DNA of 64,000 nt from Hormiphora californensis (lineage: Eukaryota > Animalia > Ctenophora), in NCBI GenBank assembly GCA_020137815.1, contig CM035360.1, forward strand, positions 3,844,001 through 3,908,000, given 5' to 3'. Within the stretch, counting starts at the first letter, position 1, and every line of letters starts with the position of its first letter. A program made the position numbers and the translations under genes. The notes beneath the pieces are model-generated. The model was not told the origin of the DNA. It did no database searches and saw only the letters and a program-made list of their open reading frames with translations. Shown piece after piece: positions 1 through 64,000 of the stretch.

Positions 1-313
1 CGTAACCAGTGTGTGACAAAATTGATTGCAATTGGTATCCAATGCCCTCTGTTGTACCCAGTATCAGATATCTGGCTTGGAGTACAAAAGAGGTTCCTGG
101 AAAACAAAAAATATGGACTAGCGAAAACCTACATTGGCTTAAACACATGAATTTAGGTTCATTAATGAATTTCTGCATTTTTGAACTTGAAACTCTGTAC
201 ACATATCTGGCATAAGCTCAATAACATTGTGTCAAAATTTCAGAACCATTGGAATTAAGGTACCGGATAAATCTAAGATTTAAGACCCTCCCTTTTTATT
301 GGCCCACGCGGTA
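1..313. mobile_element. Right part of a TA-flanked non-autonomous DNA transposon (Tc1/mariner-type MITE)
   Basis: 235-313 ends ...gaccctccctttttattggcccacgcgg|TA and is nearly identical to 61405-61486. Confidence 0.55.
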
Positions 314-1217
314 CATATGTATTTCAGAAACCGTAATGGTCAAAAACCGTATTATTCAGACACCATATTCCCACTACAAGCAGCACTGTTAGACAATAGA
401 CTAGGACCGTGAAATGGGGGTAGCAGTGGGATAAGCGAAAATTAAAATCGCGAAAATAGTCAATTTTGATCGAATCGCGAAAATTAATGGCCTCGAAAAT
501 ATCTAGTTTTACAGTATGAAGAAGCGTTTCATGCATAGAATACCAGATTGGATTTCGGAAATAGAAAATGCTTCATAGCCTCCCTTGTACCTCCGAGAGA
601 TCTCCCGGGAGATCGCCCAGAGTTGCAATGGAGGCCATGAGCCTTCAAAGTTCAGGGTTAAGGGAAGGTCTAGCGTTAGAGAAAATTCAAAGAGCAGGGA
701 CATCCCAGTATCACACGTTAAGATCATGTGTCATGTGTGATATTGGGGTGTCTCCTGCTCTGTTGAGAAAGTGATACTTTAGAGAGTGCGTTGGCACCAT
801 TTTTCTGGGTTTATATTCACTATTGAGTGGGGCATTAAGTGCATAATTTTTTATACATGTTTGCTGGTATCTCAAACTGTTTTCAGCCTCCTTAGTCCTT
901 TGTTTGTGTCTCCCAGAGGCTCCTGAAGGCCTTTGAACTTTTTTACGTGATGTGTGTTGCTAGCTCGGTGATCATATGTACGATCTATATTTTTTGGGTC
1001 TCTTCTTATTTGGACACAGATGGCTACAGTCGCATATTTCGGCTATAATTTCTGTTTTTTGTTTCTAATTTCTAATTTATACTGATAAAATCATCATTGA
1101 ATACTACTCCTTCTGTGGTGACTGTTGGCAATGCCACAACCCTTGTAAAAGCTGACGTGTTTCCAACTTATTATGCACATTTTCATTTAATCCCCATTCC
1201 CCAAGTTCTAGGTGAAG

Positions 1218-4200
1218 ATGGTTAAAGCTGCGAAGCGACCCGGTGGTCAGAAGACTGAGAAGGATCCTTCGATCTTTTCCCAGGAATACTTCCTCCAAAA
1301 CCAGGCAGATCTTATGTCATCGCTCTGTCTCATTATCATGAGTGGACTACTATTCAAGGTGGGCCATTGTTTACTGGAATTGGAAGTGAAGGGTCACGGC
1401 AGTAGTTAAAGATTAAATATATTAATTTAAGAGTAAAGTGGTCAACTTTCACCGCTTTTCCTTCTCTAACTCTGAATCGAATTCCTCAGCCGACCCGGGC
1501 TCTCTCGGCCAAGTTCTGTTTCGTCCAACACAACACAACCAATCTCACTGATCCCGAGATAAAGCCCATGTACAAAGTTGGCCAGGCAGATGTGCTGGTG
1601 ACTGTGTTTTACTCTCTTCTCTGTATTGCTGTACACGCTGTTGAGAATGAATACTTTTGGGAGGTATGTTGAATCCTGGCGGTGATAATTTCCAGCGAGA
1701 GTGTAAATTAAGGAAATCTTTTCAACTTTTAGTCTAAAGAGCAGATCACTGATCTATTCTGTGAGAAACAGAAAGTTGAAACACTGTTCTAACTTCTACA
1801 TTTCAGAAAATTGCCCGACGACTGCGGCTCAGCAAAACTCGATTGTCGGAGTTCATGGCTCTCGGAAGTACACTGCCCTACCACATTGCTATCGTTTTTG
1901 GAGCTGTTTATGTTATGAAAGAGGTCAGTGGGGCGGGGATCAATAATTCTTATAGTTGAATTATTCTTACATAACTATTACATCTTTCCAATTCTTGCCT
2001 TGTTCGACCTTCTCTATCTCCGTACCCCGGTAAAGGAGGGTTAGAACATAACAAGCACATTTCACTTTACTAACTACCAAACTTCTAACAATAACAATTT
2101 CAGGAAGGACTACTTCTCGACCCTATGGCTCTCCTCACCACCGTCCCTGTAGTTGAAATGCCCATGCTTATGAAGTTCTACTGGCTTCTCATCCTATCCT
2201 TCGCCCTCCACCAGTACCCTGAGATGTACTTCATGAGGGTCAAAAACGTTAGTCGTTAGTAGTAACGGGGGGGGGGGGTTCAGGATAAATGGTTCGGACG
2301 TATATGCCACTTAAGGGGGTGGGTGTTTTTTCAAAATTGCCACTTAGTGTTTTTCGCTAAATGGTCATTTTTGGCCGAATTTGGTCAATTTTCGGCCAAA
2401 TTTGGTCAATTTTCGGTAAAAATTGAGATTCTTCGAGGTGGACCTGAAAAATTTTCAATTTTCAAAATTCAAATTTCAATTTTCTCGCGCGCAAAAATTT
2501 TTTCTGGAAATTTTTTGGTTTTGTTCCCAGAAAACAGCCTAAATTTTGCCATTTTTTTGGCAAAAAAGCTAGTTTTTCGGTAAATTTAGGGGGTTTAGGG
2601 GTCTATTTGGGGTTTGACCACTAAAAGAAACTGATTAAGTGGTCAATTTTAGGGGGTGGGGGGGGTCCTTTTGGATTTTGACCACTTAAGCAATTTTTAG
2701 GCATATACGTCCGACCACTACGATAGTAAAATATACTGCATAGAATATACCACATGGAGCTATTTAGACCACCTGATGACGTTATCCTATCTCCTGAGAA
2801 AATTTATTCGGATAACTTCTCAGTTCTCTTAACCTGTGCACAATTAGCCCCACCCCTATGTACCTTGGAAGCGGGCTCAACCCTCACAAATAAATCTGCC
2901 CGCCCAGTCCCTCCCATTTTCCGTGGGAAAACTTGACAAGCCTTAAAGATTCTAGCCCGCTTTTTTAGAGGGCCTTTGGTATTTCTTTAGTTCTGGGAAT
3001 TTGGGAATTGGACAAATTGTTCCGTACCCAAACCTCTTCCCCTTATCAGTTATTTCCCTATCTTTCTCCTACTGAGGTCCTACCACCATCATACAATTTC
3101 AATTCTGTATAATATCATTGTAACCCACTCTTTGTAACACCTGTGTAACCTCAATTCCCTCTTTGTAACCCATTTTAACCCAAATGAAACCCCTAATTCC
3201 CTATTTGTAAGTTGTAACCCACATGTAACCCCCTTCCTTCCTCAGGAGGAGATGCCTAACAAGATCATTGGTTACACCGCCCTCATCGTTCCCATGACAG
3301 CTGCCTATATTACCGGGTAAGAATGAGGCAGGGAGAAGGGGTGTTACTTTGTCAAATAGTATGCTGTATGAAACACTCGTGGTTATTATATAGCAGAGTA
3401 GTTTCAAGTCTCTATCTCATCAGGGAGTGGAGGGTAGTTTGGGTATGTTGGTAACTACTATTATTATTATGTGGGGGAGTTACTGGGGTGTGAATATATG
3501 GGTGTATAGTAGGAAGTGTAGTAGGGGGAAATTGCAGCGCCCCCAACATATGTGTTACTGCGGTGGTGGTGTCAATTTGGTACGCAGCTGTACATATGTT
3601 GCACAGTCGACTCCGATTTATCGGACAAACCTTTCCCCTGAGCATTCTGGTAAATCTGCAGATTCTGCAGTTATCTGCATGTTATCTGCATGTTATCTGG
3701 ATCTGAATCAGATGATTGCCATCTGTAAATAATGAGATAGAGAAAAAGAAAGAGGGATGGGAGTATGTAATGCGTGTTTGCACATCCACACCACAGCCAC
3801 TCACGTTCTGTTAATAACTAGGGGAAATGAAATATGCTGCCTTTTGTCTCTATCTTATGTCTCGTATTATTATACGAAGAACAATGCGTATGAATAGTAT
3901 AACTTTTGTGTTTGCTTTCTCTCAATCTCTTGTTATAATCTCTCTCTCTCTCTCTCTACTTCATCTTAACAATTTTCCCATTCCTAAATTCCACTCATAA
4001 CCACACCTTGGAACTTGCAACTACTGCAGCTACACACATTGCAGGGTCCTATCCCTTGTAAGTTGTATCCGGGGTGCTGCAACAGGGTGGTCTCTCTGCA
4101 CAATAAAACTTGACGTAACGCGCGATGCTTCCCTTGTACACTATGTTTCGAAATATTGCGCGGGGTGCGCGCCAACAAGGGGACAGTCACCGAAACGTCA

Positions 4201-6818
4201 GCAAATGTGTGACAACACTCGCACAAAAGAAGAGAGGTGGAATTTCTGAATAATTGTCGTGGTGGCAGATGCTTCTCAGCCTATCAGGGACACGGCAATA
4301 TTGTGTGTAAAATGTCACCGTCTACTAAGCTAGTTAACTAACAAGTCATCAAAGGGAATGGATAATACAATTGTACAAGAGAGGGACTACCTCTTTCTCC
4401 GATTTCAAGCACGGGGTGGTGAATTCCCTTAGTTAACTAACAAGGCCATAAAAACTAATTCTCTTTTTCTCAGATTGGTATATCCTGGCACTGTTGTGTT
4501 GATTATCCACTGTCTAATTGAGATCATGAATGCTATTGCTACAGTCATGGATTGCGTTGGAAAGCAGGAGTTGGCCCAACCCTTCTACAAGTAGGTTTCC
4601 ATATTCGATTCATGACTTAATATTTCCAAATATTTCCATACTCATGGTATGCTCAGGGAAAGAGGCCCTGATATCGAGTCAGAGAACTGTGACAGAGAAA
4701 GTGCTCCGTTTCTAATCCATTTACTATTGAGCTAAATTAACAACTGATTTTCCATCAGGATGTGGTCGGTAGGATTTATCCCTGCCCGGGCAACCATCAC
4801 CGGACTTTGTGCCCTCACATTCTTCAACATCCAGGGTGCGGAAGGTGTTTCTCCCGTCCGGCTTCTTGCATGGTAAGATATTCTAAATGCTAAGATGTTG
4901 CAATAATAAGGGAGTGGTCTGGATTTATTGCAATCTCGCTGTTCATTTGGCACTCTTCCAGTAACGTCTCACCCACGTAGAGATTCCGACACACACATGT
5001 GTCTCTCGATCAATATATATATATACTAGCGCACCCATTGGGTGCGCCTCAAATAAGGGGTGTTCACAAACCACCCGGCTTCGCCGGGTGGCCCTCTTTT
5101 TTCCCACATTTGATGGTTGCCATGGCAACTAAATCGGTAACTATGGAGACTGAATTGCTAAATTATGTTCCGAAATAATCACTAACTGCCAGCAGAGTTT
5201 AAACATCTGCTCCCAAGAAGAAAGCCGGCTGTTTAGCGTACTTCGTTGCCCGGCTTTGAGTTTTCCATCAAAGTTCCATAACACTCCCATAATTTAATGG
5301 GTGTGGAATACATGTCACAAAGACATGTGATCACTGAGCTGATGAGAAATGTGACACTGACAGGGGTACTAATGAGGATAACTAATAGGGTTGATGTGAT
5401 CTGATAGCAGAAGATCTGAGAGAACTGTAGAAATAGAAGGTGTCCCTATAGCAACATGAATGATTATGACGACACCTCGACCAAAATGACGTGTCTGGAA
5501 CGCGCGGGTAGGAAGTTGAATTGAAAGTTTCTAATGTCTTCTGTGTGTGCTGTGCGCGCCGCGCGATTTCCTTCTTGGCTGCCGTAGTTACGTCAGTTCA
5601 CCAATATTTCGTCACAACACGCCATTGGATGTTTTAATAAAGGAGCAGCTTGTCGCTTAGATACCGCTGAACGAACGACCACCACGTCGTTCATCTCCAA
5701 ATTATAATAGAGATTAGACATTATATATTAGACATTATATATTAGACATTATCCCTACTTTTTGGGCTAATGGGTAAAATATTTATCCACGTCCAACACC
5801 AGCTTTAGCCCCTTGTTTCTTACTCTCTACCAGTAACCCCTTTCTCTAACAGCTGTTATAGCCGGGGGGGGGGGGGGGGCTGTCGCAAAAATCTCAGCTA
5901 CCCTGTTTTTGGCCGATGAGATTTTTGAGATTTTCGGGAAAATTTGCTCAATTACGTTTGAGATTTTTGAGATTTTTGTGGTAAATTGAAACAATTTTGG
6001 CTGCCAATACTCAGTCTTTCGTCTTTTTTTAGCTTAAAACCGAATCATAATATTAATTTAGTAACTTAATTTGGTAAATCTCATGTTTTAGCTTCATATT
6101 AACTTTTGTATTAGAACACAAGGAAAGTTTCTATTCAGAATTTCGATTTTTGGTAAAAATACACAAGGATTGTTTCTATCCCAAATTTTCGAACGGACAT
6201 TTTTCCTTTCTATGAGATTTTTGAGAAAAATTTCCGACTTTTTCCGGAAAAATCGCAAATTTGCCTCAAAAATCTCAAAAATCCCACGTTTTTTAGCCAA
6301 AAATCGAAAATCCCAAAAATCTCAGCTACCCTGAAAATCGCCAATGAGGCATGAGATTCTTGCGGCAGGCCCCCCCCCCCAGCCGGGCTCCCCCCCCCCC
6401 CCCCCCCGGCCCCTGTGGCATGTACTCCCTTACACCCACCAGTCACAACTAACCCCTTTCTCTCTCCCAGCACTATCGTCCTGGGCGGTATGGTGGCTCT
6501 CCAGTTCTACCTTGCAGCCAACTTCATCCACACCGTTCTAAGCTGGAGGAGTGACGCCAAGGAAGTCGAACTCGCCCAGAAGAAGGCAGATAACTTCTGG
6601 CAGCAGAGGTATGTACACTGCAGTACAATTATTGTACAGGGTGGCCCAGAAATTGTGTGTTGGTGGGGGATGGGGGAGCTGTGAAATAGGGTGTGGTTTT
6701 GTGTAGTGGGGTGGAGACTTCGCTAACACCTAGTACAGTACTGAATAAACATTCAGCAACCACGTCACCACATTCTATGATTTTTCTAATGTCCATCTTT
6801 TTTGGTTCATGGATCCAC

Positions 6819-6851
<33 letters not shown>

Positions 6852-6973
6852 ACTATGGTCCCTTCTCTAACACATATTCCCCCTGCAGGAAAGAGGCCAA
6901 CAAAGAAGCCAAGAAGGCCCGAGCTGAGAAGAGGGTGGCAAAGGAAGCTGTCGTTGCCGGCAAGACTGATTAA
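1218..6973 (+). CDS. TRAM1: Translocating chain-associated membrane protein (TRAM1-like, TLC domain), 9 exons
   Basis: GT-AG exons at about 1218-1358, 1490-1663, 1808-1923, 2104-2247, 3246-3316, 4474-4590, 4759-4872, 6471-6608 and 6889-6973 join in frame. Motifs PSIFSQEYFLQNQADL, FVQHNTT, KIARRLRLSKT and LHQYPEMYFMRVK match the TRAM family. Lys-rich C-terminus ends GKTD*. Confidence 0.88.
2290..2718. mobile_element. MITE in TRAM1 intron 4
   Basis: Terminal inverted repeats tggt(t)cggacgtatatgcc / ggcatatacgtccgacca around an AT-rich core with a recurring ccacttaag motif. Confidence 0.6.
5861..6412. mobile_element. MITE in TRAM1 intron 7 with poly-G/poly-C termini
   Basis: Inverted ends (G)n-ctgtcgcaaaaatctc / gagattcttgcggcaggc-(C)n, with internal gagattttt/aaaaatctc repeats. 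Confidence 0.6.
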
Positions 6974-7007
6974 TTATCGGACAATTGTAGTCGAATGAAA
7001 TATGTGG

Positions 7008-7082
7008 GAGAGAGAGAGAGAGAGAAAGAGAAAGAGAAAGAGAAAGAGAAAGAGAAAGAGAAAGAGAAAGAGAAAGAGAAAG
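7008..7082. repeat. (GA)n/(GAGAAA)n microsatellite in TRAM1 3' region
   Basis: Seen directly. Confidence 0.9.
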
Positions 7083-8841
7083 CTAGATGGGATTGAAAGA
7101 TATGATGTTTTGACATTGTGTTTGTGTGTGGATTATTTAATTCGACAGTGCGTGGATTAATTGCACACGTCTATATTGACACGTATCTATCAAACGCTAA
7201 TTTTCTTATCCCGTCATTTCATCCCAAACCATGCGGTGTAATTTAAATTTACTAATTTTTCAGTGCTTATTATACATCTCATATTTTAAGTTACATATAT
7301 AATATCGGGACTTAGGGCCTCTGACATTGTAGTTATACAAACTTTTTTTCAGAGAAAATCCCGATTGAGTATTGTGAGAAGTTTGGGAGACAGATTAACA
7401 AAGTAGATTATTTATTGGTTATCCATATTTTAACTATTCTGGTATATACGGTAGGATTTCTAACCCACCCGCGTAGGATTGCATTGTGTGTGTTATATTT
7501 TCACCCTACCACTGCCTGGCGGTGCCAGACCCCGATCTGATTCTCAAATGCGCTCAGATGGGGTCCGCGGCGCCTGACAGCCCCATCATTATGTTATCTT
7601 GAGCACAAGATTTTACTCTGTCGACACACACATTATTTTAATGTTCCTTTTTTTCATAGTGCAGGTATATAACTTGTTTTAATTTGTTTTTACCGGGAAA
7701 TAGTAGGCTGAGCAGCTCCATAGACCATATCGAGATAAAGTATCCCGCAATCTCTCCCTTGCTCTCCTTAGTAAAAGTAACTATCTCTTTCTCGTGGATC
7801 GATCTGCTCAACCTGCAAATTGGTATAAACGGGGAACAAACCATTCCATAGTTTGTTTCGCGTTTAAGGGATGGTATAGTCTTGTTATTAGTACGGCTAG
7901 TGCTACAAGATGCCATAATTGCCAAGGTGGCTGAACGGCCAACTTTTCCGTTACGTGTGATCTGGCGGCGCCAGACCTCGTTTTGATTCTCAAAATGCAC
8001 GACAGTGCGCTCAGATCGGGTCGGCGCCGCCAGGCAGCATGTGATGACTGCGGTGAGAGTCTTAACTGCCACCTCTTGTCTGGTGGTCCGTGGTTGTAAG
8101 TGCTGATCTGACAGCTGCCAGGCAAATGGTAAATACTCTGACCACTGTTCTCCGTCTCAATGACAATATGGTCAATAAGGTCAATAAGGATCCAACCGTA
8201 TGAGGGCATCTTTAGATTCTAATAGAAAATTAACATGACACTGGGTTTTGCTAATGCTATGAGCTAAATCTTTTTGACTACAAAATACAAAACTTGCATA
8301 TTTCTAACCCACTCTACAGGTCTGGGAAATAGGATTGTCTATCAGTATCACTATTTCTAAATCTATGGCTAAACTATGACTAAGTAAGTCTATGTGGAAT
8401 TAACGATGAATCAGAATTGGTAATTCCCCGAATTGTTTCCCCATCATTTTCTGTTACACAATCAGAACAAAAATTATAATTTGTCATTTAAGAACAATTG
8501 TGAAATCAGTTTGTAATTTGGACACAATAGGGCATAATCAAATTGATTGCAAACAAACTCATTCAGTAGATAGAAGCTTCTGAATCTGAATGATACTTTT
8601 GTCATCAAGTTGGTTCTAGACCGAGATCGATGGTCTCCATCTTTTAGACAGTCTGACCAACTGAGAATTAGTGTCAAAGTAGCAGTTTCACGATCAGATA
8701 AAAACAGTGTAAATTAGTCAACAGAATCAGATATTGTCTCTCGAAGAGCAACATATATTGTCCCTGACATTTGTCTCTGATTTAGTAGATCATCACATTC
8801 AGTAGATCAAGGTTTGACACACAGATATCTCAGTGAAGTTT

Positions 8842-11800
8842 TCATATTACACTGGGGAAAGCAGTCCGTTTTGCACGTGGATCACTGTATCCCCGTGGGT
8901 CTGATTTCCGGGACACAACTGACAGCCTGTCGCATGGAATACTGGGTAGATCACAACTCTGGGAACGTTGGGGTAACAATTGGAGGTTACCATGGGACAC
9001 GGGAAGGGTGGGAGCAGTCTTGTTCAAAAAGTTTTTGTGCCATTTGGAGATGTTCTTGTCAAGGATTTGATCTGCTTTTCTGTTCTTCAACTCGCGATGG
9101 TTTTCTCTCCTGAAGAGATAATTAGGGATTAGAAATAGAACAAAATATGTTGATATTGGTTGTAGAAAAGCTGTATAGACATGAACGGTGAACCCATCCA
9201 TGTACACTGGCTCTTATAATACTCCCTATAACGGTAGTTAATAATTACCTGAGTCCAGCCCAGGATCCACCCTGCTCGGGTGATTTCCTAGGTCCAATAA
9301 CTGATCCCTCCATCTGTCTAAGACTCCTCCTTGCTTCGTCCCTAACACCTCGCATCAGCTCATCTCCCTCCCGTCCGGCTGGGGTCCTGACATTGGACCG
9401 ACCCGTAGGGGACTATCCTCACCTAATCCCAAGTTATCTGAACTCCGGCAGGTCACTCGGTGTTGGTTGTTGTTGGTGTATTTTGTGATGTTGTCCCCGT
9501 ACAGGCAGGTGTTAGGTTTGATAGGGGTGTCTGGTCTGGCTGTCTTCTTGGCTCGGGGTTCTCCGAATGAGAGCTGAGGGAATGACATAGGTGTTAGGAT
9601 TGTTATAGGTTGGATCTTCCTCTCTGTCTTTTTGGAGTTTCAGAGAGATTGGGGTTGGAATTTGTAACAGGGGGATCATTACAATAAGATTGGAAGGTGC
9701 GAGAACAAAGACCGGTAAATTTAGGCGTGACTCAACGGTACGAGGTAGAATGGCAGAATTATAAGTTTTCGGAGTCAGAAAACTTGTCTGAATAATATTC
9801 AGAATTTCAATTACAGTCGAAATATTATATATAAGTTGAATATTTTAGAATGGGTATCATAATATCACTTGTGATCACTTCTGACAGTGACAGGTCTTGT
9901 TAGACTTAGCAGATTCAGAACCTTCTAGAAGACTCTGGCCCCAGATATAAGGATGACATGACAAATTCCATGCAAGATGGGTATGTTGGGTCGCTAACCT
10001 AATTTACCCACCCTGCTTGAAATTTGTCATATTCAAGTTGAATTTCAAGTGGGGAGAGAATGAGACCACGACACATGGATTGAATTGCAGTACTAGCTGC
10101 ATGTTATATCCAATTCCTAAAAGAGGTGAAATGGAGAAGTGGGGCAGCTTGTATCCTAAAAAGGGGCAGTTTATGTTGGGGGTTGGGGGAAGAGGGAGAA
10201 GGTTGGGGGCAGCTGTTCCGAACAATATATTTACCTGAACACTTCGTGATCTCCGGGTAACAAGTCGCTGGTTGGTTAACATTTCTCTCGAGGACACCCG
10301 GGCGTCTCGATCAAAAGATGCCTTGGTCATCTCGAGGGTTCGGTCAGGGACGGCTGCAACTTTACCGCTGTACCCGAAAATAGCTCCTCCATGAAGTGTG
10401 TCGTGTCCGTAAAGGTTTTCTAGCTTGATTGTCATTGTGTAGAGTGGGCGCTAGAGAGGGAGAGAGGATGGGTTAGTAAAATCGAGCCAGAGTGGGCTAG
10501 AGAGGAAGAGGGCTTAGTAAAATCGAACCATTAGCAAGAGAGGGTGTGAGAGCTGACAGACTAGGAACATGTCAAATATCAACTTGGTCAGATTGTTCAA
10601 AAAGTATAAAAAGTAAAATATAACATAGCATAAGTTATAGTATCAAATTAATCTTATTCTTTCACATTCTCAACAAGCGGGATAAAAATAAAATGTGTGT
10701 TGACTTGAGAGTATCGCCTTTCTCTCTCGTGATAGCTGGATAGCACGAGACCCTTTGCCGTCACGAAGCAAATCAGATAAAAATCAGGAGACTGCACTGT
10801 AAAGAAAGGTCAATACTGTTCCTAACAAAGAACTGGCCACCTTCACAACTTGGCTCAAGTCCCGATTAAAATTTAATTTAAAGATAGCCCTTACCGTTAC
10901 CACTTTTCATGAAACTGCTCTTACAGAATGGTAAACAAAACAAAGCGATTCTGCCCGAAATGGCCTCATGATAGTCTCACGTTAGATAAATGCTGTAAAT
11001 AACCTGGTCATGTTTACCACCCCGCCATGGATTCCCTCTACCCCTCCCCCGTAATTTGCTCAACCCCTCCCAAAGTGAATTCCTGTCTAAGTAAGTTGCC
11101 AATAGCAACCCCCAGGCACGTGACCCGAGAGCCCGCACCAAAATTATAACAAAGTATGCCGATATATAAATTATGCAATGCCCCCCTGACGATGAGACAC
11201 AACAAATTTAGAGTTTTACTTTTGCGGGACAGCTCCTAATTGGTCGGTTATTATTGTTACTATAATTAGACCACAGATCGGGTGTCTCCTCCTCCCATTT
11301 TATACATGAGGTTCCTGTGATAGAGTTTTATTAGTCTTCTCCATGAACCACTCTGTGTGTTTCGTGTCCAACCACTCAAACTCAGTGCACAAACCGATCC
11401 ATTTTCACAGTTTTCTTGGCAAAAGGAACCGGTTCAATGGAACAATAATCCTTCTTTGAATGGCCCGGAGCTGGGTAATCAGAGGGTTCTGATCTCTATC
11501 AGTCAGAGATATCTGGGAGAGATCTGGGGAGATTGAAGGAAGTCGGACTTCCCGGATAAACTGGGCTGGCTCCTCCCCATATAGCATCACAGGTGCTGAT
11601 CTGGGACGTGTTTTCAGGGGCAGTAACAGCTTTCTTTTTGGTTCTCCTCCGTACCTCCTCCCTCAGAAGGCCAGTAGGGAATTTATCAGGGTTAAAGTCA
11701 GTTTCTCGGCACTGTTTTGAGTTCTTCTCCATTGCCAGGAGCTCGCGGGTCAACTGTAACCGATTTAACTTGTACACCCTCGTGCAGTAATCCCGCTGAG

Positions 11801-12122
11801 GTATCCAAGGTGGAGAGGGTGGATGATTAACTTCATGTCAGCCCGTTTGTTGGCTGCCAGTGCCTAACTCCCGGGTACAGAAGCTGTAGAGTTTCCCTGA
11901 GATGATCCCATGAGATCGGCTACTTGGTGCAGATCTAGAACGCCGTGCAGCGGCCATCAAGGGGAACTGAGAGAATAACAATGAAAAAACGGGCTTAAAA
12001 GGGACAGGAGAAGAAGAAAAGAATTCTCTTCTAGAAAGTATAATGATATATGTTCTCCGTTGGGTCAGCTTATCTCGGCGCTGAGTCCCCATGACAACTG
12101 AAGGGTTGGCTAATCGGCCCAT
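8842..12122 (-). CDS. Uncharacterised multi-exon gene; model incomplete, with apparent frameshifts
   Basis: Exon-like GC-richer blocks at about 11405-12120, 10236-10450, 9250-9660 and 8842-9110; several have GT/AG boundaries. Protein-like open frames, no recognisable domain. Confidence 0.35.
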
Positions 12123-12817
12123 GGAGAGGGAGAGAGAGAGGGAGAGAGAGGGGAAGAAGTAGGGAGACGAGGGAGAGAAGGGAGAGAATCAAAGTGTGAG
12201 AGAAACTGAATATTTATTCTGAGGGGTATATCACTATCACTCCCGCGGTACGACCATGCAGGGAGATTGAAAATCGAGTACAAGAATTCCGAGGGAGAGA
12301 GGTTGGTAAAATAATGCTGAAATAATGCAGTTTATTTGACTGTGACGTGTCTTGAATATCAATAAGTACCAGTGCCAGTTACCATGCTACGCAGTCTGTC
12401 TCAGACAGTGTCTGTGATCTTTTCGGCACTTCGGCCCGGTGAGCTGACAGACAAGGAACATGTCAAAGTGCCAGTGTACCGTACACTGTATGTACGTGTG
12501 ATTGGCAGGGTATAGCGTTTGGCCAATGTCATTTCAAACTCAAGTCCGGTGTCATAGTGTTTTTCAATTGGCATAATTGTACCACAAACAGTAAACGGCA
12601 AATGAGTAAATGACCTCCCCGAAAGAGGAGTAAACCTCTTTCGGGGAGGTCATTTGCCAGATGCAGCACTCACAATCAACAGTAAACCTGGTGTGCTTCA
12701 ATTATGTGATATCTGAGTTTTTGGCAGTTTGTTATTGGATTTGGGCAATGTGGATTGTGGGGGTAATGGAATTTTATCGTGATTATGTAGTCTGTCATGT
12801 TCTTTGTTCGTTGTCAA

Positions 12818-13421
12818 CTAACCGGAACCGCTGGATATCCTTCTTCCGGCCTTGTACCACTGTGAAGCTGTATCAGACGATGTAAAACGTATTTTATCAA
12901 CCACATCCCCAGCCCACCTGGCATTGCAGTTAGGCTTACTCTTAGGAAGGTAGGTAGCTGCAAACTTCAACTCCACAATCAGATCACCATTACAGTGTAC
13001 TGTCAGTTTCTCGGGGTCTTTTCGGATTGTAAAAATGTTTGGGCTCGCATTTTTAGGGACCCCGGTTACTATCCGGGGATCAGTGGTCCAGCTAGTACAA
13101 TAGGTGAGCGCAAACTTCATCGGACTGGTCAATTCAATGAAAATAGCACCAACTGTCGCTGCGATTTGAAGATAACTCCCGTCGGTGGTTCCAAAATTTG
13201 TTTTGATTTGTAATGGATCTTGCTCCAAATCCCAATCTATTTGAACATTTTTGGTAACTTCAGTCCAGTCGCCTGAAATGTTAAGTCATGTAGTATTATG
13301 GACAATTAATTATATGGATTTTAGACAGTGTACAAATTGAAATATGTACAATATTAATCATTGCCTCCCCCTTACCTAAAGTAGAAAGAAACAGAAGCAA
13401 ACAAAGAACAAGTCCCTTCAT
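12818..13421 (-). CDS. Secreted ~166-aa protein made of one uncharacterised 'WDLE..PLQIKT' domain
   Basis: Exon 1 13421-13376 is a signal peptide (MKGLVLCLLLFLSTLG, phase-1 GTAAGG donor). Exon 2 13272-12818 is in frame: DWTEVTKNVQIDWDLEQDPLQIKT...CNARWAGDVVDKIRFTSSDTASQWYKA. TATA-like element near 13577. Confidence 0.75.
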
Positions 13422-14794
13422 GCTGCAAATGGTTAACGAAGCTAACAGTTCGTCGTCTGTTTTGTTGAGTTGTTACTGAGTAACTTACTCAACAACTTCT
13501 GTTCCAATTCCACCAACTCCAAGGCAGACAGTTCTGAGTTGAAACTTTGAAATGAAAGGCACTTTAGAATTCTCCTATATAAGAGAACGGACCAAAGCTA
13601 TCTATTATAATGAGGGATAATGGGTAGATGATGGGTATAATGGGTATATGATGGGTATATCGCCACGTGGCCAGCTCTCTAGCCACTTCAACAGGAGAGA
13701 CAGATAAAAAGAGAGGATTCATGTAAATGAATTTATCTCTCGTCTCACTTATATCTTACAGAGGTCTGGCTAAAGAGACACGTGGGGCTACCATCAGCAG
13801 ATAACAGCCGGTCTCTGATCAGCACTATAGAAGCTCTATTAGAGATGTTAGAGATGTGCTACTAGCACTGCTAGAGGGAACATTCTAACATCTTTGTGTG
13901 GCTCATGTACCGTCTGAGAGTTCGGTAGGCCATCTCACCTCCTTGGTAACGAAGTCACCCCTGTTAATATTATATTGCATTGAGCTAATATATCGCGGAG
14001 GGGTAATTTCATTACCAACATTTCTCCAGCTGGATCCAGCATCTCAAGTCCCACAAATATACAAATATTAGAACTCCCGGTCCGGCGCGGAGACGTCCCA
14101 ACTGGGTGACTTTGGTAAATGCCCGAGACGTCATGTAGGTACATAACTGCCAGAAAAGTGGCAATTCTAAAACACACGCTGTGTGTCACACAGTGTATGC
14201 CATCTTCGGTGGTGAATCTGTTATAATAATCCCCCATCTGGGGACGTCCACAGCCAAGGGAGGCTATTGTCTGGCGCTGCCAGATCCCGTTTTGATTCTC
14301 AAACAATTTGCACTCAAATCTGGATCGGATCGGGTCAGATATTGCCATGCTACGCAGTCTGTCTGTTCGGCACTTGGAGCGCCTTCGGTGTGAGAGCTGA
14401 CAGACAAGGAACATGTCAAGTCAGATAGGAAGGCTTTCAAGAATCATTTTAATTTCTTTTTGATTCTAACTTTTACAATTCATTCCAGATTTTGCTGGAG
14501 GAGATATAATAATTCTATCACAGAATCACTTGTGACCACTTATGAAGTCTTCTCGATCGAATTATATTATTCTGGCAGTGACAGGTCTTGTTATTGTTAG
14601 ACTTAAAAACAGAACCTTCTAGAAGACTCTGGCCCCGAGTATGATGATATGATATGACAAGTTTCAAGCAATATTTAATTCCATCCCCAGTTTTGAAACT
14701 TGATAAACTTGATGAAACTTGCTGAAGTAATGGAGGAGCGTGACACATGGAGAAGACTTGTTCGTCTGGCGTTCTACTCATAGTAAGTCAAGTC

Positions 14795-15145
14795 AGTTTC
14801 GGTTTCACTTTCACTTTCAAGGTCTACTTTCATTTTCAAATTCAAGTTTTCACTTTCATTTTCAATGTTTTCCTTTCCTTTTCAATGTTTCACTTTCACT
14901 TCGAAGGTCTAGTTTCGTTTTCAAATTGGCTTTCAAATTGGTAGGAGTTCAAATCTCTCTTTGTTTCACTTTCAATATCACATCAGTAGCAAGTTTCACT
15001 TTCACTTTCACTCTCTTGAAAGAGTTTGGTTTCACTTTCATTTTCAGGTCTTAGTTTCACTTTCAACATCACTCGCGCGAGTTCATTTAGTTTCACTTTC
15101 AAAGTGAAAGTGAAACTAACGCGCATTTATTGAAAGTGAAACTAA
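14795..15145. repeat. Array of TTTCACTTTCA motifs ending in an inverted (palindromic) block
   Basis: More than 10 degenerate copies of (AG)TTTCACTTTCA. 15051-15145 forms an inverted pair ttagtttcactttcaa...ttgaaagtgaaactaa. Confidence 0.7.
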
Positions 15146-15326
15146 TCCCTGGAGACGGAATTCACGCGCGACAGTTCCGATCATTTGTCCGCATTGTACG
15201 TGACACGTCTCCTTGTCAACAATTTCACATCATAACCAGAAGATTTTATTTGTTTCCAAAATATTTTAATTCCATTTCCAACAACAACCAATTCTAACAT
15301 CCCTCCTTTTGGTAGCCTGAATAGAA

Positions 15327-16116
15327 ATGAAGACCTTCGTCGTTCTCTTCGCTGTTATGGTTGTGGCCGTCTCCGCCAGTGGTCACGGTCACGGTCACGG
15401 TGACAGCTCTAGCTCTGACAGTAGCTCTGACAGTAGCTCCGACAGCTCAACGACCTTCCAGTGCTACGTTGGAACCACCGCCACCGACTGCAGCTCCGGA
15501 ACCGCCAAGTGCTTCGCGTGAGTGAATTAGTCTGGGGGTTGAAAGGGAGTGGTTGAGGTAGGGAGAGGAAAGAAAGGGCAATTAGCAAGAGTCGGTACTG
15601 CAGTGTTTCGGTCGAAAGTTGCTTACTTAATATGAGTTGGGAAAAGTTATTGGGGGAGGGGAATGAAGCCCGGGCCGCATCATTCATGGATCTATGTAAA
15701 GCTGACCGGGTTCGGACCCTGATTTACCGGGATGCTCGGGGGAAGTGGTTTTGCCTAATCGGGGTATACCGTTAATATCCTATATCGGGATTCCGGTAAA
15801 TCGGGGTCATAATGTACCAAGTTATTCGATTAATCATCCTAGTTAATTAGGGTCCCATTATCTGTATCGGGGTAGGGAGAGAGAGCTAAAAGAATGCCAC
15901 TAACACCCCTTCCCCTCCCCCAGTGCTGCCAGCAACTACACCGGAAATGCCACTGCCCTGAATGACGGAGGATGCGGAGAGTGTCACTCTATGTACGGAG
16001 GAAACTGCACTGAGTGCGCTACCACTCTCTGTAACACCGACAGTGCCAGTGCCGGTTCCCAGGCCATCTTCGCCTCAATCTTTGTTCTGATTGCCGCTCT
16101 CAGCACTTTCTTCTAA
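15327..16116 (+). CDS. Small GPI-anchored Cys-rich protein, Ly6/uPAR (three-finger)-like, 2 exons
   Basis: Exons 15327-15517 and 15924-16116. Signal peptide, (GH)3 and DSSS repeats, 8 Cys beginning QCY and ending ECATTLCN, then small residues and a hydrophobic tail (AIFASIFVLIAALSTFF*). Confidence 0.8.
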
Positions 16117-17565
16117 GATGGAGGAATTGAGGACACACGTGGGCTGTTGGTGAAAGGGAGAAATGAACATTTTATATTCTTGACTCTAAATTTTGTCTTT
16201 GTAATAAATTTCCGAGTTTTCAATTGGTCACACGAACACATTTCCTTGAAAATAAAGAATGCTTTTTCTTCGTCAAATTGGTGGAATCTGGTGGAAAAGT
16301 GGAAATCGGAATGTGAATCACACACCTGGCAACAACAATCTCGCGTGTGTCTTGTTTCCATGGCAACGCAGATTTGGTGCGCGCAATTTCATTTTCAATA
16401 TCGCGCGCACTGCGCCGCGCGGTATTAAAATCTCCAAACTGAGAAAAGTCGCGTTGGATGAGTGAGATTCATGTGCGTCACGAAGAACGTCACACATTGA
16501 GTCAGTTCTCGATTCTCATTGGTTGAGAGAGCGGCCATTTGCTGACGTCATTTTGAGGGAGACCTCACCTGACTCAGATCAACCAATCACCAGTGAACAA
16601 AATGTCGTCAGCAAATCGTGGCTGAGTGAGAGAGAGCTAGCGCGGGGCAACCTCTAGCGGACCTTCTGCCAGCGTGTAACTCACCCATCTCTCTCTCTCT
16701 TTTCTCTCTCTGTTTAGTGAATGGGTGTGTGCCGCGTACACACATTTTCTTTCCCAACCCAATTCGTTTTGTGTCTGAGATGTGTCTTGTGGGGTTGTCA
16801 TGGGTGACAATGCTAAGATACATAGAAGCTGCTTTCATTCAATGAAGTCATATCTTGTTGCTTGTTAAATGATTAAACTATACCTTCTCGATCAAGTCCG
16901 CTGTGCCAATTATTTATGATCTGATTCATTACCTTCTGTTCGCACGCCTTGTAATACAAAACTCTATGGACTAATGCTATTCCTCTTTAATTCTGCATCT
17001 CTCCCTTTAGCAGTCACTGAACAACTTCATTTCCAACGCCTTTTCTTTTCTAACCTGTTTCTCTATTCAACTTACCGATAAAAACCCTCAATCACCGAAC
17101 TTGAACATCCGCTAGCGTGCTTAAGTTCTTCATTCAACACCCTGAACTCGTCCATGTGGAAAGGTCACTGACCTTCTCCCTGATGGCAGAGTACCCCCTT
17201 TGTACCCAGTCTGGGGAACGTAGCCGTCTTAGCTGTACATCCCCTCATCTCAGCCCCTTGCGGAGCTGAAGCCGCCTCGAAGTGCCTATGTTAATTTTAT
17301 TAATTGAACTCTACTAAAACTATCCAACTCCTACTCAAACTGAAAGCTATCTGTTTGAATGGGTTAACTTGCTTCTTTCCAACCGCTTCTAACTAACTAA
17401 ACTAAGTTTATATTCGCACACATTACTTAGCAGATCAACTTAGCATTAGCCATTGTTTGTGCAGAATACAGTAAAAAGTAGCAACATCAATCGAAAACTA
17501 AGTTCTTATATCCCCCTCTCTCTCACCAATGCTAACCCGTTCCCCCTCTTCTAGTACAAGTAGCC

Positions 17566-20049
17566 ATGCCTCCCAAGCGAAATAAGGAGAAGCCCCATCT
17601 GAACATTGTCGTCATTGGGCACGTCGACTCTGGAAAATCCACCACCACCGGACATTTGATCTTCAAATGTGGTGGAGTTGATGACCGAACCATTGAGAAG
17701 TTCAAGAAGGAGGCCGAAGAGGTAAGATACTTTGTGATACTGTGTTTGTGTTGTGTGTGTTCATTTATTGCGTAGACTATATTATGTTAATCCTCTTGGT
17801 TCACACATTGATCACATCTATGTTTGTTAATCACACTACACTGGAATACTTTCAATCACCATCTCTGAACTGTTTTCTCCCAACATTCATTTTCAATGAT
17901 CCTCATTCAAATGGTCCTCTCAGTATATCTGGTAATATTTCCCCAGACAACACTGCGCTGGTGATCAGATCCAGAATTCTCCTTTTTCTCTTTGCTCTAC
18001 CTTTCTTTATCTCTGTTTATTTCTCTCTGTTTCTCTCTCGCTCTCTATCCCTGTTGCTTACCAGTCTATCTACATTTTAACTCTTCAATCTTCATATCCA
18101 GTCATGATCTAATCCCCTTCTCTATCTCTTTTTCTCTCTGTCCAGTGCCGCCCACATTCAAACTTTTTTCCTCAGTGTATCATCATAGTCATCATATCCA
18201 GTCATGTTCTCCCAGTCATGATCTAATCCAGATCCCTTCCCCATCTCTCACTGTACAACCCTTTCCCAGTCTCCACCTTTGTCCCACGTGGCGCACTCTT
18301 TGCCGCGCTGGCTCTCAGCGCGCCTTCACTCTCCCCCTGTCTCATGTAAAGCACGCAATCCACAACATTTGCTGTGTGCACTTTTCAAAGCGCGCACATT
18401 CACATATCAAATTGCATGTTCCATCCCCTGTGTGTGTAAAACACGTGGAGACCTGTGCTCCCCTACGTGTCAACATGTGTCTTGCCCAACACATACTATC
18501 TGTAAATCACCCTACCAAACCCCTGTTCCATCTTCTAGAACTATCATACCCCTATTCATCCACCACCCTCACCTCTCGAACTATATTTCCCTCTGACCCC
18601 AATTCCCCCCTCTAACCCCAATTCCCCTGTTTTCAGATGGGCAAGGGATCCTTCTGTTACGCTTGGGTTCTGGACAAGCTGAAGTCCGAGCGTGAGAGGG
18701 GAATCACAATCGATATTGCTCTTATGCAGTTCGAGACCCCCAAGTACGATGTGACCATCATTGATGCCCCCGGACACAGGGATTTCATCAAGAACATGAT
18801 CACTGGAACTTCTCAGGTAAATACAGGGTGTTAAATAGGGGGTACATAATAATGGAGGGTGTGTCATGATCATTTCTACACCAAGAATGATGGGGGTACC
18901 GCAATGTTCTCTAGTGCTGCAGTACCACTGTAAGAAACTCAAAATCCATTGCTTACCCTCCCCCTTCCTCTCCAGGCTGACGCTGCTGTGCTCATCGTTG
19001 CTGCCGGTACCGGAGAATTCGAGGCTGGTATCTCTTCCAACGGACAGACCAGGGAACATCTCCTGCTCGCCTTCACTCTTGGAGTCCGAGAGGTCATCAT
19101 TGCCATCAACAAGATGGACACCACATCTCCCCCTTACTCCGAGGAGCGATACAAGGAGATCAAGAAGGAGGTCGGAGCCTACCTGAAGAAGGTCGGTTTC
19201 CAGGTTCCCCGAGTTCCATTTGTCCCCATTTCTGGATTCAAGGGAGACAACATTGATACTCTCACCTCCAACATGAGCTGGTGGAAGGGATCCAAGGTGC
19301 AGACCGGAGAGAAGGGTAAGGAGAAGGAGGCCACTGTTAACTTCCTGACCGAGGCCCTCGACAACGTCACTCCCCCCACCCGACCCTTCACCAAGCCCCT
19401 CAGGCTGCCCCTTCAGGATGTCTACAAGATTGGTGGCATTGGAACGGTCCCCGTGGGCCGAGTCGAGACCGGAATCATCAAGCCCGGTATGGTTGTCACT
19501 TTCGGACCCGTCGGACTCACCACTGAGGTCAAGTCTGTTGAGATGCATCACGAGTCTCTGCCCGAGGCCGCTCCCGGAGACAACGTTGGTTTCAACATCA
19601 AGAACGTCGCCGTCAAGGAGATCAAGCGAGGATTCGTCGCTTCTGACAGCAAGAACGACCCCGCCAAGGAGGCCGTTGAGTTCGAGGCTCAGGTTATCAT
19701 CATGAACCACCCCGGAAACATCAGCAACGGATACACCCCCGTCCTCGATTGCCATACCTCTCACATCGCCTGTAAATTCACCGAGATCAAGGCCAAGATG
19801 GACAAGCGATCCGGAAAGGTCCTGGAAGAGAACCCCAAGAGCGTGAAGAACGGTGATGCCTCTATGTGCGTCCTGAAGCCCACCAAACCCATGGTTGTGG
19901 AGACCTTCAAGGAGTACGCTCCCCTCGGCCGATTCGCTGTCCGAGACATGAAGCAGACCGTCGCTGTCGGTGTCGTCAAGAGCGTCACCAAGGGAGACAG
20001 CACTGGCAAGACCACGAAATCCGCCCAGAAAGTTGGAGGCAAGAAATAA
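17566..20049 (+). CDS. EEF1A: Elongation factor 1-alpha, 3 coding exons, 469 aa
   Basis: Exons 17566-17721, 18637-18816 and 18976-20049. [18 protein letters not shown] and LGRFAVRD motifs; opisthokont insertion present; strong C-ending codon bias. Confidence 0.98.
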
Positions 20050-21844
20050 GCAGTCTGGACCACCAACCCCGCCCGGTGCGATTTTTAGGAGCTCTGGTTA
20101 TTTAACTTGAATTGATGAGTTTTATTTTTTACAATGACAAAATTTCTTAGTTTTTATTTGTTCTCGGTATTGGAAGTGGAACAGCGATCGCTGTTGTGAG
20201 GGACTGGTGTCTGTGTCAAGGTACTGCAAAAATGCCTGTGTACCTCTCGTTTGGATAAACCGGTTGCCCTGCTCGTGCGGGACCGCATCAGCAATTTGGG
20301 TACGATGAACCGGGTACCTTGTGATCGGGAATGAAACTCGCAGGAGATGCAACAATGTTGTCTCTTCACATGTCGGGGCCCCATTTGATTTCACGTTTCT
20401 ATGTGCGCGTCGATTCTGGTCCACGCCGCGCGAGATTCTCTGGAAAATATGCACCGCGCGTGACAGAACAGTGAATTGTTCAGTGTGGCCAGGTCCAGTG
20501 CAGTGAATGAGATCATCCGGCACTGCACATGAAGTGATCTAATAATAATACAGCCATGCAAGGTCGCCACTTGGGTCAACATTGCATTTACCGGCTACCG
20601 CTTATCCCTGATGACTCATCAGGGGGTGGTATAATCAAATGAGATAGAGACTTCTAGCTAGATGTAGAAGTTTGTATCCTGGTAGAGTGCTCGATCCGGG
20701 GATGCGGAGAGCTTAACTATTGTGGCAAGTAAAACCTTGTTTCACTTGTCACAATAGAGATAGAGACTTCAAATGTGGAGACTGGAGGTTGGGAAGAACC
20801 TGTCCGGCGGCGCCGACCCGATCTGAATGCTATGTAAAAATAGGGTCTGGCGGCGCCAGACAGGGAAGAACCAAATTTGAAGGGGGGGGGGGCTTTTTAG
20901 CAATTCGTGGTTTTATTTTGAGACATAAAGCAAAGAACAAACGGTATGTTGAACATGAAAGAAAATGTAAAACCAATTTACAATTAAAAGATCATTTACA
21001 TTGAAAATTAAACAGGCTGTATACATCACATATTATTATCATAATCTACATAAACATCTGATAAAGTAAAGAAATTAACACAATTAAGTTTTATTATCAT
21101 TGCAAAAAGTCCATCACGTGGGCAAGGACACTTTCCTTACAGCAATATTTCTTGAACATTAAGACTCTTAGTAAAATGTCCCACCCAGAATAACTGTCTG
21201 GCGCCGACCCGATCAGAGTGTTGGATCCATCGCATCCTATTCTCGCTCCGCGAATAATAGGATCCCGGCCCGTTGAGAGCAAGAACTCACGTGCGCGCGA
21301 TATAAAGCACGTTTTCAGCAGATCGCGCGTGATAGACCGTTTTTGGAGACCATTTTAGCTGACCTAGCACTACTCAAAGGTCAATTATGGCCTCATTTCG
21401 CATCGTGATGAATCGGCGGGTATTTTCCCATACTCACAAGGCCATGACGATTCCCCCAGTACCCGCAGATTGTCCCAGGACCGAGTACGAGCTTGCAGCC
21501 AGGTCTTTAAAGAATTGCTCATGTTTGGCGTCAATTTTGACCCACTATTCCTCAAATGCTGATACTCGCGGGTATTTTCCGTAAAACTAGAGACAATTAT
21601 CTGCCAGGAGCAACAAACGAGATGTAAATCGGTTCAGTAGTTCCTTGCAGCCAGGTCTTTGAAAAAGTTTGCTCTAAAATCAATAACGGACCGGAGGCCT
21701 AGATGTGAGATCGATCTCGGTCGCTGCGCGACCTCGATCTCACTCAGGCATCAATGTGGCCAAATCAGAGTGCACATTTGATAATCAAAACGGGGTCTGA
21801 CCAGACAGCAGAATAATAGACGTCCCTAACAGAGTTCTGTAATG

Positions 21845-24800
21845 CTAACTAATTTTGCCCCCATTCCTGGGTAGACCATCCCAATTAGTGTAAAACTGGT
21901 AATTCCTCCTCCTACTCTCCCTCACATTAGCGTATCCAGGGTGATAACCACTGGGGTATAGTCCGTACTTGGTGAACGCCCGAAGAAGGGGCAGCTCGGA
22001 GCGCCGTAGAAAGCTAACAACTAATTTGGTGTCTGTGTCACCGTGAGCAACGACGTCAACGGATTTGACTAGGTCCTCCATTGGTACCTAGAGGTGGGTG
22101 TTGTGAGTGGTGCACCATGACGTGAGCACTGTGAGCAGATTGAATGATCCGATTCTGATCAGAGTGGGCAACTAGCAGAGTGGGCTGAGTCAGAGTGGGC
22201 AACTAGCAGAGTGGGCTGAGTCAGAGTGGGCAACTAGCAGAGTGGGCTGAGTCAGAGTGGGCAACTAGCAGTTTGGACTGAGTCAGAGTGGGCTGAGTCA
22301 GAGTGGGCTGAGTCAGAGTGGGCTGAGTCAGAGTGGGCAGCTAGCAGAGTGGGCTGAGTCAGAGTGGGCAACTAGCAGAGTGGGCTGAGTCAGAGTGGGC
22401 AACTAGCAGAGTGGGCTGAGTCAGAGTGGGCAACTAGCAGAGTGGGCTGAGTCAGAGTGGGCAACTAGCAGTTTGGACTGAGTCAGAGTGGGCTGAGTCA
22501 GAGTGGGCTGAGTCAGAGTGGGCTGAGTCAGAGTGGGCAGCTAGCAGAGTGGGCTGAGTCAGAGTGGGCAGCTAGCAGAGTGGGCTGAGTCAGAGTGGGC
22601 AACTAGCAGAGTGGGCTGAGTCAGAGTGGGCAACTAGCAGAGTGGGCTGAGTCAGAGTGGGCAACTAGCAGTTTGGACTGAGTCAGAGTGGGCTGAGTCA
22701 GAGTGGGCTGAGTCAGAGTGGGCTGAGTCAGAGTGGGCAGCTAGCAGAGTGGGCTGAGTCAGAGTGGGCAGCTAGCAGAGTGGGCTGAGTCAGAGTGGGC
22801 AACTAGCAGTGTGGGCTGAGTCAGAGTGGGCAACTAGCAGAGTGGGCTGAGTGACTCAGCCTGAGTCAGAGTGGGCTGAGTCACAGTGTGATGATGTGAT
22901 GGAATAATGTGCTTTAAATGCAGTTTGGTTTCACATGCGGTACCACAGACACAAAACTAACTGTTAAAATTCAACAACACCACGAACACAAGCTCCATTC
23001 CCACAAAAACTCTCTCATTTTACCAGGGCTTCTCTGAAGTTTGGCGAACACCCCTTCAGACAAACTCTAGTACAATGCAAAAGTTTTCGTGGGAAAGAAA
23101 CTGGTGCGGAAAGAAGCCATTATACTTTACCTGGAAGAAGGGAGGGTCGAACAGGATTAGATCAAAGTTTTGGGTGAGTGGTGATGGTTTAAACAGGTTG
23201 TACCTGAGATACCTTGGCAGGTAACTAAACCTGAGGGAAGGGGAGAATTTTAATTAATTGTCTGTCAAGATCAGCGGAAACCCATGATAAACGACACCGC
23301 CTCCTCCCGATATCTAGGCAAGGAAAAGATCGAGAAAAAAAATCAAAATTATTGATCTAAATCTCATTCCACTTCCAATTGGTACTCTAAAAGCTCCCTA
23401 GAATTCCCCCTTCCCCGATACCTCCCCCTCCCGATATCTCCCCCTCCCCTCCCTCAGCCCTCTCAATATCTCCCCCTCCCTCCCCTCCCGATATCTCCAT
23501 TCTCCCCTCCCCTCCCCCTCCCCCCTCCCGACATCTCCATTCTCTCTCTCTCCCGATATCTCCTACCTCTCGTCGATGTCGAGCAGGGTGACATCCCTGT
23601 TAAGACAGTGGGAGACATGGGCCACACTGGGACACACCAGACAACAAGGATTATCAAATTGGTCAAACATTTTCACTATCTCAACCAGAGTGTCGCGTGA
23701 GAAGAAGTATTGCTCCAAATCTCGTCGTTCCTCTAGAGCTAGCTCTTGGATCCTGGAGGGGGGGGTTAGTATGAGTTGGAGCCTGGAGAGGGAGGGGGAG
23801 TTTACTTATAGTGATTGATTCTCCGTTCTACAATGGACCCCCACGCGACGTATTTCTAGGGAAAGGGGTTATCAAGAATGGGGTAGCTAGAATTACAGGG
23901 ACGTGGTACCATATAGGAGGTGCGAGATGGGTCGTGTGATCTGTGCTTATCAGTTCTGTGAAAGATACGCTGACCACAAAATTATTAGACGTCGTACCAG
24001 TCTGGCTTGCACCGAACAGTATTAATGGCAATTGGGAAAGCAGACAGTTGTAAACGGTTGAACAAGCTCACCTAAAGTCATTCATAAGACTGTCTGAAGA
24101 GGTTTCCGCGACCTCTAATTTCTCTCCTCTTTCCTTCTTCTTCCGATATCTTTCATACTGCTGTAGAGCCTTTTCATAATCCCACTCATAATGTTCCATA
24201 ATTGTCCTGACCTTGGCTTCAGGGTAGCCAGTAAACCGCATAAACCTCTCAACATCATCCTCCTTCTGTAGCCTGTGTTTAGAAAGTGGTTTTAGATCTG
24301 TCCTTTACCATTTCCCACACAGGACTGTTTTTCTAAAGGTGCTGGGTGGGAAATTGTGGTCATGCACAGCAATCATGTCGTGAAACAATTCGCTGGTACT
24401 CATTTAAATGATCTGTGCATCTGTATAACACTCTCGGTATGTCTCAAACTGAGATTAAAATAACAACTACACACTATGTAGTTTCTATTTTAAACTCAAC
24501 TGCTCAATACCTTGTATTGATAAACATCACAAATGATTGTAAATTAGTCGTAATTTCACTGACCGTTCCTGATTTTTGATTTCACTCCTCGCCAGTCTCT
24601 CCTCAGCCTGTTTTCGTCTCTCTAATAGGATCCTTCTGGTCTCATTAAAATCACCATTGCAATCTCGATAGACACGCTGACAGGTGGAGGCACTGTTTCG
24701 TGTCTCCAATTCCAACTGAGATAACTGCTCTTCAGGTAGAGCAATCTGCAGAGTGGAGGTAGGATTTAATTGTGTGAGAGTGGAGGCAGGATAAGAGAGA

Positions 24801-25519
24801 AAAGGACATCTACCTACACCAGTCACATTTCTACACTAGCCATAAATTGAGAAATGAGGAAGGAAAGTGGAGAATTAAAATAGGTAAAGAGGGAAGGAAA
24901 AATAAAACTGATCGGGGGGAATGGTGCATTCAACATTGCTATAATAATAGTTAATACCTTGCAAGGCTGATCTTCATACGTCTTCGGTGTCCGTGAACCT
25001 TTCTGAACAGGTTTAACCTCACTGCTAACTCTCCTCTCTGCAGTTTTCCTTCTGGTCTTAGCGGCTCTCTTGAGTGACTGAAGTGCTGCCGAGGAATCCC
25101 AAGAATTTTGAGAGAGTGCAAGGAACGCAGCTCGATCAGTGTACCCGTAACATTGGATTAGCTCTTCAACTTGGATCCGGTGCTGTTCCCTAACTTCCTG
25201 CCTTCGGCCGAACCTGCAAAGTGATTTACATAGATCACATCACGTATTGTCAAAACAATTATAAAGCGATCAAATATCTCACACAAAAGTAAAACCCAAT
25301 ACTTCTTAGAATATACTCCAGGTGAGACTGGCAAACTGAAACCTACTGTTGTTCAAGTTTTCTTCTCTCCTCAATAAATTTAAGGAACTTGGTTGCTTTA
25401 TTAACTTGACGATCATCCCCAGCAGATCGAGATTGGGTCCGAGGTTCGTAGGCCCGTTTGTTCAAATCATGCCCTCTCAGGACCATTACGGCACAGATAA
25501 AATCTTCAGGGTTCTCCAT
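21845..25519 (-). CDS. 446-aa protein: three UBA-like helical domains + EEF1AKMT1/N6AMT2-family (DPPF) methyltransferase domain, 7 exons
   Basis: Exons 25519-25347, 25213-24958, 24745-24564, 24272-24072, 23752-23567, 23230-23131 and 22087-21845 are all GT-AG and phase-consistent (1341 nt). MTase motifs: LEQYFFSRDT, CCLVCPSV, LLDIDERF, YNLFKP, FDLILFDPPFF, YQFYTNW. Confidence 0.8.
22160..22885. repeat. Minisatellite of 15/16-bp subunits (cagagtgggctgagt / cagagtgggcaactag) with higher-order periodicity, in the last intron of the methyltransferase gene
   Basis: Seen directly; a variant unit with gtttggactg recurs at ~22271, 22471 and 22671. Confidence 0.92.
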
Positions 25520-26089
25520 GGCCTATCAGTGAACGTAAAATCATTATATTTTGAAGAAATAAGGATTAAGGGATTATGTTTTAAAGCTATACCAAAAGTA
25601 TGGCTTCGCATTCAAATAATGAAAACCCCTGTCCCCTGGAAATTTTACTCGCGTACCGGATCCCGGCACGGAGTCGTATGGGGACGGAGAGGGCCAGCGT
25701 TAAAATCTGGGTGTTTCGTGAGTGCTGACAAACGGTTTTTCAGGGTTAGGGTTAGGGTTGGGGTTAGGTCTTGGCATTTCCTACCAGATAAACTTTGAAT
25801 TAGCCAAAACGGTTGAGTGGTTTGGCGGTTAGAGCCATTTTAGTGAATCAACTTTTTTGGCAGCGCACACCTTTAAACAGGCCACCAAACACCCAGATCG
25901 TAATGGCGCCCGACGGAGAGGGTAAGGTGTCATTTTTTGAAAATTCACAAACCCCAACACCGATTGGCATCACTTTTCAACAGCCGAGGCCCGAGGAGAA
26001 GCTGGCAAGCGCAGTGCGGGTCGCGGGATAAGGCAGCACTCTTCAACCGATTACCGAAGAGAGGCTTCAAAAAAAGAAAAGAAAGTGAC

Positions 26090-26328
26090 CTAAAGTCGAA
26101 TTTTTTAATCAAGGGACAGGGGGGGGGGTTTTTTGACGTTATTTCAAACCCGCATATCTCCGGTTCCTGATAAGATAAAGACTTGAAATTTGGAGGTTAT
26201 GAAGAACTCAGCATGATCTTCTCAACCTCTAAATTTTAAGTCTCTATCTTATCAGGAACCGGAGATATGCGCGTTTGAAATAACGTCAAAAAGACCCCCC
26301 TGTCCCTTGATTAAAAATTCGACTTTAA
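26090..26328. mobile_element. Palindromic core of a non-autonomous DNA element (probably extends ~26000-26990)
   Basis: ~105-bp inverted arms taaagtcgaattttttaatcaagggacag...gaggtt / aacctc...ctgtcccttgattaaaaattcgacttta. Confidence 0.6.
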
Positions 26329-27102
26329 AATTCTGTCTTCTTTTGTCCGCACCCGCGCGCATCGAGTTTCGACTTCGAATTTCGCAGCGTTTAACGCCTC
26401 TTTTTACGCCGCAGCCGTTTTTCATAAGGGACATGCAGCGAAAAGAAGCGTACGAGAAAACTTTTTTTAAAAGGGCCAAGGGTTTTTTGCTTTCGGATTT
26501 TGAATTTTTTTAACGTTTGGCTTCCGTTCTTCAGCTTGTGCGTTGGGAGCCGGGAGGCGCTGCCTTGTGGCTTATCCCACACTGGTTGACGTAGGAGAGG
26601 CCTGTAGTTTATGAGTAAACTCGGGTTTAAAAAAACTGTCCGCCCCCTCTTTTGCAATACAGGTGTTAGCTCCACGCTCTGATAATTCATAACTCATAAG
26701 ATAGATAATTCAAGGTTAAGAAGGTCATTTAGAGTTCTTCCTAGCTCTAAATTGGTTAGAGCTAAAGGGGGATGTTTAAGAGACTGATCGCTGACACCGT
26801 TTATGTTTTTGTCTAAAGTTTATCCATCAAGTTTCATCAACTTTGAAATCTATACCCAGTCTATATCAGGAACCGGAGATTTTTCAGATAAAAATTGTGC
26901 TAAATTATGGGTGGGGGGGGGACAGTTTCAATCGCTCATCTTCAACGATTTGACACAGTTTGCATGTGATATGCCCGCAAGTAGTTGTGATACCTAATAT
27001 TATGCATAATATACCTACGAATCACATCGTCACACTGACAGGAATATCTGAATTTAGATATGTAGCTATATATTAATGATTTATTCTCTACTACCATTAG
27101 GA

Positions 27103-36176
<9,074 letters not shown>

Positions 36177-36427
36177 GTGTGCAGGAAAAAGGTGCGTTCT
36201 GTTTCGGTATTATCATGTTTGAGGTTCTTATATCCCTTGCCTTGCTCCATCCTGTCTCACCGTTGTAAAAAAGACTAACGACTCATTTTTTGATCATTCC
36301 TGTGATAACATCTTACGCTCATTTCGGTGACAATTCATGTCACCCATAACACAGCACCCTTGTTTCAGTTGACTCTGACAGCTATAACAGTAGGACACCA
36401 AACCAAAAAGAGAACTATAACTATAAA

Positions 36428-36716
36428 TTCCTGACGACACAACTCATTCCTGACGACACAACTCATTCCTGACGACACAACTCATTCCTGACGACACAAC
36501 TCATTCCTGACGACACAACTCATTCCTGATGACACAGCTCATTCCTGACGACACAGCTCATTCCTGACGACACACAACTCATTCCTGACGACACAACTCA
36601 TTCCTGACGACACAACTCATTCCTGACGACACAACTCATTCCTGATGACACAGCTCATTCCTGACGACACAGCTCATTCCTGACGACACACAACTCATTC
36701 CTGACGGCACAACTCG
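36428..36716. repeat. 19-bp tandem repeat (ttcctgacgacacaactca), ~15 copies
   Basis: Seen directly; no spacers. Confidence 0.93.
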
Positions 36717-36849
36717 TTAGGAATATACCATTGACCGCTGGAATTGTACAGATGAAATTAACAGATGTAGATTAACAGACTTATTACACCATTAGAACTC
36801 TGGTCTCACACTCTCAATGCAGCTGCTGTGAGAGACAGCTGTTGCTTCA

Positions 36850-37266
<417 letters not shown>

Positions 37267-38015
37267 TCCTCACTGCGTCCCGGTTAGCCTTTGTTTCTTC
37301 TCTCTCTCATTACTCCCTGGATGCTTCTTTCTCAGTGTTTACTAAATCCACGTAGTAAATTATTCAGTCTCCCGAACTCTTTTCACATCCTCTATTTCTC
37401 TCAAATAATTAATTCGCATGTTTGTAGTAGCAGCCAGCCATTTCTCTCTATATCAAGATTCCTTTCATTGAGATAATATCTAGTGACGGACCAGTTGTTT
37501 ATCTAGCAAACAATTAGTGGACAATTGACAGGATTTGACGATGCTCTCACAACCTCGTTACTTTCAAACTGACATTTTCCACGGGACTCCCCCAGTACTT
37601 CCCTATTCGTTGTTTACTGTGCAAAATTCATGACTATTTAGTCACTCCATCTCTTACGTTTTCTGTTTCTCTCCTTCTCTTTCTCTCTCCCCCCTCTCTC
37701 GCTCTCTTACTCTCTCTCTCCATCTCTGCCTCTCTCTCCCTCTCCTCCACTCACTAAACCTCCCTGCAGGCAGTAACTCTTCTCTCCGTTTCAATGGCCC
37801 TAACCTGCCTCCTTCTCTACCTCCCTGAACTATCACACTCCTCCGACATATCCCTACATCAAACTGTGTCAGATAAAGCAACAAATACCCGTCGGGTCAT
37901 ACTCCTCGTGATGTCTTTCTACCTGAATTTATCTGTGGGCGCATCTTCGGGTACTATCCTCCCGCCTCTGTAACTGGATTATATTAGAGTTTATTTAGAT
38001 TATTTATTATTATTA

Positions 38016-39273
<1,258 letters not shown>

Positions 39274-40200
39274 TGCCAGCGCAGTGATACGAGATTTTTC
39301 TCCTTCTAACTTTTTACCCTCTTTATTTTCTTACAGTCCTATTTTAATATAAAGGACACATCTTACGAAACATTTTAGTATTTACACTCTTGAGTCATAT
39401 ATCTTTTCCTAACTTAAACCTAAATCCTTCCGATGTGTAATGAATTATGAGCGAGTAGTAAAGTCATGAGTCAAGTGTGTATTATAATTTATTTGAGTGT
39501 GCGCTCTACAATTACATATGTATGTACTCTTCACAACATACAACTAGCTAATTATTGTGCAAGCTAACAAGGGAAATGCGTGTCGCTTTGTTTGTGTTCA
39601 ACTGTTGAACTTCAACAGCCATTGTGCTAACAACTTCCATAGATCATACTAACAGGTCAATATGTAAACTATCTACTTACTTTACGTGCAGAATCAAGTG
39701 CGTTTTTCTGGCCTGTGTATATATATATTCGTGTTTAATTATCAAGATTTTGTTTGCATGACGTTATCGTAAATTATCGTTTATCGGGGTTTCGTTGATT
39801 TTCGTTATGATGCAAGGGATTTTCTTAGATTTAGTATCTGTATTCTTGTATTGATTGTAGTTTTTTTAGTTTGCAGGAATGATTTTCTATCCCCTTATCT
39901 CCTATAAATTATCGATGGTAAGTCACCCCTCTCTCTCCTTGCTCCCCCTAATTCATTCCCTGACCCCCACTACACTAAATATGACAGCTTCTCAATTCCC
40001 TAACATAGCAGGGTAAATATGTCGTCTCTCCGGTGATCCACGTTGCAGAATTTCTAGTTATTTCTATTGCAATTCCGAGGTAAGAAAACACGATTTTAGG
40101 CGTGTAACTTGAGAATCTAGTTCCGGGCATTTTGACACTATAAGATAATCAGACGAAATAACATCTTGCTTTTAAATTTAGTATTGCTTTGGCTGAGTTG

Positions 40201-40519
40201 TAAAGTCGGATTTTTTGAAGTTGTCACCCCATCTTCACACGCGGCGTCGTATTTGCGCATGACAGCCCCCACTTGCTCTCATTTTTCGGCAAAAAGCTTG
40301 TATTGTTCATACTATTATGGAGGTGCAACAGCACAACAAAAAGCCGCATATCATCATATCAGCCACATATCATTTTGTGAGTCCGTAAAGCTTTTGTTTG
40401 ACAAAATTGGTCAAGAAACAAAGGCGTGAGAGCCGGTGAGAGCCAAAACAAGTTTCCGATGCGCAAACAAAAACTCGTGCGCCACCCAGGGGGTGACAAC
40501 TTCAAAAAAACAGACTTTA
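40201..40519. mobile_element. MITE family 'taaagtcggattttttgaa', copy 1
   Basis: ~30-bp TIRs; internal sequence shared with 47465-47726. Confidence 0.75.
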
Positions 40520-40633
40520 AACTACATTTGCTAGGGCATCTTAATCTACTGATAATTCCACTGCTTTTTGCTAATTCCACTACTAATTCTGCTGCTTATT
40601 TTCCCAGTAAAGATCTGCCGATCGTGTCGAGCT

Positions 40634-42211
<1,578 letters not shown>

Positions 42212-43190
42212 AATTAGGACTCATAATTTTCAACGCATCATCACAATTTCGACGGTTTTTAATATTTAAATTGACAACTTCTTAAACAAGTATGTAATAA
42301 ACAATTCTCATTTGTTTTTTAATTAATCTTAGGCCATTTTCAAGTGTGAAAGCACAGAGAATACTTCAACTCATTTTTACGCCATTTTTAATTTTTGGTG
42401 AACAAAAAAACCCGTTCGGATTATTGTTCTGAGGACTGAAACTATTTCTATACGAATGACAAAATATCTAAGATTGCAACTTGTTAGGTGTTGTTATATT
42501 GTCTTTTCCAATAAAACCATTGTCATACTTTCTACTTTTATATTTTACATGTTACTCAAACGCCGAAAACGGAAGTCGTCTGACTTACAATTTCGGACAA
42601 AGCAAGGTATTAAGAAATGGCCTGAGGAGCATCAACGTAACGCGCGAGGAGTCAAGAGTAGCGCACTCGGCGCAACATCAGCCGATATTGGATTCAGGAG
42701 TTTAACATTTCCAGACGCGCTTTTGAACGTAGCACGCGGTAAATACATATTATAACGGCATAAATGTGCCGCGCATTTGAATAAATAATTTATGATTTTG
42801 AAATTCAAGCTGACTTTTGGAAGTCTTTTTTGAAAAACTCCGAGGAACTTTTCAGTTTTTGAAACTTTTATTTTCCTGTTTCCAGTTTCCTGGGCTCTCA
42901 GACCTCCCTAGACCTATATTTTGTGTTTATACTTACTCTAATTTACTAATTACTTGTGCTCTCACTGACAGCATTCGTTTGTTTGTGGTGTGTTGCCGCG
43001 ACTTTCCAAAATCTGGCCCAAAATCGGGGTCTGGCGCCGCCAGACAGAACCTGGGGCAGCTGTCAGCTACTATGCGACATGCGTTCTCGAGCTCGTGCAT
43101 CTTTTCATAATAAGTGTCTGACAGACGGCAGATGAGAAGGGCAGTGTCCCAATAATAATACTTATAACGACTTTCTTTTTAGTGTCTAGC

Positions 43191-45748
43191 ATGAATCAAA
43201 AATCAGCCCAGCTAGTGCTTGGAATCACTGCCATAATATTTCTAATTGTGGCAACTCTTTTTACTCTCCTGCTCAACCGAGGAACATTCCCTACTAACCA
43301 CCGCGCATTTGATTTGAACGACAAATCAATATCCTACCCATACCTTCCGAATACAATCAACGGATATGTCAATGTCGCTATTAACACTATCATTTCCTTG
43401 GGAATTGGAATAACTTGGATATTTTACCACAAATCACAAATCCGGGTCCATAGCAACTTCACGATCCTGGCATCACTCCTGATCTACAACATTGCAATGG
43501 GTGGTATGCTGGTGAACTTGTTTACCAACGTTTTCAAGCACATGATCGGGGGATTGAGGCCCCATTTCATGGCCAAGTGTATGGTAAATGAAACAGTGAA
43601 GGATGAAATCTTCAATAAAACGGGCGGCACCTGGGTGGATATTGATTACTCTGAGATTATCTGTACAAACACCCATAAACCTGAATATCGGTGGTCTCAT
43701 CCCCTCTGGACATTCTTCAACGGTAAGTCACACGCTAAACACAGAATTTGAACACACATCTGAAATTTGTAAACCTGTAATGCAATCGATTTAGGGCAGA
43801 GGAAGGGTGTCTAATTCATTACACGTATTTTTGGAACTCATATATCACACGTTAATGCTCTGTCAGGCCAATGCTCTGACCACAGTTCTCACGCGCTCTG
43901 TGTGCAGAACCTTATTTGAGAGAAACGAAAATGGGTCAGACCAATGCTTGTGTTACTACATCAAAATCCCCCGCCGCATTATGAACAAGTTTATGCTGCA
44001 TACACTGTTCTTTGGTTGTACCCCGTATCTTCACTACCTGGCGGCGCCATGCGACACCGATTTGATTCTGACAGGGCGCTCAGATGGGGGTCCACGGCGC
44101 CAGACAGTATCTTCACTATCATCAGCTACTGATCTAGTGAAATGTACGACGTCAATGACGTCACATCATTGAAACTTTCTGTTGAGCATGTGGTATTATA
44201 ATGCAGCAGCCCTGCAGTGGAATTCAGCTGTCAACTTTTTTTGCATCTCTGTGATAGATTTTGCTCTTAAAAATTGCAGCATCTGTGTGTCATGGCCAGG
44301 CACATACAGCAGGCTTCTCAATATCTCTGTGTCTCTTTCTCTCTCCCACTCTCTCACCATATCTCTCATCACATCTCTCTCTTATCTCTCACTATCCTCC
44401 CTGCTATTTTGACTGTCTCTCTCCCACTCTCTCACCGTATCTCTCTCTCCTACTCTCTCTCCCACTATCTCTATCTCACCAACTGCTATTTTGACTGCCT
44501 CTCTACGTACTCAGTGCAAGATCTGTCACCTCTCTGTCACGAGAGGAAGAAGAATCATTTCAACTGTCACAATGTCGCTAACGCTGCATCACTGCCCCGT
44601 CATTATCTCCTGCACTTGCACCACTATATTCCTACTGGTAGCTAACATCCATCATACAATTCACCTGATCTTATCCCTACTACTGTTCATGGGTTCTCGA
44701 TCCATGATCCCAACCTCAACTACCCCATCCTCCCATCCTCTTCCATCCCTGGTCCCTGCTATCCTGGGCCTCTGTCTTGTTTTGGAAGCGTGTCTACTAG
44801 CAGTGAACACTATCACCCGGAAGTCTCCCTTCGTGTACCTATTCGCTGGATGTGGCAACTTCCTCACTCTCTCCTTGACAACCCTTATCAAGAGGCTGGC
44901 CGGGGAGATGAGGCCTTGTTTTTTGGGAATGTGCCAGCCGAATTCTACCCTGGCTCCGGATGGTGTGGTCAATGCTTCTCTTGCTAGAGTGATCTGTCTG
45001 GGGCATGAGGCAGATGATGCTCGCCACTCTTTTCCATCTCGTCATACCAGTCAGGTAGCTTCACTTTATTTCATATGTTAGAGTTCGGAAAAACAAGTAC
45101 CGAGCAGCTATATTAGTACCCTCTGTAAAGTGCAAACTTGTTAGTTGCTAAATTAGGGGCATTTATCACCGACTTGAGGGTGGGGGTTGTAAGCTAGCTA
45201 AGCCGTGCCAATTTATTGCTTCGAAAATGTAATTCCTCTTCTGTTTTTCAGGCGTTCTACGGTATGATTCTATCAATACTACTGCTCAACGATTTCAAGT
45301 GGACCCTTCCCTTCCAACCTATCAAGATGTCGCTCCAGTTCTGTATGCTAACCTTTGCCACCTGGGTTGGAGCCACTAGAATTATGGGTAGGTAGTAATA
45401 ATAATTACCGACTATGTTCTGGTGCCCGATCTCACGCATGGTTTCAGAATAACCACCCAACCACCCTTCTCCGTCAGACTAACCACCCTTCCCTCCTCCC
45501 CTCTCCCTCAGACTACCTCGATTAATAACCCCTACCCTCAGACTAACCACCAAAACACCCTCTCCCTCAGACTACCATCACCACTGGTACGACGTGCTAG
45601 CGGGTCACTTCTTGGGACATTCTTTGCAGTCTTCACATACCACTGGTTTATTGTGCCCGTTATACGGCTGTTCCTGGAGAATGCCAAAGAGGAGGAAGCT
45701 GTGCCAGGGAATTCCTCTCTCCAACGTGAGTTAAACAGACACAGCTGA
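43191..45748 (+). CDS. PAP2-family phospholipid phosphatase (PLPP/wunen-like) with two candidate 5' exons
   Basis: Exon A 43191-43722 (KHMIGGLRPHF; SHPSGHSST after removing one C). Exon B ~44572-45054 (KRLAGEMRPCF; SFPSRHTSQ). Shared exons 45252-45387 (ATRIM) and 45572-45748 (DYHHHWYDVLAG). Confidence 0.8.
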
Positions 45749-47334
45749 ATGTGTAATTGCCGTGTAATTACCGTGTAATTATCGTGTAATTAATTGTTAA
45801 TTAGTATGTAATTAGTGAGATGTATGTAATGTGATGTTTTGTTCATTCTTTCTCCACGACGAGACCGTCTGAACAATCAACAATGTGTTAAATGATCAAT
45901 ATTACAGACAAAGTCCCGATAGACCGACAGACTTCGGAGCTCCTACTGATAGAGTAAGCTGCAGCTTGATTGAAATCTGAAATTCTTCTCCGTGTGTTTT
46001 TTGTGTTCGTGTGCAAACTCTTTTTGGCACCCCCTGTTTTATCGATTTGAGTTGGACTTTATCTTTTAGTTGTACTTGTATTGTTCATACTCAATCGCCC
46101 TTACGAGGCAGTATGGACAAGTCAAAGTTATCTTTGAGGCTCCTAGCTCTCTTAAAGTGCCACCGATAACTAGATGTAAACAATTGCAGTGTAGTTGTCA
46201 GAGGAGAGTCCGAACTCCGCCACAGAGTCAACAAAATATTAATGTAACCAATCCTAGACAGTAGACAATCCTAGATATATACTCAGTCATAGCATTATTT
46301 ATGAATACACGACCCGTTAGTCCGGTCGTATCTGCTGAACCCTGCAGTCTGAACTCTGAGCTAAACAAGTCTGTTACTTTTACCGAAAAGAAAATCTAAG
46401 ATATCATGCATTCAAAGCATTTTAAGAATTCCAATTTCTAAGTCAAAACTCAAAGATTCTTTTGAAAAAGCCATTGCTGAAGCTCTTGCGGGGTACAAAA
46501 CTAAAATCTCTCCAAGTTTCTAAACAGCTAGTTTGTTAATTAATGTATAATTAAATAATTAAGTTATGCATATAATAACCACACATCAGGGAACAAGAGT
46601 AGGGAGCTGACGAACCCGTCTGTAGAAAATGGAGGCTGGGTAAACGCTCAAAGTGTGAGGCTAACTTGACCGATGATTATGATGCATAATACTAATCTGA
46701 TATACTATCTGTCAAGACAAATTATATATTTCATGTTTTAAGATTAAATACGCTTGTTAAGCTGGATTCAGCATGAGAGATGAACCTTAGCATTCGAACT
46801 AATCTGTATGCCGTACGGTACACCACAACTCGTAGCACTGATATAAACTACACACTCTGTAGTCTGTTGAGAAAATTAATACTTGTAAAATTTATCATGA
46901 TTATGTAGATACACGTGTACGTACGCATACTGATTGAATATACAAATATCCAACAAGTAATGTTAAAATTTAATTTCTTAAAAAAAGGCTTCCCTAGCAT
47001 GATTACAAACCTAGAATGTTCTATAGACGACAGACAAGTTTACATGTTGCAAGTTTGACAAATTCTTTCTGATATTATACGGGCGCAGGGTGCATTTGAC
47101 AGTTTTCCTGCCTAACCTAGGAATTCTTGTACTCACACTATTAGTAATTACAATTTACATACACGATATATAAAGCACACACACACTGACACACTGACAT
47201 ACTGAGAAATGCGACAATACATGACTTTCCGGGTCTTTGTGTTGCTCTGCCGACCCCTCACAGTGTGAGCTACACATTCTTTGTTTAACACTAAAATATA
47301 CTACAAACCCCTACTAAATCTTCTTGCATGTTAA

Positions 47335-47463
47335 AGTGTAAGCGAAACAACAACGAACTGGCTGCGCGTTCCGCAACGTTGCGCATGTGAATCTCTCCGG
47401 TGAGATCGTTATGCGCAACGAATGCGCGACGCGCAGCCAGTTCGTTGTTGTTTCGCTTTCACT
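47335..47463. mobile_element. Small palindromic Kolobok-type MITE
   Basis: TTAA on both sides, AG...CT termini, ~55-bp inverted arms. Confidence 0.7.
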
Positions 47464-47464
47464 T

Positions 47465-47726
47465 TAAAGTCGGATTTTTTGAAACTGTCGCCCCCCCCTT
47501 TTCACACGCAGCGTCGTATTTGCGCGTGACAGCCCCCACTTGCTCTCACTTTTCGGCAAAAACCTGCATATCATCGGAAAGAGCATAATTTTGTGAGTCC
47601 GTAAAACTTTGGTTTGACGAAATTGGTCTAGAAACAAAGGCGTGAGAGCGAAAACAAGTTTCCGACACGCAAATAAAAACTCGCGTGCCACCCAGGGGGG
47701 CGACAGTTTCAAAAAATCCGACTTTA
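47465..47726. mobile_element. MITE family 'taaagtcggattttttgaa', copy 2
   Basis: TIRs taaagtcggattttttgaaactgtcgcccc / ggggcgacagtttcaaaaaatccgacttta; homologous to 40201-40519. Confidence 0.8.
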
Positions 47727-47990
47727 CTACCCAGCTCTTTCAAATCTCAACTACAATATAATCTATGTGCTGCTGATTTATCGATAGCAAGTTTCTCATT
47801 TTCACAGCAACTAAAAGCTAACACTCTCTCTTTACAGGGATAACATACGGGTCAGTACCGTGAACCATCATCTCTCAACAGTACCAGAGGTAGCCCAAGA
47901 TACCGCCCCGCCCATTATATCACAGGCTGCTATTGAGGTTGAGATGGATCCAGTGAAAGAAACTCATGAACTGTGACAGAAAGAACAGTA

Positions 47991-48201
47991 CATTCGGACC
48001 CCGATTTAGTGGCACCCCGATTTAGTGGCACCCCGATTTAGTGGCAGGATTTTTTCCTCCGATATAGGAAAGTAACATTACATATTTGACCCCGATTTAG
48101 TGGCACCCCGATTTAGTTGTGCTGTTGTATGAACAATACAACGATTTAGTGGCAGGATTTTTCCCCCGAGGATGCCACTGAATCGGATCGGGGTCCGACT
48201 G
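47991..48201. mobile_element. pogo/Tigger-type MITE
   Basis: TA flanks; TIR ca(g/t)tcggaccccgat; subterminal ccccgattta repeats like the element starting at 62475. Degenerate relative at ~15705-15810. Confidence 0.8.
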
Positions 48202-50281
48202 TAGTTGTGGTTATTGCAGTATGTCACATGGGTGAATGGAGAGTGGTGAACAATGTGATTTTATAGTTTAAGGATGGACAGATCTGTATTTTAAAGTTGA
48301 TCGTGCCAGTGATGAATGATGATTGTTCTACATGAACATTACACTTAAATAATGTTATTTTGATTTAAACTTTCAGTATGGTTACATTTAGTTAATTTTT
48401 CTAGTTTTCGCGACATTTAATTGTTTTTGATACAAAAACATTCTCTTGTTAAATATTATATTGGCAGTTTAAATTTGTACAATGAAGTTGAACTCCAGCT
48501 GGGTGTTGTTGAGTAACAAGCTGGGTAAATGGCATACAGTGCCCGCCCCAGTGCCCAGTGCCCACTCAACTGCTCAGTCACTGTATAGGTTTAAAAAAAC
48601 TCATTAAAAGGTTCTTTTACTTACCCTACTAAAATCCCTTTCAGACACGATAACACTGATAAAAAACGCACACACGGAGCTAATTAGTTATATCTTGGGG
48701 ACAGGTAGCGACTGGGACACGACTAGCGAGCTACCAATGCAGGGTATGTATTCTTGAACTGTTATACTAACCTGAATTCCTTTGTCTCATATAATAAGAC
48801 TGTCCTCGGCCCGCTAGGATAAGTAAATCGAGCAGCGTGCGCTATATTACAGTCAGTGCATGACTAGAATTCCTAGACCAAGAAAGGGGAATATATCTGA
48901 CCACCATGATACATAATAACGATAGTTATTTTACACGTAATAATATGCGCCTATATCGATAGCTATCTGTATAATATGGCCAGACCAAAACCTCATTTTT
49001 CATAAACACACATATTCTACATTAGACAATTTGACCATTGGGCGGAAAAGAGGGTCTGTATCAAGACTGTGTGATAGACTCTACAATTGTACTCTGTCAG
49101 AGTATTGGCCTGACCCTATTTTCATTTCTTTAAAATAAGGTTCTGTGGAGTGCACAAGAACTGTGGTCAGAACTTAGAGCTATATCGGCCTGACAGGTTG
49201 TACTCAACTTCCAGTTTACTATGCTTTTCATAATGGGAGTGGTTACTTTAGCTTTGATACTGGAGTCTGGAAAGAGCGTGGAAACATCTGGTTGGTTGGA
49301 TGTTCACATTTCCTGTCGGGTATACAAGACTGCTAATAGACCCTTTTGCCTAGAACCCGTACTCCTTATTTTACTGCTTTTGCTATTGGGCATACACGAC
49401 AGCTAACATACTGGTATGCCTAATATATATTTGCCTAGCAGTCCTGGGTAAACGAGACTGGGGCATACAAGACGGCCACCCGTGGAAACATCTGGGAGAG
49501 TCCAAACAAGGTAAATTGAAACGGCTGAAAGGTTTTCAGTGCAGAAATGATGTGGCAAGAAAATTCGTTTCATAACTTTTACACAATGGATATGCGAGCT
49601 GGATATTTTTTTGGGCTTTGGTTGGGGTCTTTTGAGTGTAAACGCAGAATGGCGGGAAACGCCCAAGTTTTGGCTGAACCATTTTGTTGATTAAGGGGTA
49701 CTCAATAACTTTTATTATTATTTTGTAGGTAGATTCAACGCACACATATTATACACGCTCCGCAACTCGAGTGAGTTGTAGCATCAATATCATTACACAC
49801 GTGATTTAATCACCTGTTAGCACAGTCTGTATCATTAACCCAACATGTCTTGGTGAGTTAAAACGCAGTACGCACAATATTATCCGTGATCCTTGTGGTC
49901 TTGATGCAATTCGCATTTAAAGCTATATGATCACAGCGCATATAAATCATCGATCTCTCTATCCGGTATTTTATAAGTTCTCTAATCTCCATATTTCGAA
50001 ACCACAACATATATAATCCGGTTTTTCGTAACCACTTAAAACTGAGACATATTTACTGATCTCTCAAACCACTACTCATGTTGGCCAGTTTTCTACGCTT
50101 TGATATTTTGTGTTGTCCAGTCTTTATCCAGACACTCATATTTTTTTTAAATATCAGAATGATTCTCCTGCTGTGCCAATCTTAAGGGGCTGGTTGCACT
50201 GTCCAAGGCATCATGATAAAGCGGATTGGGGCCACTTGGGGACCTCCCAACTGGTCTCGCGTGTATCAGAGTGGAGTCAGA

Positions 50282-52840
50282 ATGATTCTCGCCCTGCTAC
50301 TCGTTTTACTGCCACTCTCCTCACCTCTCCCTGTGTACAAATCTTGGGTATCCAACCCCATAATATTCGACTGGGATCTGGAGGGAAAACCTCTGGAGGT
50401 GCTCACCAACACAACTGATGGATCTGACGACTTGATAGACCTCTCATTTCCAACGGTTACAACTTCTCTCAATCTCGCGGTCCGCTTCGGCTCTCCGATG
50501 CAGTTCAAGATTTATAGTTGTCAAGACGACTATGAAAACTTCACAACCAACCCACCAGAATCTCAGAACGACTCCAACTTGAGAGTTTGGAGGTTTGAAA
50601 AAACTGAAGAAGTCTTTGAAATTTGGGATGCTGACAATGATATAATTCTGATGAGTTACAATTTCAGGTAAATTCAATTTTTTTCAATTGTTCACCCCCT
50701 TTTTATTTATTTCGTTTGTGAGTGATATTTATCTTTTTGACGTGCACAAAACAAATCCACGCAGGAAAGGGGGGTAAACAGTTGAAAAAATGACTTTAGG
50801 TAATACAGTGCTGCTTGTAGTCATATTACCGTAATGAAAATACAGTAAGGAGACGGCACGTTGCATAACGCGCGGCAAAAAGTGCATGTGTTCAGCACGT
50901 ACTAGCGCCCTGATTGGCCACGGTTGTGCGTCGTCTTACTGTATCTCCGTTTTCCATTACCGTTTTCCCACTACAAGCGACCGTGATAGGTTTGATTTCT
51001 TGTCAACCGAAGATTGAAGAATTGACAAACTCATATAGCATTCCGTAAGACACATATTTTTTAGTTCCAGTACGAATGCGAAATGTGAAGATTGGAAAGG
51101 GGACGTGGTAGACCGGGTTCAGTTTTGGTGGGAAATGGATGAAAGTAAACACCGGGATACTGCATCAATCGGATACAGAGGTGAAAGTGATGAAGGTAGG
51201 TTAACTTTTTAGCTTAACCTTTTTGAATATTTTGGTAACTGATCCCTGAGAATTCCATATAATTCATACAAATAATCCATACGTTTCAGATTGGGTCACG
51301 CCAACAAAGTTTCTCCCGTTGAATTTGGAAAAAACACAACTAAACTTTAAGACTAATCTTGATGAAGGGGATGGCAGAAGTTTGGGATTTCTCTTTTCTG
51401 ATCGCCCCAATAAGCCTCGGTTTTTTTGGTTAAATTTTGGAAAACCTATAAGATATACGGCAATCTTTTGTAGCAGCTCGTAAGTCAATAAAAATCTGTC
51501 AGAGCATTGGCTTGACTCTATTCTCATTTCTTCAAATGTGGTCAGATCATTAGCCCGACAGATAAAATTGTTTTGTGCGACGGGTTGGAGGCTTTTGTTC
51601 TGAGCAAGTGTCAGGACTCTGGTCACTGACAGAAATTATTAATTTCATCCTCAAAACCAGGAACAATGCCCTAACCGGAGAACTGCCTCCTGAGCCCGAT
51701 AAAATCTGGACCCTTGCCAAAACGGAGACCGATATGTCGCTATGGTGCAATGAAGTTCTGGTGTTGAATATTAGTTTCGAGGCGGTTAGTTCCCATTGTG
51801 CAACATACTGGCAGGGAGACGTGATAGAGGAAATGACGACAGTTCCCTCTTATTCAAGTGCTGCAGATCTATATCTTCACATCGGTATGTCTAAAATACA
51901 ATCGAAGAGTTTAATATAACCGACGGACGTGGTAATTCAATGCTTCGTGAAGATCCGTCATCATAGTGCTTTTTCAAAATCAGCACTGGTTTATGACTTA
52001 TCAACCCCCTGCTTTTGCCGCTAACAACCCTCTCGCTTACAATATACATCTTCTAGGGAGCCTGTGCCCATCGCTCTCGATCCCTGGTACAAACTACACC
52101 ACTGCACCCCAACAAGTACCCGGTACCATCCTCGATATAACATGCAATGATCCGAGCTTGTGGGTGGTCGGTCACTCCAGACTGACTTGTTTGGCTAACG
52201 GGCAGTGGAGTGGAGCTGTTCCAGAGTGTAGGAAACTAGGAGGTAATATATTTATATAATATATAAAAATATGTATAAGAGAGAAACGGAGATTGTATTA
52301 TGATAAAATTATAATATCCTGGAGGGTCATGACAAGAGATAATTGAGTAGCTAGAAGGCAGAAGCATTGGATAGCCGGGCGGGGATAATTATATATGGGG
52401 CATATATGCAACTCGGCACAGTAACATCAGATATCATCATCAGTTATGGAATGTGCAGTGTGCCAAACCCCATATATCGCTTAGAAGAGTTTGAGCACCC
52501 GGTGTATAACACAAGTTATAAAACATCATTTGAAAGAATGTTTGAAGAAAAAAGATTTACATTGCACTTCACATACTCTACAATTATTCTAAAGAAGTCC
52601 AAAGTATAAATATATCATTCAGCTCTCTAAGGTATGTAGTATCATGGTAGGATATGGTTGCCATGCTACGCAGTCTGTCCATTCGTCGCGCCTCTTTGGC
52701 CCGGTGCGAGAGACTGGGAACATGTCAAGGGTATGGTTGCCATGGGAACATGTCAAGGGTATGGTTGTCAATTATTGGCACACGAATCCAGAGTACCCCA
52801 ACATCTGGTTTTGACACTCACAGACCTGAAGAAAAGGTGA
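50282..52840 (+). CDS. Secreted protein: two uncharacterised 'DLE/NLE..L..KT' domains + Sushi/CCP domain
   Basis: Signal peptide MILALLLVLLPLSSP. Exons at about 50282-50667, 51065-51195, 51290-51479, 51661-51884 and 52057-52242 (CPSL...C...GHSRLTCLANGQWSGAVPEC) join in frame. Last exon 52824-52840 is tentative. Confidence 0.75.
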
Positions 52841-53074
52841 AATATCATTTATCTTTAACATAGTGATGATGAAAGAAGTTCAGGTTATTTTCCAATTTCT
52901 ATCATTGGACTATCACTGCCTGATAAACAACCGGCTCTTTGATTCTGTTATTCTGGTAACTAAATCAATTCCTACCCTCGGTCTACCGGATCTATGAGAA
53001 GTCCGGTAAGTCCGCAAAGTTCCTTACCTGTCCCTGTTTGTTGATGTAAGTAGGTTCCAATGTCGTACCATCCA

Positions 53075-54980
53075 TTAGGTTCCTGCGTATTCCTCATTTT
53101 CAGCTACCCTGTACTCGCACCTACAAAATATTACAATTATTAAACTTTCGTGCTATGCTGTATGGCGGAGCCACCGTGTGCTTCAGATGGGGTCGCGGCG
53201 CCAGACAGGTGCTAACTATGTAAAAAGTTCCAAAGTCTTAGTATACACTATACGTAGCTTAGGGTTAACTATCCGACCCTTTTTCGCTTTCAATCAGAAA
53301 CAAAGTATAACCGGATCTGGTGGGGCTTGTCTCACAAAAGACTGTACTCTCAAAACTGGGCTGAGCACTCAGTGAGCAGCGCACACGATATTACAGTCAG
53401 TGCCTGTCTGGCGCCGCTGACCCCATCTGAGCGCACTGTTTGAGACTCAAATTGGGTCGGCGCCGCCAGCCAGACATGGAAAGTGTGGGGAGTGAAAACA
53501 TTACTTGTGGGGGCAGTAGATCCTGCCGCAGAGAGCCTTCCCATAATCAGCACATCTACAGTCGTTACATCCATCATGGAATGATTCCCCGTTGTAGGCA
53601 AAGGCTGAAAATAGGTTGAAATTCATCAATTATAATTATATGCGATATGATTTTGAACAAGAATTATTGCATTATGTGTTCATAATGCTGAGTTTCCCTG
53701 CCCTACCGTTTCACATGTCAGTGACATTGTCACTGCCAACACTAACAGGATCAAGGCTTGGTCATAATGTAACGTGAGATGCATACGATCTAGCTGTCAG
53801 TAAACTTCTCACATAGCTTAGAGTTAGCTAACTCCCAATCTCATGACACTTGCTAACCAGCTTTTGACATTCCAACTTAAAGTGAGAGTGGACCGAATCA
53901 GAATCGGACAAGTTTGTTGTAGGTAGTAGAGATTAGCTTTCTGAGCATTTTGCGTTTTTGCCGCTCAAAATCGACCCACCCATCACTGAGATATTTTTGT
54001 TATGTTGGGAGAACTCCTGTTTAATCAGTATGTATAAAACAGAATAGAAACAATCGTAGTGTTTTACTAACACATTCTGAATATAAGCAGTGAGGTTGAC
54101 ATGTCCACGCACAGAAGCAGGGCAATGCAAGCCAGCATATTAAAAATTTAAAGAATGTGTTAGTAAAACACAAGGATTGTTTCTATCCTGTTTGATAAAT
54201 ACTGATCCAGCAGGAATTCTCCCAACATAACAAAAATATCTCAGTGATGGGTGGGTCGATTTTGAGCGGCAAAAAGGCAAAATGCTCAGAGAGCTATTCT
54301 CTACTACCTACAACAAACTTGTCCAATTCTGATCCGGTCCACTCTCACTTTAACTACTTATCTAACATCTCACACTCGACTCGCAAGATGAAAATGTGTA
54401 TGTAACACGCGAAACGCGCGGCAGAGCATTTCATGTTTTGTTGAGTGGCGCACGCACACACGTCCATCAAACTGTGTCAATGAGGTGTTTGATGAAGGAG
54501 TAGCTCGTCACGGTGCGCGCGGCTCTAGTTGCTACACCGTTGCCCCTCGCAACGAAAGTGTGACCAAAATGGTCCCTCTACCGATTAGTTAGTATACCAA
54601 AATGTCGTTTTCGAATTCTAACCCTGCTATGCCTTTTTACAAAGTAAAAAGGCATAGCAGGCAGGGAAAAAATACTTGTGTGTCACACATGACTGTGTGT
54701 TGCCTAACTAGACCCTGTTTCGCGCGTCCCGCCTGCGTTCCTTTACAAATGTAAAGGGATGGTTAGAACATAAACTGTGTGTACGACATTTTAATTGTTT
54801 GTCAAAAAGTGTATCCTATGATTCAAGTATCTCATATGCCCCATGATGACACTTACTGACTTCAAGCCTGCTATCCAGATAGGCACATGGGATATTATGT
54901 CCGGAGATATACTCATCCTCGGCGATCGCGATGGCAGACGCCACGAGGACAGCAACAACAGCAGACACGAACAGTTTCAT
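53075..54980 (-). CDS. Small secreted pacifastin/VWC-like Cys-rich peptide, 3 exons
   Basis: Exons 54980-54857, 53604-53505 and 53120-53075 are phase-compatible: MKLFVSAVVAVLVASAIA...PCAY...YNGESFHDGCNDCRCADYGKALCGRIYCPHKCEY. The C-terminus may extend further if there is an indel. Confidence 0.72.
53881..54349. mobile_element. Palindromic Kolobok-type MITE
   Basis: TTAA at 53877-80 and 54350-53; AG...CT termini; ~200-bp inverted arms. Confidence 0.85.
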
Positions 54981-55107
54981 TTTGAAATGAGTTGTGGATC
55001 ATGGAGTTGATGGTCCTTTTATATGCATATATATGCATATATATATATATGGGCAAGGGGAAATTTGATTAATGTTTTGTAATTCTAGTGCGGTGTTACA
55101 GATCTCT

Positions 55108-55208
<101 letters not shown>

Positions 55209-56543
55209 TCTCTCTCTCTCTCGCTTTCTCTCTCTCTCTCGTTCTCTCTCTCCCTCTCTCATCCTGCAGCCGTCCATAATTTTAAATTCAATTGTAATCA
55301 AATTAGAAGTCTTGTTTGGAGGGTGAGAAATCTTAAAACTGCAGCCTTAAAACAATATATAATCATTCTTTTACTTTTATTTTCCTGATCATGTCTTCTT
55401 CATGGGCTTTGAATATATTCGTTTTTTAGAAATCAAGTTTATCTGTACGATCTTTGAATATATTCATTAATTACGGTAAATCATAAACAATAAAGAAACG
55501 GATCCCTCTGGAGCCAGAGGCCTCATCCTGCAAAGCATGAAATCACCCATTCATGGCGCTCAGTAGCAATGCAGCTGTTTTTACTCAACAAGATTCGGAT
55601 ATACCTCGGTGATTGGCCCTAAGTACGTATAGGATGCCCATGGCAACCGCTCTCATATCAAATCACATCAAATTAAATCAAATATGAAGTAATAAGTATA
55701 ACAAACTCACGTGTAATTTGATTTCAAGTCATGTTCTATTTCTCTTCCTCACGTGTGTAGGTAAATCAAGTCATATTTGTTCAAGAGTAAACAAAGTCAC
55801 ACATACTGTTTCTGTTTCTTACGTCAGACTCACATCTCCAGCAGTGACACAACTCAGGTGTGGCCTGATCCAATCACATGAGTTACATCCAATCACATGA
55901 GTTACATCGCAATCCGTAGCAACCAACATCATGACACCCAGTCCCACAACAGTTGATTCATATGGGGCCAGAGGTGTTGTTCTGGTACGCGCGATGGCAC
56001 AAGAGTAGAACTAGTGGCGCGCACGTCCAGTCTAAGCAACTGTGCTGCAGGCAACTGATCAATTTGTCACTTCCGGGTTAGCGATTTCTTGCCTTGATCG
56101 ACCCTGTTTCCCGCGACCCGCCCGGGGTTTTGGGCATTCATAGATCAGCATTCAGTACTTTGACCTGCAATCTAGTTGGGAGATGGTGCATAACAAAGTA
56201 TAATTGTGGAACGGGCCGTGAAAAAAGGCTATGTATTTTATTCTCCGGATGGGATCGGGATGGTATTTGAACAATTCTAAACTCGATTGTTTAAGAAAGG
56301 GAGTATATAATCGTCTCAGGTGTATTACAGTGTTAGGTAAATAAATTAAATCCTGGTAATAAGTTAACTGCATGACATGTCGCTAAAAAGAAATAAATTA
56401 AACCCGTTTAAAACTTAAAAGATGTTTTTAAAAGTCCAGAAATACGCTCCAAAAAGCAGTAATTCTACAACTAGGTGTTAAATCTAGACACAAGTCCCAC
56501 CATGGTAGCACCCACAAAAACTCTCCAGACGGACTGCATGTCA

Positions 56544-59500
56544 TTAGTCCATTTCCATTTTGTCCTTCTTCGAATTCTTCTGATAGAATTTCTTCCTTTC
56601 TTGTTTTGCGTGAGTGCTCCTCTTCTCTTCAATCTTGTCCAGTTCTGGGGGAGAGGGTGGTGTGAATGATGGCAATTAATTGGATCTACAGTTCAGACTC
56701 TCTCTCTCTGTCTGACTTAGTTTCTCAGTAATCAGTATTGTCATTGCAACATTAAAAATTTCAGATAAAATACCCCGTTCACACCAACCTTGCTGATATT
56801 AACAAACAAACAAACAAACAAACAAACAAACAAATAAACAAACAAACAAACAAACAAACAAACAAACAAACAAATAAACAAACAAACAAATAAACAAACA
56901 AACAAACAAACAAACAAACAAACAAACAAACAAACAAACAAACAAACAAACAAACAAACAAACAAACAAACACACAAACAAACACACAAACAAACAAACA
57001 AACAAACCTTGCTGATGTTTCGCCCGTTCTCGTTTCTTCTTCTCCAGTTTCTTCTTGTCGCTCTCCTTCTGGGCAGTAAGGAGCTGCTGCATGAGGGTGG
57101 TCAACCTTTTCTCTCCTGAAATATTACACAGACAGTTAGATGGTGTACCAACGACTATCACAGTTCTACGTGGCACCCCCTATAGTTGAGGAAGGTGGTG
57201 AGACATACCCGGTTCTAGAACAACAGCTAAGTGGCACCCTCCCCACCCCTATAATTGAGGAAGGTGGTGGTACACATGAGACATACCCGGTTCTAGAACA
57301 ACGGCTCGTTTTGTAGTGTACAACTCCTTAGTTCTTTTCTTTTCCATCTTAGGCTTTGTCTTGTACGGGAGGCTCTTTTGAAGGTTCTTGGGGACCTTCA
57401 GAGCTCTGAACTCCTGGGGTTTCCGTTCGATATCCTTGTACAGAGAATCCTGGTAGAAAGGAGGATTGTTATTAGCGGGGGAGGGATAATGGTGATTGTT
57501 TAAACTTTAACTGACCACTCTTCTCACTTCTGTGAGCGAGAGGAACGATCAGGTTTCGTGCTGACACTTGTTTTAGAGTCAAAGATTCCAAAAAATATTG
57601 AATTATTCCCATTACCTTGTTAACAGGGATAGTTTCCCCGTTAGCCCTTCTCAGTTCAGCGACAGTCCTCATTCCTGACCAGGTCTTATCAGCAGTGAGG
57701 AGATTTATAACAGGAGCGTAGAACTTGGGTATATCAACACTTACCCAGCATCGCAGGAACACTATATCAGACATTTTGATCTGGGAGGGGGATATCAGCC
57801 ATTTTAATATGGGGAAAGGGGGATATCAGCCATTTTAATCTGGGGAAGGGGGCGGGGGGGGGGGGGGGTCTTGGTGATAACATGGGGCGATAAAATAGTG
57901 GGTTCTTTTATCTCTATTATCTGCAAGATCTCTCGAAACTAATTAACTATTTAAATTGATTACCTTGTCCTCAAACGAGGCTCGGAAGGATCCGGGTGGT
58001 GCAGAAAGGGCTCGTTTCACCTGACCTCTAATTCCACTGACTGTTTTAATCATGGCACCTTCAAACTTAGGACACCTGCGAGAATGTAATTTTAGATATA
58101 GTTCACTAGACGTTCCTTCTTTTAACGAGGACTAGGAGTCAGGAGAACTATGAAAGGCTCCTGCTGTCCTACAAGTTACAAACACTACTTGATGAACGAG
58201 GAGGATGGTAGATCGTTTCATGCTGATCAGACCTGTCAGAGCATTGGCCTGAGCGCGCGAGAAAGCTGTGGTCAGAGCACTGGCAGCTGACAGAGCTGCA
58301 GACATTACACGGCGTGCCTGGTGAAATTTTAACACGACCTAGCATGCTGCGGGAAACCACCACTTGTACGTGGTAGCTGAGGGTCTACAGAATGGCGCTA
58401 CGGTGCGGGAAAAAAAATCCATGCCCTAAAATCTTTTTTTTACTTTTATTTGATTTGGGTCAAAATTGGCTGTATTAAACGTGGTCCCGAAAAATCCATA
58501 ATGACTTAGCACACGAAATATGTCACCCCCACCTATTTTTGCACGTAGAATCGATTGCCGTTGAAGTCGAATCTCTAAAATGACTGTAAAATGGTCAAAA
58601 GTTGATTTTTTACCATTTTTTGGAGGTTTTTGGCCCCTAAACCATTGAAAACGTTGAGATAGGAATTTGAAACTAGTGCCAATCGTTAAAATGGTCATTT
58701 TTCTACCAAGAACCAAGTTTTCGTGTATATCCGATTTATGGTTAGATTTGGGCAAATTGTTGAAATCTGCCAACTAGGAGAACCGTAACTTGATTTTCTT
58801 GTTTTTTGGATTTTGGCATTTTTGACAAACTTCTGATTGAAATGGCCAGTCGGGACCATGCTTAAGTTGTTTATGGGACAATTTTCGACTAAAATCCAAG
58901 ATTTCATACCAATCCAATAACAGATCGTTGATTTATAGAAAATTTGCGTAGGCAAAACGGTCAAAATAAGCAAGAAAAGTTGTTATTTTGACCGTTTTGC
59001 CTACGCAAATTTTCTATAAATCAACGATCTGTTATTGGATTGGTATGAAATCTTGGATTTTAGTCGAAAATTGTCCCATAAACAACTTAAGCATGGTCCC
59101 GACTGGCCATTTCAATCAGAAGTTTGTCAAAAATGCCAAAATCCAAAAAACAAGAAAATCAAGTTACGGTTCTCCTAGTTGGCAGATTTCAACAATTTGC
59201 CCAAATCTAACCATAAATCGGATATACACGAAAACTTGGTTCTTGGTAGAAAAATGACCATTTTAACGATTGGCACTAGTTTCAAATTCCTATCTCAACG
59301 TTTTCAATGGTTTAGGGGCCAAAAACCTCCAAAAAATGGTAAAAAATCATCTTTTGACCATTTTACAGTCATTTTAGAGATTCGACTTCAACGGCAATCG
59401 ATTCTACGTGCAAAAATAGGTGGGGGTGACATATTTCGTGTGCTAAGTCATTATGGATTTTTCGGGACCACGTTTAATATAGCCAATTTTGACCCAAATC

Positions 59501-62343
59501 AAATAAAAGTAAAAAAAAATATTTTAGGGCATGGATTTTTTTCCCCGCACCGTAGCGCCATTCTGTAGACCCTCAGCTACCACGTACAAGTGGTGGTTTC
59601 CCGCAGCATGCTAGGTCGTGTTAAAATTTCACCAGGCACGCCGTGATTACCTCAAGAACAGAACTAAACATGCCCTTTAGAAAGGCAGTGTTTTTGAAAA
59701 TCTTGTAAGGAGTTCCAGTTAACTTCAACTTTTTGACCACGTCAATGGTCTTGTCGAGACTCAAAACAACTCCCGTAGCAACAATTCGGAATGTCGAGGT
59801 CTTCTTGTCTGTAGAACCCTGCAAAAAACAGATAATATTGGAGAATATAATAGGTAGTACATTCGGAAACCTGCTCACTGCAGATCACTTCAATAAATAA
59901 CACAGCAGCTTGCACCAACCTGCGTGGCAATAAATGCGGTGTTGGGTGGAGCCAGGGGTCCGTAGAATGTACTATGACAGTGCATGTGCTCCGGAGTATA
60001 TTTCAACATTCTTTGTCTCATGTTGTGATCCTGGGGTGAGGGAGGCGGGTTAGTGAGAGTTAGTAGTTAGTTAGTGCGAGGCGTAGTTAGTACATAGGTC
60101 ATAGTTACAGGGCAGCTAGGAGTAATCGATCCACTTCGACTAACTAAATACTCAAACCCAGATAAGATCTTACTTGGATCGAGTAGACAGGTCGAGTTTG
60201 GAACCTCCTCCATCCCAGAGAAACAATGACCGGGTCCTGGTTTTTTAGCACCTTAGGATACCACCTGTAACAACATGTTGAGAATTATCTACCACTTGAA
60301 AATATACTCTCATATATTGAACAACTTCTTTCGCGGCTGTAACATGTGTCGACTTTATTATACCGATTATTTAACTAATTGGGTAATTAATTTTCTACCT
60401 GTGTCGTTTGAACCGTGTCTGCAACAGACCCATTTGATGTTCAGTACCGGCAATGCCTCCCACCACAAGGGGCACATTTGGGTCTAGATGGTCCACGAAC
60501 TCGCAGGGGATGTTGTCAATGGTGACCCTGACATACTGGCCCGGCCTGTATCCCTCGTACCTATAGTGGGGAGGTCATCATCATCTGGGATAGTAACAAT
60601 GTCCAACCTTTCAGTATCTTCACAACAGATCATCCCTAACCCCCTAACCTTTCACCACCACCTGCACCCTAACCTCTCACCACCACCTGCACCCAAACCT
60701 CTCACCACCACCTGCACCCTAACCTCTCACCACCACCTGCACCCTAACCTCACACCGCCTCACCACCACCCTAACCTCTCACCACCACCTGCACCCTAAC
60801 CTCTCAATACCACACCCCAAACCCCTCATAACCCCTAACCTCTCGCGGTGTGCGTCCTCTGCAAAGAACTCCTTGTTCAGCCTGGTCTGGGTGTCAGCTT
60901 CCTCTTTTAGCTCCGTCAGGAACTTACTCTCATCTCCATTCTCATCGTACGCAGAATTGAACAACTCCTTCATTCGCTCCTTCTTCTTGTCATACTTACT
61001 GAAGGAAAATTAATGTTGTAGCACGGGAAAACTAGATGAACGTGTCTCTCTCGCGACTCATCTCTCTCCCAGTAACAGATAAGAGGGTAAACCATATTAA
61101 AAATCTACCTTTTCTCTTCTTCCTCTGCTCCATCCCCTGCAGTAGCGGGTGTTTCATCTCCTTTCTCTTCAGTCTGCTCCTCTTCATTCTCTGAGCCTTG
61201 ATGATCGGCTTCATCTGCTTCTAGATCCTCGAAATCACCAAACACATCACCATCATCTGCTTCACCTGGTGTGGAGGGGATTGCATAAAATCAGGGATCC
61301 TTGGGGGTAACCATCAAATTCAAATGGAGTTGAAACCAGTGAACAATAAGGGAGGACTATATAACTAGAGTCGGCGTAAAATTATGTGGAAAATACCACA
61401 TGTGTAAAAAATTCAGAACCACTGAAATTAAGCTGCCGGAGAAATATAAGACTTAAGACCCTCCCTTTTTATTGGCCCACGCGGTATTTACCTTCCTCGT
61501 TGTCCCATTTGCCGGTAACAAAGCAATCTCTAATTGACTCTCTCATTTCCTCCTGGCTCCAGTCTCCCCGGGCCCAGATGTGACGGGATGTGTCTACCGT
61601 GGTACGAGTCTGTGCTAGAAGGCCTGTAAACTGCCCTGAACTGTCTAACTCTCCACCGTAGATAATCTGAAGGGAGGGGTATTTGGGGTTAGATAATCTG
61701 AAGGGAGGGGTATTTGGGGTTAGATAATCTGAGGGAAGGGGTAACGTCAAACACCCATACGTTACCCCCGTTCGAAGGGGATTAGGTCGTTGGTCGGGAT
61801 CTTAGGCAAGGTATAAAATGAATAATAAGTACGCAAATACCCAATTACTTCAGACTGTTTAATTGTTACATTGCAATACATCACAACAAGTTGGCAAAAA
61901 CTTACAGAATGTAGATTTGCAGCGTTGAGTTGTCGTTGGATAAAATTGGATTTCGCTTTGTTTGCAATATCAGTTTTCCATCGTGCAGCACCCGCCACTA
62001 CTTCTTCCTCCTCTTCATCTTCTTCCTCTTCCTCCTCATCCTAGGGAAATAGGAAACTGAGGTTGGGACGAGTGTGTTTTTCCAAACCACATCAAGAAAA
62101 GAAATTGAAGGTTGTGAATAGCCAATTGATTGACATCTATTTTATAGTACCTCATCCTACAAATCACCCGGTGGCAAAAAGGAAGTTGCAACTATACCTC
62201 TTCATCGATACCAGAATCTTCCTCTTCTTCTCCTTCGTCTCCGTCCTCTCCCGAATTCTCACTATCATCCTCATCATCATTCTCATCCTCAAACTTCATC
62301 TTTCTCCGTTCTCTCTCTTCAAACTCGTTGTTTTTGATTGCAC
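56544..62343 (-). CDS. BMS1: Ribosome biogenesis GTPase BMS1, 3' portion (5' exons lie beyond the window)
   Basis: Exons encode [105 protein letters not shown] and [14 protein letters not shown]. Stop at 56544-56546. Confidence 0.93.
56801..57007. repeat. (AAAC)n tetranucleotide microsatellite starting at a BMS1 splice donor
   Basis: Seen directly; the minus-strand donor reads CAAG|GTTTGTTTG. Confidence 0.92.
58308..59645. mobile_element. 1.34-kb fold-back element, Chapaev-type (CAC...GTG termini, 4-bp TSD ATTA)
   Basis: ~660-bp near-perfect inverted arms with a ~14-nt spacer at ~58969-58982; ATTA at 58304-07 and 59646-49. Confidence 0.85.
60634..60840. repeat. ~25-bp minisatellite containing CCCTAA in a BMS1 intron
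   Basis: Unit caccctaacctctcaccaccacctg, ~7 degenerate copies. Confidence 0.8.
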
Positions 62344-62474
62344 CTACAGAAATACAGGTGTAAGATTGTCTTGATAGCATGTCATAACTATTGGTGACAG
62401 GAATATCTCTCTATTTGGTGCGGGACTGGGAGAGGAACACCCGAGGCCCACGAAACTTAGTACTGTGTCAAATA

Positions 62475-64000
62475 CAGTCGGACCCCGATTTACCGGGCCC
62501 CGATTTACCGGAACCCCGATTTACCGGGAGGATTTCTTTCCCCCGAATTTTTTTGGCCCATTTTCAACAAAAATTTCAGATTTTCGATTTTTGTGAAATG
62601 TGACCTGATGAGTCTAACTGACTCTCTCCCTCTCTCTCCCTCCATGCCCCCCTAGGTCACGTGACTCGATAAGTCACGTGACTGTGCTAATCACCTACTG
62701 TTGCTAAATTTAGACACTGGCGGCACACACCACCTCGTTATCCGTTACTGGAGAGGTTGGAGGTCTGAGTGCTGACGTATCGACTGTGACGTTCACGTAG
62801 TATATAAGCTGGTCACTTTTCAGTTCAAATCAGTCTACTATGACTTCGATCACTATTTGCAAAGCAGAGCTGACCACTCTCGCTAACATACCCCGATCCG
62901 AAACCGTTGGCAATGATGGCACCCATGATGGCAATCCAATAACTATCCGAAACAGGCAAATGAAGGGAGTAGCTTTGGGTTCCCCCTCAGCTAAATCCCA
63001 GATACTAACCGTTGGCTCAATAAAGGGTTCCCCCTCCTTTAAACAGAGACTCCTTACTTTTGGGACAAATGAGGGTTCACCTTCGTCTAAGAGACCCAGA
63101 GCTGAAGGAGGAAGAGGTGTCTCACCCTCTACTCCCAAACGTTCTAAAGTTCAGACAAATGGTTCACCTTTCATACAGAGACTCCAAGCTGCTGGCAAGA
63201 AAGGAGCCGGGGAGGCGTCACCCTCCACTCCGAAAAGAGTTCGTCTATCAATCGCCCAAAAGCGATCTGTGATATCAAGCTTCAACTCTGGTGTACCCAT
63301 TGCCCAAATTGCAGCCGAATTTGGCATCGGTAAACAGACAGTGAGTGACATCAAAGCCAAAGAATCCCAGTTAGATGCATATGAGATACTATACAGTTGT
63401 AAAAACGACAAGCGGAAGTCGTTAAAGCGTCCTTCTAGAGAGACTGTAGATGAAGCATTGTATGCGTGGGTGAGATCACAGCGTGCAGGAAATGTTCCCC
63501 TGAATGGCATGATCCTCAAGGCAAAAGCAATGTGGTTCAATACTCAGTTGGGCGGCCCTGAATCTTTTCAGGCAGCAAGCGGGTGGCTTTATAGGTTTTG
63601 TCAACGGCATGGCATTACTTTCAAAAAATCATCGGGCGAAGCTCTGGATGCTGACTCAAGTACAGCTGAAGAGTACCGTACCGAGACACTCCCTTCCCTT
63701 TTGGAGACGGAGGGAATCGAGATGGATCAGTTGTTCAATGCTGATGAGACCGGGCTGATATACAGGAAAGCTCCAACTTCCTCTTATGTGTTGGCAGAGG
63801 AGAAGGGAAATTTGCCTGGCCGAAAGCAGGCAAAAGAAAGAGTTACACTGATGGTAGGTGGGAATGCCACGGGAACTATAAAGCTCCCTTTGGTGATGAT
63901 AGGCAAGTCGAAAAAGCCACGATGCTTCAATAAGATGGCTGAGAAGGCAATCCCAGTGCGATATCGGTCACAAAAGAAAGCCTGGATGGATACAGATGTT
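62475..64000 (+). mobile_element. Tigger/pogo DNA transposon (left part) inside a BMS1 intron
   Basis: TA|CAGTCGGACCCCGATTTACC terminus with subterminal repeats, a TATA-like box at ~62801, and a transposase ORF. Confidence 0.9.
62840..64000 (+). CDS. pogo/Tigger transposase (psq-HTH, CENP-B HTH, DDE_1), open to the window end
   Basis: ATG at 62840; RVRLSIAQK...IAAEFGIGKQTVSDI, DEALYAWV...FQAASGWLYRFCQRHGI, LFNADETGL, KERVTLMVGGNATG, IGKSKKPRCF, QKKAWMD. Absent from the ORF track because there is no stop in the window. Confidence 0.93.
   Translation, partial: MTSITICKAELTTLANIPRSETVGNDGTHDGNPITIRNRQMKGVALGSPSAKSQILTVGSIKGSPSFKQRLLTFGTNEGSPSSKRPRAEGGRGVSPSTPKRSKVQTNGSPFIQRLQAAGKKGAGEASPSTPKRVRLSIAQKRSVISSFNSGVPIAQIAAEFGIGKQTVSDIKAKESQLDAYEILYSCKNDKRKSLKRPSRETVDEALYAWVRSQRAGNVPLNGMILKAKAMWFNTQLGGPESFQAASGWLYRFCQRHGITFKKSSGEALDADSSTAEEYRTETLPSLLETEGIEMDQLFNADETGLIYRKAPTSSYVLAEEKGNLPGRKQAKERVTLMVGGNATGTIKLPLVMIGKSKKPRCFNKMAEKAIPVRYRSQKKAWMDTDV

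What the first reader, a model, noticed from the sequence alone, without database searches (positions are those of the whole stretch)
17566..25519. eEF1A lacking its canonical methyl-lysines lies tail-to-tail with an EEF1AKMT1-family methyltransferase: a possibly rewired elongation-factor modification system
Seen: aligned by eye to human eEF1A1, four of five known methylated lysines are replaced. K36 is D (GGVDDR), K55 is C (GSFCYAW), K79 is Q (IALMQFET) and K165 is E (YSEER); only K318 (VAVKEI) remains. A convergent gene 1.8 kb downstream encodes a DPPF methyltransferase resembling EEF1AKMT1/N6AMT2/Efm5. Established: that family trimethylates eEF1A K79, and the related NPPY enzyme HemK methylates glutamine. 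Inference: the pair may have co-evolved, with the enzyme retargeted to Q79, another residue or another substrate. Strong codon bias suggests this is a highly expressed eEF1A rather than a decaying copy. The adjacency could be coincidence.
Basis: partly seen in the sequence, partly recalled or inferred. Interest (0 to 1): 0.8.

Follow-up and report, generated by a model that had tools for sequence, protein, structure and literature searches.

The report
Comb-jelly eEF1A sheds its methyl-lysines
This comb-jelly translation factor eEF1A, like all 52 sequences of its clade checked, lacks lysine 55, and most of them also lack lysines 36 and 79, so comb jellies likely run without most of the methyl marks that other animals put on this protein; the methyltransferase gene next door is not the known K79 enzyme but belongs to a little-studied lineage with some bacterial members in RNA-repair operons, and it likely acts on something other than eEF1A.

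Summary
Both genes are real and spliced; the organism is a Pleurobrachia-like ctenophore. D36, C55, Q79, E165 and K318 are confirmed. The loss is clade-wide. Among 52 ctenophore-type eEF1As, K55 is kept in 0, K36 in 7, K79 in 17 and K318 in 52. K55, K36 and K79 are the three least-kept of 37 otherwise invariant lysines (P≈5e-4). K165 is uninformative (2 of 20 outgroup). All 52 start PPK: this fails the METTL13 N-terminal consensus and matches the NTMT1 motif.

The neighbour (446 aa, at least one UBA-like domain plus PF10237/DPPF) is not an EEF1AKMT1 orthologue. It scores 27 bits against a canonical profile and 203 against a third lineage, and nesting with animal-like EEF1AKMT1 is rejected (p=0.0006). 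That lineage spans bacteria, giant viruses, a fern and a nematode; 11 of 75 prokaryotic loci have RNA-repair neighbours.

Position 79 flips between Q, K and E, which argues against a new glutamine site. Synteny, loss of the enzymes and actual methylation were not testable. Verdict: the eEF1A code has eroded across the clade; the co-evolved-pair idea is unsupported.

The parts
17566..17721 (+). eEF1A coding exon 1 (residues 1-52); starts M-P-P-K-R; D at human position 36 (codon 17683-17685)
   Evidence: joined to exon 2 in RNA contig X9 record 24
18637..18816 (+). eEF1A coding exon 2 (residues 53-112); C at human 55 (codon 18655-18657), M at 78, Q at 79 (codon 18727-18729)
   Evidence: exon 2-3 junction in X7 and X9
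18976..20049 (+). eEF1A coding exon 3 (residues 113-469 and stop); E at human 165 (19144-19146), K318 kept (19615-19617)
17569..17577 (+). Pro-Pro-Lys after the initiator Met: matches the NTMT1 X-P-K/R motif, fails the METTL13 C-domain consensus; methylation predicted only
   Evidence: sequence; 52 of 52 clade members; motifs from passages of PMC6109062 and PMC10293735
20769..21781 (.). high-copy repeat (MITE-like, inferred) filling about half of the intergenic gap; 16-nt inverted ends
   Evidence: inverted pair I2; DNA contig depth up to 765,183 against a few hundred on the flanks, and joints skipping 20826-21777 (run X5)
25347..25519 (-). methyltransferase gene exon 1
   Evidence: aligns with the N-terminus of the full-length orthologue P0139; no RNA contig seen here
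24958..25213 (-). exon 2, helical unit weakly like a UBA/TAP-C domain
   Evidence: TAP_C E=0.11; weak cross-score with the exon-4 unit
24564..24745 (-). exon 3, helical unit conserved in P0139; UBA likeness not shown
24072..24272 (-). exon 4, UBA-like domain
   Evidence: Pfam UBA_4 24.3 bits, above the 21.8 cut-off; the orthologue's equivalent hits EF-Ts_N only weakly (E=0.1)
23567..23752 (-). exon 5, start of the PF10237 methyltransferase domain (EQYFF, motif I, Post-I LDID)
23131..23230 (-). exon 6, with the DPPF motif at 23148-23137
21845..22087 (-). exon 7 and stop of the methyltransferase
22155..22888 (.). 31-bp-unit minisatellite in intron 6 of the methyltransferase gene

Best explanation
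This is an expressed ctenophore eEF1A from a clade that lacks K55 throughout and mostly lacks K36 and K79, which likely reflects loss of those three methyl marks and of the constraint on these sites, with the N-terminal mark predicted to pass from METTL13 to NTMT1 through the new PPK end, while the neighbouring enzyme is a separate, likely unrelated methyltransferase. Shown: the residue states, their non-random pattern, the PPK end, retention of K318 (so METTL10 methylation is predicted to remain), and the enzyme's place outside the canonical EEF1AKMT1 clade. Inferred: that METTL13, EEF1AKMT4 and EEF1AKMT1 no longer act on this eEF1A and may be lost from the genome; that the neighbour is a SAM-dependent N-methyltransferase, most likely of adenine N6 in RNA in an RNA/ribosome-repair setting (my split: about 45% RNA adenine, 30% lysine of another protein, 10% DNA adenine, 10-15% eEF1A), recruited through its UBA-like domain; and that the tail-to-tail position is chance.
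For: K55 0/52, K36 7/52, K79 17/52 and K318 52/52 in the clade, against 20/20 each in the outgroup. K55, K36 and K79 are the three least-retained of 37 outgroup-invariant lysines (P=5e-4). Both METTL13 sites are lost together: K55, and an N-terminus that fails M-[GAP]-[KRFYQH]-E-[KRQHIL] (PPK in 52/52). Residues 36 and 79 take 6 and 3 states, as expected under relaxed constraint. Enzyme: none of the best 150 of 261 hits carries the canonical motif; 27 bits against a canonical profile, 203 against the third lineage; Pfam 64 bits against 190-207 for 7 canonical-type proteins; 16-23% identity to 24 canonical sequences against 25-39% to 53 third-lineage ones, while animal-like and yeast-like canonical sequences share a median 37%; nesting with animal-like canonical sequences rejected, p-AU 0.0006. 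RtcB, RtcA, Ro60 or PrfH genes lie within 4 kb in 11 of 75 prokaryotic loci, and there is a Tpt1 fusion (P0185).
Against: Presence or loss of METTL13, NTMT1 and EEF1AKMT1-4 was not tested (no genome held). Synteny was not tested, and a PF10237 gene beside eEF1A is a low-probability event if random (roughly a few in 10,000; my estimate from a recalled gene count). The data do not reject the ctenophore enzyme as sister to the whole canonical clade (p-AU 0.43). The third-lineage set was collected with a ctenophore query, which favours it, and the canonical set with a recalled motif. 64 of 75 prokaryotic loci show no RNA-repair neighbour by my clustering (some are cut short), and the 11 fall into about 3-5 lineages. 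One family member is fused to an NRPS (P0190). DPPF does not predict substrate (passage of PMC6954407). Six ctenophore-like records with K36, K55 and K79 were dropped before counting; four are shown hybrids, but a real K55 paralogue is not excluded. Only 1 of the 52 clade members carries a species name (Mnemiopsis leidyi, P0035).
Confidence: 0.62

Rival explanations
1. The pair co-evolved: the UBA-fused enzyme has taken over eEF1A modification at a new site (Q79, C55 or another lysine), docking through its UBA/EF-Ts-N-like domain.
For: Tail-to-tail adjacency. Its nearest characterised sequence relative methylates eEF1A K79 (passage of PMC10238732). A sister position to canonical EEF1AKMT1 is not rejected. 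The orthologue's UBA-like unit weakly resembles the EF-Ts N-domain (E=0.02-0.1). C55 is fixed in 49 of 52. One giant-virus member lies next to an eIF1-like gene (L004; name recalled from the sequence).
Against: Residue 79 is Q, K or E, with K and Q in sister sequences, and three clade members have Y55. The lineage occurs in bacteria that have no eEF1A and in RNA-repair operons. It is not nested in canonical EEF1AKMT1. About half of the intergenic gap is a high-copy repeat. In the window's own protein the UBA hit is UBA_4, not EF-Ts_N.
Confidence: 0.1
2. The lysine losses are ordinary fast ctenophore sequence drift; the methylating enzymes are still present and act on other substrates or on the species that keep the lysines; nothing is rewired.
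For: 27 of 303 outgroup-invariant columns are changed in the window's eEF1A, and 10 positions are fixed differently in the clade, most of them not methyl sites. K79 is kept in 17 and K36 in 7 of 52. X-P-K starts also occur with K55 intact in 5 of 20 outgroup sequences, including Hydractinia. K79 methylation is absent from a viable human cell line (passage of PMC10220242).
Against: The changes concentrate on the methyl sites (p=0.005 for the window, P=5e-4 clade-wide). METTL13-C, and these enzymes in general, are described as highly eEF1A-specific (passages; search-listing abstract of PMC10844748).
Confidence: 0.18
3. This eEF1A is a specialised paralogue and a conventional K36/K55/K79 copy does the main work.
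For: Six ctenophore-like records carry a conventional N-terminal region: P0050, P0128, P0134, P0135, P0062, P0066.
Against: P0050 and P0128 are identical to C55-type proteins after position 95, and P0134 and P0135 differ by 5-6 residues; each has a different conventional front end, the pattern of assembly chimeras. The only named ctenophore hit among the best 120 (Mnemiopsis) is D/C/Q type. Codon bias is strong, the cluster has 19 members, and RNA runs of several studies hold the gene.
Confidence: 0.06
4. The neighbour is a DNA N6-adenine methyltransferase.
For: PF10237 proteins of Phytophthora (DAMT1/3, DPPY/DPPF) were assayed as DNA 6mA methyltransferases (passages of PMC6211444).
Against: I did not place the DAMTs in the tree. 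No recurring restriction-modification neighbour appeared among the clustered neighbours of 75 loci. The nearest solved fold is the rRNA enzyme ZCCHC4.
Confidence: 0.08

Closest known systems
Human eEF1A1/eEF1A2 methylation system (K36 EEF1AKMT4, K55 and N-terminus METTL13, K79 EEF1AKMT1, K165 METTL21B, K318 METTL10)
   Same: A full-length eEF1A with G domain and domains II and III; K318, K41, K44, S53 and the E301/E374 equivalents are kept.
   Different: K55 absent clade-wide (C or Y), K36 and K79 mostly replaced, W78 replaced by M, N-terminus PPK instead of GKEK. K55 dimethylation is reported even in Giardia (passage of PMC7743719).
EEF1AKMT1/N6AMT2/Efm5 (PF10237)
   Same: PF10237 domain, DPP[F/Y] Post-II motif, seven-strand fold.
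   Different: Only 16-23% identical to canonical-type sequences and outside their 100/100 clade; EQYFF in place of the canonical motif; 270-residue N-terminal extension with a UBA-like domain.
ZCCHC4 (28S rRNA m6A methyltransferase, PDB 6UCA)
   Same: Nearest solved structure (Foldseek E=2.6e-9; Z 18.6, rmsd 2.9 over 175 residues, next best Z 13.4) and best PDB profile hit (E=3.7e-5); DPPF and LLDID motifs.
   Different: 14-16% identity; no Cys/His-rich N-terminal region and no C-terminal zinc fingers. A canonical EEF1AKMT1-type query finds no relative in the PDB, so this ranking cannot choose between the two families.
NTMT1/Tae1 substrates with X-P-K/R N-termini
   Same: After Met removal the protein starts P-P-K-R; PPKRIA is described as the tightest-binding NTMT1 peptide (passage of PMC10293735).
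   Different: eEF1A is described as a substrate of METTL13 or Efm7, not of NTMT1; no methylation data exist here.
Bacterial Rtc-type RNA repair operons (RtcB, RtcA, Ro60/Rsr, PrfH, Tpt1/KptA)
   Same: Bacterial members of the enzyme's lineage lie directly after rtcB (L024, L034, L036, L072), directly before rtcA (L057, L059, L063, L072) or after prfH (L065), or are fused to Tpt1.
   Different: Only 11 of 75 loci; the ctenophore gene has introns and a UBA fusion and no such context.
Phytophthora DAMT1-3 (PF10237, reported DNA 6mA methyltransferases)
   Same: Same Pfam domain and DPP[F/Y] motif.
   Different: Their lineage was not determined here.

Membership tests
eEF1A | GTP_EFTU plus domains II and III, closer to eEF1A than to HBS1, eRF3 or EF-Tu | tested here: met
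eEF1A | intact, spliced and transcribed | tested here: met
eEF1A | sole or main expressed copy in the genome | tested here: inconclusive
   no genome held; conventional-type records look chimeric; contig depth cannot rank genes
EEF1AKMT1/Efm5 | PF10237 domain | tested here: met
   64 bits for the orthologue, cut-off 23.2; canonical-type proteins score 190-207
EEF1AKMT1/Efm5 | DPP[F/Y] Post-II motif | tested here: met
   DPPF at 23148-23137
EEF1AKMT1/Efm5 | orthology: nests inside the animal plus fungal canonical clade | tested here: not met
   canonical clade 100/100 without it; nesting rejected, p-AU 0.0006; a sister position is not rejected, p 0.43. The canonical set is unnamed and was collected with a recalled motif
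EEF1AKMT1/Efm5 | N-terminal Trp-Gln-Leu-Ser-Gln-type signature (recalled, not from a call) | tested here: not met
   LEQYFF in the window and its orthologues
EEF1AKMT1/Efm5 | trimethylates eEF1A K79 | not testable with these tools
   needs an assay; the neighbouring eEF1A has Q79
ZCCHC4 | DPPF methyltransferase core of the same fold | tested here: met
ZCCHC4 | Cys/His-rich N-terminus and C-terminal CCHC zinc fingers (PMC6954407 passage) | tested here: not met
   the protein ends just after the domain; the N-terminus is helical and UBA-like
ZCCHC4 | groups with ZCCHC4 in a tree | not tested
   no ZCCHC4 sequence was held as a usable record
ZCCHC4 | m6A on 28S rRNA | not testable with these tools
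   needs an assay
Third PF10237 lineage (bacterial, giant-virus, scattered eukaryotic) | scores far higher against the lineage profile built without ctenophore rows, and falls on its side of the tree | tested here: met
   203 against 27 bits; the set was collected with a ctenophore query
Third PF10237 lineage (bacterial, giant-virus, scattered eukaryotic) | exact sister group of the ctenophore enzymes | tested here: inconclusive
   sister to a eukaryote plus giant-virus group at 82/31 support only
HemK-type glutamine methylation | target Gln in a GGQ motif (PMC10238732 passage) | tested here: not met
   Q79 lies in ALMQFET and is K or E in 18 of 52 relatives
METTL13 substrate | K55 and N-terminus M-[GAP]-[KRFYQH]-E-[KRQHIL] | tested here: not met
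   C55 and M-P-P-K-R
NTMT1 substrate | X-P-K/R N-terminus | tested here: met
   PPK in 52 of 52
NTMT1 substrate | N-terminal Pro actually methylated; NTMT1 present in ctenophores | not testable with these tools
   no genome, no proteomics
UBA-like domain | passes a Pfam UBA family cut-off | tested here: met
   exon-4 unit only (UBA_4 24.3, cut-off 21.8); the other two units are weak or not shown

The most novel reading that the evidence does not exclude
Ctenophores have replaced the conserved eEF1A lysine-methylation code: METTL13, EEF1AKMT4 and EEF1AKMT1 are gone, NTMT1 caps the new PPK end, and the linked UBA-fused enzyme from a bacterial and giant-virus RNA-repair-associated lineage has been recruited to modify eEF1A itself at a non-lysine site such as the fixed switch-I Cys55.
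Probability: 0.07. Interest if true: 0.88.

Novelty: new variant of a known kind. Interest (0 to 1): 0.5.

Why it matters
eEF1A K55 dimethylation sits in switch I, is reported from Giardia to humans, and is reported to tune codon decoding and drive tumour growth (passages). An animal clade that has fixed Cys (or Tyr) at this site, and has let K36 and K79 drift while keeping K318, is a natural knock-out. It gives sharp, cheap predictions: METTL13 lost, NTMT1 acting on eEF1A, METTL10 kept. It could also help to test what these marks are for. Separately, the neighbour points to a third PF10237 lineage that I did not find described in my searches. It is shared by bacteria, giant viruses and scattered eukaryotes and is repeatedly tied to RtcB, RtcA and Tpt1, which makes it a candidate RNA-repair-linked methyltransferase and a possible clue to how EEF1AKMT1 and ZCCHC4 diverged.

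Tried and rejected
Synteny: no genome is held. Two homologue searches returned no named Mnemiopsis orthologue whose locus tag could be compared with its eEF1A (2 hits of 22 candidates; 2 of 520). Complex prediction of eEF1A P0001 with the orthologue P0139 gave no answer (score 0.02, alignments not used, two different species) and is evidence neither way. A single-sequence fold of P0139 was poor (pLDDT 40.7); only the domain model with an alignment was used (91.6). The ESM Atlas held neither sequence tried. The viral fold library gave no clear match. Four more RNA runs gave no contig on the methyltransferase exons (one 165-nt contig in intron 6); this is no proof of silence, and exons 1-4 rest on splice signals, the orthologue P0139 and the P. 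bachei model P0121. Three motif matches in viral contigs were not in-frame family members. The idea of three homologous UBA repeats was only weakly supported. K165 was rejected as evidence. Rows dropped before the eEF1A count: sequences outside 430-500 aa, near-duplicates at 97%, and 10 records, namely six ctenophore-like hybrids with conventional lysines and four protein-level assemblies of the outgroup type. Look-ups of earlier findings gave nothing on this gene pair or lineage. A recalled 2016 survey of RNA-repair systems could not be read and may already mention the operon link.


Full report
Observation. The window is eukaryotic. The plus-strand gene at 17566-20049 has three coding exons and encodes a 469-residue eEF1A. 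It differs by one residue from the spliced database protein P0001, whose cluster has 19 members. Alignments to mammalian eEF1A chains in the PDB confirm D at 36, C at 55, Q at 79, E at 165 and K at 318. The convergent gene has seven GT-AG exons (25519 to 21845), 446 residues and a DPPF motif, and the stop codons are 1795 bp apart. RNA-library contigs join the eEF1A exons and methyltransferase exons 5-6-7 (the run with the latter is only guessed to be RNA, depth 2.4). Four further RNA runs gave nothing on its exons. Exon 5 is 98% identical to a Pleurobrachia bachei gene model, so the organism is inferred to be a Pleurobrachia-like ctenophore. About half of the intergenic gap is a high-copy repeat.

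The eEF1A pattern is clade-wide. A search with exon 3 scored 7,998 candidates and listed the best 120; cluster members were added. I kept 430-500-residue sequences, dropped 10 records (see below), collapsed near-duplicates at 97% and built a tree on residues 101-455, which leaves out sites 36, 55 and 79. Of 72 rows, 52 form one clade (SH-aLRT 99) with the window and Mnemiopsis leidyi. The other members are unnamed and are assumed to be ctenophores by grouping. In the 52: K55 0 (49 C, 3 Y), K36 7, K79 17 (34 Q, 1 E), K165 4, K318 52, M78 52, N-terminal PPK 52. In the 20 outgroup rows K36, K55, K79 and K318 are each 20 of 20, but K165 only 2 of 20, so K165 is not a loss. Of 37 lysines invariant in the outgroup, K55, K36 and K79 are the three least retained (P=5e-4); for the window alone, Fisher p=0.005. 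Against this: the outgroup is small and chosen by similarity; 27 of 303 invariant columns are changed in the window; and X-P-K starts occur in 5 of 20 outgroup rows with K55 intact. Six dropped records are ctenophore-like with conventional lysines. Two are identical to C55-type proteins after residue 95 and two differ by 5-6 residues, each with a different front end. I read them as assembly chimeras, but a true paralogue is not excluded.

What the eEF1A pattern implies. METTL13 methylates both K55 and the N-terminus, with the consensus M-[GAP]-[KRFYQH]-E-[KRQHIL] (passages of PMC6109062). Both targets are gone. The new end P-P-K-R matches the X-P-K/R motif of NTMT1 (passages of PMC10293735). 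The enzyme-site pairs are from passages of PMC10238732, PMC5737405 and PMC10220242. K55me2 in Giardia is from passages of PMC7743719, and its link to switch I and decoding from passages of PMC13751311. I infer loss of the K55, K36 and K79 marks, retention of K318me, and transfer of the N-terminal mark to NTMT1. None of this was measured, and the enzymes' presence could not be checked. Positions 36 and 79 vary, with K and Q in sister sequences, which fits relaxed constraint rather than a new Gln target. C55 is nearly fixed, which is unexplained and may be a constraint of its own.

The neighbour is not EEF1AKMT1. A full-length orthologue (P0139, 452 residues) aligns end to end, confirming the architecture: about 270 residues of helical units, one passing Pfam UBA_4, then PF10237. 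An exhaustive search with P0122 found 261 relatives at E<=0.001. The best 150 share an EQ[YF]F[FW]-type signature and none has the canonical one (the canonical motif is recalled). To get canonical sequences I scanned metagenomes with that motif: 83 matches, 27 usable, 24 distinct. Seven tested score 190-207 bits on PF10237, against 64 for the ctenophore domain. The window protein scores 27 bits on their profile and 203 on a third-lineage profile built without ctenophore rows, and the canonical set is a 100/100 clade. Nesting with the animal-like canonical rows is rejected (p-AU 0.0006); a sister position to the whole canonical clade is not (0.43). The third-lineage set was collected with a ctenophore query, which favours it.

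Where that lineage occurs. Relatives were found in 75 loci of prokaryotic genomes out of 168 pattern matches (Chloroflexota, Planctomycetota, Myxococcota, Abditibacteriota, two Promethearchaeota and others), and in 9 of 81 matches in viral contigs, several labelled giant-virus MAGs. Two of 10 representatives looked up carry eukaryote names: the fern Ceratopteris and the nematode Plectus. The ctenophore pair is weakly sister to the eukaryote plus giant-virus group (82/31), so transfer and patchy retention cannot be told apart. The only widely recurring neighbour is RtcB (10 of 75 loci within 4 kb). With RtcA, Ro60/Rsr and PrfH the count is 11 loci, often directly adjacent, plus a Tpt1 fusion and an RtcA read-through record. 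These fall into about 3-5 lineages; with an assumed chance of 0.004 per locus, three lineages of 30 gives p about 2e-4. The other 64 loci show varied neighbours (97 of 134 flanking ORFs were scanned). A confident model of the domain (pLDDT 91.6) is closest to ZCCHC4, but a canonical-type query has no PDB relative, and DPPF does not predict substrate (passage of PMC6954407). Phytophthora PF10237 proteins were assayed as DNA methyltransferases (passages of PMC6211444) and were not placed here.

Mechanism and verdict. Most likely, two independent things sit side by side: an eEF1A whose methyl-lysine code has eroded across ctenophores, and a UBA-fused methyltransferase of a third PF10237 lineage that most likely methylates adenine in RNA, or another protein. 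Adjacency of such genes is improbable by chance, synteny is untested, and the UBA-like unit faintly resembles the EF-Ts N-domain in the orthologue.

Novelty. Nine full-text searches listed no paper on ctenophore eEF1A methyl sites or on this lineage's link to RNA repair; I saw listings only, except for the papers cited by passage. A METTL survey found no ctenophore METTLs by nucleotide BLAST and calls that evidence scant (passages of PMC8662637). A review of adenine methylases has no mention of N6AMT2, ZCCHC4 or Efm5 in its main text (PMC4738411). I read no supplements, and orthologue tables there could bear on enzyme loss. A recalled 2016 RNA-repair survey was not held and may already note the operon link. 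I rate this a new variant of a known kind, interest 0.5.

Noticed in passing
L024, L034, L036, L057, L059, L063, L065, L072, L074; P0185: Bacterial members of the third PF10237 lineage sit directly after rtcB, before rtcA or after prfH, near Ro60/Rsr and Band-7 genes, and one is fused to Tpt1/KptA: a candidate RNA-repair-linked methyltransferase that deserves its own study.
   Followed up: partly
L001-L009 (viral contigs): Giant-virus-type contigs carry stand-alone members of the same lineage; in L002 and L004 nearby ORFs look like translation genes (eIF1A-, eIF1- and tRNA-synthetase-like by recall, not scanned).
   Followed up: partly
P0190: The same methyltransferase domain is fused to the C-terminus of a 3,673-residue NRPS after the thioesterase, hinting at a small-molecule substrate in one sub-branch.
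   Followed up: no
window 18724-18729 and other eEF1A positions: Besides C55, ten positions are fixed differently in the clade, several in the G domain (W78M, E43K, A65S in human numbering), and there is a 4-residue insertion near residue 220 relative to mammals.
   Followed up: partly
P0061, P0173, P0174: The deepest branch of the clade has Y55 with K36, K79 and K165 kept and PPK already present, suggesting that K55 and the N-terminus (both METTL13 sites) changed first.
   Followed up: partly
P0087, P0073, P0110, P0118, P0089: Hydractinia and related outgroup eEF1As start A-P-K or P-P-K while keeping K55, so the N-terminal switch to an NTMT1-type motif may have happened more than once.
   Followed up: no
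window 20769-21781: Very high-copy element with short inverted ends between the two genes; other genomic copies differ internally.
   Followed up: partly
window 28847-33929 (-): Two long ORFs (452 and 1,250 aa) that look like an intact LINE-type retrotransposon (endonuclease plus reverse transcriptase, by recall).
   Followed up: no
window 15321-16116 (+): Small gene upstream of eEF1A with a signal-peptide-like start, His/Ser-rich stretch, Cys-rich repeats and a hydrophobic end.
   Followed up: no
window 43122-45745 (+) and 62801-64000 (+): PAP2-phosphatase-like membrane protein exons, and a pogo/CENP-B-like transposase ORF at the window's end (both by recall, not scanned).
   Followed up: no
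window 17553: An RNA contig (X9 record 23) matches from 17553 and has 26 further letters, consistent with an intron in the eEF1A 5' UTR.
   Followed up: no
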